Part shown: piece by piece, positions 1 through 64,000 of the stretch
Position numbering within the stretch: the first letter of the stretch is position 1
How the letters are laid out: every line of letters begins with the position of its first letter
Source of the DNA: Candidatus Bathyarchaeota archaeon
GTDB lineage: Archaea > Thermoproteota > Bathyarchaeia > Bathyarchaeales > Bathycorpusculaceae
Reading direction: 5' to 3'
Assembly: GCA_963720565.1 (NCBI GenBank)
Contig: CAVRFW010000009.1
Coordinates: 128,001 to 192,000, forward strand
DNA length: 64,000 nucleotides
The notes under the pieces: generated by a model
Database searches by the model: none
What the model saw: the letters and a program-made list of their open reading frames with translations, nothing else
What the model was told of the DNA's origin: nothing
Made by a program: the position numbers and the translations under genes

Positions 1-698
1 TCTTCTTCTCCGCTGAGGCCGGGGATAAATGGACTAGTCGTTGCTGACAACGCCCTGTGGATTGGTCGTGTTTCTCTGCCGAAAAAAGTTAAATCCTTCT
101 CGACTCTGACTAGGTTAGCGGTCACAGCATCTCTGACGATTGACTCGTTCAAGCCGCCCAGTTGTCTTTGTTCACGCTTGTCCTGCATGTCACCAAGTGC
201 GCCAACCAGAGCTATGGGTGACAAGTCGACGTTACTTGAATTGACTGCTTTAGCGACAAAATAAGACACTCCGGAACCGCTTACTTCAGTTGCTCCGTCA
301 ATGCCGTGCAGATGTGGATTTACCTGGATGAAGTTTTCGTTGTCGGTTTTTCCAATAATCTGGTGATGGTCAAGAATTAGGATTTTAAAGTCTGGTACCT
401 TTTCATCCAGCAATTCAAGGTAGCCGCTTCCAAAATCAGTTAGAATCACGAGTTGCGGCTTGTCAGCAATAATCTCGCCTATGATTTTCTCGTCAACCCA
501 CTGCGTTATCCTAACCCGGAATCTCGCGTCAAGTCGGAACAATGCTTTGCCAACTATTCCTGCAGCGGCAATGCCGTCTGCATCTAAGTGTGAAAAAACG
601 TGTATGAACCCGTCTTTGTCTACGGTTTCTAGAATTGCCTTGGCAGCTTCTGCGGCTGATTTCAAGAAGGCTTCAGGGGGATTTTGCTCTACTGTCAT
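1..698 (-). CDS. DHH-family phosphoesterase (RecJ-like); 3' end runs off the window
   Basis: Manual minus-strand translation from the ATG at 698 gives FSHLDADG, ILTDFGSG, LILDHHQ and GALGDMQD motifs; lies downstream of rps15, as often seen in archaea. Confidence 0.85.
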   Translation of the reverse strand, partial: MTVEQNPPEAFLKSAAEAAKAILETVDKDGFIHVFSHLDADGIAAAGIVGKALFRLDARFRVRITQWVDEKIIGEIIADKPQLVILTDFGSGYLELLDEKVPDFKILILDHHQIIGKTDNENFIQVNPHLHGIDGATEVSGSGVSYFVAKAVNSSNVDLSPIALVGALGDMQDKREQRQLGGLNESIVRDAVTANLVRVEKDLTFFGRETRPIHRALSATTSPFIPGLSGEE

Positions 699-797
699 GA
701 GTTTTCACTCTTGCCTAAGAACTGATTTGGACATTTAAAGCTGGCGATACAAACTTCTTGTGCCAAGGCACCTGTAAAAACCGGTCTTGTACAAGTT

Positions 798-1238
798 TCA
801 AGTTATTGAGGCAACTTTTGCTACGTACTTCCAGTTCTTGGGTAAGATGCCTTCTCGTTTGTAGTACCTTGAGAGCTTGTAGATTCTTCCTTCGATCATT
901 TGCATTGAGCGTTTGTTATGGAGGTCTTTCTTGTTTTTCTCAATGTGAACCCCAAGACTGTGTGCTTTCTTAATCAAGTTTGCTAAATCCTCAGGCATTG
1001 AGACTTTTAGTCCTGCATCTTCAAGAATGTCGCTCACGCTTTTGCCCGTTATCGGTTTTACCAAGGGAATAGCATACTGATCGCGGAGGATTGTTCCTAT
1101 GCTGCTGAGCGAGTGACCTTCCTTAGCGAGTCTGATGACGAATGCTTCTACTTCTTCAGGCTGATACTTGCACCAGCTAGGCGGTCGTCTGCTAACTGGA
1201 CGCGTTGAATGAGCCTTTCCTTTTTCCTGCTTTGGCAT
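798..1238 (-). CDS. rps15: 30S ribosomal protein S15 (uS15/S13e)
   Basis: HSTRP..PSW, IGTILRDQY, NKKDLHNKR, LSRYYKR motifs. Confidence 0.97.
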   Translation of the reverse strand: MPKQEKGKAHSTRPVSRRPPSWCKYQPEEVEAFVIRLAKEGHSLSSIGTILRDQYAIPLVKPITGKSVSDILEDAGLKVSMPEDLANLIKKAHSLGVHIEKNKKDLHNKRSMQMIEGRIYKLSRYYKREGILPKNWKYVAKVASIT

Positions 1239-1279
1239 CGATTATCACTTAAGCACTAAAATCCACAGTACACAAATTA

Positions 1280-1960
1280 TTAAAGATACTGGTGACTTTC
1301 ACGATTTACTTTTTCTGTTTTCTGCCTTAAGAACTGTGATCTGTCTCTAAATTTTTCATACCATTCTGCGAAGCGATGGACTGCTTTCGCCCGGTGAGAT
1401 ACCTCATTCTTCTCTTCAAGAGTCATTTCGGCAAATGTTTTATTGCTCTGTGAGGGTAGAAAAACAGGATCAAATCCGAAGACAGTCTTATTTTTGCCCC
1501 ATTTCTCCTCATTTGCTATTCTCCCAGCAACTTCTCCCATGAAGCGCACAGGCTCAGATTGTCCGTCATAGAACGCTATCGCTGACTGGAACGTGGCTTT
1601 CCGGTTCTGTGCACCTTCCATCAGCTTCAGTAATCCAGGGTTGCCTATTGTTTTGTAAACATATGATGCATAGGGTCCTGGAAAACCCTTTAGTGAGTCG
1701 ACGAACAATCCAGCGTCTTCTACCACAACTGGCAAATGGCAATGATTGAACGAGTCGATAACACTAGCAGTGGCGATTTCGGCTAGTATGTCGCTTTGAA
1801 TTTCCAGAGCTTTGACCCTGAGCATGCCTGCTGAAATGCCTTGTTTGGACAGGATGACACGGGCTTCGTTGAATTTGTGGAAATTGTTGGTAGCGAAAAA
1901 GACGACTCTGCCTTTCAACTTGAATTCTGAGCTATTCTTCTTCTCGTCTCTCTGCAACAT
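1280..1960 (-). CDS. rdgB: XTP/dITP diphosphatase (Ham1/RdgB)
   Basis: FATNNFHKFNE, EDAGLFV, FPGPY, FGFDPVF, KNEVSHRAKA. Confidence 0.95.
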   Translation of the reverse strand: MLQRDEKKNSSEFKLKGRVVFFATNNFHKFNEARVILSKQGISAGMLRVKALEIQSDILAEIATASVIDSFNHCHLPVVVEDAGLFVDSLKGFPGPYASYVYKTIGNPGLLKLMEGAQNRKATFQSAIAFYDGQSEPVRFMGEVAGRIANEEKWGKNKTVFGFDPVFLPSQSNKTFAEMTLEEKNEVSHRAKAVHRFAEWYEKFRDRSQFLRQKTEKVNRESHQYL

Positions 1961-2597
1961 AGCGCCCCCGTCGTTCTATTTGTTTGATTTTCTCTAAAAC
2001 CTTTGTTGTCTCTTCGGCACCCAGGACTTTTGAATATCCGTCAATTACGTTTTGGAAGCACTCTTCGGCAAACTTGTAATGTGTACTCTGCAGAGCCCTT
2101 TTCATTAGGTGTAGATCTACTCCTTTCGCCTCGAGTTCAATGCTTTTTTCCCCTAGTCCAAAGTCAACTAAGAAAACCTTGTCATCTGCGTTTAGAATCA
2201 TGTTTGAGGTCGTTAAGTCACCGTGAATAACGCCTTGCCCATGCAACTTTCCAATTAGCTCGCCTAACTTCATGCAAAGTTTTTTCCTCTCCTCAGTTGA
2301 GATTTTGTCGAGCAACTGCTTAACCTGGTTGCCTTCAATGAATTCCATCGTTATCGCTGCGTTGCTAATGTCTACGAGGAAAATCGTCGGCGTCGGTACT
2401 CCAGCCAACTTGGCTTCATGCATCAACTGTGACTCGTGGGCTGTCCGGTAGACTCGAATTTGTTCATCGAGTTCGGAGGGGCGATATTTTTTTGGAAACC
2501 GCATCTTAACAATGACTTTTCTGCCATGCCACTCCGCGAGGTAGAGTCTTGCCTCTGCCCCCTTCTTAATTAGGGTCTGAGACGCTACTTCAGCCAT
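1932..2597 (-). CDS. bud32: KEOPS kinase Bud32
   Basis: KGAEA, HGDLTTSN, DFGL, C-terminal RRGRY; adjacent to kae1. Confidence 0.95.
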   Translation of the reverse strand: MAEVASQTLIKKGAEARLYLAEWHGRKVIVKMRFPKKYRPSELDEQIRVYRTAHESQLMHEAKLAGVPTPTIFLVDISNAAITMEFIEGNQVKQLLDKISTEERKKLCMKLGELIGKLHGQGVIHGDLTTSNMILNADDKVFLVDFGLGEKSIELEAKGVDLHLMKRALQSTHYKFAEECFQNVIDGYSKVLGAEETTKVLEKIKQIERRGRYVAERREEE

Positions 2598-3601
2598 GGG
2601 ACATCAGCCTTCTCTACGCGCCATCTTAACTTCGCATAGCTATTCTCTAATGGTGTAACTACGCCGTTAGTATATGCTAGGACTCCGGTCCATGCAATCA
2701 TGGCACCGTTGTCTGTCGCAAACTCTTTTGGCACTGTGTTGAACAAGGCACCATGTTCTTCTGCGATAACTGCAATCATCGCCTGCAACCGTCTATTCGC
2801 TGCTACCCCTCCTGTCAGAAGGACTTCTCGTTTTTCAGTGTGCGCAAGTGCCCTTTCTGTTACTTCGGTAACCATCGAAAACGCGTGTTCTTGGAGGCTG
2901 TAGCACAAGTCTTCAAGTCTGAATTTTTCTTTGTGAAGCGCAGTAGTGGCTGCTGTGAGTAAACCGCTTAGTGAGATGTCCATGCCTTTCACCACGTATG
3001 GCAATGGGATCAGTTTATCGCCTTTTGCGGCTAATTGTTCTATAGCCGCTCCCAACGGTGTGCCCTTTTTGTGTTTGAGTCCTGCTTCTCTGGCGAACAC
3101 GTCTAGGCAGTTGCCAAGTGCAATGTCGAGTGTCTCGCCGAAAACCCGGTAGCGACCGCAGTCGTAAGCGGTTACCATGGTGTTTCCTCCGGAAACATAG
3201 AGTGTCACTGGGTCATGTGCCCCTGTCGTAAGTTTTCCTATTTCGATGTGAGCGATTGAATGGTTGACTCCTACGAGTGGTATGTTGAGGTACGACGATA
3301 GGGCTCTGGCCACGGTTGCCCCAGTCCGTAGGCATGGTCCTAAGCCAGGGCCTTGAGAGAACGCTACTATGTTCAAGTCTCGGGGTTTTACTTCTGCCTT
3401 GGTTAGCGCTTCGTTCAAAACCTCGTCTGCTGCTTCGGCGTGGTGTCTAGCAGCCTCTCTGGGGTGTATCCCGCCTTCTTCAGGTATGTAGCTGCTCGAA
3501 GCGTTAGCTACTATGTCTCCTTTGAAGGTAGAGATGCCAACGCCGAAGTCGTCCGCCGTGGATTCTATTCCAAGGCAGTATTCTTCAATAGCTCTTTTCA
3601 T
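2585..3601 (-). CDS. kae1: tRNA N6-threonylcarbamoyltransferase Kae1
   Basis: LGIESTA, GGIHPREAARHH, GPGLGPCL, VSGGNT, GETLDIALGN, DNGAMIA; start placed at MKRAIEE. Confidence 0.96.
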   Translation of the reverse strand: MKRAIEEYCLGIESTADDFGVGISTFKGDIVANASSSYIPEEGGIHPREAARHHAEAADEVLNEALTKAEVKPRDLNIVAFSQGPGLGPCLRTGATVARALSSYLNIPLVGVNHSIAHIEIGKLTTGAHDPVTLYVSGGNTMVTAYDCGRYRVFGETLDIALGNCLDVFAREAGLKHKKGTPLGAAIEQLAAKGDKLIPLPYVVKGMDISLSGLLTAATTALHKEKFRLEDLCYSLQEHAFSMVTEVTERALAHTEKREVLLTGGVAANRRLQAMIAVIAEEHGALFNTVPKEFATDNGAMIAWTGVLAYTNGVVTPLENSYAKLRWRVEKADVPWLK

Positions 3602-3692
3602 CACGCCTTTTCCTTCGTGCTTTCTACTGTTTTCTAGAGTACATATTTTTATCTGAAGTCTGTACATATATTCAATGTGACGTTCGGAACTG

Positions 3693-4103
3693 ATGGTTAT
3701 GCCTAAGCGTAATGATCTGGAACAGAAAGCCCTTCACTTCGTTATAAACACGGGCTATTCTGGTGTTCTTCAGTCGGAATTATGGCGAGAACTAGGCGCT
3801 AGCAGCCGGGAAGGATCTAGAGTAGCGATAAAACTAGAGGAAAAAGGGTTAGTCCGCCGAGAAAAAGAATTGGAAGGCGGAAGATGGACATATCGGCTTT
3901 TCCCCAAGAGACTACCTGCATCAATAGAATCAATTGTCGACTGCCCGTGTCTCTTGTGCCAAGATAACGCAAGATGCGACCCGACGACGACGATTTCCCC
4001 CAAGACCTGCGCAAAGCTTACCGACTGGATCTTATCTTTAGACAAAAGCAGTCCAGACGCGCTAGGTGACACGGATTTTGCCCAAAGCATGGATTCAAGA
4101 TAG
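3693..4103 (+). CDS. TFE-beta / RPC34-like transcription factor (winged helix plus Cys-rich Fe-S domain)
   Basis: N-terminal wHTH (GVLQSELWRELGASSREGSR) and C-terminal CPCLLC-x5-C-x10-C cluster. Confidence 0.7.
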   Translation: MVMPKRNDLEQKALHFVINTGYSGVLQSELWRELGASSREGSRVAIKLEEKGLVRREKELEGGRWTYRLFPKRLPASIESIVDCPCLLCQDNARCDPTTTISPKTCAKLTDWILSLDKSSPDALGDTDFAQSMDSR

Positions 4104-4710
4104 ACAACGAGATTATTATTACAAGAAAGCGAAGGCAGAAAACTACCGTTCAAGGGCTACCTACAAGCTGTCTCAAACGGTGGATAAATACCAGTTTATA
4201 CGAAGAGACGACATTGTGGTCGATTTGGGTGCTGCTCCTGGGGGATGGATACAAGCTGCTAGAAAAGTAGCTGGTAAGCGAGGTTTCGTTCTTGGGGTGG
4301 ACTTGAAACCGATTGATCCATTTACACAAGAGTATATACGGACGATCGTTGGCGATATGACTGATCCTGAAATGCCTCACATAATTGAGAGTTTTCTGCC
4401 TAGAAAGGCAGATGTCGTAATTTCAGATGCTTCGCCGAATATTTCGGGAATATGGGAGGTCGATAATGCTCGGCAGATAGACTTAGCAACCCAGGCTCTA
4501 AACATAGCCACCTGCACGTTGCGCCCCGGAGGCAACTTTTTTGTCAAGGTTTTCGAAGGCAAAATGCTTGATGGTTTCATAAAGAAAGTTCAAGCGCGTT
4601 TCGAGGAAGTCAAAATTATTAAGCCAAAGGCAAGTAGGGCTCAGAGCTCCGAAATGTACCTTTTGGCGATGAATCTGAAATCAAGCAGCCGAAAAGAAGA
4701 GCAAAGCTAA
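4066..4710 (+). CDS. rlmE: 23S rRNA 2'-O-methyltransferase RlmE/FtsJ
   Basis: YRSRATYKL, DLGAAPGGW, SDASPN, KPKASR..SSEMY. Confidence 0.95.
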   Translation: MTRILPKAWIQDRQRDYYYKKAKAENYRSRATYKLSQTVDKYQFIRRDDIVVDLGAAPGGWIQAARKVAGKRGFVLGVDLKPIDPFTQEYIRTIVGDMTDPEMPHIIESFLPRKADVVISDASPNISGIWEVDNARQIDLATQALNIATCTLRPGGNFFVKVFEGKMLDGFIKKVQARFEEVKIIKPKASRAQSSEMYLLAMNLKSSSRKEEQS

Positions 4711-4731
4711 TTCTTAACCAACGCTTATTCT

Positions 4732-5442
4732 ATGCACGGGGTGGATTACTTGAAAGTTGTTTCAGCAGATTCTTCAGCTGCTATACTTGATGATAAGTTT
4801 AGACCGTTACGACTTATCGCATCAGCTTCAGTTCTGGCTGAACCCCCATACAGAGAAGCTGACTTGCGTTTGGCTGAGCCGATTTTCAGGGAAGTAGAGA
4901 ATAGCTATGATGTGATAGTGCATGAGGCAGAGCTTTGCAGTGACCTACTTGGCAAAGTGAAAGCCGACGTTGTGCATCTTGATATTTCATTAGGTGCTGT
5001 TTCGATTGAAGAGTTGTCGCCGGTTCAGCTCGCAAATATGAAAATTTCCAAGCAAGCCCGGCAAAATATTCTGAGAATGCTGCCTAAGCTGCGAAAAATC
5101 GCGGGTGAAATTCAGAGAGTCTACGGATTGGAGGTGTTGGCGATTGGCAAAGAAAGTGTTCCAGTAAGGATTGCGGAGCTTACCGCTGGAGCTGAAGCCA
5201 TATTGTTCGCTTGCGCAAAAGTTGCGGAAGAGAAAGAGTCTGTTCTTCTTGGTTTGCCAACGAATTGCCAGCCAATCATATTTGGAAATAGGATCTATTT
5301 GAATTCGCTCTTGCCCTCTGAACACGATGTCCGCGGTTACGCCGAAGATGCGGTGGGAGTCTTAAAAAAAGTTAATATCTTGGAAACGCTAAACCCATGT
5401 GCGCGAGGTTTTCGCGCTCTGAGAATACGTTCAATGAGCTAG
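4732..5442 (+). CDS. Conserved archaeal protein (DUF4152-like)
   Basis: VVSADSSAAILD, DVVHLD, AIGKESVPVRIAEL. Confidence 0.65.
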   Translation: MHGVDYLKVVSADSSAAILDDKFRPLRLIASASVLAEPPYREADLRLAEPIFREVENSYDVIVHEAELCSDLLGKVKADVVHLDISLGAVSIEELSPVQLANMKISKQARQNILRMLPKLRKIAGEIQRVYGLEVLAIGKESVPVRIAELTAGAEAILFACAKVAEEKESVLLGLPTNCQPIIFGNRIYLNSLLPSEHDVRGYAEDAVGVLKKVNILETLNPCARGFRALRIRSMS

Positions 5443-6011
5443 AAACAAGGAGGGTGTTTGAAGTGATTCCTTCAATTTGGAGTAGTGCTTCGCCGAGGCG
5501 CAAGAGAATCTACTCTGTGCTTGCGGTTTTCATTGTGTCAGTAATATTTACTTCAATAGGTAGTTTGATGCCAGTTGACCCTGAACTAGCACAGCAGATT
5601 AGCGATGAACTTAACCAAACGACCACTGTGGCAACTCAGAGCGGAATGCTAACACAATACATTCTGGGTAACAACTTCTTAATATGCCTCATAATGTTTA
5701 TCCCGGTATTGGGACCGATTTTTGGATTATTCGTGCTCTTCAACACAGGCATGGCTGTTAGCGCCATTGCCCTTGTCGAAGGGTATCCCTCAATTCTAGT
5801 TTTGTTCGCACTGGTAGTGACTCCGGTGTTTTGGCTGGAATTCATTGCTTACTCAGTTGCCATGGCTGGGAGTGTTTGGCTGTTTCGCCGGGCCCTACAA
5901 CGGCGAGGTTGGCATGAACTCAGAAACACTTGCATATTTGTTTCATTATGCGCGGTATTGCTCGCTATAGGCGCTGTAGTAGAAGCGGCGCTGATTGCTT
6001 TTGGAGCATGA
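5397..6011 (+). CDS. SpoIIM-like membrane protein
   Basis: Multiple TM segments; ILGNN, NTG, LEFIAYS, LLAIGAVVEA; true start probably a little downstream. Confidence 0.7.
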   Translation: MCARFSRSENTFNELETRRVFEVIPSIWSSASPRRKRIYSVLAVFIVSVIFTSIGSLMPVDPELAQQISDELNQTTTVATQSGMLTQYILGNNFLICLIMFIPVLGPIFGLFVLFNTGMAVSAIALVEGYPSILVLFALVVTPVFWLEFIAYSVAMAGSVWLFRRALQRRGWHELRNTCIFVSLCAVLLAIGAVVEAALIAFGA

Positions 6012-6058
6012 AAAGCCAGAAATACTGCGGAGTGAGTTGAGTTTGCCTTTTTCCTTTC

Positions 6059-6931
6059 TTAGATAGGTTTGATTTCCAAACTGACATCCAACGCTCTAAC
6101 ACTGTGAGTGATTTCTCCAAGGCTTATGATGTTGACCTGTGTTTGCGCGTATTCTAAGAGGTTCTCTTGTGTAATTCCACCGCTTGCTTCCAGAAGGATT
6201 TTTTCGTGGAATCCAGCTTCTTTTAGCAGTCCAATGGTTTCTCGGATTAGTTTTGGGGAAAAATTGTCGAGCATAATTACGTCGGCTCCAGCTTTCGCTG
6301 CTTTCAAGGCGTCAGCAACTTTGGTGACTTCTACCTCAATTTTCTTGGTGAAAGAAGTGTTCTGCTTCGCCAGTTGCACTGCTGTCTCGATGTTTTCAGA
6401 GACTGCAAGATGATTGTCTTTGATTAAGACCATATCGTCTAAGTGTAGCCTATGGGTGTCGCCGCCTCCGATAAACACGGCTTTTTTGTCAAAGTAAAGA
6501 AGTCCAGGCGCAGTTTTGCGTGTTGCCGCAATTCGCGTGTCCAAACGGGCTTTTCTCACCTTTTCCACGAGTCTCCTCGTTGCCGTAGCTATGCCGCTCA
6601 TGCGTGAGAGAAGGTTCAACATTGTTCGTTCAGCTGAGAGAATCGTTCTTGCGTCTCCAAAAATCTTCAGCGTAACCTGCCCTTTCTTCGTTTCTTCTCC
6701 ATCCGAAACCAGGACTTTGACGCTTAAACCTAAACTTTCAGCAAGAATTGTAGTTTCCTCGATTCCTGCCGCAACTCCTGCTTCCTTAGATACAACCTCA
6801 GCCTCAGCCGTCAGGTCACTGGAAACAAGGGCGGCCGTGGTAACATCGCCTTGCCCAACATCGTCGGCTAGCAGTTGTCTTAGTTTTTCTTCCAAAACCT
6901 TTCGCGGAACAAACATGGTTTGTATTCTCAT
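6059..6931 (-). CDS. nadC: Quinolinate phosphoribosyltransferase
   Basis: ERTMLN, TRKTAPG, HRLHLDD, IKDNH, MLDN, EASGGI. Confidence 0.96.
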   Translation of the reverse strand: MRIQTMFVPRKVLEEKLRQLLADDVGQGDVTTAALVSSDLTAEAEVVSKEAGVAAGIEETTILAESLGLSVKVLVSDGEETKKGQVTLKIFGDARTILSAERTMLNLLSRMSGIATATRRLVEKVRKARLDTRIAATRKTAPGLLYFDKKAVFIGGGDTHRLHLDDMVLIKDNHLAVSENIETAVQLAKQNTSFTKKIEVEVTKVADALKAAKAGADVIMLDNFSPKLIRETIGLLKEAGFHEKILLEASGGITQENLLEYAQTQVNIISLGEITHSVRALDVSLEIKPI

Positions 6932-7007
6932 CTTCTGAGCTTAAAACCCTTGCTTCATCAAGTCTTTTGGAGATAAATAAATTAAATCCACGCACGCACA
7001 TGTTCCT

Positions 7008-8153
7008 ATGCGTCTGATGATAAGCTGCGCCGAACTAGGCTTAGGGCACGTTTCCCGTATTATACCGTTAGGCAGGAAACTCGAGGAGAAAGGACATGAA
7101 CTGTTCTTTTTCTCAGGAGGCAAAGCTTATCAACTTCTGCAGAAAGAATTCGAAAACGTTTACCCATGCACGCCCGTCGCGTGGTACGAAAACTCACACG
7201 GCATAGTCACTTCAGCCTCGATAATAAACGCGCTTTTTTCTTTACCACGCTACAACTACGAGAAACGCGCCTTCGAAGTTAAAAGCTCAAGCGCAATGGA
7301 AACCATTCATCGATACTACGACCTTAGAAGAGACATCAGGAAAATCAAGCCTGACCTGCTGATTTCAGACGGTGACATACATGCTCTTCGACTTTCTGGA
7401 AGATGGAAAATCCCCTCTGTTTACATAGCTAACTTGATAAGACCGACGTACGGCTTCTCTGCTCTGCTGAGCCCTGGCGAACGATTTGTCGAACGGTACG
7501 TGAAACAATGCAGCAAAATTATTGTTCCTGACAATCCGCCCCCAAACACGGTTTCGGAGTATAATTTGGGTGATTTGAGCGGCATGGGCATAGCGGATAA
7601 AGTTGAATTCGTAGGCGCTTTTTTTGACACCACCCCTGTGGACGGATCGGAAGAACACATCTATGCACCTATAAGCGGACCGTTTGGAACGAGGGCGAAA
7701 CTGGAGAAAATCATACTTCCCGTTCTAGAAGAGAATCGCGGTAAGAGCATTGTTAGTTTGGGTGTACCTGGCGAGATGCGGACAAGAAGAACAGGCAATT
7801 GCGAGGTACATACTTGGCTAAGTCTGCGAGAACGCGAAGAATGCATGAGAAAGGCCAAATTAGTAATATTCAGCGGTGGGCATGCAACTTGTTTTGAAAC
7901 AATAAAGTATGGCAAACCTAGCATCTGTGTTCCGACACAGCCTGAGCAGAGGGGTAACGCGGCGAAACTTCAGAGCCTTAACTGCTCGATAACGGCTAAT
8001 AACGAGAAAGAGCTCCGTTTAGCTATCCAAGAAATTGAAGATAACTACGGGTTTTTCAAACAGAATGTTACTGTGCTTAACACTTGGTCTAACAGGTTCA
8101 GTGGTGTAGATCGAGCCGTTGAAATCATCGGAGAAACCCTTAGAGGATCGTAG
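7008..8153 (+). CDS. GT-B glycosyltransferase (MurG-like / MJ1255 type)
   Basis: GLGHVSR N-terminal motif; GGHATCFE and PTQPEQRGNA. Confidence 0.8.
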   Translation: MRLMISCAELGLGHVSRIIPLGRKLEEKGHELFFFSGGKAYQLLQKEFENVYPCTPVAWYENSHGIVTSASIINALFSLPRYNYEKRAFEVKSSSAMETIHRYYDLRRDIRKIKPDLLISDGDIHALRLSGRWKIPSVYIANLIRPTYGFSALLSPGERFVERYVKQCSKIIVPDNPPPNTVSEYNLGDLSGMGIADKVEFVGAFFDTTPVDGSEEHIYAPISGPFGTRAKLEKIILPVLEENRGKSIVSLGVPGEMRTRRTGNCEVHTWLSLREREECMRKAKLVIFSGGHATCFETIKYGKPSICVPTQPEQRGNAAKLQSLNCSITANNEKELRLAIQEIEDNYGFFKQNVTVLNTWSNRFSGVDRAVEIIGETLRGS

Positions 8154-8157
8154 TTCT

Positions 8158-8802
8158 CTACTTCGATTCCAAGAGCACAGATTTAATGTTGCCTTCTGGT
8201 GTTTCCTCTTCAAAGATTATGGCTTGGAACTTGTATATCTTGACGCCTTTTGTTAACCAGCTGTCGAACGGTAGCCCAGCTTTGCCACAGCATTGACAGA
8301 GGAATTCTTCTCCGTTCCAATTCCACTCCACCGGTACCTGAGGAAGAAGAAGTCCTTTAAAATAGCCTTTCTCAACAATTAACCCATCTTCCCCAACCTT
8401 GATTTTGGTTGGGTACTCCTCTGGTTTTTTGACTTCTATAAGCTCTGGCGGTGTTAGCACGCTTACTTCAAAGACGATCTTTCCAAGCTCTTTAAGAGAC
8501 AGCGGATGGAACCGTGGGTCCTGAGTTGCTGCGTTTATAGCTGAATCGATAACTGCTTCCACAAGAGGACTTGTGGGGTACGGGTAACCTATGCAGCCTC
8601 GAAGTTGTTTTTGTCCTTCCTCCTTAATGCTTAGTGTGACGAAGACTCCGCAGTGTTCCCAGAGCTTTTTCGGAGTGCTCTTCGGAGGGCTAATGGTTTT
8701 CCTTGTTTCTAAGTAATGTTTCACTGAATTTCGGGCAAGCTTGATTAAGAATTTTCCTTCTTCGAGGTTTAATTCGAAAGGCAAGCTTATGTCCCCTATC
8801 AC
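8158..8802 (-). CDS. AMMECR1-family protein
   Basis: GVFVTL, LRGCIG, DPRF, EVSVLT, GLLLPQV. Confidence 0.92.
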
Positions 8803-8868
8803 AATTCTTGTCTTGATGTAGATAAGCTTGTAGTTTGAGTTTTGAACGTTATGAAAAAGAGAAGATTG

Positions 8869-9504
8869 CTAGAATTTTATTGAGTCTTCTGCTACTCCGT
8901 CTTTGGTTATGATTAGGAAATCAATGCCGTCTCCGCTCATTGCATCTCTGCTTATGGCTGATTTTATGGATCTTATAACCAATTCTTTCGCGTCTTTGAT
9001 TTTCATGCCTTCTTTGTAGCCTTCTTCCAAGACACCCATAGCGATTTCTGTTCCAGACCCCACTACTGCATACTTGTCAGGTATTAACGAGCCCAAGACA
9101 TCGAGAACATAGAGTGAAGCGCCTTCCCCGTCTAAACCGCCAACGATTGTTTGCGTTATCAAGGGTGCATAACGGCGGTTGAAGAGGATGTTTGCCATTA
9201 GCTTAGCTGCGGAGCGAACCGAAATCGGTCTGCCCACGTCCATGCTGAAGAGTTCAGCTTGTGCTTCCACTTCTCTAGCGAGGATTTGCATATCGCCTAC
9301 TAGTCCGGCGCATGCTACGCCTATCTGACTGGTGATTTTGAAGACTTTTTTGCCGCCTTTACTGGCAATAAAGTTACCGTATGTTACTCTTTTTTCAGCA
9401 GCGAGTATGACTCCATCGTGGCAGACCACTCCTACTGTGGTTGCGCCGGGAACCCATGCCAAACCGCCTTGCTGAGCTTGTGTTTGCGGTCCATATCCTT
9501 CCAT
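8869..9504 (-). CDS. psmB: 20S proteasome beta subunit, probably non-catalytic
   Basis: GATTVG, AAEKRVT, AGLVGDMQ, GSG, SRDAMSGDG. Confidence 0.93.
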   Translation of the reverse strand: MEGYGPQTQAQQGGLAWVPGATTVGVVCHDGVILAAEKRVTYGNFIASKGGKKVFKITSQIGVACAGLVGDMQILAREVEAQAELFSMDVGRPISVRSAAKLMANILFNRRYAPLITQTIVGGLDGEGASLYVLDVLGSLIPDKYAVVGSGTEIAMGVLEEGYKEGMKIKDAKELVIRSIKSAISRDAMSGDGIDFLIITKDGVAEDSIKF

Positions 9505-9650
9505 GTTTTTTCGCCTTTTCCCGTTGATATACACAAGACGAATTATTAAGCTTACTTATGCAGTTCTGGGAGTAATAGCAGCCATTACGAGGCGTTAAAG
9601 TAACGGCTATAAGGAGTAGATACGCTTTAGGTAAATGGAGAAAGAAGAGA

Positions 9651-10241
9651 ATGATTGGGATCTATACCAAAGAATTCTCCAGCGTGTGGGTCGGAGTTGC
9701 TTGTGACGATCAACGGGTTTTTGGTGTGTATTTCGCTTGTTGCGAGGGGTCTGTTTGTCTCGGTCTTTTGGAGTGTTTGCCTTTCGGGGTCTCGTTTCAG
9801 GTTTTTCGGAATCTTTCCCCGTTTGCGGAGCAGGTTATTGCGTGGGTGAAGGATGTTTATGACGGAAAAGATGTTTCCCGCGGCTTTTGTTTGGCGATGG
9901 AGCATTTGCCAACTTACACCCGGCGAGTTCTTGAAGTTACTTCGGCGATTCCTGTGGGTTATGTGGCTTCTTATGGCGAGATAGCTAAAGCGGCAGGTGG
10001 CGGGGCAAGGGCTGTGGGCAATGTTATGGCGCGGAATCCTTTTGCTCCCGTAGTTCCTTGTCATAGGGTGGTTGGTTCAAATCTTCATTTGGGAGGATAC
10101 AGCGGGGGTTTGGATGCGAAGCTTGCGTTCTTGGGTCGCGAAAAACGTGGTTTCACGAATCCTTGCGACATCAGCGTTGCGGGAGGAACACTTCAGGTCT
10201 TTCCGGTTGAATTCTTGCTGGGAAAACTTGGGAAGAGTTAG
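9651..10241 (+). CDS. ogt: O6-methylguanine-DNA methyltransferase
   Basis: IPVGYVASYG, ARAVG, PCHRV active site. Confidence 0.92.
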   Translation: MIGIYTKEFSSVWVGVACDDQRVFGVYFACCEGSVCLGLLECLPFGVSFQVFRNLSPFAEQVIAWVKDVYDGKDVSRGFCLAMEHLPTYTRRVLEVTSAIPVGYVASYGEIAKAAGGGARAVGNVMARNPFAPVVPCHRVVGSNLHLGGYSGGLDAKLAFLGREKRGFTNPCDISVAGGTLQVFPVEFLLGKLGKS

Positions 10242-10298
10242 CTTTTTCTTTGTGAAGTCTTTATCAGGTCGTTCGAGCAATAGAACGACAAAGAAGGC

Positions 10299-11135
10299 GT
10301 GTTGATGAAAAACCAAGATGCTTGGTTGGAGATATTCGCGAGTTGCAAAGATAACATCAAAGCGTGTATCAAACCGCATCTCAATACGATCGGCAAACCG
10401 CAGCCTACCTTGGGTATGGGTGCTGGTGGCGACCAAATGAAACCGGTGGATTTAGCCGCGGAAAAAGCAATAGTCGAGACTATTCGACAGTATGATGTTT
10501 CTTTCACTCTCATCAGTGAGGAATCTGGCGTGCAGGAATACGGTAAAACGCCTAAAGAGTGTTATGTCACTGTCGATCCAGTTGACGGTACAACTAATTT
10601 TGTTCGTGGGCTACCGTTCTTCGCTTCGTCGATAGCTGTTTCTTCTGCGCCTGTTCTCTCGGCGGTCTACGCGGGCATAGTAGCGGATCTCGTTCACAAC
10701 ACCGCTTATACTGCGATAAAGGGCAAAGGCGCTTTTTGTAACACAAAGAGGATTTCCTCCTCCACAGTGTCTTCCCTTGACGATGCAGTGATTGGATTAG
10801 ATCTTAACACTAACAATGTTGCTGACATTGCACCGCAGCTAACAAGCCTAATCCAGAAGACAGGACACATCCGCCATTTTGGCGCCAACGCGCTTGAGCT
10901 CTGCTACGTGGCCGAGGGCTTAACTGACGCTTTCGTTGACATCCGCGGGAAACTCCGAACAACCGACGTAGCAGCAGGAATGCTCATACTGAAAGAGGCA
11001 GGCGGAACAGTAACCACACATAAAGATGAAGCTTTTGACGCGAAGCTAGACCCGAAAGAAAGGATAAGATTTGTAGCCTCCGGAAACAAGCAAATACATA
11101 AGTCAATTCTCAATTTGGTAAAGCCAAAATGTTAA
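10299..11135 (+). CDS. suhB: Inositol monophosphatase / FBPase family protein
   Basis: ISEE, DPVDGTTN, DVAAG..ILKEAGG. Confidence 0.9.
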   Translation: MLMKNQDAWLEIFASCKDNIKACIKPHLNTIGKPQPTLGMGAGGDQMKPVDLAAEKAIVETIRQYDVSFTLISEESGVQEYGKTPKECYVTVDPVDGTTNFVRGLPFFASSIAVSSAPVLSAVYAGIVADLVHNTAYTAIKGKGAFCNTKRISSSTVSSLDDAVIGLDLNTNNVADIAPQLTSLIQKTGHIRHFGANALELCYVAEGLTDAFVDIRGKLRTTDVAAGMLILKEAGGTVTTHKDEAFDAKLDPKERIRFVASGNKQIHKSILNLVKPKC

Positions 11136-11971
11136 AGCTACTGCTACCACACCCTGCAGCGCTCATAAAAAATGGGAAAGCAAAGATCATCGTAATAGCT
11201 GATCCGCATTTAGGTTGGGAGACTGGGCTTCAGCAAAAAGGTATCCATATCCCAAGCCAAACACCTAAAATTCTAAAAAATCTCATAACGCTCCTTTCCA
11301 AATACAAACCCGACACGCTGGTGATTTTGGGCGACGTCAAGTACACCGTGGTATCTGCGGAACCGGGCGAGTGGCGAGAGATACCGGAGTTTTTCGAAAA
11401 ACTAGGAAGTCATGTGAATGAAATAGTTGTGGTACGGGGAAATCATGATGCTAACCTCGAACCATTGTTGCCAGAAAACGTCAGAATTCTCCCTGCTACG
11501 GGCACAGTCATAGGCAACGTCGGTCTTTTTCACGGGCACAAGTGGCCCTCTCCACTGCTCTTATCCTGCAAAATCATGATTATGGGGCATCTTCACCCAG
11601 TTATGGTCTTCCGAGACCCGGCGGGATTCAAAATTACCCGCCCGGTTTGGATGAAAGCATCATGCAACACTAGCAAGTTAACCAAGGTTTTACTGCAGAA
11701 GAATGGAGTGAAAATAGAAGGCACGCCTGAATTGACTCTCCTCAGACATTACGATTTCAAGCCGAGGACTGCTCAGATTTTCGTCATGCCTAGTTTCAAC
11801 GATTTTCTCGGCGGCAGACCCATTAATGAAACTCGACCTCGGAAGGAATTGGATAGCGAATCTTTGATCGGTCCCGTGCTGCGTTCCGAAGCAGTGAATG
11901 TTGATGGTTCGGAAATATACCTTCTGGATGGAACATATCTTGGAACCCTCAACCAACTCAGGAAACTGTAG
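11129..11971 (+). CDS. Metallophosphoesterase
   Basis: DPHLG, LGD, GNHD, HGH, GHLHP. Confidence 0.9.
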   Translation: MLKLLLPHPAALIKNGKAKIIVIADPHLGWETGLQQKGIHIPSQTPKILKNLITLLSKYKPDTLVILGDVKYTVVSAEPGEWREIPEFFEKLGSHVNEIVVVRGNHDANLEPLLPENVRILPATGTVIGNVGLFHGHKWPSPLLLSCKIMIMGHLHPVMVFRDPAGFKITRPVWMKASCNTSKLTKVLLQKNGVKIEGTPELTLLRHYDFKPRTAQIFVMPSFNDFLGGRPINETRPRKELDSESLIGPVLRSEAVNVDGSEIYLLDGTYLGTLNQLRKL

Positions 11972-12060
11972 ACTAACGCGGCGGTCTCATGAAAGGAAAA
12001 CGACGTTGCTTCGATACATTTTTTATCTAAAGCTTCTACTGCTCTAGGCGGGAGCCCATA

Positions 12061-13302
12061 TTGGTAAGACTCAAAGGATTTCAGAAACTCACAACTACAA
12101 ATGACGCACTCCAACTCTGGCTTAACACTTTGCGCCTTCAGAAGTCCCAAACAGTTGCGGTGCCTCTGAATGAGGGTTTGGGTCGCGTATTAGCTGAGAA
12201 TATAATTGCCCAGGAAGATTTACCTCGTTTTGACAAATCAGCTGTTGATGGTTACGCGGTAACTGCCAGAAGTACGACTGGCGCGACTCAGTTTAAACCA
12301 TCAACATTTCAGTTAACGGATGCACTAGAAATTACCTCAAAGCAAGCTAGACCTATCTGGACTGGAAATCCGATTCCTAGAGGAGCAGATGCTGTTGTAA
12401 TGATTGAGGATACGAAGAGAATAGATGGTGACCTTGAGGTTTGGGTTCCACTTGTTCCTGGAGAGAATATTTCTAGGAAAGGTGAGGATGTGCAGAAAGG
12501 TGAATGCGTCGCGAAAACTGGAACACGACTGAATCCTTATCATTTGGGTTTGCTTGCTGCTTTGGGTAACGAGAGTGTCAAGGTTTTTGAGAAGCCGAAA
12601 ATAGCTGTATTGGCTACTGGAAGCGAGTTGGCAGAGGTTGGAGCTATTCGTAGGGAGAACCAGATTTTTGATTCAAATAAGACTATGATTTCTGCGATGT
12701 GCAAGGAGCTAGGCGCGGAGCCAGTCAGTTTAGGAATAGCGAAAGATGATGTGAACGAAATTGCTGAGAGAATCAGGGTGGGTCTGCGAGATTGCGATGC
12801 AGTGATAACTTCTGGTGGAACAAGTGTCGGAGGGCACGACCTTGTTCCTGATGCCGTTAACAAGGTCGGAAGCCCAGGTGTTGTCGTTCATGGCGTAGCT
12901 ATGAGACCTGCCATGCCTACAGCCCTTGGAGTACTAGAGAACAAGCCCGTGATGATTCTCTCGGGCAATCCAGTGGCGGCTGTGTTTGGCTTCGAAGTTT
13001 TTGCGCGACCATTAATATCCAAGATGCTTGGTATGAGCGAAGGAGAGTTGAGGCCTTCGATAAAAGCAGTCATGACCCGCAAAGTAGCCACAGCGCTTGG
13101 AAGAAAAACCTTCGTCCGAGTTCGAGTAATAGAGAAAAACGGTGAGTTCTATGCGGAGCCTGTGAGCACTCGCGGTTCAGGTGCGATATCTACGATGACG
13201 CGGAGCAACGGCTTCATTGTAGTTCCTGAGAACAGAGAAGGTGCGAAGGAAGGCGAGCTCGTTACTGTTCACTTATTTGGTCCGGTAGAGGCGGCAAACT
13301 AA
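12061..13302 (+). CDS. moeA: Molybdopterin molybdotransferase MoeA
   Basis: SAVDGYA, TGNPIP, TGSEL, SGGTSVG, LSGNP. Confidence 0.95.
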   Translation: MVRLKGFQKLTTTNDALQLWLNTLRLQKSQTVAVPLNEGLGRVLAENIIAQEDLPRFDKSAVDGYAVTARSTTGATQFKPSTFQLTDALEITSKQARPIWTGNPIPRGADAVVMIEDTKRIDGDLEVWVPLVPGENISRKGEDVQKGECVAKTGTRLNPYHLGLLAALGNESVKVFEKPKIAVLATGSELAEVGAIRRENQIFDSNKTMISAMCKELGAEPVSLGIAKDDVNEIAERIRVGLRDCDAVITSGGTSVGGHDLVPDAVNKVGSPGVVVHGVAMRPAMPTALGVLENKPVMILSGNPVAAVFGFEVFARPLISKMLGMSEGELRPSIKAVMTRKVATALGRKTFVRVRVIEKNGEFYAEPVSTRGSGAISTMTRSNGFIVVPENREGAKEGELVTVHLFGPVEAAN

Positions 13303-13303
13303 C

Positions 13304-14546
13304 ATGTTTAGGCAACTTATGACTTATGAAGAGGCAAAGAAGGCTATTCATGTTCATCTTAAGCCTGAAGCATTAGGTGGAGAGGAGCTTTCTCTGCTGG
13401 AATCACTCTCTCGCGTCTTAATGGAGAACATAACTTCCTCTCTTGATATTCCACCTTTCAACAGATCTACCGTTGACGGTTACGCGGTAGTAGCGGAGGA
13501 TACCTTCGGCGCAGAAGAAAACAAGCCTATAACCTTGAAGGTCTTAGGCGTTGTTAATGTGGGCGAGCTTCCTGAGACTAACCGTTGCAAAGAATGGAAC
13601 CGCGGAAATAGTTACTGGTGCTCCCATCCCCGAAGGCGCAGACGCAGTTGTTATGGTTGAGAACACTGAAAAAGCGGCTGATGAACTTCGCGTTTACACC
13701 GCTGTCGCAAAGAACGAAAATGTGATGAAGAAAGGTGCAGACATAAAAAAAGGCGAAATCATTCTCAAAGCGGGTCAGATTCTGGGTTCCTCGGAGATAG
13801 GGGTTCTAGCCGCTTTGGGATTAACAAAAGTAAAAGTTTTTCGTACACCCGTGGTGGCGGTTCTCTCCACTGGAGGAGAAGTAACTGAACCAGGCATGAA
13901 GTTGCCTCCTGGAAAGATTTATGACATTAACGCGTCCAGCCTCAGCGCTGCGGTCTTGGAGAGCGGGGGGCGACCGGTTTACATGGGTGTGGTTCCAGAT
14001 GATAAAAATGCGTTACGCAAAGCTTTAGAGCATGCTCTTGCTTCTGCGGACATTGTGTTGACTTCTGGAGGGGTTTCAGTAGGGCCGAAAGACATTACGC
14101 CGGAGACTGTCGCTTCTCTGGGTGAACCAGGGTTGATTGTTTGTGGAGTAGCTCTTAAACCTGGCAAACCCTTTACAGCGGCTTTTGCGGGTCGAAAACC
14201 TGTTTTCTCGATGCCTGGGCATCCCACTTCAGCTTTGCTGCTGTTTCATTTGTTTGTACGTCCGGTCATTCAGCTCTTGTCTGGTAGACCTGTACAGGAA
14301 AAAGCGCTTGTTAAAGCTGTGGCGGGTGCCAGAATGTTTTCAGCTAAGGGAAGGCGCACGTTTGTCATGGTTAAGCTGAAACGCGAAGGACCGGATAGAA
14401 TTGTTGCTTTGCCTGTTGAGACCGGAGCTTCGGGTGCAATAACGACTCTCGCGAAAGCTGACGGGTTCGTTGAGATTCCTGAAAACCAGCAGTTCATTGA
14501 TGCTGGAGAAGAAATTTCTGTAGCCCTTCTCAGGACTATTGTCTAG
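13304..14546 (+). CDS. moeA: Second MoeA paralogue, split by one frameshift near 13575
   Basis: ORF 13304-13660 (STVDGYA) continues in ORF 13551-14546 (TGAPIP, SGGVSVG, MPGHP). Confidence 0.9.
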
Positions 14547-14547
14547 T

Positions 14548-14904
14548 CTATGCAGCTTCTGCTCTGCTTTTCAGCGCCAGGTATAAGGTGACAATTAGAG
14601 TTAGTACAGCGTAGGCGATAATCATCAGGCTTACGACCAAGTTGTTTAGTCCGATGAAGTATAGTGTGTAAAGGGAGAGAGTCATGGCAATAATGAACAA
14701 TGCGGCAACTAGCCACATTGCCCAGAATCTATTCTTTAGAAGGCCATATGCAGTGACCAAGCTGAGCGCTCCCGTTAATCCGATGTGCGGAGGAAAATTG
14801 GCGAAAGGCAGTAATACGAGGAATATGATGCCGACCGCAGCGTAGAATATGATTGGCGCTAAGGTTTTGATGTCTGCGGTTTTAAGTTTAGATGCGAATG
14901 ACAC
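14548..14904 (-). CDS. Small 4-TM membrane protein, function unknown
   Basis: Four hydrophobic segments; TATA-like sequence upstream. Confidence 0.7.
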   Translation of the reverse strand: MSFASKLKTADIKTLAPIIFYAAVGIIFLVLLPFANFPPHIGLTGALSLVTAYGLLKNRFWAMWLVAALFIIAMTLSLYTLYFIGLNNLVVSLMIIAYAVLTLIVTLYLALKSRAEAA

Positions 14905-15077
14905 TTTAAATCGCCTTTAACCTATTGCATTAATGGCTCAATTTAAATTTAATGTTTAGCTACTCAGTAAAAGTTCGGAGTTGGTCTTGCTTCATTTCTC
15001 TGAGTAGGTCATGCGTTGTGAGATAGTGAAGCGAAAGAGTTTAGAGGAGCCCCCGTAGAAGACAATATGAAAGAGGC

Positions 15078-15980
15078 TTGGATATGAGTTATTTGGAACT
15101 TTTCGTTTCGCAGTCTAATGTTTTCGGCGGTGTGCAAAAACCTCTCGAGAAGGCTAAGTATGTTATCTTTGGCGTTCCATTTGATGTTACCAGCACATAC
15201 AGAACAGGGGCTCGATTCGGACCCAACGCCATTAGAGAGGCTTCGCTTAATATTGAAACCTTCAGTTTTCGCACGGGTGTAGACCTCGAAGATTTGCTTA
15301 TTCATGACTTGGGCGATTTGCACGTGTCTACTAGTCCTAGGAAAACTGTTGGAATGCTGACGCACGTAGTTGCCGATGTTTTGTCTGCCGGGAAGATGCC
15401 GGTTGCAGTAGGTGGTGAACACACGATTACTCTGGGCGTTCTGAAAGGATTAGGCAGCATCGCCAAGAAAACGGCGATTGTAAGTTTCGATGCCCATCTT
15501 GATCTGCGCCGAGAGTTCCAAGGCTTGACGCTTTCCCACACGACCTTCATGCGCCTAATTAACGAAGAGGTTAAACCTGCAAGAATATTCGAAGTTGGAA
15601 CTAGAGCCGTTTGCAGAGAAGAATTGGACTACGCAAAGAAAGCCGGAGTAGAGTTTATCACTTCTCTGCAACTCAGAAGAGAAGGACCAGAAAAGACTAT
15701 CCAAAACCTCAAGGAAAAACTAGCGCCGTACGATAGCGTCTACTTGTCAGTTGACATGGACGTCTTGGACCCTGCTTTTGCTCCTGCGGTTCAAAATCCA
15801 GAAGCTGGGGGAATCGACACTAACACGCTGATTGATGTTTTGTGTGCATTGTGCGATAAGCGCGTGATTGGATTTGATGTCCTGGAGATTGCGCCCGTTT
15901 ACGATCAGGGAATTTCTGCAGTTGCCGCTGCAAGAATCATGTTTGAAGTGCTGTGTCAGCTGGAAAAGAAGCGAAAATAG
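15078..15980 (+). CDS. speB: Agmatinase
   Basis: GARFGP, GGEH, DAHLD, DMDVLDP. Confidence 0.95.
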   Translation: MDMSYLELFVSQSNVFGGVQKPLEKAKYVIFGVPFDVTSTYRTGARFGPNAIREASLNIETFSFRTGVDLEDLLIHDLGDLHVSTSPRKTVGMLTHVVADVLSAGKMPVAVGGEHTITLGVLKGLGSIAKKTAIVSFDAHLDLRREFQGLTLSHTTFMRLINEEVKPARIFEVGTRAVCREELDYAKKAGVEFITSLQLRREGPEKTIQNLKEKLAPYDSVYLSVDMDVLDPAFAPAVQNPEAGGIDTNTLIDVLCALCDKRVIGFDVLEIAPVYDQGISAVAAARIMFEVLCQLEKKRK

Positions 15981-16010
15981 CGAATGCTGCTGTTGGAATG
16001 CGGCTGAAGA

Positions 16011-18894
16011 CTATTCTATGAATATTGCTGGCTGATAAGGCGTAGCCATCGAAGCTCGCTGCTTAGGATCGTAGCGTTGCGCGTCGTTTTCGTTGTAAAC
16101 CGAGATTTCCGCCTTGAACCGGTCTTTTAGGAAGGGGATGGCTTCTTGGATAATTTCTTTCTCGTTGAGTTCCCTTATCTTTTGGATGTTCCCTTTTCTA
16201 TCGTTGGAGAGCTTCGCTAGTGATTTGATAACGCGTGGGACGAGTCCTGCAATCTCCTTCATGTGCGGCTTCAAATCGGGGTCAGCGGCTAACTCCTTCA
16301 TTATCTCGTTGATTTTCGGGTCTCCGGAAGTCGCTTTCTCTATGACTTTTAGGTATGCTTTCCACTTCCAGGGGGCAGCGGTGTAGAAGCATAGTCTTTT
16401 AGGCGTGATTTTTGTGGCTTTCAAGATGTTGAGTGTGTCGGCGATCATGTCTGTTATGATGTTCTCCTCTTCCTCTGCCTTGACGTCGATTTTGCCCTGT
16501 TCTACTCTGGGCCACTCGGCAAGGGCGATGAATCCCTTCTTTCCTGTTTTGCTCCAGAGCTCTTCGCATACGAACGGTGCGAAAGGAGCCATTAGTCTGA
16601 GCCATATTTCTAGGGCTTCGCGAACTGCTTTGGCTTCTGTTTTTCCTTTTCTTTGAGCGTACCAGCGGAAATCGTTCCAAGTTTCAAACAGTGCATTCTC
16701 TAAGGCTGTACGTGTTTTAAGCTCCTCAAGCGCCGCTGAGACTTGTCCTAATTCGTTGTTGTATTCTGCTGAGCAGCCATTTTTCCATATGCGTGGTTTC
16801 GTCGCTGCTTGCCGTCTCGATTATGTTAATGGCAAAGTTTTGCAGGGCTTCGAATTTGTTTTGGATTTCAGCGGCGTTCTCGCCTCTCCAGTCTGGGTCG
16901 TCCATGCCTTCAGCGCCTAACAACAGGGCGCATCGAGTGGCGTCTGCGCCGTAGCGGTCAACCGCTCCTTTCATTGTTACGAAGTTGCCCTTGGACTTGT
17001 GCATCTGTTTGCCCTCGATCATGAGCATCCCGTTTACACCTACGGCTCGGGGCCAAAGTTCGCGTGGAAACAATGCCGCGTGGTGGAAGATGCAGAAACT
17101 CAGATGGTTAGGCACCAGCTCTTTCGCTGAGACTCTAAGGTCGAAGGGATACCAGTACAGGAATTCTTCTCGCATTTCCTTCAACAGTTCCGTTGATATT
17201 CCAGATTCTTTGCTGACTTGGGCGGTTTCGCCTTTGCCGAAGAAAAGGTAGTCGAAGACTTCGCGCTTTAGCGCCTCAGGTTTTATGTTGTGTTGTCGTA
17301 TGTGTTTGTTTATTGTGTAGAAGGACATGTAGATTGTTGAGTCGCTGAGGGTTTCTATGATCCAGCCTTTTCCCCATGGCAGTGGTGTTCCGAAACCCGT
17401 GGTTCTGGCGCAAGCCCATTCTTTGAGCCAGTCGATTACTGTTATGAACCATTGCCTTGCTGATTCGGGGTAGATGTTCATTTGTGCAACTAGTTCTTTG
17501 GCTTTTTCTTTCCATGCGGAATCGGAGTAGTTCAGGAACCACTGGTCTGAGAGTATTTTAACAATGCATGGTGTCATGCAGCGGCATACCACAGATTCAG
17601 GTAGATCGTACATGCTGTCGGCTGCGCCTATCTTCTTGAAATCCTGTATGAGTATATCTTTGACTTCCCTGACTGTTTTTCCAGCGTACGGTCCACAGTT
17701 TTGCTTCAAGATTCCTCCGTGGAACTCTTTCTTGTAGAGCGTTTTGGTTGCTTCGTCCGCTCTTGGGTCATGTTGGTCTTTGACTCCCATCTGTTCAACC
17801 AGTTCCACTGCGGGGTACTCGCCGAAGCCCTCGACTTGTATGAGCGCAATAGGTTTTATCTGCTTAACAAATTCCGGGTCAATACCGAATTCTTGGAGCA
17901 CTTCAGGTTTTTCCTGCAGGTCTTTTAGTGCGAGCCAATCGTAGGGGGCGTGGGCAGGAACACTGTACACGACGCCAGTAGCCTGGTTCGCGTCGACAAA
18001 CCAGCCTGGCAATATCGGAAACTTGGCTTTTGTGATTGGGTTCTGGAAGCTTTTTCCGATTAGTTCTTTGCCTTTGAACTTGCGTTTCACTTCAACGGTT
18101 CTTTCTTGTTCCTTGAGTTTCTCCGCAGCTTCTTGGCTGACTATCCAGTTTTCCCCATTTACCTTCGCCTCTACATACGTGGCGTCGGGGTTTATCCACA
18201 TGTTTGTTATGCCATAGATAGTTTCAGGTCTAAACGTTGCCGCAGGCAGGAAAGTTCCATCGTCAAGCTTGTACTTTATTAGCGTGTACTCTTCGGGCGT
18301 GACGCCTTCGCCCACTTGGCGGTCATGGTCGCCGGTTGGGCTTTGATCTTTGGGGCACCAGACAACGGGGTGTGTTCCCCTCGTGACGTAACCCAATTCT
18401 CTAAGGCACTTGTATTGCCATTCGATGAATTTCTGGTAGGTTGGCATTATTGTGTTGAATTCTCTTCGCCAGTCAATCGAGAAACCGATACGCCTGGCAA
18501 TTGAGTGTCCTTCGTTAGTGTAATACTGCGCCATGTAAAGCGGGTCAACAAACTTTTTCAGCTCCTCCTCTGGTACGCCATCCATTTCCCGCAATACTCG
18601 AATGTATTCTGCGTCGCCCTTTGCGACGCGTTGGCTTGCCCCCAAAAGTGGTTGTCCAGTCCAGTGCCAAGACCAAGGCCACAGTACGTTGAAGCCTTGC
18701 ATGCGTTTGAAGCGTGCGTAAACGTCTACACGCGACGCTGTGAACGTGTGACCGACGTGCAGCGGACCATTCATGTAAGGATAGGGAAAAGTTACCATGA
18801 TTTTTTTGCGGTTGACGTCTGGGTCTGCTTCAAAAATGTGGGCTTGTTCCCAGCGTTTTAGCCATTTGCTCTCGTTTTCCTTGGTCTGACTCAT
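16011..18894 (-). CDS. leuS: Leucyl-tRNA synthetase (archaeal type), split by frameshift(s) around 16600-16750
   Basis: FPYPYMNGPLHVGH, TFRPET, SVPAHAPYD, IETLSDSTIY, QMHKS; C-terminal part in ORF 16011-16592. Confidence 0.95.
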
Positions 18895-18997
18895 GAAACT
18901 TGTTGAATTAAGTCTATGGCTATTAAGAGTTGTGTTTAAGGCCAACTGCAATTGGAAACGGACCTAAAAAGGTAAATAGCGCTCGCATCAATGAAAT

Positions 18998-20007
18998 ATG
19001 TTTGATGCTCAAATGTCCGATAAGAAGAGCCTCGTGAAACAGACAGTTGCTCTCCTTAGAAAGCGTGGTAAGAAATCTCTGGAAATCGCCCGACGTTCTA
19101 TTGAGCAAGATGAAATTAAGCACCAGCCCCTCGGAGATGCTCTTAGATATTTTGCTGACGAAATGTTCGCTCATATTGGGCACCCTGGCTTGCTCTCAGT
19201 TTACTGCGAAGCAGTAGGTGGCGATCCGGACAAGACAATTCAGATTGGCGCGGCAATGGTTATGCTGGTTTCTGCAGCAGATATTCATGACGATTTAATT
19301 GACGAGTCAACGGTGAAGAATGGCAAGCGAACTCTCTTGGGCAAGTACGGTAAGGACTTAGCGATTCTGGCAGGCGATGCGTTCCTAATGAAAGGCATGT
19401 ATCTCCTTGACGACGCAATGTCGAAATTCTCTATGGACAAGAGAAATGCGGTTCTTAAGTTGATAAAGCAGGCTTTTTTCGACCTCAGTAGTGCTGAAGC
19501 AGAAGAAGCTGCCCTCAGAGGTAACATTGACCTATCGGGACGCGTGTTTTTTGAGCTAATTAAGGGAAAGAGCGCGGTTTCAGAAACAACTGGCAGAATA
19601 GGGGCAGTTCTTGCAGACGGGACAGAAGAAGACTTGCAGACTCTTGGCGAGATAGGTTACATCGTAGGTTTGCTCAGCACGATTAGAGACGAGTTTATAG
19701 ACGTTTTCGAACCCGACGAACTCAAAAACAGGTTTAATAGGGAAATTTTGCCACTTCCTTTGCTTTACGTTTTTCAGGACTCAGCAGAAGAAAAATCGAA
19801 TCTTGGAGTTGTTACGAGAAGACAAAATAACAAAGAAGAATACTGAGCAAATTGTCAGAATTGTAATGGAAGCCAAAGAAACAAAGGACATTGAAGGATG
19901 AGATGCGTTTGCTAATTGAGAGGGGTTTAACTTCCTTGGCAACACTCAGAGGTGAAAAAGAGCCTCTACGACTGCTACTAGAATCCGCAGCGGAAGACCT
20001 ATATTAA
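18998..20007 (+). CDS. Trans-prenyltransferase-fold protein with degenerate chain-elongation motifs (ComQ-like); two apparent frameshifts near 19790 and 19890
   Basis: FARM DDLID, AILAGD, second motif DEFID; C-terminus read manually in other frames as KNRILELLREDK...LLLESAAEDLY* ending at 20007. Confidence 0.8.
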
Positions 20008-20016
20008 TAAGCAACG

Positions 20017-20037
20017 CTCGAAGTAAAAAAATTCGAG
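20017..20037. terminator. Hairpin CTCGAA-N9-TTCGAG containing a T7 tract on the minus strand, between convergent genes
   Basis: 6-bp perfect inverted repeat; A7 at 20025-20031. Confidence 0.55.
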
Positions 20038-20043
20038 GGTATT

Positions 20044-20088
20044 TTACTTCCAGAATTTAACTCTAACCGGAACTTTGGCTTTTTGCAT
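20044..20088 (-). CDS. Unannotated 14-aa peptide MQKAKVPVRVKFWK (candidate prenylated-peptide precursor)
   Basis: ATG at 20088, TAA at 20044; GAGGGG 8 nt upstream; TTTTAAG box at 20137-20131; terminator downstream; no upstream in-frame ATG/GTG/TTG before the TGA. Confidence 0.6.
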   Translation of the reverse strand: MQKAKVPVRVKFWK

Positions 20089-20096
20089 GAATCCTT

Positions 20097-20143
20097 CCCC
20101 TCTTGTGTATATCTGTTGTACAGTATAGAGCTTAAAAGGTTTG
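20097..20143 (-). promoter_or_regulatory. Putative BRE/TATA (AAACC-TTTTAAG) and SD (GAGGGG) of the peptide gene
   Basis: Spacing fits an archaeal promoter with a leader of about 20 nt. Confidence 0.5.
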
Positions 20144-20233
20144 CGTTTGCCTCATGGACTCTGAATCCAATTCTTCAATTCTGAACCTTTATTTTGTGTT
20201 CAAAAACTAGGTATTCAATCGGTAAAAGTCTCA

Positions 20234-21467
20234 ATGCTAAGACGACTACTGTCAGGACTCACTCTAAGAGCTGCGTTTCTGAGTGTAATGATAGTGTCCA
20301 ATGCGTTCGTTTGGTATTACCTTGTAGACGACATTATTGTAGGACTGTCAGCAACACTATCCAATGACTATATTACCCAGTTGCAGATATGGGCAACGTA
20401 TTTTGCCGCGCTCATCGGAGCAGCTTTTGTTGGAGCGCACCTGTCAAGTAGGTTTGAGAGCAAGAAACGATTTCTTTCTATTTGGATGCTTTTGGGAGTC
20501 GTTTTACCTTTTGTTTCCCTTTTGGTCAATCCACAGAACGTTTGGGAGTTAATTCTGCTGGGAATCGGTTTCAGCGTTTCCTTAGGTTTTGGATTGCCCT
20601 GCTGCATGGAGTATTTCACGAGTTATAACTCGGTGGAAACACGCGGGAGAATAAGTGGTTTTGTTTTTCTCTTCACGGGTTTGTGTGTCGTAATGTTGAC
20701 AAGTATTCCAGACGGCGACCTTCTTACACAGACCCTGATTGCTTCAATATGGAGGACTATAGGGTTGCTATCCTTCGGTCTCGTAAAGTCCAGCAAAATC
20801 TAGGGTCTCTGAAGGCAAAGCGACCTCTTATAATTCGATACTCAGGGATCGATCTGTCCTTCTGTACTTAGTTCCCTGGATAATGTTCTCCCTAGTAAAT
20901 TACCTCGCTGCACCAGTATTAGACAGGGTGTTCAGTGACGCGTCGATGGCGGATACTTTAGATACTCTGTCTTTAGTCGAGAACGGCTTAGCAGGAGGCT
21001 TTGCAGTCGTTGGAGGGTTCTTGGCGGATGCAGTCGGACGCAAACGCATGGCAATTACTGGGTTTGTTGCGCTTGGTCTTGGTTATGCAATTTTGGGTAT
21101 ATCACCTTTAGATCTTAATGCGTGGATTTTCCACACTATTGCCGACGGTTTAGCTTGGGGAATGCTGTTAGTGTTGTTTGTTACAACACTGTGGGGTGAT
21201 TTAAGCCACAATACACCAAGCGAAAAGTATTATGCAGTGGGCGTTTTCCCCTTTTTCTTGTCAAGATTTCTTCCTTGGGTAATTAAGGATCAACTCGTTA
21301 ATGCAATTCCTGATTCCGCAATCTTTTCTTTCACAGCCTTCTTCTTGTTCATAGCAGTTCTGCCATTGGTTTATGCGCCTGAGACTCTGCCTGAAAAAGT
21401 CATGAAGAAAAGAGAGCTCACGCTTTATGTCGCGAAAGCTCAGGAAATCGCGGAAAAATACTATTAA
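20234..21467 (+). CDS. MFS transporter, split by frameshift(s) around 20790-20880
   Basis: About 12 TM segments over two ORFs; motif A GFLADAVGRK; C-terminal PETL. Confidence 0.85.
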
Positions 21468-21492
21468 ACTCGTATCTCGTTTACGATAATCC

Positions 21493-22617
21493 ATGTTCTT
21501 CCACGTAATCCTAACGACTGAATGTAACTTGCAGTGCCGTTACTGCTTTGGTGAGACGCTTGAAGATTTCGATGAGGATTTCGCCGAAATGGATGTGGAT
21601 TATTCCCTTCCAAAAAAGGTTGCTTACGATTTCAAATTGCTTGCTAGGTTTTGCGGGCGAGATTCCGAATGTGTCTTGACTTTCTATGGAGGAGAACCCC
21701 TCCTCTGTGTTGATGAGATAAAGCAGATTATGGATTTGGCGAAGCCGCGTCACTTCATGATCCAAACAAACGGGCTTTTCCTGGATCGTTTGCCTGCTGA
21801 GTATGTTAACCGTTTTCATACGATTCTTGTTTCTATCGACGGGGAAGAGGCTTTGACCGATTCTTGCCGGGGGAAAGGCACTTTCAGGAAGGTCGTTGAT
21901 AACTTGAAGTTGATTATGCGGAACGGTTTCAGCGGAGAGTTGATTGCGAGGATGACGGTTATGGAACCAACGGACATTTACAAGCAAGTGACGTGGCTGC
22001 TAAGCAACGATGAGTTTTCGTTTTCTTCTGTTCACTGGCAGTTGAATGCTGGTTTCTGGGGAAACGATTATTCAAGGCGAGACTTCAAACGGTGGAGCGA
22101 GTCGTCCTATATTCCAGGTGTCGAAAGGTTGGTGCATTTCTGGGTTGACCAAATGGAAACGCATGGAAAAGTGGCTAAACTTTATCCCTTACTGGGAATT
22201 GCCAACTCACTCCTGCGAGGCGAGAAGGAGAGTTTGCTCCGGTGCGGGGGCGGATGGATAAACTACGCGGTGCAAACCGACGGTTACATTATTCCGTGCC
22301 CTACAATGTGGGGAATGAAAGACTACTACGTTGGACACCTAAGCAATGCGAACCCGCTTACCCTCAAGAAGTTCTTCGTCGGTGTGCCATGCAGTGAATG
22401 TGAAATTCTGAATGTATGCGGAGGCCGTTGCCTCTACGCGAACATAACCAATCGCTGGAACAGAGAAGAATACGCCACAGTATGCAACACTGTGAAAGGG
22501 CTGATAAACGCCGTGAATATGGAGCTGCCGCGCATAAAACGACTGATAGGGGAGAAAAAAGTGGGCTTGAAGGACTTTGAATTCGTGAAGTACAACGGGT
22601 GCGAGATAATCCCTTAA
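21493..22617 (+). CDS. Radical SAM/SPASM protein (AF0577-like family, putative peptide-modifying)
   Basis: CNLQCRYC, GGEP, CGGG..DG.IIPCP, CSEC..VCGGRC, C-terminal YNGCEIIP. Confidence 0.85.
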   Translation: MFFHVILTTECNLQCRYCFGETLEDFDEDFAEMDVDYSLPKKVAYDFKLLARFCGRDSECVLTFYGGEPLLCVDEIKQIMDLAKPRHFMIQTNGLFLDRLPAEYVNRFHTILVSIDGEEALTDSCRGKGTFRKVVDNLKLIMRNGFSGELIARMTVMEPTDIYKQVTWLLSNDEFSFSSVHWQLNAGFWGNDYSRRDFKRWSESSYIPGVERLVHFWVDQMETHGKVAKLYPLLGIANSLLRGEKESLLRCGGGWINYAVQTDGYIIPCPTMWGMKDYYVGHLSNANPLTLKKFFVGVPCSECEILNVCGGRCLYANITNRWNREEYATVCNTVKGLINAVNMELPRIKRLIGEKKVGLKDFEFVKYNGCEIIP

Positions 22618-23351
22618 GTTCTCGAATAGTCCTTCGCCTGTTTTTCGCTCACGGGATAACTTGTATCACTCGATTTCAAAGTGGCACTTGAAACCGCGCC
22701 TATGCGCAGTCGCCTTGATTCCCTTCTTCCTTCCGCACTATCTGGCAGTCTTCGGATAGCTATATCGTTTCCCTCTTGAAAGTCTTAACTTCGTAGCAGT
22801 TTAGCTTGGCTAATCTGTGCGTACTCAGCAATGTGTGCTATCGATCGCTAGGGCCGCTATAGTGGGCACTCGCGAAATCGCTAATTTTGTTAAGTGCCTA
22901 TTCTTGGTTATTTTAGGTTTTAGGCTATTGAAACATGGATTTTTTGGATTTTATCCAATTTTTAAGGCTATTTTCGTTTTATAAGACTAAGATGGGCTCT
23001 GAAGGCATGTGGACACACGACACATCGAGGTATCGAGTGGAAAACCTCATGATAGTGTTCTTCTGGTTGGGTTGTCTGTTCTTTTTGGTCTTTTCGTGCT
23101 TCATACTTGTGTGGGTAGTTGAATGTTATTGGAAGGCTTTTCTGTTGTGCGGTTGTCTCATTGTTAATAGCCCGATTGTGCTGTGTTTCACATCAAGGTT
23201 TGTGGAAATATGTTTCAGCAATTTCTTCTTCCATCCACTAACGCGAAACGAGCAAGAAGAAGAAAAACGGCCGAGGGACTGTATTGCTTCTGTTCTTTTT
23301 CTTCTATTCTACAGAGTGTATTCTTTGTAGCAGTATCCCACTGATTTTGAT

Positions 23352-23511
23352 GGGCGACTACTACCAGCTTGGATTGTGCGGAAGCCTGTATTGTCCGCTT
23401 GAGCCTGGTTTCACACCTGCAAAAATCCGACTCACACTTTTTGTTCTTCATGTTCTTTTCTTGGATTTATTGGTAGTAGTCGTCTTCTGATTTTCTTACG
23501 GGACGACTACT
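23352..23511 (+). repeat. Three-part inverted repeat system (alternative hairpins)
   Basis: CGACTACTACCA (23355-66) pairs with TGGTAGTAGTCG (23471-82); AGTAGTCGTC (23475-84) pairs with GACGACTACT (23502-11). Confidence 0.75.
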
Positions 23512-23687
23512 TTCAGTTTAGTTTTTAGTATACACTCGAACTAGTTGCTGTGTTCCTTCGCCAACAGCATCCTAAATCTATTTCTTTTACCTCTATCCAT
23601 GGTCCAGCCTCTGACGCCGTTTGGAGCATAGTCTACCACAGGTCCACCGATGAAGGTTCGAATCCGATTAATTGCTTGAGCCCTTTC

Positions 23688-24396
23688 TCATAGCAAGAAA
23701 CTTCCCAAGGCATACCCGACAATTATTATTCCAATCAATAGGAAAGCAACTCCGAAACCCTTGGTCAGCCACTCGCCCTTCTCGGATATTCTTTGAGTTA
23801 TCAGCTTACGCGTGGTTGTCAGCACAGTGCTAAGAAAAATCACTGGTAACGCATGGCCCAGACCGAACATGAGAAGCAACAGTCCTCCATGGAAAGGAGT
23901 CGGGGCAGTAAGCATTGTTAAGAGGACCGCAGGCAAGACAATCGAAAGGGAGCATGGGCCTAAAGCCACAGAAATCACCACTCCAAATAGAAAAGAGCTA
24001 ATGGCGTAGTTGTATTTGGAAAAACGTGTTAGTGCAGTCAGTTTTAAACTGTTGGTACGTTCATTTATGGTACTTCCTACTCCGGTTTTCAATCCAATCT
24101 TTTTGAAAAAGCCAAGGTTGTTGAGGCCGAAAAGAATCAGGAGGACACCCGACGCACCTAAGAACAACTGATAGTTAAGTAATTCTAATGGAACCAGAGA
24201 GGTTATTGCGAACCCGATTAAGAAGAAGACTAAACACATGGCTGCTGCAAAGCTGCTGCCGATAATGAAGCCCTTTAAGGCGTTTTTGCCAATTCCAACA
24301 GAGTAAGCTAAGATAGACTGATATCAAGGCGATTGAGCAAGGCGACAGAAAAGTCGCGATTCCCAGAAAGAATAAGCTTGTGTAAGCCTCAAGCAC
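23688..24396 (-). CDS. ccdA: CcdA/DsbD-type transmembrane disulfide reductase, frameshift near 24310
   Basis: FLSPCS and LGPCS motifs; FGLGHALP. Confidence 0.85.
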
Positions 24397-24403
24397 GTTA
24401 CCG

Positions 24404-25111
24404 CTAAGCCTCTAGTAACTGATTAATTTTTGAGGATAGGGTATTTGCGTCTACGCCGCCGCTGAAGACCTGTGCAACATTGAAGTTTTTGTCGATTAGA
24501 ACGATGGATCCGTCTCCAATTTCATAGGGTACATAAGCGTTAACGATGTCAAGTACACTGTCAGCGTAGTCATTTCCCAAGGGCCAGGTAACACCGTAAT
24601 TAGAGCGTATTTGATCAAGTGCACTGTTTTCGCATGTAGCCACGGCAACTGTTAGGAAACTGGCTGACTCATTGCCTTTGCCGCAATAGCTGGTGCAGAC
24701 GCTTTTTATTTGAGCAAGCTGATACTCGTTCACTGGGTATATTTGTCCTCCGCAGCCAACCGACATGAAGTGGATTCCGATTACCTTGTCATTAAACTGG
24801 CTTAAGGCTACTGAAGTTCCGTTAATATCTGCGAGCGAGAAATTGGGCGCTGACCCTGTGGTTGGGAGGTCATTGTTTGTGCCACCTATTGTTGGAGGTT
24901 TTTGTCCTTCATAATACTGCCATATACCATAGGCTGTTAACACCAAAACAATCAGAGCCACTCCGTAGAATATTCTTTGCACCTGGAATTTTTGTGATTT
25001 TTTCTTCTGATTGCGTTCGTTTTGTGCTTGATATGCTTGCTGAGCCCTCTGTTGTTTTATTTGCCTTTCACGTTGTTTTGCCTTGAGGCTCTTCTTCTCT
25101 TCTTTTGGCAT
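24404..25111 (-). CDS. Membrane-anchored redoxin (TlpA-like) without canonical CxxC
   Basis: Basic N-terminus, one TM, APNFSLADING..LSQF; CGGQ at the CxxC position. Confidence 0.7.
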   Translation of the reverse strand: MPKEEKKSLKAKQRERQIKQQRAQQAYQAQNERNQKKKSQKFQVQRIFYGVALIVLVLTAYGIWQYYEGQKPPTIGGTNNDLPTTGSAPNFSLADINGTSVALSQFNDKVIGIHFMSVGCGGQIYPVNEYQLAQIKSVCTSYCGKGNESASFLTVAVATCENSALDQIRSNYGVTWPLGNDYADSVLDIVNAYVPYEIGDGSIVLIDKNFNVAQVFSGGVDANTLSSKINQLLEA

Positions 25112-25150
25112 TGTCTTTCACCGCGCATGATTCTGTTTAGAAGATATAGC

Positions 25151-25174
25151 ATAATAAAATTTAAATATTGTTCT
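25151..25174. promoter_or_regulatory. Candidate ArsR operator copy
   Basis: ATAATAAAATTTAAATATTGTTCT between divergent genes. Confidence 0.6.
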
Positions 25175-25233
25175 ACACTTGAGTAGAAACGCACTGAGAA
25201 AGTCAAAAGGTAAATCGAAGGGAGACATTTGCA

Positions 25234-25491
25234 ATGGTAAGAACAGTGAATTTGGAAGTTTTTATTCCCACAGATAAATGCGCTTGTCATTATACAGATT
25301 TCACGCAAAAAGTTTTTCAAGCCATAGAGCCTCACAAAGACATGGTTAATGTAGAGATTAAAAGGCTTAATTCACCTGACAGCGTCAAGTATGGGATCAA
25401 AGACTTAGCCATAGTCATAAACAAAAAAACAGTATTGTCTGCCAGTTTCAAAGAAGAAGAACTCTTGGATTTAATATCACCGTACTTTTAG
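25234..25491 (+). CDS. Small thioredoxin/glutaredoxin-fold protein (CxC)
   Basis: EVFIPTDKCAC..., KYGI..AIVIN. Confidence 0.6.
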   Translation: MVRTVNLEVFIPTDKCACHYTDFTQKVFQAIEPHKDMVNVEIKRLNSPDSVKYGIKDLAIVINKKTVLSASFKEEELLDLISPYF

Positions 25492-25558
25492 ATGATATGA
25501 CACCTTCAGTTGCATTTCATTCATGGTGCAGTACCGGACAAAATAGGGCGAAAACAAA

Positions 25559-25893
25559 ATGGGTGAAGGCCATGTCAGGGTTAAGAGCTGGGAGGAATTC
25601 AAACGGTTAGTAAGAGAAAAGAAACCAGGCTCGATCGTGTTTATTCTGGAACAAAATGGCTTCTCGCCAAATAAGGAACTTACCTTGCTCAGACTCATTA
25701 TGCTCCATGATAGACGCTACTACATTTTCATAGACTCTCCCGGAGGCGGAGAACACGCTTAGAGGAACTGGGCTTCCATTTCACAAAGACAAGAATGGAA
25801 TCCCCAACTTGGATGAGGATGAAGTCAAAGCGTTTCTTGAAAAAGAGTTCGGGAAAGAGAACGTGAGAAGTTTATTCATTCTGGACAATCTAG
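25559..25893 (+). CDS. Hypothetical protein, frameshifted, end approximate
   Basis: ORF 25559-25762 continues as FHKDKNGIPNLDEDEVKAFLEKEFG in another frame. Confidence 0.55.
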
Positions 25894-25997
25894 CGCAATT
25901 TAGTAAAACCCGTGATCTATGAGGCTCTAGCGCGGTACTGAATAGTGACAAAATTTAAATGTTGATTTTCTCGTTACCGCTAAAATGAAGACGGGTG

Positions 25998-26316
25998 ATG
26001 ACAGTGTCTGAAGAAATGTTTCACGGCGTTGCCAGAAGTAAGATACCCTGGTATCCTGTTATAGACTATGAAAAATGCTTAAGCTGTGGAAAATGTGTAA
26101 GCTTCTGTAAACATGGCGTGACTTGAATCTGAAGATTTCAACGGTAAAAAGAAGTCAATAGTCAAGAATCCAAACAACTGTATTGTATACTGCAATGAAT
26201 GTGACAAGATCTGCCCATCTGGTGCCATTAAGCATCCTTCAAAACTGGAAACAGGAAAGATCATTAGCATACTGCGAAGGGCAAGAACCGTCAAAAAGGC
26301 ACACAATCAGTCCTGA
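25998..26316 (+). CDS. 2x[4Fe-4S] ferredoxin, paralogue of 28953-29246, one extra base near 26121 (not in the ORF track)
   Basis: KIPWYPVIDYEKCLSCGKCVSFC then NCIVYCNECDKICPSGAIKHPS in the next frame. Confidence 0.8.
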
Positions 26317-26431
26317 ATAGTTGCCAGTGCCTAAAACAGGATGACTGAGCTTGTAACCGCGAGAGTAACATAAGCGGCAGTCACAGGTCTGATAGAAGGC
26401 GTGTGTGCATTTTGTCTTGGGAATCTGAGTT

Positions 26432-27085
26432 TTAGGTGTCGCTCATGCCATGGACTCCAATTCCGTACCACATGAAAACTTTAGCAATAACTGGAATTAT
26501 GACTCCGGCAGCCATACGTGTTAGGACGGTAAGCAAGAAGGCATCCATTCCAGTCATCACGTTTGAAGGCGAAAGTTGAAACATCCCAAAAAGCAACACG
26601 CCACCCACAGTTGTAGACACTACTCCGGCGATGACCATTCTGCGAAAGTTCTCAGAACGTTTGTTCAAAGCTCCAGCCATATATCCTATCAGCATAGCGC
26701 TGAGGAGCCAGCCAAGCATGGTTGGGCCAAAACCCATGGTTCCAAAATGACCAGTGGCTTGAGATGCCCCGCCAAACTTGACGGCAAACCACATCGCGTA
26801 GATGCTGCCTAATAGAAAGCCTGAGGCGCCGCCTGCCCATCGGTTCCAGACAAGCCCAAGCAACAACGGAACCGCAACGATGATGACTAGTTCCTCAATT
26901 TCGCTTATTATTCCAAATACAATCCCAAAAGATTCGAATCCTCCCCCTTGGCTCATCAGGAAGGGCGTTACCTGTGAAAGACCAACTATAACCAAAATCA
27001 CGACAAGAGGCGCAATAATCCCGTAGATGATGTCGCTTCGATTCCAATCTTTCCATCCTAATGTCCACAAAATGCACACTCTCAT
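26432..27085 (-). CDS. Multi-pass membrane protein of unknown family (paralogue 1)
   Basis: VAVPLLLGLVWNRWAGGASGFLLGS; GALNKRS. Confidence 0.75.
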   Translation of the reverse strand: MRVCILWTLGWKDWNRSDIIYGIIAPLVVILVIVGLSQVTPFLMSQGGGFESFGIVFGIISEIEELVIIVAVPLLLGLVWNRWAGGASGFLLGSIYAMWFAVKFGGASQATGHFGTMGFGPTMLGWLLSAMLIGYMAGALNKRSENFRRMVIAGVVSTTVGGVLLFGMFQLSPSNVMTGMDAFLLTVLTRMAAGVIIPVIAKVFMWYGIGVHGMSDT

Positions 27086-27110
27086 TTCAGTTTCATATTC
27101 CGTTTGACTG

Positions 27111-27530
27111 CTATATAGTTATCTCGGGTTTAATTACTAATTCAGCTTTTATTGATTGGGCTACAAGACTGAACTTTTCTGCTAACGTTAGAGCACGTCT
27201 AACCGCCTTTTCTCCGCAGTCACGAACTTCTATCTTTGGTCTAAGCACTATCTTTTTGAAAACCGAAGTGCGATCTAGCAGTTCCTCAACGAAACCTTCT
27301 GCTTCACATTCGTAGGAGACTAAGTCAATCTTCAATTTTTCAACGCTCCAGATGAACATCAACTGGAAACACATATTCAAAGCCCCTACGAAGGCATCCT
27401 CAGGCGTAAGCACATTAGGTTGACCATATAATGCCTCTGGCGCTGAGAAATCCATTTTCGCGCCATTGCTACACGTTATTTCTCCTGCGTGACCGCCCTT
27501 CCACGTGGTTGTTGTCTTGTATGAAGTCAT
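27111..27530 (-). CDS. OsmC/Ohr-family protein
   Basis: TPEDAFVGALNMCF; AEKFSLVAQSI at the second-Cys position. Confidence 0.85.
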   Translation of the reverse strand: MTSYKTTTTWKGGHAGEITCSNGAKMDFSAPEALYGQPNVLTPEDAFVGALNMCFQLMFIWSVEKLKIDLVSYECEAEGFVEELLDRTSVFKKIVLRPKIEVRDCGEKAVRRALTLAEKFSLVAQSIKAELVIKPEITI

Positions 27531-27536
27531 ATCCCA

Positions 27537-27941
27537 TCATCTACCTCGCGCACAGATATCATCCATAGCAGCTGCAATTTCTTCAGCCACCTTCGAGGCT
27601 GCTTCTTTTCCCTGTTCATTTAGTTCTCGCCTTGAACCGGTATCCTTCACATCCCATTTTTTCAGCAGATCGGAAACTATTATTGAACGTGCTGTTTTTC
27701 CACTGTACTTCTCTATAGCGTGCCCGGCGCATCTTTTCTCGCAGCCCTCAACCGCTATTGTTGGAAAGAGCTTGGCGAACATTCGCTCACCCTTCTCTCC
27801 AATTGAGAAAAGAGGAAGACAGATCGTTACAGTATTATCCGGTCTTAATTTTTCTAATACAAAACGAGTGGCTATCCTAGAGATAGTTCCTTCAACGCAA
27901 CATTCGCCACTGCAGGAGACAACTCCGATCTTGCGATGCAC
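27537..27941 (-). CDS. DGC-domain (putative zinc-binding) protein
   Basis: SCSGECC, TICL, VEGCEKRCA. Confidence 0.85.
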   Translation of the reverse strand: MHRKIGVVSCSGECCVEGTISRIATRFVLEKLRPDNTVTICLPLFSIGEKGERMFAKLFPTIAVEGCEKRCAGHAIEKYSGKTARSIIVSDLLKKWDVKDTGSRRELNEQGKEAASKVAEEIAAAMDDICARGR

Positions 27942-28352
27942 TCATGAAACAACACCTTTATGGTTCAATTCATCTACCTTCGATGCAATCTTCTCAGCCA
28001 ATATCCGAGCTAGTTTTCGTCCGTCCTCGTCAAGAAAGGTTACATCGTTAGGTTTCAGGTTCCTGTTTTCCCTGAGGATGTCGATTACTCTGAAATTTGC
28101 GACTAATTTGGCATCTGAGTGTTCAAGGCTTTTCTTAGCACATTCATTAGGGCAGCCGTCGACGGCTATGCATCTGTGAGATTTGACCGAGAGTTTGGCA
28201 TCTTCATCCCCCATTACAAGGAGGGAGAGACAGATGGTGTCTGTTTCACCCTTCTTCAGGTCTTCGACAACGCAGTATGTTGCCTCTCTGCTGATGGTTC
28301 CGAATGGTTTTCCTATGCCACTGCATGGAATGATGAAGAAAGGATCAGACAT
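27942..28352 (-). CDS. DGC-domain (putative zinc-binding) protein
   Basis: IPCSG, TICL, VDGCPNECAKK. Confidence 0.87.
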   Translation of the reverse strand: MSDPFFIIPCSGIGKPFGTISREATYCVVEDLKKGETDTICLSLLVMGDEDAKLSVKSHRCIAVDGCPNECAKKSLEHSDAKLVANFRVIDILRENRNLKPNDVTFLDEDGRKLARILAEKIASKVDELNHKGVVS

Positions 28353-28355
28353 ATC

Positions 28356-28817
28356 TTATGCCTCTCTTTTACTCTTCTCATCTTTGATCTTTGATTTCAT
28401 TAATTCAAAATATTTTTCTGCAGTCATAAGGTACCGTTTGTCTTCTTCAAGATGGGAGGGGGAGACTAAGGCTATCCAACCTTCGCCATAGGGGTCCTCG
28501 TTAATCAATTCAGGCTTATCCTTAAGCATGGTGTTGACTTCTGTGATGACACCGTCGAAGGGAGAGGCTATGGACACGATTGCCTTTATTGTTTCGAAAC
28601 TCGAGATCTCCTCATCTTCTCGTTTTACAGTGGTTCCCTTTTTGGGGAGGGCAAAAAACGTAACATCTCCGCTTCGTCTTTGAAGGAAGTCTGTTACACC
28701 GATTTGAGCTTCGCCGTCCTTAATCTTAGTCCAAACATCGTTCTCGGTGTAGAGAAGCCCCTTCTTCACATTGAAGATGAACTTGTCGGCTACTTCTTGA
28801 TAGAAATCGTCGCTCAT
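28356..28817 (-). CDS. gcvH: Glycine cleavage H-like lipoyl carrier protein
   Basis: IGVTDF, ETIKA (lipoyl Lys), SPFDG, INEDPYGEGW. Confidence 0.9.
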   Translation of the reverse strand: MSDDFYQEVADKFIFNVKKGLLYTENDVWTKIKDGEAQIGVTDFLQRRSGDVTFFALPKKGTTVKREDEEISSFETIKAIVSIASPFDGVITEVNTMLKDKPELINEDPYGEGWIALVSPSHLEEDKRYLMTAEKYFELMKSKIKDEKSKREA

Positions 28818-28874
28818 TTTTATCAGCCCAATATATTAGCGCATCGCCTGTTTGACGGCGGTTATTTCCAAAAG

Positions 28875-28902
28875 AAATAAGAATATTTAAATATTGTTAT
28901 TT
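28875..28902. promoter_or_regulatory. 28-bp palindrome, candidate ArsR operator
   Basis: AAATAAGAATATTTAAATATTGTTATTT (one mismatched pair) between divergent operons. Confidence 0.7.
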
Positions 28903-28952
28903 AACGCATATTTGCCAACAAGAAAGCACTGTGAAAACAAGAGGCGACACTT

Positions 28953-29246
28953 GTGAAAGAAGAAAAATTTGAAGGCGTCCCTCGAAACAAAATACCATGG
29001 GCGCCAAAGATAGACTATGAAAAATGTATTACTTGCGGAAAATGCGTAGACTTCTGCCACAATCGCACGTTCGAATTTGAAGAGAAAGAAGGCAAGAAGA
29101 GAACCGTCGTGAAGGACAAGAATGCGTGTGTTGTATTTTGTAGAGGCTGCGAAGATATTTGTCCTGTCGGCGCCATCACGCATCCTTCAGAAAAGAAAAC
29201 CCGAAGAATAATTGAAAAACTGAAGAAAACCAAAGCTAAACCGTGA
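28953..29246 (+). CDS. 2x[4Fe-4S] ferredoxin
   Basis: CITCGKCVDFC and CVVFCRGCEDICP. Confidence 0.9.
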   Translation: MKEEKFEGVPRNKIPWAPKIDYEKCITCGKCVDFCHNRTFEFEEKEGKKRTVVKDKNACVVFCRGCEDICPVGAITHPSEKKTRRIIEKLKKTKAKP

Positions 29247-29280
29247 TATTGACTCTAACAAGAATGGAAGGTGGATCGAT

Positions 29281-29661
29281 TTGGTTGATACAGATGGTCC
29301 TTGGTTTCCAATAATTTTTTCCGAAAAGTGCGATGGGTGTGCTGGAACTGGAAAACCCCGTTGCGTAGAATTCTGCCCAAATGGAGTTTTCACGATTGAG
29401 GACGGAAAAGCGATAGTTGCTTATCCAGCTAAGTGCGGCGGCGATTGCAGTACAATTCATTGTTCAGCATGTGCTCCTCTATGTCACAATAAGGCTATAA
29501 GCTTCCCAATAGGAGCTGGACACGATGCGAAGTTGATGGCGTCGGATAAAAAGGATCTCATCCGAAAAACTACATGTGAAGCATGCAAAAAACAGTATTG
29601 GACAAATAGAGAGGATAATATTTGTTTTGATTGCGAAAAGAATCGGAGCCCCCTGATTTGA
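29281..29661 (+). CDS. Ferredoxin-like protein with C-terminal Cys4 zinc-ribbon-like tail
   Basis: CDGC..CVEFCP, CSTIHCSACAPLC, CEAC..CFDC. Confidence 0.8.
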   Translation: MVDTDGPWFPIIFSEKCDGCAGTGKPRCVEFCPNGVFTIEDGKAIVAYPAKCGGDCSTIHCSACAPLCHNKAISFPIGAGHDAKLMASDKKDLIRKTTCEACKKQYWTNREDNICFDCEKNRSPLI

Positions 29662-29733
29662 TCGTTTGGGGTTCAAAAGACACTACAGCAGATTTAACTA
29701 TGAGACTACATTTGTCTATGACCGTTAACTAAG

Positions 29734-30502
29734 GTGGTTTATCTGAAAGATAAGAAGGTAAAGCAGACCGTCAAAAAGGCTTATGCAAAAATAGCCTCAG
29801 AAAGCCAATCTTGCTGCAGTAGCAGCTGTTGCGGTGACCAGATTAGTTCAAAGGAAATATCAAAGAGCATAGGTTACTCAGAAGAGGAAATAAACGCCGT
29901 TCCAGGAGCCAACTTGGGTTTAGGTTGTGGAAACCCCACAGCCCTTGGAAAAATAAAGGAAGGCGAAATTGTGCTTGACCTCGGAAGCGGAGCAGGATTC
30001 GACTGTTTTATCGCAGCGAAGAAAGGTGGGCAAATCAGGTAAGAGTAATCGGCGTCGATATGACCAAAGAAATGATTAAGAAAGCAAGGATCACTTGCAA
30101 AGAAACACGGATATACTAACGTAGAGTTCAAGCTCGGCGACATAGAAAAACTTCCAGTTGAGAATGAATCAGTGGATGTGATAATCAGTAACTGCGTCAT
30201 AAACCTCGCCCCAGACAAGTTAAAAGTCTTCAAGGATGCATATCGAGTGCTGAGAGAAAGGGGCAGAATGTACATTTCTGACATCGTTCTTCTAAAAGAA
30301 CTCAGTGAGTCACAGAAGAACGATGAAGGGCTTCTCTCGGGCTGTGTCGCAGGTGCTTTGCTCAGAGATGACTACCTCAAAAAGATCGAAAAAGCAGGTT
30401 TTAAAGTAAAGGTTCTCTCTGAAGACAAAGACATTAGCGAAAGACAATACAAAGGAATTGCACTCAGAAAGCATTAAGCTCGAAGCGACAAAAGCGATGT
30501 AG
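29734..30502 (+). CDS. arsM: Arsenite S-adenosylmethionine methyltransferase, several frameshifts
   Basis: [41 protein letters not shown]. Confidence 0.9.
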
Positions 30503-30515
30503 ATCTAACTTTTTG

Positions 30516-31118
30516 TTACTCTTTCTTTTTTCGGGTTACCTCATGTCTGTAGGAACGCTCTAGCCACCAGCGGAACTAGTATCCCAGCAAGTACTCGCGA
30601 GTAGAAAGGACAAAACAGCCCCTTCTATTGTTGCTGGTCCCAGAATAGACGAAAAATTACTAGCAAAAACCACAATTAAAGATCCCATAATTCCAGCAGT
30701 AACTCCGGCAATGAGCATTCTCTTGTAACTATCTGAACGCTTGTTTAATGCTCCAGCAACATACCCTATCAACATGGCGCTGACCAAGTTGCCCAATAAG
30801 CTTATGTCGCCACTTCCTTGAGAAGCATAGACTTGATCTGCAAAATACAGCGTGTAAAGACTGCCCATCAGGAATCCTGATGCTCCACCTGCCCATTGGT
30901 TCCAGACCAACCCAATCAGCATGGGCACTGCAACCACGACAATGGCTTCCAACAGAATGTATCTTAAGTGCTATAGCGGCGACAGAAGATGACATTGCGA
31001 TGCCAACTATTAGAAAAGCAACAATAGTCGGGACAATTACTCCGAAAACTAAATCTCTAAACTTCCAATCCTTCCAGTTATGAGCTGTCTTGATTTGTGT
31101 TTTCCAATAATTTTCCAT
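30516..31118 (-). CDS. Multi-pass membrane protein of unknown family (paralogue 2), frameshifted
   Basis: WKDWKFRDLVFG; VAVPMLIGLVWNQWAGGASGFLMGS; GALNKRS. Confidence 0.7.
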
Positions 31119-31139
31119 CCTAGTACTTGTAATGTCAAT

Positions 31140-32184
31140 CTAAGCGTTTGCTTCTTCCTTATTTGTCTTCTTTTTTCTTGGGAAATACTTTCTGGTGCGC
31201 AGTCCAAGCCAGACAAGCGAAAGCATCAGAGGCACCTCAAACAGGGGACCGATGACTGTTGCCAGAGCTGCACCCGATCCGATGCCGTAGAGCGTTACTG
31301 CCACTGCTATCGCCACTTCAAAGTGGCTGCTGCTTCCGATGAGTGTTGTATCGATTGCCGTTTCGTATTTCCAACCAAGAAAATACCCCAAGGGGTATGT
31401 CCAGGCAATCATGGTTGCATAGTGCAACAGGTTTGGAAGTGCAATGTAGGCTACAAGAAGAGGATCATTAAGGATTGTTTGGCCAGCGAACGAGAAAAGT
31501 ACTATCAATGTTAAGAGCAAAGCAACGATGGATACCTTGCCGATGGCAGCGGTGTACACGTTCTTGAACCATTCCTCCCCTTTCCTGCCAATTATTAGTT
31601 TGCGGGATACCGCGCCCGCTGCGACGGGAAGTGCGATGAAAGCTACAACGCTTAGAGCTATCAAATCCCATGGAACAGGGATGCTGCTAACGCCCAGGTA
31701 TAACGCTGCAAGAGGTGCGTACAGGATGAGCATCAGCATGGCGTTGACGGCTGTGTTGATTAAGCCTTGGGCCATGTTTCCCTTTGCGAGCAGCATCCAC
31801 CACATGACCATGGCGGTGCAAGGTGACAGGCCGAGAAGTATAACGCCTGCGATGTACTGTGGATTTCCGGCGAGAAAAACATTAGCGTAAACAGTCATTA
31901 TGATGAGGAGCAACGACCCAGTTGGCAAACAAGGTGACCAGAAGCGGTTTAGGGTTTCTTGAAGCCATTTTCACGTCGCTAAACCTGATGCCCAAAACCG
32001 TCGGGTACATCATGAAGAACAAGAGTACGCCGATCGGAATAGACAGGTTGGCAAATTTGAGGGAATCCATGAATTCGCCAAACGCAGGGAGAAACCTTCC
32101 GACAAGCAAACCAACAATAATGCATATCGCGATCCATAATGTCAAGTATTTCTCCCATATGCCGAGAGAAAGTTCTTGTTTCAC
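31140..32184 (-). CDS. acr3: Acr3 arsenite efflux transporter, frameshift near 31900
   Basis: EKYLTLWI, MMYP, NWVVAP, PCTAMV, SSHFEVAIAVA, GPLFEVP. Confidence 0.93.
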
Positions 32185-32246
32185 GTGTTCAGTATGTTCT
32201 TTTTCTGGTTTCCATTTTCTCGACTTCCAATTTGGCGAAATGCTTA

Positions 32247-32405
32247 CTACATTGTTCCTGTTATTGCGTCCGCTTTTAATCGGAGAAAATCCATCGCGTC
32301 TTCGTAGTCTAAGCAGGAATCTCCTGTTTTCTCAGGGTCTTTGAGGTTGCAATGTCCATTTTTCCAATTTATGCAGTTTTTGTGCTCACATAGAGGGTAA
32401 TTCAA
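32247..32405 (-). CDS. Unannotated 52-aa four-Cys protein
   Basis: TTG start after GAGGCG; MNYPLCEHKNCINWKNGHCNLKDPEKTGDSCLDYEDAMDFLRLKADAITGTM; fills the arsR-acr3 gap. Confidence 0.65.
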   Translation of the reverse strand: MNYPLCEHKNCINWKNGHCNLKDPEKTGDSCLDYEDAMDFLRLKADAITGTM

Positions 32406-32444
32406 TAGCCTACGCCTCTCATGCTTCTGTTTCTCTATTCAGGT

Positions 32445-32756
32445 TTACATGATCTGTTCGAGCATCTTTGCCCTAAATGTATTAATGAACTCGGGATTTG
32501 CATCATCGACAACTTTGAATATGCTTTGGTCTGTTACTGAGTACAGTCTTCTGTTTCCATCTTTTCTATCTCGGAGTATTCCACTTTCTTTGAGGATTTT
32601 TAGGTGACGAGATACCACTGGCTGAATAAGCTTCACGTGCGGGATTATTTCGCACACGCATTTCTCTCCGTCACGCAGAAAATCTAGTATGTTAAGCCTT
32701 ACTGGATCTGACAGAGCTTTGAAGATTTTGGCCTTGAACTTGTTGTTTTTCTCCAT
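32445..32756 (-). CDS. arsR: ArsR/SmtB metalloregulator
   Basis: FKALSDPVRL, alpha-3 KCVCE, VSRHLKIL. Confidence 0.92.
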   Translation of the reverse strand: MEKNNKFKAKIFKALSDPVRLNILDFLRDGEKCVCEIIPHVKLIQPVVSRHLKILKESGILRDRKDGNRRLYSVTDQSIFKVVDDANPEFINTFRAKMLEQIM

Positions 32757-32789
32757 TTGCGGGACACTAACAAAGAGTAAGACGCGGAA

Positions 32790-32808
32790 AATATTTAAAT
32801 ATTGTTAT
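32790..32808. promoter_or_regulatory. Candidate ArsR operator in the arsR promoter
   Basis: AATATTTAAATATTGTTAT, identical to 28882-28900. Confidence 0.7.
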
Positions 32809-33002
32809 GAAGCTATCGTTTAAAAACGCTACACCGCTCATTTTGTTATCCCCCAATTTCTTGTTGAATCCATCAGCCTGGTCATCTGAGTTGACGCGCA
32901 CTAAACTTCCGAGAAGAAGAAAAACAAGAAGCCTTTGCATAAAACGCAGTTTTTCTTCTTTCAAATGAATGATGGCAAAAGCTGTCTCTGCAGACATTGA
33001 AT

Positions 33003-33026
33003 TGTTGATGGCTAGACACAGTCACA
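33003..33026. promoter_or_regulatory. 24-bp palindromic motif, copy 1
   Basis: TGTTGATG-N8-CAGTCACA, 5 nt upstream of TTATAA. Confidence 0.65.
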
Positions 33027-33087
33027 TATTCTTATAATCTATAGAAGACTAGTGTTTAGTTGAGGATTTTTAAGGAGTTGTGAAGAA

Positions 33088-34068
33088 TTGGTAGTTGAAA
33101 TATCTAAAGATTACTTTAGTTTGTTGAATCAAGCCGTATCGCGAGAATTTCAGGTCTCAACCCAATACATACTGCAGCACGCCAAAATGGAGAAGTTGAT
33201 TCGTAGGTGCATCCCCGAGAATATTCTCATGGACAAGACAACCTACGATGCAGTCGGGAAATTTCTAAAGGAATTTGCAATTCATGAAATGAAACATGCA
33301 GCCGCCATTATGGAACGAATATATTATTTGGGCGGAGATGCAACCACCTATTCGGATAAACCAAACATCGGAGATTCATTGAGCACGTTCGCTAAAAACG
33401 GTTTGAAAGCTGAAGAGGAAGCGCTGGCGCTCTACCGCAAAATAATCGAGGAATCGGGCAAAATCGGAGACTGGGAGACTCGAGAGCTATTCGAGAAAAT
33501 TTACGGAGAAGAAGAAAAACACCTTTTCAAGTTCCAAGAATACGTCAACATACAAGACGAAGCGGAAGGACCATCCAAGGTACCGATTTCGGAATGGCGA
33601 AAGATATTCACCGACGACTACTATACTCTGTTAAACAAGGCTGTGCAAGCTGAGATCTCAGCAATTATTCAATATATAGTGCAACATGAAAAAGCAAGTT
33701 TACTTGCTCTAAGAGAGAAAAGCACAGCGCTCGAAGTGATTACTGAGTCTAACAAGCCCAGCGTAGTGAGCAAAATGCTGAAAGAAATTTTCCTGATTGA
33801 GATGGAGCACCTTGAGAAAATTGCTGAGAGGATATACTTGATTGAGGGCGAAGCAGTTCTTACACCTGAACCGATACCGCAAATTGGCGCAGACGCAGAC
33901 GACTTCCTAAAACTGGATCACGAAGCTGAGAACTACGCCGTCGTGCTCTATCGGAAAATCATTGCTGAAGCTCTGAAAATAGGTGACACCAAGACAAGGC
34001 GTATGTTCGAAGACATCGTCATTCAAGAAGAAGAGCACTACTGGAGATTCGACGACTACCTAAGATAA
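33088..34068 (+). CDS. Tandem two-domain ferritin/bacterioferritin-like protein
   Basis: Internal duplication; four ExxH motifs (EMKH, EEKH, EMEH, EEEH). Confidence 0.85.
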   Translation: MVVEISKDYFSLLNQAVSREFQVSTQYILQHAKMEKLIRRCIPENILMDKTTYDAVGKFLKEFAIHEMKHAAAIMERIYYLGGDATTYSDKPNIGDSLSTFAKNGLKAEEEALALYRKIIEESGKIGDWETRELFEKIYGEEEKHLFKFQEYVNIQDEAEGPSKVPISEWRKIFTDDYYTLLNKAVQAEISAIIQYIVQHEKASLLALREKSTALEVITESNKPSVVSKMLKEIFLIEMEHLEKIAERIYLIEGEAVLTPEPIPQIGADADDFLKLDHEAENYAVVLYRKIIAEALKIGDTKTRRMFEDIVIQEEEHYWRFDDYLR

Positions 34069-34195
34069 GCAGATTCTCTTGTCCAAAGACAAGGATAGCC
34101 TCAGAATACTTGAAATCACATTGTCAAAGAAAGAGCCTAAAGGAATCAAGAAACTCGCAATTACATAGAATTCAACTGTGAGGTCGGTTTCTTTG

Positions 34196-34585
34196 TTATT
34201 CTATGTTTTCTCTTTTGTTCTTAATTTTTTCTTTAATAAGAATCAATAAATCCTCTGGTCTTACCGGTTTTACCAAATAAGCGTCTGCTCCCACGTCTAA
34301 AGACTTTATGCCCGTCTCCAATGTAGGAAAACCTGTGATTATGATTTTTACGGCGTCGGGAAGGCTTTTCTGGAGTTTAGGTAACAAGTCGGTTCCATCC
34401 ATGTCTGGGAGCCTAACATCGATAAGCGTCGCGTCATATTTTCCCACTTCAGCCTTCTCTAAGGCTTCTTTCCCAGTCTCTGCAATATCTACTTCGTAAT
34501 CATCTTTCTTTAGAATAAGTGTGAAAGTCCTCAAGACAGACTTATCGTCATCTATGACGAGAATCTTCTTCTTACTCGCATTCAT
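34196..34585 (-). CDS. Stand-alone receiver-domain response regulator
   Basis: ILVIDDD, DVRLPD, ITG, YLVKP. Confidence 0.93.
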   Translation of the reverse strand: MNASKKKILVIDDDKSVLRTFTLILKKDDYEVDIAETGKEALEKAEVGKYDATLIDVRLPDMDGTDLLPKLQKSLPDAVKIIITGFPTLETGIKSLDVGADAYLVKPVRPEDLLILIKEKIKNKRENIE

Positions 34586-34671
34586 TTTCTAAACTTCCAG
34601 TCAGAGCTTAATTGTTCCGTTTTCCAAGCCCATGAACTGAACAAATAAACCGAGCTACCTTAATATGGATT

Positions 34672-34695
34672 TGCAGTTGTGTTTACACTACAACA
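34672..34695. promoter_or_regulatory. 24-bp palindromic motif, copy 2
   Basis: TGCAGTTG-N8-CTACAACA. Confidence 0.55.
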
Positions 34696-34919
34696 ACCAC
34701 GGTTTGCTTCTGTTTTCAGGGGTCTTCAATTTCGAAACCCTGTGTCTTATGCTGCTTCCATATTGGTCTATGGTCAGTTAGGACTTCCAAGACTAACTAA
34801 CTAGCTAACTTGAGGTTGCGTATCCATTAGGCCGCAATTATGCTTCATTTTATAAACACCTATGAACAAAATAGTGTTTGCTTCGAGCTTCTGCACTTAA
34901 TCTTCGGAGAAATATAAAC

Positions 34920-36572
34920 GTGAGTGGAAATGATATAATTCAGTTTTTACGGAACCTTGGTTTATCTAAAAGAGAAACAGACGTCTACCTATTCCTTGCA
35001 AAGAGCGGAGTCGCGTCAACAAGCTTCGTCGCCAAGAGACTCAAGATAGAACGAGTCCAAGCTTACCGTATATTCAAGAAAATGCAGGATAAAGGCTTCA
35101 TCGCAACAACATTAGAAAGGCCAACTCGTTTTACTGCCGTTCCTTTCGAGGAGCTTCTAGAGTCCTTTATTAGCACCAAGAAGACCGAAGTCCAAAATCT
35201 TGTTGACCAGAAGGAGAATCTAACTGCATCTTGGCGGGCAAGCAGTGCCCCCGAATCTGAGCAAATGATTGCAAAATTCTCCATAATCACTGGCAAGAAG
35301 AAAATTCATACAAAAATGTTGAACATGATTCATGAATCAAAAGAAGACATCTTGGTCTTAACGACGAGCACGGACTTTGTGCAAGAGGACATTGCCGGAA
35401 TTTTTGACGAGATACTACGCGCCGCTCAGAAGCGCAACATAAAATTCAAGATTATTGCAGACATCTCACCAGAAAATCTCAAAACCGCTGAGAGCATAAA
35501 CAAGAAAACGTCTGCGACGAAGCTGAATGTGGAATTTCGGCATGTAGATTTGAGTTCCAGGTTTTTCCCTTGCTTCCTAATTAAAGATGAAGAAGAAGCC
35601 ATTCTACATGGATCATTCAGCAACGAGTCGTCCCTATTAGACCTAGAGGATAGCGGTCTCTGGATATATGACAAGATGTTTGTTTCAGTCTTGAAAGGTT
35701 TCTTCGTTCAGCTATGGCAGAAAGCGGTAGATGCCAAAAGCCGCATACAGGCGTTGAAAACAGGAATACCGCTTGGGGAGACCTTTGTTATTAGGGACCA
35801 TGAAGAGGCTTTGGCTAAAATCGATGACGTATTGGGGACTGCAAAAGAAGATGTGATTGCAATTACTTCGTCCGAAGGCATAAACAGACTTTTGGAAAAC
35901 GATCCTTTCATGAAATACCGGAAGAAAGACTTGAGATTTCGCATTATGTCATCGATTGATTTGGATAACCTTGAAACTGCGAAGAAACTCGTGGCTGCTT
36001 ATCAAATAAAGCATGTTCCAGTTAACTATTTGTCAATGATTATTGTCGATAAAAAAGCTCTCTTCATGTTCAAAAGCCTACCTCTAGAGGGAAGTAGCTT
36101 TGGAGCACCATTCTATTTGGATGACACGTTCTACACGGATGACCCCCATACGGTTGAAAGGGCTGACGAAATGCTCAATGACATGTGGAGGAGAGGCGTA
36201 GAAATCTCGGAATTAGACTCACAGGCAGGCATCAATCTACCCACGGTTGATGTTGCGAGTGAAGAGAAAGTATCGGAGCTGATTAATGTAATGCTTCAAA
36301 ACAATGTTGACACTGCCCTCGTAACAGAGAACCGCAAGCCGATTGGAATAGTGACTCAGCGAGACATTCTTAGAGAGATGGCTAAACCTCAAATTGATCC
36401 AAGGAAAACCCTGATAAAAGATTTGAACTACACTCCGTTGATAGAGATGGAAAACAACGAATCCCTATCGAAAACTATGAAAAACATGCGCAAAGAAGGA
36501 TTAACCCGAATAGCGTTGGTTAAGAATGGTCAGCTAGTTGGAATGCTAAATGAAAACTTGGGAAAAAAATAA
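34920..36572 (+). CDS. TrmB-family regulator with duplicated effector domains and a C-terminal CBS pair
   Basis: LGLSKRETDVY HTH, RPTRFTAVP; two repeats ending FVQLW and LNDMW; IGIVTQRDIL and LVGML. Confidence 0.8.
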   Translation: MSGNDIIQFLRNLGLSKRETDVYLFLAKSGVASTSFVAKRLKIERVQAYRIFKKMQDKGFIATTLERPTRFTAVPFEELLESFISTKKTEVQNLVDQKENLTASWRASSAPESEQMIAKFSIITGKKKIHTKMLNMIHESKEDILVLTTSTDFVQEDIAGIFDEILRAAQKRNIKFKIIADISPENLKTAESINKKTSATKLNVEFRHVDLSSRFFPCFLIKDEEEAILHGSFSNESSLLDLEDSGLWIYDKMFVSVLKGFFVQLWQKAVDAKSRIQALKTGIPLGETFVIRDHEEALAKIDDVLGTAKEDVIAITSSEGINRLLENDPFMKYRKKDLRFRIMSSIDLDNLETAKKLVAAYQIKHVPVNYLSMIIVDKKALFMFKSLPLEGSSFGAPFYLDDTFYTDDPHTVERADEMLNDMWRRGVEISELDSQAGINLPTVDVASEEKVSELINVMLQNNVDTALVTENRKPIGIVTQRDILREMAKPQIDPRKTLIKDLNYTPLIEMENNESLSKTMKNMRKEGLTRIALVKNGQLVGMLNENLGKK

Positions 36573-36648
36573 ACAAACTGCTGAAAACGTGTCCGTTTTC
36601 GCATTTCCTGTTTCTGCCATGTAACGAGAGAAACGGCATTCAAAAATG

Positions 36649-39600
36649 TTAACTTTGAACGTTTGAAGGAGGTTTTGCGATGAACCGCAACCTAAACTTT
36701 GTACCCCTGCCTTTTTCACTTTCAAATGTAACGGTTCCGTTTAACGCCTCAGTTAAGCGCTTGACGACAGCTAGACCAAACCCTTGTCCTCTGGATTTGG
36801 TGGTGAACAGTGGCTGGAATAGCTTTGACTTCACTTCGTCAGGAATGCCCTCTCCTGTATCCTCGACCGTTATCACCGTGTCACTGTTGTCTCTATAGGC
36901 ATGCAATCTTAGTTTTCCACCTTTAGGCATAGCTTGCACGGCATTTGTGATTAGGTTACCGAGGATACGTTTAATGTAAGCAGAATCGGCTATGATTGTT
37001 CGTGAATCGTCGCTAACGTTGGCCTCGGTTTGGATGTTATCTGGCAGACCATTTGTGGCCAACAGTTCGGCAATGATGAGTTCTAGGTCAACTTCTTCAG
37101 ACATCGGCTTGAGGGGTTTGGCAAAGTCTTGAAGGTCCATTATGATTTTGTTAATGTACTCTGTTTGATTCTGGATGGCATCAAGGCTTTCTCTCAGATT
37201 TTTCTTCTCTTCACCTTCTGAGAAAGAATCTATACTCATTTTCGCCAGATAGACATCTCCGATTATAGCTTGCAACGGGTTGCGAATATCATGACCAACC
37301 ATTCCTGCAGTTTGACCAATAACGGCTAACCGTTGAGCATTCTTGCGCTCGGTAACATCTAAATTCGACTCGAAGATCTCGACCATTTGGCCATTCTCGT
37401 CAAATTTGGCTAGCCAGTAGCTTTGAACTACAATAGTGCGTCCGAAGCTTGTTTGGTGAGTAAGCTCTCCTGACCATTTGCCCTCACGTTTGAGTTGGCT
37501 TTCTATTTTGTCAAATGGTACTATAGAACTGGTTTTAAGAAGCGTATTAAGCTTTTTTCCGATGGCCTGAGCCTTGGTCCACCCGTATAGTTTTTCAGCG
37601 CCCATGCTCCAAAATGTGATAGTTCCTTCCGGCTTCTTTATAATAATGCCGTCAGGGCTGAGGTCGAGAAGAGCAGCTTGTTTGCGGAGTATTTCCTCAT
37701 TCTTAAGGCGTTCCGTGATGTCTCTCGCAGCTGCAAATACGCCGCTAATTTCGCCAGTTTCGCTTCTAAAGACTGTAGCATTATAGAGCACATCTGTGAT
37801 TCTTCCTGCCTTGTGCTTAATCGCTAGAGGATAATCTTTGACAAACCCCTTGGTGAAAACTTCTTGGTATCCTTGTCGTGCCATTTCAGGTTGAGTGAAA
37901 TAATTCGAAAAGTCGCTACCAATCAACTGTGTTCGATTGTAACCTGTCACTTTTTCTGTGGCTTCATTAACATCTGTGATTTTTCCGTTCGCGCTGATCG
38001 TAACTAGGGGATCAAGACTTGCCTCGATGAGATTTCTAGCGTAAAAAGCGGCAGCGTGTGCCTTTTCGCTTTCGCGTTTTTCGTATTCTGCCTTTTTGCG
38101 TTGGGTGATATCTGTGCAGATTCCGGTCATTCGAATCGGCCGGTCTTGATCGTCGTATTCACCCTGTCCAAGGGCACTAATCCACACTATTTTGCCGTCC
38201 GGACGCACAATTCTATATTCATTATCGAGAAAAGAATGCATTTTCAATGCTTGATTTACCTTAAAATTAGCTGTCTCCCGGTCCTCTGGATAAATGACAG
38301 AATTCCAACTTTCAAACGAAGCTATATCTTTCTGTGGGTTAAGGCCAAACAATCTAAACATTTCAAGTGTCCATTCGATTTTGCCAGTTTTGAAATCCCA
38401 GTCCCAGACTCCAACTCCGGCGGCACGTTGCGCCATTTCGAATCGCACATTTAGACGGTGAATTGCTTCTTCAGCGCCTTTGCGTTTCGTGATATCTTCA
38501 CCGTAAATATTGACGTATTTTTCTTCGGGGAACGGTACCACGAGCAACGAATGCGTCTGGTCTCCCAGCAAAACCTCAAACTTGGTTTTTTCATTTAATC
38601 TCAACGCATCAGCAATAACTAGGCTTATGTGACTAGGCGCGCGCTCACCGACTTTGCAGTTCCATTCTGTCAGCAAAGGCTTCCCGGGAGGATTGCAGTA
38701 CAATATTGTGCCATTTCCATCGATGCGGATTACGGTATTTGGGTTTTCAGCGGGAAACTTCGCCAGCCCACGGATTTCCTGCTCAGCTACCTTTCTTTCA
38801 GTAATGTCAAAACTTACACCTATCATGCGAACCGCTTTGCCCCTTTCATCCGAGACAGTTCTGGCCAACGCCCTAATCCACCTCAACCCCTTCGACGGAC
38901 TTACTATGCGGAATTCCTTTGTCCATGGAGCAGCAGCGTTTTGCATCGAGTTAAGAACAGACTCTTCTAATTTCTCTCGATCTTCTGGATGAACGAGCAA
39001 CAGCCAATCTTCAAGAGTAATGACCGTCCTGGGATCAATTCCATAGAGTTCATAGTTTTCCACAGACCACACCTGGGTGTGTTCAAGCAAATCCAAATCC
39101 CAGGTTGCTCCTCCCACGGCCTTCAGTGCCAAAGAAAGTCTTTCGACTACCTCTTTAATTTTAGCTTCATTTTCCTTTCGTTTTGTAACGTCATGTAAGA
39201 AGACAAAGAGTCTTCCTTGCCCGTCATCAGTGTGACTGACAGTTACTTCAAAACTACGAGTTGAACCGTCTTTGCAATGGTGTTCGGTCTCAAACCGATC
39301 ATATCCGCGTTTGACTACTTCAGACATATGACGCGATATTTCCTCAGGTGTTTCTTTTGCCTCCACTTCCCGAACATTCATCTGAAGCAGTTCATCTCGA
39401 CTATAGCCAATCAACTCCGAATAAGACGTGTTAACATCAAGAAAACGGCCTTCCCGATCCAAAACCCAGAAACCATCAATAGACGTCTGAACAGTATTCC
39501 TGTAGAGCGTTTCAGTCGCTTTTCGCTGTACCGCGTCCTCAACCACAACCCACTCTCTTCCCTTCTTCACAAGAGTGCCTACATGGTTTCTAACAACGTC

Positions 39601-40143
39601 AACAACATCGTTTCCACTGCATTTGCCCAGGCAGTAAGTACAAAGAGCAATCATGCGTCGAGAAAGGATTCTGTCATTGATTGCCGCCTCATATTCCGTG
39701 AAGTCTTTCCAAAGACTCTTCTCAACCCAAAAAGTGTTTCCTGAAAGACGCAAACCATCAAAACCACGACGAATAGCGGATTTTTCCTTGTCAATCCAAG
39801 CTTCCAATACTCGGTTAGAGTCAAACCGATTTTCTTTTAGATACCAATTCTCATACGAAATTATCTCAATCTGCCCTTTCCTAAAATAATCGTCCAACTC
39901 GGGAACAGCTTTGCCCAGTTCCTCTCTCGCCTTGTCAGCGTCAAGAGGCGGAGAGGTGATCCACATGCAAAACTCATTATTCCGCAAACCTTCAGAAAAA
40001 TACGGAATCAGAATCTCAACCAGGTCTTCCATGGTGTCATAAAACTGGCAAAGATGTGTACCCCATGGAATACCTCCGACAATATCCAATCCAAACTTTC
40101 GAACAGAAGTCTCTTCTTGTTTCACTGTTCCCTTATTCCCCAT
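36649..40143 (-). CDS. Soluble MEDS plus multi-PAS sensor histidine kinase
   Basis: GTHLCQFY (MEDS), repeated DITxRK PAC ends, HDIRNPL, NAVQA, DTGEGI, FTTK, GFGL. Confidence 0.93.
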   Translation of the reverse strand: MGNKGTVKQEETSVRKFGLDIVGGIPWGTHLCQFYDTMEDLVEILIPYFSEGLRNNEFCMWITSPPLDADKAREELGKAVPELDDYFRKGQIEIISYENWYLKENRFDSNRVLEAWIDKEKSAIRRGFDGLRLSGNTFWVEKSLWKDFTEYEAAINDRILSRRMIALCTYCLGKCSGNDVVDVVRNHVGTLVKKGREWVVVEDAVQRKATETLYRNTVQTSIDGFWVLDREGRFLDVNTSYSELIGYSRDELLQMNVREVEAKETPEEISRHMSEVVKRGYDRFETEHHCKDGSTRSFEVTVSHTDDGQGRLFVFLHDVTKRKENEAKIKEVVERLSLALKAVGGATWDLDLLEHTQVWSVENYELYGIDPRTVITLEDWLLLVHPEDREKLEESVLNSMQNAAAPWTKEFRIVSPSKGLRWIRALARTVSDERGKAVRMIGVSFDITERKVAEQEIRGLAKFPAENPNTVIRIDGNGTILYCNPPGKPLLTEWNCKVGERAPSHISLVIADALRLNEKTKFEVLLGDQTHSLLVVPFPEEKYVNIYGEDITKRKGAEEAIHRLNVRFEMAQRAAGVGVWDWDFKTGKIEWTLEMFRLFGLNPQKDIASFESWNSVIYPEDRETANFKVNQALKMHSFLDNEYRIVRPDGKIVWISALGQGEYDDQDRPIRMTGICTDITQRKKAEYEKRESEKAHAAAFYARNLIEASLDPLVTISANGKITDVNEATEKVTGYNRTQLIGSDFSNYFTQPEMARQGYQEVFTKGFVKDYPLAIKHKAGRITDVLYNATVFRSETGEISGVFAAARDITERLKNEEILRKQAALLDLSPDGIIIKKPEGTITFWSMGAEKLYGWTKAQAIGKKLNTLLKTSSIVPFDKIESQLKREGKWSGELTHQTSFGRTIVVQSYWLAKFDENGQMVEIFESNLDVTERKNAQRLAVIGQTAGMVGHDIRNPLQAIIGDVYLAKMSIDSFSEGEEKKNLRESLDAIQNQTEYINKIIMDLQDFAKPLKPMSEEVDLELIIAELLATNGLPDNIQTEANVSDDSRTIIADSAYIKRILGNLITNAVQAMPKGGKLRLHAYRDNSDTVITVEDTGEGIPDEVKSKLFQPLFTTKSRGQGFGLAVVKRLTEALNGTVTFESEKGRGTKFRLRFIAKPPSNVQS

Positions 40144-40340
40144 TAATATTACGCAGAATTTATTTAAAAACCTCGAGGACCCCGAGCATGAACTCACGTT
40201 CTCAACTATCGAGAAGAGAGTATCAAGTCGTCCGGAAAACTGAAATAAGTTTTCGATGTAACTATCGAAGACGAATTATCTTTCCGGGAGTGCCATCAGA
40301 CGTGGTCGAAGAAAAAAGTTGTAAGCATTTTCATTCCGTC

Positions 40341-40562
40341 TTAGTTTTTGGTCTTTAATCTCTTTTGTTTCGGAATTCTAAGCTTCTGCGAATTCTTGCT
40401 CGTGATAAACACAGATCCACCTCTTTCTAGGTGATTCCAAAGCCGCAGAAAATCGACTTCTTCACTCTCATGTAGCTCAACTTCTTGACTAGAGTCGTTG
40501 TACAAAAGCAACACCTGAAAAACTCGTTGTTTCAACAGCTTACTTTCAGCAACTTCTAACAT
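40341..40562 (-). CDS. Small hypothetical protein
   Basis: GAGG upstream; preceded by motif copy 3. Confidence 0.65.
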   Translation of the reverse strand: MLEVAESKLLKQRVFQVLLLYNDSSQEVELHESEEVDFLRLWNHLERGGSVFITSKNSQKLRIPKQKRLKTKN

Positions 40563-40617
40563 ATTTTGCCTCTTCTTAGCTACTTGAGCATTATGCTACA
40601 AACTAAAGAAAAGACTA

Positions 40618-40641
40618 TGTGGTTGTCACACTACAACAACA
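40618..40641. promoter_or_regulatory. 24-bp palindromic motif, copy 3
   Basis: TGTGGTTG-N8-CAACAACA. Confidence 0.65.
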
Positions 40642-40760
40642 ACTTCGCTTCGGCTAGCACGCCTTGCTTGGTCTATGAGCAGCTCTGGGAAAAAAAGCAA
40701 ACCCGTTCATACAAGAAGACTCCTAATACGGGTTTTTGGGTGGCCATTTTCTTTTTCCTT

Positions 40761-40784
40761 TGTGACTGCAAAGCCACAACAACG
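40761..40784. promoter_or_regulatory. 24-bp palindromic motif, copy 4
   Basis: TGTGACTG-N8-CAACAACG. Confidence 0.6.
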
Positions 40785-40819
40785 TAACAGTGTGTCAGAT
40801 AAGTGTAACGCGGGTTAAA

Positions 40820-41221
40820 CTATGTTTTTTGGCTAACTGCTGCCAGTCTATCGCGTATTGTATCAAGTAGTTCTTTGGGTTGAACGGGCTTAACCAGATA
40901 GTCGTCTGCTCCGAAATCAGCCGCTTTCTTTCCCACTTCTTCAGTGGAGAAACCAGTAACGATAATTTTGACTGTTTCATGGCTGTCCGATGTAGTCAGG
41001 AGTTCTATCCCGTTTGAATCAGGGAGCTGGACGTCGAGCAATAGCACGTTGGGATTTTCTTTTTGTATTTTTTCAAGTGCTTCTTTTCCAGTTCCAGCTG
41101 TTTCAACCATATATCCTGCTCTCCCTAAGATATTACTAAATAAATCCCTTATTCTTGCGTCATCGTCCACGACTAAAATCCGTTTTCTTTCCTCACTCAT
41201 TTCGCTCATCTCAAATGCCAA
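40820..41221 (-). CDS. Stand-alone receiver-domain response regulator
   Basis: ILVVDDD, DVQLPD, VTG, YLVKP. Confidence 0.92.
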   Translation of the reverse strand: MAFEMSEMSEERKRILVVDDDARIRDLFSNILGRAGYMVETAGTGKEALEKIQKENPNVLLLDVQLPDSNGIELLTTSDSHETVKIIVTGFSTEEVGKKAADFGADDYLVKPVQPKELLDTIRDRLAAVSQKT

Positions 41222-41377
41222 AGGTGTGCCATAATGCAGCTTCTGATTCGGGGCATCTGCACAATTCTAAAGTATCGGCGAAAATTTCGTTGTGTCTTCT
41301 CTTGCTTGCAGTTGGAAAAGCTCTGATCAACTTTTGTTCCCACCCATAATACCAGGGCTACGCATTTTATATGACTG

Positions 41378-41401
41378 TGTGACTGTATCGTAGCTACAAC
41401 A
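41378..41401. promoter_or_regulatory. 24-bp palindromic motif, copy 5
   Basis: TGTGACTG-N8-CTACAACA, 5 nt from minus-strand ATATAAAA. Confidence 0.65.
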
Positions 41402-41477
41402 TTGAACATGTTGTTTTGCAGTCGAATTTCTATACTTGGCCACGAATGGTTTGAGAAGTCCCCGCAGAAACGTAAAT

Positions 41478-41501
41478 TGTTGTTGCTCTGTTACAGTCAC
41501 A
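41478..41501. promoter_or_regulatory. 24-bp palindromic motif, copy 6
   Basis: TGTTGTTG-N8-CAGTCACA. Confidence 0.65.
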
Positions 41502-41556
41502 TTTATTTATGAACTACTTCGAGAAGAATAAGTTACGCGTCAGAGGTTTCTTCGTA

Positions 41557-41802
41557 ATGAGCAGCAGCAACATAGTTGAGAATTTTCCTAGAATTGTGAG
41601 CTACTGCAAGAAATTTAGAAGAAAAGACCAAATCATGACAGCAATGAATTTTAGCGATCTAGAGACCGAAGCCTACACAACAATTCTGATTCATCAAAGG
41701 TTGATTGAACATAATTTCAACAAATACCAAACGACAATGAAGGGAAATTCGTACCTGGATACTAGGACTAGAATAGAAGTTGCCCTGAGGAGACGGTTTT
41801 AA
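41557..41802 (+). CDS. Small winged-helix protein
   Basis: KDQIMTAMNF..LIE..KYQTTMKG..YL pattern; GAGGT upstream of the ATG at 41557. Confidence 0.65.
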   Translation: MSSSNIVENFPRIVSYCKKFRRKDQIMTAMNFSDLETEAYTTILIHQRLIEHNFNKYQTTMKGNSYLDTRTRIEVALRRRF

Positions 41803-41893
41803 CGCGCGTCAAATTGCCAAAAAACTTTTTTTCAAGGGAAAAAACATGCGCAAAAGAAATCGGAATGGCGATGGGTTGGAGCCATAAAGCACA

Positions 41894-44050
41894 GTGGTCA
41901 TAATGGGCGCGCCTCGACTAAAAGCACTTGCCGTTCTCTTGCTGCTTCTTCTGTCGTCCCCTTTCTTGTTTGTAGATGTCCAGTCGGCGTCTCCTAAACC
42001 CTCGTTTCTAGATCCATTGACAATTCCGAAATGGACAAACCAGCTTGAGAGACCTTTGCCTGTGTATTTGCCCAAAAACGTAACAGATCATCAAGGTAAT
42101 GTCATTCGCCAGGAATACACTGTTAGTGTTGGGGAGTTCTATCAGCAAATACTTCCAACAATCGACGCGAATGGTGAACCAACTGGGTATGGGCTCAGTA
42201 AAGCTTGGGGATACGGTGGTGAGGCCGTAGATGCTATTACGGGTGAAAATCTTGGCTTCGTAAGAACAATTCCCGGGCCAACTTTCGAAACAACGCGTGG
42301 GATTCCAGTCCAGGTGAAATGGGTAAACGACCTCGTGGACGACGAAGGAAAACCGCTTCAACATAACTATCCTGTTGATCCCACAATTCACTGGGCTAAT
42401 CCAAACAACATTGACATGGAAGAAGCTATGAAGCAAACCGTGGAAGGGCTGTCTCCGCCGTTCCCCCCTGGTTATAACGGGGCACCGTACACTATTCCTG
42501 GAACTTCAACAGTAACAAACCCTGAAGGCTGGAATGCCCAGTCGCCCGTTCCGTTAGTTACGCATCTGCATGGTGGTCAAATGCCGTCTGATTATGATGG
42601 TAATCCTGATCAATGGTATACTCCCAACGGGCTTCACGGAGAGGCTTACCGGACTGCTTCAGCGACTGAATCGAACGCTGCGGTATTCTATTATCCTAAC
42701 GCTCAGGATCCCACGACCTTGTGGTATCATGACCATGCTTTGGGTATGACACGCATCAACGTGTTCTCCGGGTTAGCAGGATTCTACATTGTGCGCGACG
42801 CTTATGATCCTATGGCTAAACTCTTGCCGAGCGGACGATACGAAATGCCGCTAATAATACAAGATCGAACTTTCACGGTTGACGGCTCCATGTACTACTC
42901 TCCTGAAGGGTATTACCCCAACTACGACCCGCCACCTTTCAATTACACAAAAGAAAACCCCTATTCCTTGGGAGCCTCATTGGGCAACACCATAATGGTT
43001 AATGGCAAAGTCTGGCCGAACATGAACGTTAACCGTGGTCAATACCGCTTCAGAATCTTGGATGCTTCAAACACACGCTTTTACAACATCAGCTTCTCGA
43101 ACAGCATGCCTTTCACCCTTATCGGGAGCGACGGCGGCTACGTCAAAACTTCGGTTTCAGTTACGTCAGTCCTCTTTTCGCCGGCAGAGAGGATTGACAT
43201 CTTGGTGGATTTCTCCGAAATCACTCCTGGCGAAAAAGTAATTCTCAAAAACAACGCTTTATTCAACACTTCCAGCTCCAAATTCCCTGACCAACTAGAA
43301 ACCGTTGGCCAAATAATGCAGTTCACAGTTACATCCGACTTGGGCTTCGAACCAAAACCATTGCCTTCATTGCTTAACCCAACTCTTGCAGGAGAGTACC
43401 CAAATCTGCCGTCTCCAACAAAGGTGCGAATACTCACTTTGGGCGAAGACATCTCGGTAAGCCCAGCCTTGCCGATGGACTTGTATTTGGATGGGCAGAA
43501 ATGGGCAGCGCCTGTCTCAGAAACACCAGAGTTGGGAACAACCGAAGAATGGGTTTTTGTCAACACTTTTGACACTCACAACATTCACTTACATCTGGTT
43601 CAGTTTCAACTGGTTTCGCGGCAAGACTTCAATTTAACTTCGTACTGGAATGACTGGCTATCTCTGAATGGCGAACCCCCTCTCAATCATACAACCATCA
43701 ACGTCCCGTCTTTAGACGATTATCTGATTGGTCAGCCCAGACTTCCGGGGCCAGCCGAGCAAAGCTGGAAAGACACAATAATAGTGTATTCTCGGCAAAT
43801 CACAGTTATCAGGGTTCGTTTTGCACAGCAAGATGGAGAAGATTTTCCTTTTGACGCGACAAGCGGTCCTGGATACGTTTGGCACTGCCACATTCTAGAG
43901 CATGAGGACAACGAGATGATGCGTCCCTACGTATTGACCTCGATATCAGGTGCAGCCTCATATGGACTTCTCATTGCCATAGGTGTGATAGTTGCAATCA
44001 CTGTAATCTTGCTTGTGGGTGCAAGGAAACTGCGTTCACGTTCTGGATGA
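41894..44050 (+). CDS. Secreted, C-terminally anchored multicopper oxidase (CotA/bilirubin oxidase-like)
   Basis: HLHG, WYHDH, HNIHLH, HCHILEHEDNEMM; signal peptide and C-terminal TM. Confidence 0.93.
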   Translation: MVIMGAPRLKALAVLLLLLLSSPFLFVDVQSASPKPSFLDPLTIPKWTNQLERPLPVYLPKNVTDHQGNVIRQEYTVSVGEFYQQILPTIDANGEPTGYGLSKAWGYGGEAVDAITGENLGFVRTIPGPTFETTRGIPVQVKWVNDLVDDEGKPLQHNYPVDPTIHWANPNNIDMEEAMKQTVEGLSPPFPPGYNGAPYTIPGTSTVTNPEGWNAQSPVPLVTHLHGGQMPSDYDGNPDQWYTPNGLHGEAYRTASATESNAAVFYYPNAQDPTTLWYHDHALGMTRINVFSGLAGFYIVRDAYDPMAKLLPSGRYEMPLIIQDRTFTVDGSMYYSPEGYYPNYDPPPFNYTKENPYSLGASLGNTIMVNGKVWPNMNVNRGQYRFRILDASNTRFYNISFSNSMPFTLIGSDGGYVKTSVSVTSVLFSPAERIDILVDFSEITPGEKVILKNNALFNTSSSKFPDQLETVGQIMQFTVTSDLGFEPKPLPSLLNPTLAGEYPNLPSPTKVRILTLGEDISVSPALPMDLYLDGQKWAAPVSETPELGTTEEWVFVNTFDTHNIHLHLVQFQLVSRQDFNLTSYWNDWLSLNGEPPLNHTTINVPSLDDYLIGQPRLPGPAEQSWKDTIIVYSRQITVIRVRFAQQDGEDFPFDATSGPGYVWHCHILEHEDNEMMRPYVLTSISGAASYGLLIAIGVIVAITVILLVGARKLRSRSG

Positions 44051-44094
44051 CAAAATCACTTCCCTGCACGTCTAAGATCAAGATACTTCGTAAA

Positions 44095-44118
44095 TGTGAC
44101 TGTGCGGTCACAACCACA
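44095..44118. promoter_or_regulatory. 24-bp palindromic motif, copy 7
   Basis: TGTGACTG-N8-CAACCACA. Confidence 0.65.
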
Positions 44119-44195
44119 TAGTTTTTTCTACTTTCAATCCCATACAAATTTTAGCGCACAAACTGTGAACAATTGAATACTAACGCGATGAAGGC

Positions 44196-44525
44196 TTGGC
44201 GTATGAAAATGACCAAGACTTTGAATACCCCATCTTCCCCCAAGAGAAGGGCTACTTCTTACAGCGAAGTCTTAGTCGAGGAAAGAACCTGCTTTCTAAA
44301 TCGCCAAGCCCGACGCGAAACGTCATTAAGCAAATTAGGCAAGAGAGGGGAACCGACGTGAATAGAAAACTTGGAAGAGAGCTTTACAGGAAAAGGCAAC
44401 AAACATTCGAAAGCAGGGAACCGTCTGCACAAGATAAGTCTGCTAATGACCCATTTCCTAAGAATATCTCTGCAGAAGTGCGAAAAAGGGAGGCATCCAA
44501 GCCTCTATATCTATGTTACGAGTAA
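44196..44525 (+). CDS. Hypothetical basic protein
   Basis: 109-aa ORF downstream of motif copy 7; no recognisable domain. Confidence 0.45.
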   Translation: MAYENDQDFEYPIFPQEKGYFLQRSLSRGKNLLSKSPSPTRNVIKQIRQERGTDVNRKLGRELYRKRQQTFESREPSAQDKSANDPFPKNISAEVRKREASKPLYLCYE

Positions 44526-44962
44526 AAGATTGAACTCGAAGTCGTTTCGTGTTTTCACGCAACAACCTGTGCCTAAAACCGCTATTACAAGGTCATTTTC
44601 TCTTTGCCAGTTTAGCGAACAGTTCAGGCAATGCAAGCTGTTCTATCACCGATTACTTCAGGAATTCCACACAAGATAACCTGCATTGGTTACACGCTGT
44701 ACCATAGAATGAAAAATTCGAAAGAAACTTTGCGACAGATATACAATTGTGCCAGTACTCTCTAGGACACAAAGTGTGCTGGTTGGAAAAAATAGATAAA
44801 GATGTCGCGTATCTCTCTCATCTCGATGCACATAACCAACTTTCAAGGGCTTTTTTGGCGAAATAGGTTTAATTGTCGGATATTTTTGAGAGGACCCAAG
44901 TTATTGGGCTCTTTTGTCGCAGAAGCGTGCGCAGTATTGCCCTGTCTAAACAAACCATCGTT

Positions 44963-45751
44963 CTAGCTGAGTGCGTTCTCTTCTCTTGGTCGAAGACGTT
45001 TCTTGGAGCTAATAGCAAGACCGGTTACGATTATGGTTGCCGACGCTGCTCCCACAATCAAGACTGCTGGGTCTGGTTCTGAAATGGAGTTTGTAGTTGG
45101 AGGAGATGTAGACAAAGGAGCTTGCGAAGGCTGCTGGGTTTGTTGGGGTCGGGGCGTTGGAGATGACTGCGGAGTAGACGTGGGCTGTGGTGTAGGTGAC
45201 TGTTGGGGAACGGGCGAAGGCTGAAGAGCCCGCGGGTTGAACCCCGTCCACGGGGAGGTATATATGGTTCCGGCTGGGTTTGTGCCGATTGTTATTTGGC
45301 TAACCATGCTTACCCAAAGATCGCCATTCGCGCTGGGAAGCACCAGACGGAGCGTCTCCGGCAAGGGCTGCCCATTTAACTCGTAGGCTAGAATCACGTC
45401 TTCTCCCATGGCTTCGGCAATCGAGATTTCTCTCACATATCCGTCTGCGGCGTGGAATCCTAGAGACATCGCACTTTCGTCAGGTCCGACCTTGTCAAGT
45501 AGAAGGCTGAGGCTTACGCCGGTCCAGTTTCCCCCACCAACGAAGGCTCCGTAGCAGTAAATTTCGCCGTACACCGTAGTCTTCGGTTGTGCCATGAGTT
45601 CGCTAAGGGTTAGGACGGTGGGGTTGGATACGGCTCCGTCAATTCCTAATTTCCATTCTGAGGAGGCTCGTACCGTGATGGTGGATCCGAGGAGGATGAA
45701 TCCGAGAGTGAAGGCAAATAATAAGGCTGGAACAATTTTCTTTTTCATCAA
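44963..45751 (-). CDS. Exported sulfite-oxidase-like molybdopterin-binding protein with P/T/Q linker and C-terminal TM
   Basis: IYCYG, NWTGVSL, AADGY, LAYELNGQPL, LRLVLP. Confidence 0.85.
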   Translation of the reverse strand: MMKKKIVPALLFAFTLGFILLGSTITVRASSEWKLGIDGAVSNPTVLTLSELMAQPKTTVYGEIYCYGAFVGGGNWTGVSLSLLLDKVGPDESAMSLGFHAADGYVREISIAEAMGEDVILAYELNGQPLPETLRLVLPSANGDLWVSMVSQITIGTNPAGTIYTSPWTGFNPRALQPSPVPQQSPTPQPTSTPQSSPTPRPQQTQQPSQAPLSTSPPTTNSISEPDPAVLIVGAASATIIVTGLAISSKKRLRPREENALS

Positions 45752-45978
45752 GACACCCTTATGGTTCGCTACAGTAATATGACACGCGTCATACTATTAA
45801 GTCTTCAGCCCAACCCACGCCAAAAACACCATCAACCAACCACTCCAACGCGCCCAAAGTTTGGACACAGGCCTCTCTGTCTCACCAAGGTTGCCCTCTA
45901 ATACCTATGATAAAAAAACCACTTTCTTTCAGATAAATTGGCATTTTTCTTCTTTCAGACGCCAGCTGCTGATCAATT

Positions 45979-46560
45979 TCAGCAAGGTTTTCCCAAAAGA
46001 CTATCCGTCAGAGTCTTTTCGCGTACGTTGTCCGCAGTTGCCTTGCCAGCCAGTCTTTCGGCCAGTTTGAGGGCGAACAGAAGCGCTGTAGCTGGTCCTT
46101 GACTGGTTACTATATTCCCATCTTCCACCACCAAATCCGACTTCGGCTTCCCTCCACCCTTTTTCAACTCATTCTCCATTCCAGGAAAGATAGTGCAATT
46201 CCTATTCTTCAGTATTCCAGCGTCAGAAAGCACCGCCGGGCCCGCGCAGATAGCAGCCACCAGTTTCCCAGCCTCAAAAGCATCTTTCACGATTGCCAAG
46301 ACCCTTCTATTCTTTCTGAGGTTCTTGTAGCCTGGATTACCTCCAGGGCATATGACCGCATCGAAATCTTTCACAGCTATTTCATCAACGGATTTGTCAG
46401 CAACAAATTTCATTGCGTGACCACCTTCTATCGCGCCGCTAACTAAACCTGCAACCGTGACTTCCACCCCGGCTCTTCTAAGAACATCCACCACAGTAGC
46501 AGTTTCAATCTCTTCGAACCCAGGAGCCAGAAAAACCAACGCTTTGCTCATACCTAACAC
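45979..46560 (-). CDS. DJ-1/PfpI (YajL-like) protein
   Basis: GFEEIE, DVLRRAG, PGG, AAICAGP, TSQGP. Confidence 0.93.
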   Translation of the reverse strand: MLGMSKALVFLAPGFEEIETATVVDVLRRAGVEVTVAGLVSGAIEGGHAMKFVADKSVDEIAVKDFDAVICPGGNPGYKNLRKNRRVLAIVKDAFEAGKLVAAICAGPAVLSDAGILKNRNCTIFPGMENELKKGGGKPKSDLVVEDGNIVTSQGPATALLFALKLAERLAGKATADNVREKTLTDSLLGKPC

Positions 46561-46667
46561 TCACACTTATGAAACTCATGACTCTATATAAATTTCTTCA
46601 AGGCCCACAGCCTCAATAACGCCAGACTTAATGTTTTTGCCGTATTTTCTTGGTGCAGCATTGTTGT

Positions 46668-47696
46668 TTATCCGAAGAATATCTTAGCAAGGTCATAAAG
46701 TTGCAGGTCAACGGTTTTTCGTTTGCCAATAACCGTTTTCAAGGGGACAGAAGTGATGTCTTTTCCCTTGAGGGCAACCATATGCCCATATTTTTCTTCG
46801 TTGATAAGATCTATTGCGGCTTTGCCGAATCTTGTCGCAAGCACTCTGTCATACGCAGTGGGCGACCCTCCACGTTGAAGGTGCCCCAACGTGACCACTC
46901 GGGTTTCAATTCCTAGCGTCTTCTCTATTTCATTTCCAAGATAGTACCCAACTCCGCCAAGCTGCGGATGCCCAAACTCGTCCACGTTAGTGCTGTGCAA
47001 TATTTCTTTGCCGTCTTTCGGCTTGCACCCTTCCGCAACAACAATTAGACTGAACTTCTTGCCCCTCTTCTGCCTGTGTCTTATGTACTCGCAGACTTCC
47101 TGGGTGTCAAACGGCTTTTCAGGAATCAGGATCACATCTGCTCCTCCAGCGATTCCTGTTTCAATCGCGATCCAACCAGTGTATCTTCCCATAACCTCAA
47201 TTATCATTATTCGGTGATGTGCTTCTGCAGTCGTGTGCAATCGGTCTAGTGCGTCAGTGGCTATGGACACTGCAGTGTTAAACCCGAAGGTAGTGTCCGT
47301 TTCCGCCAGGTCGTTGTCGATGGTTTTCGGGACAGCCACACACTTCAACCCCAAATCAACCATCTTCGAAGCCACAGTCAATGTGTCGTCACCGCCGATG
47401 GCTACGACTGCATCTATGTTCTTGCGTTTTGCATTTTGAAGTGTTTTTTCTGGGCCATCTTGGGTTTTAAAAGGATTTGTCCGTGAAGTTCCCAGGATTG
47501 AACCTCCCCTGGGCAGAATTCCGGAAATAACATTCAAGTTTAACGGTACATATCGGTTTTTGAGAAGCCCATTCCAACCGTCCTTTATTCCAATCATCTC
47601 ATAGCCGTAGGTCTGTATTCCATGCCTAACAGCCGCACGTATGACCGCGTTTATTCCGGGTGCATCGCCGCCCCCGCTTAGTATTCCCACTTTCAT
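46668..47696 (-). CDS. pfkA: PfkA-family 6-phosphofructokinase with PPi-type signature
   Basis: GGGDAPGIN, GGDDT, PKTIDND, EVMGR, LGHLQRGG. Confidence 0.93.
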   Translation of the reverse strand: MKVGILSGGGDAPGINAVIRAAVRHGIQTYGYEMIGIKDGWNGLLKNRYVPLNLNVISGILPRGGSILGTSRTNPFKTQDGPEKTLQNAKRKNIDAVVAIGGDDTLTVASKMVDLGLKCVAVPKTIDNDLAETDTTFGFNTAVSIATDALDRLHTTAEAHHRIMIIEVMGRYTGWIAIETGIAGGADVILIPEKPFDTQEVCEYIRHRQKRGKKFSLIVVAEGCKPKDGKEILHSTNVDEFGHPQLGGVGYYLGNEIEKTLGIETRVVTLGHLQRGGSPTAYDRVLATRFGKAAIDLINEEKYGHMVALKGKDITSVPLKTVIGKRKTVDLQLYDLAKIFFG

Positions 47697-47841
47697 CTGT
47701 TCCACCTGATTAGTTGGATAAACCATAAAAGCCACTGCTCATTGCCTTAAGAGTCTTCCGCTATCAAAACTTGAAGGAAATTTAGTTTCATGAATTCAAA
47801 AAGGTTTATTTTACCTTGAAAATAATGCTTCTTGATTTGCT

Positions 47842-48611
47842 ATGAATATACTTGAGGTTGAAGGTTTATCAGTCAAGGTCGAGGACAAGCTTATCCTCAA
47901 CAATGTACATTTCAGCCTGAAAAGTGGAGAAAGTCACATTCTCTTTGGACCCAACGGCTCCGGGAAAACCACGCTAATCAGCACGCTTATGGGTCTTCCA
48001 ACGTACGAGGTGGTTTCCGGCAAAATCCTCTTCATGGGCATAGACATCACCGAAAAGAGCGTTGAGGAAAGAGCACGTCTCGGTATGGTTGTGAGCTTCC
48101 AGAATCCTCCCGAGATTGCAGGCGTAAAGCTGGGTGATCTGCTCAAACTATGTTTGGGCTAAAACTCCCGCTGACGATTTCAGTGAAGAAGAGAAGGACC
48201 TAATAACTGCCTTCAGACTCAATGACTTTTTAAACAGAGACATTAACGTGGGTTTTTCAGGCGGAGAAAGAAAACGATCAGAGATTCTTCAATTAATATT
48301 CCTGAAGCCAAAACTTCTCCTTTTGGACGAGCCTGACTCCGGCGTTGACGTAGAAAGCCTAAAACTCATCGCCACTGAATTACAGCGCTACGTCGAGAAG
48401 AGCGGAGCTCTCGTCTCTGATAATCACGCATAAAGGCGACATACTCGAATACGTCAAAGCCAAATACGGTTGCATATTACTATCTGGACAATTCCACTGT
48501 TACACGCAACCCATGAAAATATACGAAGATATCAAGAAAATTGGCTACGAACAATGTGTAGCTTGCAGACGAAGAACAAAGGAAGGATGGAAATTTGAGC
48601 AAACAAAATGA
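47842..48611 (+). CDS. sufC: Fe-S assembly ABC ATPase SufC/SmsC, two frameshifts
   Basis: GPNGSGKT, FSGGERKRSE, LLDEPDSG; third frame ITHKG..CVAC ending at 48611. Confidence 0.9.
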
Positions 48612-49719
48612 ACTTGAAAAAATACCACACCAGATTCTGGAAGAAACTTACAAGGCAGGCATAGACGCGGACGACAAGAACCGTTCCGCCACCTTTTTCC
48701 ACGTAGACCAGTCCACGCTCTACTCAAAGGTAAACGAACTCTACGAAGGAAAAATTGAACTCATGGACACAAAAGCAGCCCTGCAAAAGTATTCATGGCT
48801 CAACGATTACATGTGGAAACTCGTCGACAAAAACAAAGACGAATACACCCGCAAAGTAGCAGAAAACTGGAGCGGCGGATACTTCATGCGCATACTACCC
48901 GGAGCCGAAGTAACCTTTCCTCTGCAATCATGCCTTCTAATTACCCAGAAAAACCTGGAACAACGAATCCACAACATCATCATCGCCGAAGAAAACTCGA
49001 AAGCACACATAATCACAAGCTGCCTCCAACACTCCAGCGTTCCCAACGCCTCGCACATGGGCATCTCAGAAATATACGTCAAGAAAGGTGCAACCCTCAA
49101 CTTCACCATGATCCATCAATGGAGCGAAAGCACTCTTGTACGCCCAAGAAGCGCCTCAGAAATAGGCGACAACGCCACATTCGTCTCAAACTACGTCTGC
49201 ATGCGACCCGTCCGAGACATTCAAATGTACCCCGCAGCATTCTGCAACGGAGAAAACTCCACAGTAAGCTTCAATAGCATAATCTACGCTCACCCAAAGT
49301 CCAAGCTGGACCTCGGGTCAAAAGCGGTACTCAAAGGAAAAGGAAGCAAAGCAGAAATGATCAGCCGCTCAATATCACGCGAAGGCTCCAACATGACAAT
49401 CCGAGGCCTAATCGACGGTTCCAGCCCCGACTGCAAAGGACACCTAGAATGCCGCGGCCTACTGCTAGACGAAAACGCAGTCTTGGAATCAATACCGGAA
49501 CTGATCGCCAGAAAGAAAGGCGTTGAAATCACACATGAAGCGGCCGTAGGCAAGATTTCGGAGAAAGAAATAACATACCTAATGACGCGCAAGCTCTCAC
49601 GCGATCAGGCTGTCTCACTGATAATTCGAGGCTTCATGGACGTAGGCATACTTGGTCTCCCTGCTGCATTAAACGCAGAAATCAAACGCATAGTCGACGC
49701 GTCAACAGAAGCCAACTGA
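48595..49719 (+). CDS. sufB: Fe-S assembly scaffold SufB/D (SmsB)
   Basis: GHLECRGL, IPEL, THEAAVGKI, YLMTR, IIRGF. Confidence 0.92.
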   Translation: MSKQNELEKIPHQILEETYKAGIDADDKNRSATFFHVDQSTLYSKVNELYEGKIELMDTKAALQKYSWLNDYMWKLVDKNKDEYTRKVAENWSGGYFMRILPGAEVTFPLQSCLLITQKNLEQRIHNIIIAEENSKAHIITSCLQHSSVPNASHMGISEIYVKKGATLNFTMIHQWSESTLVRPRSASEIGDNATFVSNYVCMRPVRDIQMYPAAFCNGENSTVSFNSIIYAHPKSKLDLGSKAVLKGKGSKAEMISRSISREGSNMTIRGLIDGSSPDCKGHLECRGLLLDENAVLESIPELIARKKGVEITHEAAVGKISEKEITYLMTRKLSRDQAVSLIIRGFMDVGILGLPAALNAEIKRIVDASTEAN

Positions 49720-49769
49720 ATAGCCAGTCGCCTAGCACCAAATGAAACTTGAAGAGAGATTAACAGCCC

Positions 49770-50027
49770 CTATAGTCTCTTGTACACAACATCTCTTTCT
49801 TTGACCGGCTCAGCCATCTTCATACCTACGCTCTGTCCTGCTTCGGCTTTCTGGATGTTCGCGTGTTCAATCTGCATGGACTCAACAACTTGTTCAAAGT
49901 CAGTAGAAGGTCCTTTGACTAAGATACGTTCCCCGACAGAGAGAGGTGCAGTCAACTCGACTACGGCGACGCTGATTTTCGAGAAGAAATGCGCAATATT
50001 GCCAACCTTTACTATTTCTTCACTCAA
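49770..50027 (-). CDS. Small beta-barrel protein (EF-Tu domain II / U32 C-terminal-like)
   Basis: VGNIAHFFSKISVAVV, QVVESMQI, AEAGQSVG. Confidence 0.8.
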   Translation of the reverse strand: MSEEIVKVGNIAHFFSKISVAVVELTAPLSVGERILVKGPSTDFEQVVESMQIEHANIQKAEAGQSVGMKMAEPVKERDVVYKRL

Positions 50028-50106
50028 ACGCTACAACCTCACAAACACTATAGAAGAGAGAGCATAAAAAACTTGCCAACACCCCGCCAGAACAAGGAAA
50101 AAAGTT

Positions 50107-50746
50107 TTGAGCCAGGGGAGCAGAGTTGAGAGCATGCTAGATATTGAGAAAAGGACTCCACAACAGCAAAAGACCGCGGAAAACGCCATTAAAAGCCCCC
50201 AAGCACTAACAGAACTGCTGGAAGGTTTACGATCCAAGAAATGCGCAATCAGATACGCCGACTTCAAAGCCGTTTATCTTATTAGCGAAGACCACCCCGA
50301 AATGCTCTATCCAAGATGGACCTTCTTCGAGGACTTGCTCAAATCCAAAAACAACACCTTCGTGTTCTACGCAATCCATGTTCTGGCTAACTTGGCAAAA
50401 GTCGACGAAGCCGGAAAATTCGGAACAATATTTGATCAGTTCTTCAACATCCTAGATGGCGACGCGCTAATCCCAGCATGCCATGTCGCCTACGTTTCAC
50501 ACAAAATAGCCAGAGCTAAACCCAAACTAGCAGACAACATAACGAGAAAACTACTTAGACTTCGAGGGAACCCAATACAAACACAGAGAACTCGTTCAAG
50601 CCAACGCTTTAAGATCCTTCTCAGAATATTTCGACCAGATAGAAAACAAAGACCCAATATTCAGCCTAGCCAGGGAACTGCAGAAAAATAGAAGTTCAAG
50701 AGCGAAAAAAGAAGCCGCAGAATTCTTCAAAAAACACCCGCCCTAG
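50107..50746 (+). CDS. Helical-repeat hypothetical protein, frameshift near 50560
   Basis: Amphipathic helical repeats; continues in another frame to the TAG at 50746. Confidence 0.6.
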
Positions 50747-51021
50747 CTTACTAGGAAATTTGCGCGTGCGCTTGAGCAGAAAAGTTTTTCACCTCAATGA
50801 TAATCATTCTATAGAGATGTGATTTGAATGGAAAAGAAATGTCCTGTCTGCAAAAAAGTATTCACAACTTTTGACAGCAAGAAGAAATACTGTAGCGATC
50901 AATGCTCCAAGAAAGCCAATAGAAAGTAAAGGAGCGAAAACGGGGGACAACGCCCGGAAAAGTCGCTGGAAGCTTCCTAAGCGGAATTTAGCTCGCAATC
51001 CTATCTTGCAAGTAGCCTGGG

Positions 51022-52341
51022 TTACGTGTTCACTTGACTGCTTAAGGGCTGAATGTTTGCGACCTCTCCGGTATCTGCCCAGATTCCAACCGTTATGCTG
51101 TTGACTCCGCCTGGGTATACCTTGTCAAGATACAGCGTGATGTACCAATAGGGTACCAAGGTCAACGGTATATTTCTGGGGTGAGGATAGAACACTGCCG
51201 AAACCGGTTCAGTTTGTACGGTAAAATCGGATACAGTTGCTCCGTCAGCGGTCCATTCAAAGTTTTGGGCGGCGTTTCTCGCAATTTGTATAGCTTCTTG
51301 TTCAGAAATATTCATTTGGGCGTCGCTAACCGCAAAGAGGAACCAGTCATCACTCAGTTCTTTGAGCACGTTACTTTGAAACAACATGCGCAAGCTTTTG
51401 GCTGAATAGTTATGCTCGTTCGAAATGTACGTTAGCAAGAGTTCTACGTTGTCTCCGTAAGCCGTCATTTTCAACTTGATATTGCCCAAAGTTTGTTCAT
51501 TGCTGGTTTCGTTGGCTGAAGCCAGCAGCCTACTCATTTCTTCCAAGTAAGTCTCACCTGAACTAGCACCGTATCTGTCAATTAGACTCTTGGCCGCCTC
51601 CAGCACATTAGCTGATTGGGGCTGAACGTAGATTGGGGCGAAGGGCGGTATGCCTTCAACCAAGGACAGTTGAAAGAGGGAAAAGTGGTTGTTTCTAAAC
51701 CTCAGAACCAGGTCGATGTAGCTTTTTTCGTTTCTAAGAGAATACCTCAGTATCTCCTCGCCGATGTGGCCCATATCTGAACGGTTCCCCGAAGTAACGC
51801 TTAGCAAGGTTGTTTCATACTTCGTGGTGTCAATCTGAGCCACGTCCCTAATAATTATCATAGCCCTCTCCGCGGAGCTCCACGGAAGTATTTGCTGATT
51901 CTGGGCCTTCAATTTCTCATATTCGTCCTCCAAAAATTCGTAGTCCTTAGACAACTGGCTAAGAGAAGCGAACTGAACAACAGAGATGCTTGCGAAAAGA
52001 ATCATGCCAACCAAGGAAAACGCAACAATTGCCCTCCACCTCAAAGGCAAAGACCTGAACTTCTTTGCCTGAATGCTAGGAATCTCTTCTGCACCCTTCA
52101 TAATGGAAACAGAGGATTCTCCAACACTTGACAGCTTGTATTTTCCATCCTCCGTCTTAACTATGAATTCCCCAAGATTTTCAAGATGATAAGTCAAATG
52201 GGAACCTGGAATTCCCAGTTCCTCAAGCATCTGCGAGAAGGTCATTGGGTTTTCGGAGAGCATTCTCAGGATCTTGCGACGCGCCGGATGCCGCAAGGAA
52301 CCAAACATGGCCGAGTACGCATCTTCCGCTGAACTTGCCAT
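51022..52341 (-). CDS. Membrane-anchored regulator: ArsR-like wHTH, TM, coiled coil, large external domain
   Basis: SLRHPARRKIL, HLTYHLENL; one TM near residues 105-125. Confidence 0.8.
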   Translation of the reverse strand: MASSAEDAYSAMFGSLRHPARRKILRMLSENPMTFSQMLEELGIPGSHLTYHLENLGEFIVKTEDGKYKLSSVGESSVSIMKGAEEIPSIQAKKFRSLPLRWRAIVAFSLVGMILFASISVVQFASLSQLSKDYEFLEDEYEKLKAQNQQILPWSSAERAMIIIRDVAQIDTTKYETTLLSVTSGNRSDMGHIGEEILRYSLRNEKSYIDLVLRFRNNHFSLFQLSLVEGIPPFAPIYVQPQSANVLEAAKSLIDRYGASSGETYLEEMSRLLASANETSNEQTLGNIKLKMTAYGDNVELLLTYISNEHNYSAKSLRMLFQSNVLKELSDDWFLFAVSDAQMNISEQEAIQIARNAAQNFEWTADGATVSDFTVQTEPVSAVFYPHPRNIPLTLVPYWYITLYLDKVYPGGVNSITVGIWADTGEVANIQPLSSQVNT

Positions 52342-52472
52342 TCCTACCCACCAACTAATACTCTATACTAATAGAATACGTTTACAATTAGAACTTAACT
52401 GGTGAACGGGTATTTTTAGCTAGTCATAACGTGTTAGTCAAGAAATATTGACCAAAAATTGATGATACTTTT

Positions 52473-52489
52473 TTTCTTGAGTCAAGAAA
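52473..52489. promoter_or_regulatory. Perfect palindrome TTTCTTGA-G-TCAAGAAA
   Basis: Lies in the divergent intergenic region; related GTCAA-N6-TTGAC at 52437-52452. Confidence 0.5.
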
Positions 52490-52562
52490 CCTTTACAAAA
52501 ACGGTTTTATCCCAAAATACCCCTAGATTAACTTGCGCTTTCAAACACAGGTGTGATCAAAC

Positions 52563-52934
52563 GTGAAAAGTGCAAGTCACCAAATCCAAAATCTTGTTGC
52601 CAATCCCTACACAACGTTTGACCCTAAAGTGAAATGCGTTCTTGTGGCAATATACAATAACGAAGGAAAGACCATCCTGCAGCCTCTCACAACAAAACAG
52701 GAACTAGAAACAATCCAAGACCTGTTTCAGAACAAAACATTGGAAGTATGGTTATCCAACGGTGAAACAAGCATGGCACAATTTGATGTTGCCAAACTGA
52801 AGTATAAGCAAATGCAGCAGCCCTTCGCAAATTGCCAAAGAGCAAAAACTCGAGTAAGTTTAGAGAATGCCAACTCCTATGAACAACGACCCTTAGGCCT
52901 CAGTTCAGGTGAAATTACAGATGAAAAGTGTTGA
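52563..52934 (+). CDS. Hypothetical protein
   Basis: AGGTG upstream; overlaps the rSAM start. Confidence 0.6.
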   Translation: MKSASHQIQNLVANPYTTFDPKVKCVLVAIYNNEGKTILQPLTTKQELETIQDLFQNKTLEVWLSNGETSMAQFDVAKLKYKQMQQPFANCQRAKTRVSLENANSYEQRPLGLSSGEITDEKC

Positions 52935-54027
52935 AACAACAATTTCAGTTGAAGATCTGGTACGCCCACCTATGACCAGCAAAGCGCCATTATACATGGT
53001 GACATGGCGATGCACAAGAAAATGCGTCGGCAACTGCCTGTACTGCAGCTACACGCCTCCAGTGAAACCAGAAGACGAGGAAGTCAACACCAAAACAGGC
53101 TACAAGATCGTCGACGAAATCTACGATTTTGGGTCGCCTTGGTTTGGAATAAGCGGCGGAGAACCCCTGGTACGCCAGGACATTTTTGACATTATAGAAT
53201 ACGCGAAAGCAACAGGATTTGAAGTCAGCCTAATAACAAGCGGATTCGCCTTTGACCAAAAACGACTCGACAAACTCGTGCGAAACGAAGTTCACACCGC
53301 AGTCAGCATTGACGGCACAAGAGAATCAAACGACAAAATCAGAGGCAGAGGAAGCTACGACAAAGCCCTTTTCGCGATGAAGAAACTCAACGAAAACGGT
53401 ATACTAGACTGCATAGTAACTACCATGACCAAGTACAACATCAAGGACATGGAACATCCGGCAAAACTAGCAGAAGAATTCGGGGCAAGAATGGTCGTTT
53501 ACCACAACCTTGTCCCCGTAGGCAGGGCAGGCACCAACATGCCGGACTTGGCACCCACGCCAGAAGAGTACGAGGCCGCATTCAACCAAATATACGACCT
53601 GCAGGTAGCCTACTCTGGAAAACTAAAAGTCAACGTTTACGCGCCCTTCTACGCAAGAATAGTACGCCAAAGAAACCCAGTAGACTTTTGGGATTGGTTC
53701 CAAAAAGGTTATCTGGGAAAATGCACTATCGGAGGAAACTACATCAGCATAACCGAAAACGGCGATTACAGGTCATGCGGATTCCACGAAGGATACAGAC
53801 TCGGAAACGTAAAGAACAAGAAACTAACGAAAACCTGGAACGAACTCCAGCACTCGGAATTCCACCTCAAACTAAGAGACAAAAGCAACCTCAAGGGCAA
53901 ATGCGGAGTCTGCGAATACCGCGAAATCTGCGGCGGCTGCAGAACCCGCTCAGAATACTACACCGGCGACCTGCTTGAATCCGACCCAGCCTGCGCCTAC
54001 ATACCTAAAGTGCTTCGAGAAGCATAA
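52909..54027 (+). CDS. Radical SAM/SPASM protein (NirJ/Ahb-like or peptide maturase)
   Basis: CVGNCLYC, SGGEPL, KCTIG..RSC, CGVC..CGGCR..DPAC. Confidence 0.9.
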   Translation: MKLQMKSVETTISVEDLVRPPMTSKAPLYMVTWRCTRKCVGNCLYCSYTPPVKPEDEEVNTKTGYKIVDEIYDFGSPWFGISGGEPLVRQDIFDIIEYAKATGFEVSLITSGFAFDQKRLDKLVRNEVHTAVSIDGTRESNDKIRGRGSYDKALFAMKKLNENGILDCIVTTMTKYNIKDMEHPAKLAEEFGARMVVYHNLVPVGRAGTNMPDLAPTPEEYEAAFNQIYDLQVAYSGKLKVNVYAPFYARIVRQRNPVDFWDWFQKGYLGKCTIGGNYISITENGDYRSCGFHEGYRLGNVKNKKLTKTWNELQHSEFHLKLRDKSNLKGKCGVCEYREICGGCRTRSEYYTGDLLESDPACAYIPKVLREA

Positions 54028-54201
54028 GAGTAGAACAAGCAAAAGCATTCGCCTCCCCATTCTGAACAGATCGAAAACCAGTATTACTTATTTTCTTTCC
54101 TGCATTTCAGGCGCTTTGCCCGCTTGTTCTAAAACATATCGAAAAACATATGAGACGTTTAAAACAACTTAAGCATACTATAGGCATAAGAAAACACGTT
54201 A

Positions 54202-54792
54202 ATGAAGATTGGTGAAAAAATGAGTAATACATCTCCGAAAAAGAGTCTAATTGATGAGCTGCCAGGCGGCGTGAAAAAAAACCTTTCGCCGGGAGAAGAA
54301 ATAGTCCGCTACCTCAAAACCTTCGAAGTAACTCAAAAACCAGACTATATCATACTCACAAACCAACGCTTAGTCTATTTCGATGAAAAACACTTAGGCC
54401 GTTACGCTTTCAAATCCATACCCCTCCAAAAACTACTCCAAATAAAAGCCCACAAAGGCGCAATAATATGGGGAGAAATCTCATTCAAGAGCGAAGACGG
54501 CACCACGTTTGTTCTGGAGAGAGTTAACCGCCACGACCTAGAAGGCTTCATAGACGCATTAGAAGCCGCATATAACCGCATAGCGGTGGAGCCAGTATCA
54601 ATGAAACACGAAGGAGACCTCCTCGGCATGGCCGAATGGGAATACAACAAACCCGAAGAAACAGTTTTCAGACAACTCCCTACCGAGCAGCCAAAACCCG
54701 TTGAAGATCCACTACATGAACTAAAAATGAGGTTCATCAGAGGAGAAATATCCGAAGAGGAATACAAGGCCAAACTCCGCGTACTGCAATAA
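54202..54792 (+). CDS. PH-like domain protein with C-terminal SHOCT
   Basis: ILTNQRLVY; LKMRFIRGEISEEEY. Confidence 0.75.
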   Translation: MKIGEKMSNTSPKKSLIDELPGGVKKNLSPGEEIVRYLKTFEVTQKPDYIILTNQRLVYFDEKHLGRYAFKSIPLQKLLQIKAHKGAIIWGEISFKSEDGTTFVLERVNRHDLEGFIDALEAAYNRIAVEPVSMKHEGDLLGMAEWEYNKPEETVFRQLPTEQPKPVEDPLHELKMRFIRGEISEEEYKAKLRVLQ

Positions 54793-54945
54793 AATGAATT
54801 GCAGCCCCACCTAAAAGCTAAAAATGGAACATCGCGCAACTGCAATAGAAGCCCTATTCCATGCACCAAGCAACAAGCTAGCTGTGGAACAAGACTTAAG
54901 CAAAATGCGCAGCCACACCTATGCTTTTTTCTGAGAACACGCGGG

Positions 54946-55290
54946 CTATCTTACCATTCTCTTGTTATCTTGCGAACTATGTGACCGCCTGAACGCGGTT
55001 CGCATTTGCATTTTCTTGTATTCCTCATAAGTCCACACATTCTCCGGATACAACTGCTTGAATCGCCTGAAAGGCAATCTCATGTCAATCTCCATTTGCT
55101 CGCTGAATTGACCCGGAACGTACTTGCGCCTGACACTGGAATAGCCCTTCACAGCATATTTGCTCTTTGAGGTGCTAGGGTTTGCATTCTTGATATTGTT
55201 CAAGGCCACGGCAATCATAGCAATAACGATGATAAAGATGACAAAGCCGGGAAAGAGGAGAGTTAAGTCCATGTTGATCTCTCCCTTCAT
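54946..55290 (-). CDS. Single-TM hypothetical protein in the SPFH operon
   Basis: N-terminal TM; overlaps the SPFH stop. Confidence 0.65.
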   Translation of the reverse strand: MKGEINMDLTLLFPGFVIFIIVIAMIAVALNNIKNANPSTSKSKYAVKGYSSVRRKYVPGQFSEQMEIDMRLPFRRFKQLYPENVWTYEEYKKMQMRTAFRRSHSSQDNKRMVR

Positions 55291-56216
55291 TTGTTCGTCG
55301 TTTCTTCATCATTTTTAGTCTTTATTGGCAAGACGGTTGCGCCTTCAAGTCCGATGACGTTCAATATATCTGCAGACGCAGGAACAACAATCTTGGTTTG
55401 CTGGCTAAACGTGTCACGAACCACGTCAAGCCTCTTGTTCAGTTGCGCATTTTCTTTGAAGTATTGATTCGCTGCTTCCGAGACCGATTTGATTGCCTTA
55501 GCTTGTGCCTCAGCCACCAACTCCACTGCGCGCGCTTCCCCTTCAGCCTGCAATATTGCGGATTGTTTTGCTCCTTGCGCCTTAAGTATTGCACCTTGTT
55601 TTTCCTGTTCTGCCGCTTCTTTTCGCCCAGTAGCTAGCAAACGCAACTGGCGCCTTTCTTGTTCAGCTGTTTTCTGTTTGTGCATGGCTGTTTGTATATC
55701 CGATGGCGGGTCAATGCGCTGAAGTTCAATACGGTTCACTTTGGTACCCCACTTGTCAGTCGCTTGATCAAGCACACCTCGAAGTTCCACGTTTATTTTT
55801 TCTCTAGAAGTCAGGCATACATCAAGGGACATCTCACCTACGATGTTTCTCAGGGTTGTTTGTGCAAGTTTGACTATGGCTAGTTCGAAATCCTCTATTT
55901 CGTACAACGCTCTTTTCGCGTCCACAACTTGGTAGTATATCACCGCGTCTATAGTAACAACAACGTTATCTTCAGTGATAATCTCTTGCGGCGGTACATC
56001 TATCACCTGTTCACGCATGTTGACACGGTAAACTCTCTCTATGAAAGGCGTTATGAATCTCAGCCCAGGGTCAACGGTCTTCTTATAGGCATTGAATCTT
56101 TCCACCAAACCTTTTTCGTACTGATTGACTTTCTTAACTGACTGCGACAGCAAAATTAACACAACTATCGCAATCGCCAAACCAATTAATCCTATGGTAA
56201 TTTCTAACTGAAACAT
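55287..56216 (-). CDS. SPFH/stomatin (band 7) protein
   Basis: PPQEIITEDNV, AQTTLRNIVG, WGTKVNRIEL, AEGEA. Confidence 0.93.
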   Translation of the reverse strand: MFQLEITIGLIGLAIAIVVLILLSQSVKKVNQYEKGLVERFNAYKKTVDPGLRFITPFIERVYRVNMREQVIDVPPQEIITEDNVVVTIDAVIYYQVVDAKRALYEIEDFELAIVKLAQTTLRNIVGEMSLDVCLTSREKINVELRGVLDQATDKWGTKVNRIELQRIDPPSDIQTAMHKQKTAEQERRQLRLLATGRKEAAEQEKQGAILKAQGAKQSAILQAEGEARAVELVAEAQAKAIKSVSEAANQYFKENAQLNKRLDVVRDTFSQQTKIVVPASADILNVIGLEGATVLPIKTKNDEETTNK

Positions 56217-56668
56217 TCTTTCTCACCCACTCCCTCAACTATGAGGCTAACACCCTCTGTTCGAATCACTCTAACTCTTGAACCCTCCTTAACAATTTCC
56301 CCGTCCTCAGTCCGGGAAAGCCAAAGTTCTCCCATCAACTTGGTAACTCCGCCATCTAAAGAGTCAATATCGGTTTTCGCCAAAGCATCTTTGCCGACCA
56401 ACGCGTCAGCATTAGTACGGGTCAGACTAACGTTAAATGTGTCAAGTAAGCCACCTCCACGTAGCTCCTCAATCTTGTAGGTTGCGTCCTTAAGATGGTT
56501 AAAGCGCCGCACGAACTCGCCGAAGTCATCCCCGTTCAACTCCACTTCAAGCAGGAACCCTTTTGGTTTGCGGTTCAGCCTGTATGACATTCTGTATTTT
56601 TCCGCGAACTTTGAAAGCAATTGCGCGAGCTTTAATTCATCTCCTTCCACGGTCAGAGTGACTTTCAT
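56204..56668 (-). CDS. NfeD-like protein with a soluble N-terminal domain
   Basis: DALVGK..GELWLSR..GSRVRVIRTEGVSLIVE; upstream of SPFH. Confidence 0.8.
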   Translation of the reverse strand: MKVTLTVEGDELKLAQLLSKFAEKYRMSYRLNRKPKGFLLEVELNGDDFGEFVRRFNHLKDATYKIEELRGGGLLDTFNVSLTRTNADALVGKDALAKTDIDSLDGGVTKLMGELWLSRTEDGEIVKEGSRVRVIRTEGVSLIVEGVGEKECFS

Positions 56669-56932
56669 TGTTGCCCCATAATTACTATCATCAATTAGTA
56701 TATAAGGTTATTGTTAATCATCGACCTGTATTGAAACTCATCGACTTAAGAAATTTTTTTGACGTGCGCGCACATAGACGGAGATACAATGAGTAACAAA
56801 AGAAATGTTGTTTTGTAACTCAGCAATAACACAGTTGAAAGTGTCCGTCAATTGGGATTCAACTTGTCAAGAACCTTGGAAAACAATTCAGAAAGCTTAG
56901 TTTCACAGTTTTCAAAAGGTGAGAACGGACTT

Positions 56933-57038
56933 TGGTGCGGTCACCGGGATTTGAACCCGGGTCGTCAGCTTGGGAAGCTTTCACAGTGCTGAGCGAGTCA
57001 GTCACTTTGATGTTCTAACCAAACTATACCATGACCGC
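56933..57038 (-). tRNA. tRNA-Gly(CCC) with encoded CCA and a 29-nt intron (56979-57007) at position 29/30
   Basis: Acceptor GCGGTCA/TGACCGC, T arm CCGGG-TTCAAAT-CCCGG, spliced anticodon arm TCAGC-TTCCCAA-GCTGA. Confidence 0.93.
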
Positions 57039-57141
57039 AACTAAGCGCCACGTCATTTCGCTGTTAGAGTCTGAATTAGGTATATTTGTGTTTAGGCTCT
57101 TCTAGGCAGTGTTCTCTAAAGTAGTCTCTCTTGTCCTGGAG

Positions 57142-57612
57142 CTACTGTCGAACTTGCCTTCGGATTTTCAGCCTTGAACCAACGTATAGTCCGACCAAAC
57201 TTACGCCCATAATGATTAGTACGCTGAAAAACATGTTTCCTCGTCTAGACAAATCATAAAGAAACCATTCGGTTGTTGTCACCACAGTTCCATCAAACGA
57301 CCCCTTGGGCTTGTCTACTGCAAAAGGCACCCAGTCTGCAAGAGTAGGCTGAAACACCATAACTAGCAACTCATAGAATGCGCCAAGGACAATTATCCTC
57401 GACATAGCCTTTCTGCTCTCTTTTCGTATCTTTTCACCGAACAAGTAACCAACAATTAACATGCTGAGAAAGACAGCGATGAGCCCCGAACTGTAATAAG
57501 AATACATGAACACCCCCACGGTTTGAATCAACAATATCGACAAGGGAAACGCTATCAAAACCTGCAACACAGCATACAATGCCACAGAGGTTACGGTATC
57601 GCCAAACTTCAC
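57142..57612 (-). CDS. Membrane protein of unknown function
   Basis: Four TM segments; GGAGGTGA SD before the GTG at 57612. Confidence 0.7.
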   Translation of the reverse strand: MKFGDTVTSVALYAVLQVLIAFPLSILLIQTVGVFMYSYYSSGLIAVFLSMLIVGYLFGEKIRKESRKAMSRIIVLGAFYELLVMVFQPTLADWVPFAVDKPKGSFDGTVVTTTEWFLYDLSRRGNMFFSVLIIMGVSLVGLYVGSRLKIRRQVRQ

Positions 57613-57727
57613 TCGGTCACCTCCTGCAAAACAAAGAACTGAAAGAAAATATATCCCAAAAACCATTTATGACTTGCGGAAGATACCAACCCAACAAGAC
57701 AACAACCAAAACGGGGAAGAAACGCTC

Positions 57728-58808
57728 ATGACCAAACATTACACTTACACTGACGCTGGCGTTGACCGTGAACAACGCCATGAATCAAAAAAGGCACTCA
57801 AAAATCTGCAGGACACCTACAGGTTCAGCCGTTATGGACCAGTAATGCACCTCCCTTACAGCAACATTTTCCCTTTTTCACAAGACAACTACCTTGACCT
57901 AACAATCGAGGGAGTCGGAACCAAAGTTCTCCTAGCACAACTCGCAGGCAAATACGATACAATCGGCATTGACGCCGTCGCCATGGCTGTAAACGACGTC
58001 ATCCGTTCAGGCGCAACGCCACTAGCTATCTCAGACAACATACACGCTCAAGCCAGCAACCCGCAACTTGTAAAAGAATGGCTAGAAGGCATAACCCAAG
58101 GCGCCAAGGAATCAGAATGCCCAATCGTCAGCGGAGAAATCGGCGACGTAGCAGAAATACTTAAAGGGCATAGCGGAAGGTGCGGGATTCGACATGATAG
58201 TCGCCGCCATAGGACAAGTCACCAAACACAAAATAATCACCGGAAACGGCGTACAACCAGGCGATCCCATAATCGGCTTGCCAAGTTCAGGCCTACACAG
58301 CAACGGCATAACCCTGGCAAGAAAAATCCTCCTCAAACAATGGGGCGGAAAATATGAACCACAAGACACACCCGATACACTCGACAGAGAAATAATTTAC
58401 GAGATGCTCAAACCCACACGAATCTACGTCAAACCCGTACTCAAAGCTGCAGAAGCAGCCAGAATCAAAGCAGCCGTACACATAACCGGCGACGGCTACC
58501 TAAAATTCAACAACATCACAAACTTCTCGCCGGGAATAGGCTTCGAATTCAACAACTTCAAACCTCAACCAATCTTCAAACTAATCCAGAAAACCGCACT
58601 CGAGCTGGGATTCACCATAACCGACGAAGAAATGTTCAGAACATTCAACATGGGCTGGGGCTTCGCCATAATCGTAGACAAAACAGACAAAGAAAAAACA
58701 ATAAACGCTCTCGAAAAAGCAGACGCAAATCCGGAACAAATCGGAACAGTAACAAACACTCAAGAAATAAGAATATCTCATGAAAACATGAGATTATTTC
58801 TGAAATAA
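57728..58808 (+). CDS. purM: AIR synthetase, frameshift near 58165
   Basis: YTDAGVD, EGVGTK, VAMAVND, SSGLHSNG, HITG, MFRTFNMG. Confidence 0.93.
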
Positions 58809-58865
58809 CGCTTTGCAGTTTTACTGATGAAAGCGTTTAAATTCCCTGCACAAGCAATTTAGCCC

Positions 58866-59117
58866 ATGAAATACCGCGCAAAAATAGAAGTCAGCCTCAA
58901 ACCAGGCCACAGCGACCCTGAAGGGGAAACAACCTCAAGATTACTCAAAGAACTCGGCTACACCGTAGACTCCGTCAACGTAAGCAAAGTGTACGCCGTA
59001 ATTATTGAAAGCTACACTGCAGAGGATGCTAAGGCAAAAGCTGAGGAAATGGCAAAAAGACTTCTCGCAAACCCAACCAAAGACAATTATACAATCAGTG
59101 TTGGGGAGCTTAAATGA
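58866..59117 (+). CDS. purS: FGAM synthase subunit PurS
   Basis: LKPGHSDPEG, LLANP. Confidence 0.95.
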   Translation: MKYRAKIEVSLKPGHSDPEGETTSRLLKELGYTVDSVNVSKVYAVIIESYTAEDAKAKAEEMAKRLLANPTKDNYTISVGELK

Positions 59118-61498
59118 CTCTAAGCAGCCTTTACATCCGCAGGAACACGCCTTTCAACCTGCACGATATTAACACTCAAGACGCCACAGATCAACAACTC
59201 GCAGAACTAAGCGGCGAACTCGGTCTAGGCCTAAATCTGCAAGAAATGAAGCAGGTTCAAGCCTACTTCAAAAAACAGAAACGAAACCCCACAGACTTAG
59301 AGCTCCAAACCATCGGACAAACATGGAGCGAACACTGCTGCCACAAAACCTTCAAAGGCAAAATCCTGCTGAATGGAAACGAAATCGACAGCCTCTTCAA
59401 AACCTACATTGCCCGAGCCACAAAGGAAATCAACCCACGATGGTGCATCAGCGTCTTCGAAGACAACGCTGGCATAATAAGCTTTGACAAAGGCTACGGC
59501 ATAGCTGCCAAAGTCGAAACTCACAACCACCCCTCCGCGGTTGAACCATTCGGAGGCGCAGCTACAGGAGTTGGAGGAGTAATCCGCGATGTACTCGGCG
59601 TCTGGGCGGATCCGATAGCTTGCACTGACGTTCTGGGTTTTGGGCCTCTAGACTACGATTACAAAAAACTGCCGTTAGGCATGAAACATCCCAAGTACGT
59701 TTACATGGGCGTCACCGCAGGTATAGGCGCCTACGGAAACAACATGGGAATACCAACCGTCAATGGAGCCATATACTTCGACGAGAGCTACACGGGCAAC
59801 GTCGTCGTGTACTGCGGCTGCATAGGACTGCTTCCGCTTAAGAAATTCAAAAAAACAGCAGAAGCTGGCCACATTATTCTTGTTGCAGGAGGAAAAACAG
59901 GCCGCGATGGTATCCACGGCGTAACATTCGCCAGCGCAGAACTCACAGAAAAATCCGAAGAAGTATCCAGACCAGCTGTGCAAATTGCAGACCCAATTGA
60001 AGAGGAAAAAGTGAAACGCGCGCTGATGAGGATTAGAGACCTTGGTCTCGGATCAGCCACAACCGACTTGGGAGGAGGAGGAATGTCCTCAGCCATCGGC
60101 GAAACAGCGGAAAGATTCGACTGCGGCGCTACAGTTGACCTGGACAAGGTTCCTCTGAAATATGCTGGACTGGCACCTTGGGAAATCTACATTTCAGAGT
60201 CTCAAGAAAGAATGCTCTTGACTGTTCCACCTGAAAATCTGGAAAAAGCCTTAGCGGTATTTGAAAAGGAGGATGTGGAAGTCACCGCGGTCGGAACACT
60301 CACCCGAGAAAGGCGCCTGCAGATTCGCTACCAAGGCGTCACGGTAGCGGACATGGATATGCAGTTCCTTTTTGAACCTGCAAAGAGCGTGAAAAACGCG
60401 ACAATTGAACCCGTCAACCTATCCGAACCTGATTTTCCTGAACCTTCAAATCTAACGGAAACGCTGCTGGAGTTGCTCTGCGCACCAAATATTGCCAGCA
60501 AAGAAAGCGTCGTCCGAACATACGATCACGAAGTTAAAGGTAATACGGCCTTAAAGCCTCTTCAAGGCGAACATGCAGGACCCAACGACGCTTCAATCAT
60601 AAAACCTCTCGACAACTCTTGGAAAGGCATTTCCATATCCTGCGGCATGAACCCGAACTACGGGAAAATCGACCCGTACTGGATGGCGGCCTCCGCCATA
60701 GACGAAGCAGTAAGAAACAACGTTGCCGTAGGCGGACGCAGAATAGCGCTGCTGGACAATTTTGTTTGGGGCAACCCTGAGAAACCTGAACGTTTAGGTT
60801 CACTTGTAAAGGCATGCGAGGCATGCTATGACGTTGCCACCGCTTACAAAACTCCCTTCATTTCTGGCAAAGACAGTCTATACAACGAATCGCCATTAGG
60901 GCCAGTCACGCCTACCCTGCTAATCACGGCCGTAGGTGTTGTACCAGACATAAGGTCAGCCGTATCGGTTGATCTGAAAAAACCGGACAACCTACTGTAC
61001 ATCGTAGGCAAGACGTCCAAAGAGCTTGGAGGCTCAGAATACTTCAAACTCAAAGGCTTCTTGGGTAAATCCGTGCCCAAAGTACGCGCGACGCAAGCAC
61101 GGAAAACCTACTATGCTTTGACAAAAGCTATTGGCGCAGGATGCGTAAAAGCCTGTCATGACCTATCCGAAGGCGGACTAGGAGTGGCAATCGCAGAGAT
61201 GGCAATAGCTGGAGGCTGGGGGGCAGAGATTGACCTGGCAAGAGTTCCCACTGACGCTTTGAAACGCGACGACTACACCTTGTTTTCAGAATCAAACAGC
61301 CGCTTCGTCGTTGAAGTTGCAGAGAAAGACCGGGAAACATTTGAAACATTCATGAAGGGCAGAACTCATGCTGAAATCGGCAGAGTCACCAAGAACCCGC
61401 GTCTAGTAATTGGAGGACTAAACCGATCAGTTATAGTGGACGCGGCGATTGCGGATTTGAATGCAAGTTGGAAACGGACTCTAAGCAGCGAGGCGTGA
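59114..61498 (+). CDS. purL: FGAM synthase subunit PurL
   Basis: WSEHCCHK, ETHNHPS, SESQERM, SGKDSL, HDLSEGGL. Confidence 0.97.
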   Translation: MTLSSLYIRRNTPFNLHDINTQDATDQQLAELSGELGLGLNLQEMKQVQAYFKKQKRNPTDLELQTIGQTWSEHCCHKTFKGKILLNGNEIDSLFKTYIARATKEINPRWCISVFEDNAGIISFDKGYGIAAKVETHNHPSAVEPFGGAATGVGGVIRDVLGVWADPIACTDVLGFGPLDYDYKKLPLGMKHPKYVYMGVTAGIGAYGNNMGIPTVNGAIYFDESYTGNVVVYCGCIGLLPLKKFKKTAEAGHIILVAGGKTGRDGIHGVTFASAELTEKSEEVSRPAVQIADPIEEEKVKRALMRIRDLGLGSATTDLGGGGMSSAIGETAERFDCGATVDLDKVPLKYAGLAPWEIYISESQERMLLTVPPENLEKALAVFEKEDVEVTAVGTLTRERRLQIRYQGVTVADMDMQFLFEPAKSVKNATIEPVNLSEPDFPEPSNLTETLLELLCAPNIASKESVVRTYDHEVKGNTALKPLQGEHAGPNDASIIKPLDNSWKGISISCGMNPNYGKIDPYWMAASAIDEAVRNNVAVGGRRIALLDNFVWGNPEKPERLGSLVKACEACYDVATAYKTPFISGKDSLYNESPLGPVTPTLLITAVGVVPDIRSAVSVDLKKPDNLLYIVGKTSKELGGSEYFKLKGFLGKSVPKVRATQARKTYYALTKAIGAGCVKACHDLSEGGLGVAIAEMAIAGGWGAEIDLARVPTDALKRDDYTLFSESNSRFVVEVAEKDRETFETFMKGRTHAEIGRVTKNPRLVIGGLNRSVIVDAAIADLNASWKRTLSSEA

Positions 61499-61501
61499 AT
61501 C

Positions 61502-62320
61502 ATGAAGCGAGAAGACATAAAAGTATGCGTTTTGCGTGTTGGCGGAACAAACTGTGACATGGAAACACAAAGGGCATTCCAAGAAGTAGGCGTTCAGGCT
61601 GAAACACTGCATTTGAATGAAATCCTCAAACAAGGAACTCTAATGAATTACCAGGTTCTGGTTTTTCCAGGAGGCTTTTCATACGGCGATTACGTGCGAG
61701 CAGGGGTCATCTTCGCACGAAGGCTCTCAGCCAGACTTGATAAAGAACTAAAAGCATTCGTCCAGGATAACCGGCCTATACTGGGAATATGTAATGGCTT
61801 TCAGATCATAGTCGAATACGGTTTGCTCCCGGGATTCAAAGGGGTAAGCCCAATCCCAGAGGCTACTCTCGCCACTAATATTCCCCAAGGTTACAATTGC
61901 CGTTGGCTCTACCTCAAGTACGAGAACAAAGGAAACTGCGTGTTCACAGGCAAAATCCCCCGAGGAAAAGTGCTCAGGATACCCGTCGCTCACTCAGAAG
62001 GCAGGTTTCTATTTCCGAGAGAAAAAGAACAACAACTTCTCGAAGAGTTATACGATAACGACATGATAGTGTTTCGATACTGCAACGAGAACGGCGAATA
62101 CGCGAACGGTCATTACCCGACAAACCCAAACGGCTCATTCCACGACATCGCTGGAATCTGCAACAAGGAAGGAACAATATTTGGCTTAATGCCGCACCCA
62201 GAAAGGGCATTGTACTGGTGGCAACAACCAGACTGGACGCGCCACGAATGCGTGCCCCAGTATGGAGATGGAAAGCTAATCTTTGAAAGTCTAGTTGACC
62301 ATTTAACCAAGAAACTCTAG
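61502..62320 (+). CDS. purQ: FGAM synthase glutaminase PurQ
   Basis: GTNC, PGGFSYGD, GICNGFQ, MPHPER. Confidence 0.97.
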   Translation: MKREDIKVCVLRVGGTNCDMETQRAFQEVGVQAETLHLNEILKQGTLMNYQVLVFPGGFSYGDYVRAGVIFARRLSARLDKELKAFVQDNRPILGICNGFQIIVEYGLLPGFKGVSPIPEATLATNIPQGYNCRWLYLKYENKGNCVFTGKIPRGKVLRIPVAHSEGRFLFPREKEQQLLEELYDNDMIVFRYCNENGEYANGHYPTNPNGSFHDIAGICNKEGTIFGLMPHPERALYWWQQPDWTRHECVPQYGDGKLIFESLVDHLTKKL

Positions 62321-63217
62321 GTCCTTAGAGAAAGGCAGGCCTGTTCTGGCACCCATCTTCATCACGCATCTTGAAGCCACAAAGTTACCCAACTTACCGC
62401 ACTCTCCAAGGCTCTTGTCCTTCAACAACCCATATAGGAATCCCGCACAGAAAGCATCTCCAGCGCCGGTCGTATCAACAGCTTTCACTTTGAATGGTTC
62501 TATCAAAAGTTGCTCTCGACCATTCGTAACATAGCAGCCGGAACTGCCAAGCTTCACAGCCACTATTTTCACACCCTTACTAATAATGTGCTCAGCACCC
62601 TTGCTATAATTGGTCTCGCCAGTCAAGAGCTCAAGCTCCACAGAGTTAGGCATTAAAACATAAGTCCGTTTGATTATCGGTTCTAACCCGATAAGCCCCT
62701 TCCGCGCATACAAGGCTCCTGGGTCAAAGCTAACCTTGACACCTCGCGGAAGCGTTTCCAAAAGTCTCTTCTGTGTTTCGAAGGATTCTTCCCCTACGAA
62801 GGATGACAAATGCAAAAACCGTGTCTGAGAAGCGTATTCAACATCAATCTCGCTAAATCTTACCGTGTCATTAACACCTGAATTGATGTACAAAGCACGA
62901 GCGCCCTTTTTGTCAACGAACCCCATCACTAAACCGCTTTTTCCTTTCGTTGCGCGGATTACACCTTTGGCGTCGACTTTTTCCTTGTAGAAATCGTTTG
63001 CGAGCAATTCGCCTTCCTTGTCAGGACCCACTTTTCCGATGAAACCTGTTTTGCAGCCGAGTCTAGCGAGTCCAACTATGGCGTTTGCCGCTGAGCCCCC
63101 ACAAGTCTCTGTTGAATCAGTAATCCAGCTTTCCTCTTCCTGTTTGGCAAGCCTGTTGACTTTGAAAAGTCTATCCACGTTGAGCGCGCCAAACCCGACA
63201 ACGTCAAAGCGACTCAT
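62303..63217 (-). CDS. PfkB-family carbohydrate/nucleoside kinase
   Basis: GGSAAN, DTTGAGDAF. Confidence 0.92.
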   Translation of the reverse strand: MSRFDVVGFGALNVDRLFKVNRLAKQEEESWITDSTETCGGSAANAIVGLARLGCKTGFIGKVGPDKEGELLANDFYKEKVDAKGVIRATKGKSGLVMGFVDKKGARALYINSGVNDTVRFSEIDVEYASQTRFLHLSSFVGEESFETQKRLLETLPRGVKVSFDPGALYARKGLIGLEPIIKRTYVLMPNSVELELLTGETNYSKGAEHIISKGVKIVAVKLGSSGCYVTNGREQLLIEPFKVKAVDTTGAGDAFCAGFLYGLLKDKSLGECGKLGNFVASRCVMKMGARTGLPFSKDLEFLG

Positions 63218-64000
63218 GTTAGCAGCTCACGTAGACTAATCTTGAATTCTCCCAATTTACCGCCGTAGTTGCCAGCGGAAACTCGAACCACACCGTCAAC
63301 GTTGATGACCGCTTCTATTCCATTCTTAGTAGCTGCTTTGACAGCTTCAATAGAAACCCCGTTTATTACAATCTCCGGGATATAACGCACATCTTCAGGG
63401 ACCAATAATGCTTTTCCCAACCCCGGCTTGAGACTTGGACAATACGTGTGATTTGTCGTGGGGCCTATTTCGGGATAACGCGTTTCAGGCTTTGAACCAG
63501 CCGAGCAAATATCAAACGGCGTAATAACCCCCTTCACTCTGTGTATAGCTTCTAAGGCCTTTTCGCCTGCTTTTCGCATTGCCTCTTTGGTTCTGCACAT
63601 GACCCAAAAGTTGGCGCCCATCACCCCACGTGAATAGCCCAAGTATCTTTCAATTACAAAGTCAGGAACCATAAGCGGCACCACAATCACCTCTCTACCA
63701 TGACGCGTTTCAACCCACTCATAACCATCACCGCAATGCCCCACCCGCGTCATCATATCCAGTTTTCCCTCAGCATAAGACAACGCATCAAAAACTGCAG
63801 TAAAGGGCTTAACCAAAATGTCCTGACGAATCCGATAGGAGAACTCTCTCTCAAACTTCCGTAAAGAATCAGCAAACCGTTTCTTCGGGTTTAGTCCACC
63901 CCAAAACTGCAGGACAGCACCTATGCGATGATCAGGAGTTTCTTCTTCACTCAGCCATTTTTCCACTCCGCCTTCAACTCTGCCAATAACAACAGAAGGC
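63214..64000 (-). CDS. ftr: Formylmethanofuran-H4MPT formyltransferase-like protein; 5' end off the window
   Basis: TPD, RIRQDIL, GDGYE, GSKP, TTNHTYCP, EIVING, SAGNYGGKLG. Confidence 0.85.
   Translation of the reverse strand, partial: PSVVIGRVEGGVEKWLSEEETPDHRIGAVLQFWGGLNPKKRFADSLRKFEREFSYRIRQDILVKPFTAVFDALSYAEGKLDMMTRVGHCGDGYEWVETRHGREVIVVPLMVPDFVIERYLGYSRGVMGANFWVMCRTKEAMRKAGEKALEAIHRVKGVITPFDICSAGSKPETRYPEIGPTTNHTYCPSLKPGLGKALLVPEDVRYIPEIVINGVSIEAVKAATKNGIEAVINVDGVVRVSAGNYGGKLGEFKISLRELLT

Follow-up and report, generated by a model that had tools for sequence, protein, structure and literature searches.

A small gene cassette from a Candidatus Bathyarchaeota archaeon appears, on balance, to constitute an archaeal RiPP system that would produce a prenylated lipopeptide with strain-specific variants, a reading drawn from comparative sequence analysis. 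The cassette lies in the window, the 64,000-nucleotide stretch of DNA analysed here, and begins with a remodelled enzyme that has a trans-isoprenyl-diphosphate synthase (trans-IDS) fold (18998-20007, plus strand; PF00348, motifs and fold), a candidate peptide prenyltransferase. Convergent to it, with 36 nt between the stop codons, is the gene for a 14-aa precursor peptide, MQKAKVPVRVKFWK (20044-20088, minus strand), which combines a basic N-terminal part, a P-V-R motif and a tail ending in Trp-Lys. Divergent from the peptide gene is that of an MFS-fold membrane protein with a hypervariable N-terminal half (20234-21467, plus strand; PF07690, structural model and fold search), and 25 nt beyond it begins a gene (21493-22617, plus strand) whose radical SAM/SPASM product belongs to TIGR04084 (AF0577), a linked neighbour that is probably outside the pathway. 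All four genes were located where the preliminary description of this locus had placed them. Neither a sensor kinase nor a processing protease was found in the window's cassette.

The enzyme gene contains two frameshifts (near 19785 and 19895) and the MFS gene one (20801). These look like assembly errors, because contigs of near strains differ at those places; the base at 20801 is missing from them (runs X1 and X3), and the span 19782-20024 measures 239 nt rather than 241 (X1), in line with the indel correction that had been considered necessary for the enzyme. The LeuRS and MoeA genes of the window are likewise split.

Related loci were screened for an ORF of 9-30 codons encoding a basic peptide, preceded by a ribosome-binding site (RBS) and lying antisense behind the enzyme gene, by a test that is blind to both Trp and P-x-R. 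Such an ORF was found at 71 of 79 loci, two of these positives being chance ORFs at loci where the peptide sits elsewhere. The sense strand gave 3 of 79 and shuffles led to an expectation of 4.8; among 1318 windows taken as controls from the window's genome, 59 were positive. The comparative evidence indicates that the 14-codon ORF is a real gene, because positives are so numerous relative to the other strand and to expectation. It also carries its own expression signals, as had been proposed: an RBS (20093-20102), a TATA box (20131-20137) and a BRE-like element (20140-20145), all on the minus strand, the latter two at a position conserved across 70 promoters, and downstream an inverted repeat with a minus-strand T-run (20017-20037), a likely terminator between the convergent genes. 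The near-strain changes listed within the ORF include one synonymous and one ATG-to-GTG substitution, and across loci the P-x-R anchor is encoded with all four Pro and all six Arg codons.

The peptides are basic and 12-20 aa in length, and their best-kept motif is P-x-R (68/73). The peptide had been described as Trp-terminal, which holds for the majority, with a tail Trp in 59 of 73 type I peptides (ultimate or penultimate in 56), but not for the 14 whose tail lacks Trp, three of which lack any aromatic residue. Enzymes paired with these Trp-less tails retain the first Asp-rich motif, and the peptides retain the Arg. In an enzyme tree, built by a quick method without bootstrap and rooted on five archaeal housekeeping synthases only, the Trp-less peptides form nested, derived groups, and a 12-member clade shows enzyme changes of its own. 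A C-terminal-proximal Trp is the commonest and apparently the ancestral state.

The structural model of the enzyme (pLDDT 94.5) has an all-alpha trans-IDS fold, and the closest match in both sequence and structure is archaeal short-chain GGPP synthase (E 4.5e-38; TM 0.83 to the Pyrococcus horikoshii enzyme, 1wy0). The score against the IdsA model NF040698 was nonetheless 89.5 bits, relative to a cut-off of 468. Public records label the enzyme a GGPP or polyprenyl synthase. Across 99 enzymes, the first Asp-rich motif, the Lys/Arg that follows it and the Lys/Arg of the KT motif are invariant (99/99 each), and a family-specific Asp three residues ahead of the first motif is present in 97. The three basic residues of the N-terminal K-R-x-R, the His and the second loop Arg, which we take to bind IPP, occur in 0, 0, 18, 0 and 6 enzymes, respectively, and the IPP-binding residues are present in 5/5 housekeeping synthases. 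The second motif reads D-[ED]-x-x-D, with Asp (56), Glu (27) or Asn (10) in first position and the fifth-position Asp in 96. Judged by its residues, the enzyme still has its binding site for Mg and the allylic diphosphate, but the site for IPP is gone. The same genome encodes a separate, canonical GGPP synthase, and archaeal GGPP synthase is the likely source of the family.

Comparison with characterised Trp prenyltransferases revealed both likenesses and differences. In PalQ/PalX of Paenibacillus alvei and StheQ/StheX of Sphaerobacter thermophilus, the prenylated Trp is last or second from the C-terminus, as stated in the available portions of the reports (PMC10853753; bioRxiv 10.64898/2026.08.29.745113). 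As in such systems, a trans-IDS fold with an intact first Asp motif is accompanied in the archaeal loci by an adjacent small Trp-bearing precursor, in 59 of 73 type I loci, in 5/5 loci linked to a protease gene and in 8/8 of a second class. In PalQ, two Asp remain in the second motif, as is largely true of the archaeal enzyme, whereas ComQ and StheQ begin this motif with an N-D pseudo-motif, a start that is not typical here. The Gln just before the second motif, retained in ComQ, PalQ and StheQ, was found in 0/99 enzymes; PalQ and Ord1 have been proposed to use this Gln for Trp, through recognition of the indole NH (available text of PMC13290415 and PMC10853753). Membership of the ComQ family was rejected because this Gln is absent. 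Of the earlier assignment as a degenerate ComQ-like prenyltransferase, the tie between a conserved tiny peptide gene, an enzyme that by its residues would not elongate chains and an MFS protein has stood, but not the ComQ affinity, given the missing Gln, the near-intact second Asp motif and an archaeal GGPP synthase as nearest relative.

The missing Gln also bears on the possibility that prenylation occurs elsewhere than on Trp, whether at the guanidinium of the conserved Arg, at the C-terminus or at an N-terminus newly formed by cleavage; the aromatic tail would then serve as a specificity code for the MFS protein. On the acceptor side of the enzyme, basic residues are gone and an Asp is new, and P-x-R is the commoner motif, with its Arg kept even in Trp-less peptides; yet the Trp-less peptides are derived, and in five of 80 loci, where gene order is changed and the peptide, still with enzyme and MFS, stands behind the gene of a secreted trypsin-like protease, Trp-Trp is kept whilst P-x-R is missing (5/5). 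Paralogous cassettes with longer precursors likewise keep Trp or Tyr and have no P-x-R. The reading of the conserved Arg as acceptor was lowered because both of these types have Trp without P-x-R, and the trans-IDS-like peptide prenyltransferases characterised in the available text of PMC13290415 all act on Trp. A non-Trp site is rather improbable on this evidence, and Trp is, with good confidence, the predicted acceptor in the window's clade, provided that the peptide is prenylated.

The paralogous cassettes, absent from the preliminary account, encode partners of 73-97 aa that end near Trp and are similar in size to StheX (69 aa). Unlike PalX, which carries an NHLP leader and is encoded next to a kinase, these long partners matched neither NHLP nor Nif11 models, and such an identity was not upheld. 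They also gave no match to PF05952 and only noise below cut-off against Pfam, and a protein atlas search with a 73-aa partner returned no usable match. When this partner was co-folded with its enzyme, a score of 0.79 was obtained, against 0.00 for the best of three controls. Of 157 complexes with solved structures, 116 attain the mark applied here, as do 2 of 215 pairs that were mismatched; these counts hold only approximately, because our own alignments were used. Contact agreement between runs was at least 74%, partner pLDDT was at least 79 and the interface was the segment after the second motif. The KT Lys and second motif of this paralogue are degenerate, however, its Trp tail was left unplaced and the pair may pass by likeness. 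In the main family, the acidic patch put forward as the leader-binding site differs only a little from its counterpart in housekeeping synthases (median -6 vs -4), and the segment that follows the second motif shows weak complementarity of charge.

These paralogues also help in weighing whether the enzyme instead makes a small metabolite for MFS export, or merely binds the peptide, the latter being a regulator or Trp-sensing leader. Short peptides with tandem Trp resemble bacterial trp attenuator leaders, and the ACG start codons at six loci could be regulatory. Enzymes with no such peptide in view exist (L102 and 5/5 loci of two other families), and Ord1, a free-Trp farnesyltransferase (PDB 9v4g-j), shares the fold and was fourth in the Foldseek search at 24-26% identity, although it acts on a small molecule through Q216/D219, of which the Gln is absent here. 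Against a leader, no same-strand gene lies downstream of the peptide gene at 73 of the 80 loci. In 4/8 second-class loci the peptide gene is repeated in tandem as identical copies that have an RBS each; together with protein-level conservation under free codon choice, the secreted protease, the long folded Trp-ending partners and the passing co-fold, this speaks more for a product than for an attenuator. This explanation is hence quite improbable, and prenylation of the peptide by the enzyme is, on the comparative data, probable.

It was found that the monocistronic peptide gene, with its strong expression signals, and the enzyme and MFS genes travel and diversify together, which bears out their proposed association. 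When 34 loci were compared in 561 pairs, the median identity was 0.42 for the enzyme, 0.27 for the MFS N-half, 0.48 for the MFS C-half and 0.69 for the radical SAM protein; in one pair of loci (L068 and L078) the radical SAM proteins were 0.96 identical, with 0.44 for the enzymes and 0.22 for the MFS N-halves. Enzyme, peptide and MFS N-half thus diverge jointly against flanks that stay alike, which resembles comQXP pherotypes, where enzyme, peptide and the N-terminal part of the membrane protein are jointly hypervariable (available text of PMC4008528). The comQXPA system shares with the archaeal cassette a trans-IDS-fold enzyme next to a small precursor with a C-terminal-proximal Trp. It is described in the same source as four co-oriented genes including those for the ComP kinase, the ComA regulator and a ComX of 52-73 aa, a layout that the archaeal cassette does not have: the precursor is far shorter (12-20 aa), as had been remarked, enzyme and peptide genes are convergent, and an MFS protein and a PadR regulator stand in place of ComP and ComA. 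Structural matches of the MFS protein were generic only (OxlT, GLUT, NorA and VMAT; TM 0.6-0.7), and gave no clue to direction or substrate.

The link to PadR, which the preliminary description did not include, stems from a palindromic candidate operator core, TGT-N3-ACA (20114-20122, minus strand), between the TATA box and start site of the peptide promoter. This core is present in 60/70 peptide promoters, against 1.1 in shuffles, and in the promoters of 24/31 members of one PadR gene family (PadR_A). Exact matches in five genomes numbered 31, against 12 control matches; some lie at unlinked genes for secreted proteins, and own-genome homologues of operator-bearing genes are mostly without the site. 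A wider regulon is suggested as a lead only.

Joint diversification would be expected of toxin-immunity pairs no less than of pherotypes, and the prenylated product might instead be a Trp-rich cationic lipopeptide that acts as an antimicrobial or in kin discrimination, with the MFS protein as cognate exporter and self-protection pump under PadR. PadR-family regulators often control efflux, the short peptides are strongly basic and end in aromatic tails, tandem copies would increase dosage, and prenylation increases the antimicrobial activity of cationic peptides (available text of PMC13290415). Such a role is unlikely, however, since genomes mostly have one cassette, which keeps to the same chromosomal site (36 of 48 in the window's family), cleavage at P-x-R, if used, would leave only 3-9 residues, and the operator also lies at PadR genes and some secreted-protein genes. 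A signal rather than a toxin is favoured with reasonable likelihood, should the peptide be prenylated, and a pherotype-specific cell-cell signal would be the likeliest role.

The radical SAM protein, previously counted as part of the system, is a true TIGR04084 member (295 bits; cut-off 225), a family for which, to our knowledge, no substrate is known. SPASM enzymes often mature peptides, and the gene follows that of the MFS protein in 49/80 loci and 16/24 cassette genomes, as would suit a second maturase that cross-links the peptide, although this linkage is confined to certain lineages. Its occurrence and diversification do not match those of the precursor, however: it is single-copy in 30/41 genomes, including Sulfolobus and nine without this cassette type, unlinked in 5/24 cassette genomes and not found in 3/24. 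It also remains 0.82-0.96 identical where the cassette has been exchanged, and the operator was found at 0/55 of its gene starts. A maturase role is consequently very doubtful, and the gene is probably a linked neighbour and not a pathway part, because it is single-copy, present in genomes without the cassette type and at times unlinked.

In the mechanism that we envisage, the enzyme would hold the basic leader and P-x-R next to its second Asp-rich motif and move a prenyl chain to the C-terminal-proximal Trp (Trp13 here). Small residues ahead of the first motif suggest that the donor is probably C20 GGPP or longer. The leader would be cut afterwards, a task that the secreted trypsin-like protease may perform in those lineages that encode it alongside, and the MFS protein may move or sense the product via its variable N-half. 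A PadR-family regulator acting at the operator shared by the peptide and PadR promoters would close a feedback loop.

Full-text literature searches found no peptide prenyltransferase or peptide pheromone system in archaea, and lipid-tagged peptide signals have so far been demonstrated in bacteria only. We tentatively raise the possibility that Bathyarchaeia and a second class of the phylum evolved peptide-pheromone quorum sensing independently of ComQ, from archaeal GGPP synthase, with precursors of 8-20 residues, a new acceptor chemistry that dispenses with the Gln and in some clades with Trp altogether, the MFS N-half setting the pherotype and PadR-pair feedback that also acts on secreted or surface proteins. 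If true, no signalling system that is both peptide-based and pherotype-diverse would have preceded it in archaea. The cassette is common in a group that ranks among the most abundant archaea of sediments, and its 71 distinct enzyme-peptide pairs, some of them Trp-less, may be a source of new chemistry for prenylating very short tags.

The four genes of the locus lie where the preliminary description had placed them, namely a gene of the trans-prenyltransferase fold (18998-20007), a 14-codon ORF convergent with it (20044-20088), an MFS gene divergent from that ORF (20234-21467) and the gene for a radical SAM protein (21493-22617). The enzyme gene carries two frameshifts and the MFS gene one, which we read as assembly errors, since other DNA runs differ there (the base at 20801 in the MFS gene is missing from contigs of two of four public DNA runs, and a contig from one run spans 19782-20024 in 239 nt versus 241 nt here) and the LeuRS and MoeA genes of the window are also split. 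The frameshifted MoeA-like (13304-14546) and LeuRS (16011-18951) genes show the high indel rate of this assembly.

Apart from the housekeeping synthase, a close enzyme homologue (E below 1e-40) was encoded by 23 of 40 relatives, and a short basic ORF lay antisense between enzyme and MFS in 22 of these 23 loci, the remaining one being cut off. A scan with one genome per species yielded 208 relatives, and the 80 best were retained as the locus set (73 of the window's type, five rearranged, one orphan and one cut off). The tiny ORF expected beside prenyltransferase homologues proved to be conserved: a blind test that used neither Trp nor P-x-R gave an antisense match in 71 of 79 usable loci versus a sense match in 3 of 79, with 4.8 expected from shuffles and matches in 59 of 1318 own-genome control windows. 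Two of the 71 were chance ORFs, and four further true peptides were identified by hand. The 73 window-type peptides (71 distinct) are 12-20 aa in length and 68 contain P-x-R; the aromatic residue of the tail is Trp in 59, Tyr in 7 and Phe in 4, with none in 3. The Trp is the last residue in 17 and the second-last in 39, such that the C-terminal Trp foreseen for these ORFs held for the majority; 14 have no Trp in the tail. The P-x-R anchor makes use of every Pro codon (four) and every Arg codon (six), which suggests that selection acts on the protein, and on this pattern of conservation the 14-codon ORF is a real gene. In six loci (L035, L041, L052, L053, L054 and L056) the start codon of the peptide ORF is ACG, preceded by a very strong RBS, and TTG and GTG starts occur in other related loci.

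Bathyarchaeia or Bathyarchaeota names are carried by 75 of the best 80 related loci. Within the class, 62 of 301 genomes encode the enzyme family, including 36 of 48 from the organism's own family and all 12 of family f7. Of 401 genomes of the phylum, 25 that lie outside the class encode it as well. In family f46 of another class the peptide was found in 8 of 8 loci examined, four with identical tandem copies bearing their own RBS; two or more such copies, each with its own RBS, were seen in L138, L139, L146 and L147, and the L151 peptide is a minimal 8-residue version. No peptide of this kind was seen in any of the five loci examined from families f61 and f68, which points against a fixed enzyme-peptide link. 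Loci labelled Nanoarchaeia (L063), Caldiserica (L081), Anaerolineales (L090) and Actinomycetota (L102) nest among Bathyarchaeia enzymes; three retain the whole cassette and are likely mis-binned, whilst in L102 only the enzyme is present, surrounded by genes of bacterial appearance.

An AlphaFold model of a relative's enzyme (pLDDT 94.5) best matched the P. horikoshii GGPP synthase (TM 0.83), with Ord1 the fourth structural match. The first Asp-rich motif and two basic residues for the allylic diphosphate are kept in 99 of 99 family rows. The residues that we take to hold IPP in elongating synthases occur in 0, 0, 18, 0 and 6 of 99 (housekeeping rows, 5 of 5), and 97 of 99 rows have gained a family-specific Asp three residues ahead of the first motif. 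Because the allylic site is kept, the IPP site is lost and a canonical GGPP synthase is encoded elsewhere in the genome, the enzyme is likely able to ionise a prenyl donor but to require an acceptor other than IPP. Residue size before the first motif relates to donor length, and the small residues there suggest a long prenyl donor. Some forms of the enzyme (proteins P0001-P0009; L004) have an additional N-terminal half and a length of ~500 aa, and some genomes contain two enzyme genes in tandem. A geranylgeranyl-reductase-like flavoprotein gene, whose product could saturate a prenyl chain, adjoins the enzyme in L076, L081 and L085 (a weak PF22578 match in L085), with look-alikes in L113, L153, L154 and L155, and a GNAT gene occurs in 4 of the best 80 loci.

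In a quick enzyme tree (112 rows, no bootstrap, from which four duplicates and a cut-off locus were excluded), the Trp-less peptides nested inside Trp-bearing ones, where they form a 12-member clade (support 99), a Tyr group and one isolated row, and the window's enzyme fell in a Trp clade. The enzymes of the 12-member clade carry changes near the active site that are particular to them, although as one clade these would count as one event, short of demonstrated co-evolution. The five rearranged loci keep Trp-Trp and lack P-x-R. Given this and the nesting, Trp is taken as the putative ancestral acceptor and P-x-R as a candidate recognition or cleavage site, with a different acceptor as the rival reading. 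The peptide gene of the rearranged loci lies directly behind a trypsin-like protease gene with a signal-peptide-like N-terminus, L157 being a sixth instance.

Two more enzyme-partner-MFS loci occur in the organism's own genome (C4 and C11), with partner ORFs of 73 and 76 aa. The C4 type occurs in 7 of the 301 genomes of the class, and eight aligned partners terminate in Lys-Trp/Tyr-Pro plus three residues, whilst six C11-type partners (76-97 aa) have a C-terminal Trp or Trp-Ala. When a C4-type enzyme, whose catalytic motifs are more degenerate, was co-folded with its own partner, the score was 0.79, whereas none of three controls exceeded 0.00. Among solved complexes 116 of 157 attain the pass mark, and among mismatched pairs 2 of 215 do, rates that apply only roughly to our own 8-row alignments. 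Runs agreed in at least 74% of contacts, with a pLDDT of at least 79 for the partner, whose first helix docks onto the enzyme segment after the second motif; the Trp tail is left unplaced. Resemblance to solved complexes may account for the pass; as a model, it supports enzyme-partner binding in the family, and neither catalysis nor the window's 14-mer. By eye, the 73-aa-partner cassette lies near a terminase-like gene and an integrase-like fragment (L111:810-3715, 9296-9538; L112:10144-11613), and may ride on or beside an integrated element.

Identities were compared over 561 pairs from the 34 of the best 80 loci with enzyme, MFS and radical SAM genes all intact. Median identity was 0.42 for the enzyme, 0.27 for the MFS N-half, 0.48 for the MFS C-half and 0.69 for the radical SAM protein, and the enzyme and MFS N-half correlated at 0.60 after removal of the radical SAM distance (pairs being non-independent). 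Between the window and same-genus genome G002, LeuRS is ~90% identical, the enzyme 47% and the MFS N-half 31%. The comQ, comX and ComP N-domain of Bacillus vary jointly in such a way (PMC4008528), and by this likeness the MFS N-half, hypervariable jointly with the enzyme, is likely the specificity element. Export had been proposed, and neither the modelled MFS fold nor a fold search gave an indication of transport direction. A pair encoding a small winged-helix protein and a MinD/ParA-like ATPase adjoins the MFS gene in 15 of the best 80 loci (also own-genome C11:42253-43495, L113, L155 and L156), sometimes accompanied by RecA/KaiC-like ATPases (by eye), and could provide another route for signal output.

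The radical SAM gene lies behind the MFS gene in 49 of the best 80 loci and is single-copy in 30 of 41 genomes. It had been counted as part of the system; in 24 cassette genomes, though, it was adjacent in 16, unlinked in 5 and not found in 3, and it was present in 9 genomes without this cassette type. As its diversification is also not coupled to that of the cassette, it is treated here as a probable flank.

In 60 of 70 peptide promoters a TGT-N3-ACA site lies no more than 60 nt from the start (shuffles 1.1, maximum 5), just behind the conserved TATA box. A matrix trained on peptide-promoter sites only gave scores of at least 14 for one PadR type in 24 of 31 promoters and for the other in 1 of 21; for enzyme, radical SAM and other genes the counts were 1 of 80, 0 of 55 and 7 of 518, respectively. 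PadR genes flank ~36 of the best 80 loci; they are unlinked to the cassette in the own genome, where copies of this very PadR gene nevertheless provide the three top-scoring promoters and the peptide promoter ranks next. We infer that PadR would bind this putative operator. Further sites precede genes for secreted-looking proteins, at only 31 matches versus 12 in controls. A homologous small membrane-anchored Cys-rich protein with the operator ~31 nt upstream occurs in two families (L180/L183, genome G040; L182, genome G012), with no homologue found in the own genome. Three near-identical PadR copies (C7:368-3658, C10:52104-55635 and C12:69393-69803), two adjoining similar ClpB-like stretches, may indicate that the assembly contains mixed strains or foreign DNA.

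The ComQ/ComX-like character first proposed stands as a similar manner of working, but the cassette departs from ComQ/ComX, PalQ/PalX and StheQ/StheX in two tests of motifs and in that of the locus layout. The Gln that precedes the second motif, named as the Trp-recognition residue in a 2026 review (PMC13290415) and the PalQ paper (PMC10853753), is absent in 99 of 99 family rows; for StheQ, an Asn one turn further on matters most (bioRxiv 10.64898/2026.08.29.745113). Searches of the accessible literature showed no archaeal peptide prenylation or peptide pheromone, though subscription papers, supplements and similarity networks could include archaeal nodes. The cassette is real and conserved, and apparently undescribed in the print sources available to us. 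A true archaeal peptide quorum-sensing system is possible but doubtful. That the product is a prenylated-peptide RiPP is probable, and we lean, somewhat less firmly, towards the full reading of an archaeal RiPP cassette that would make a prenylated lipopeptide with strain-specific variants.
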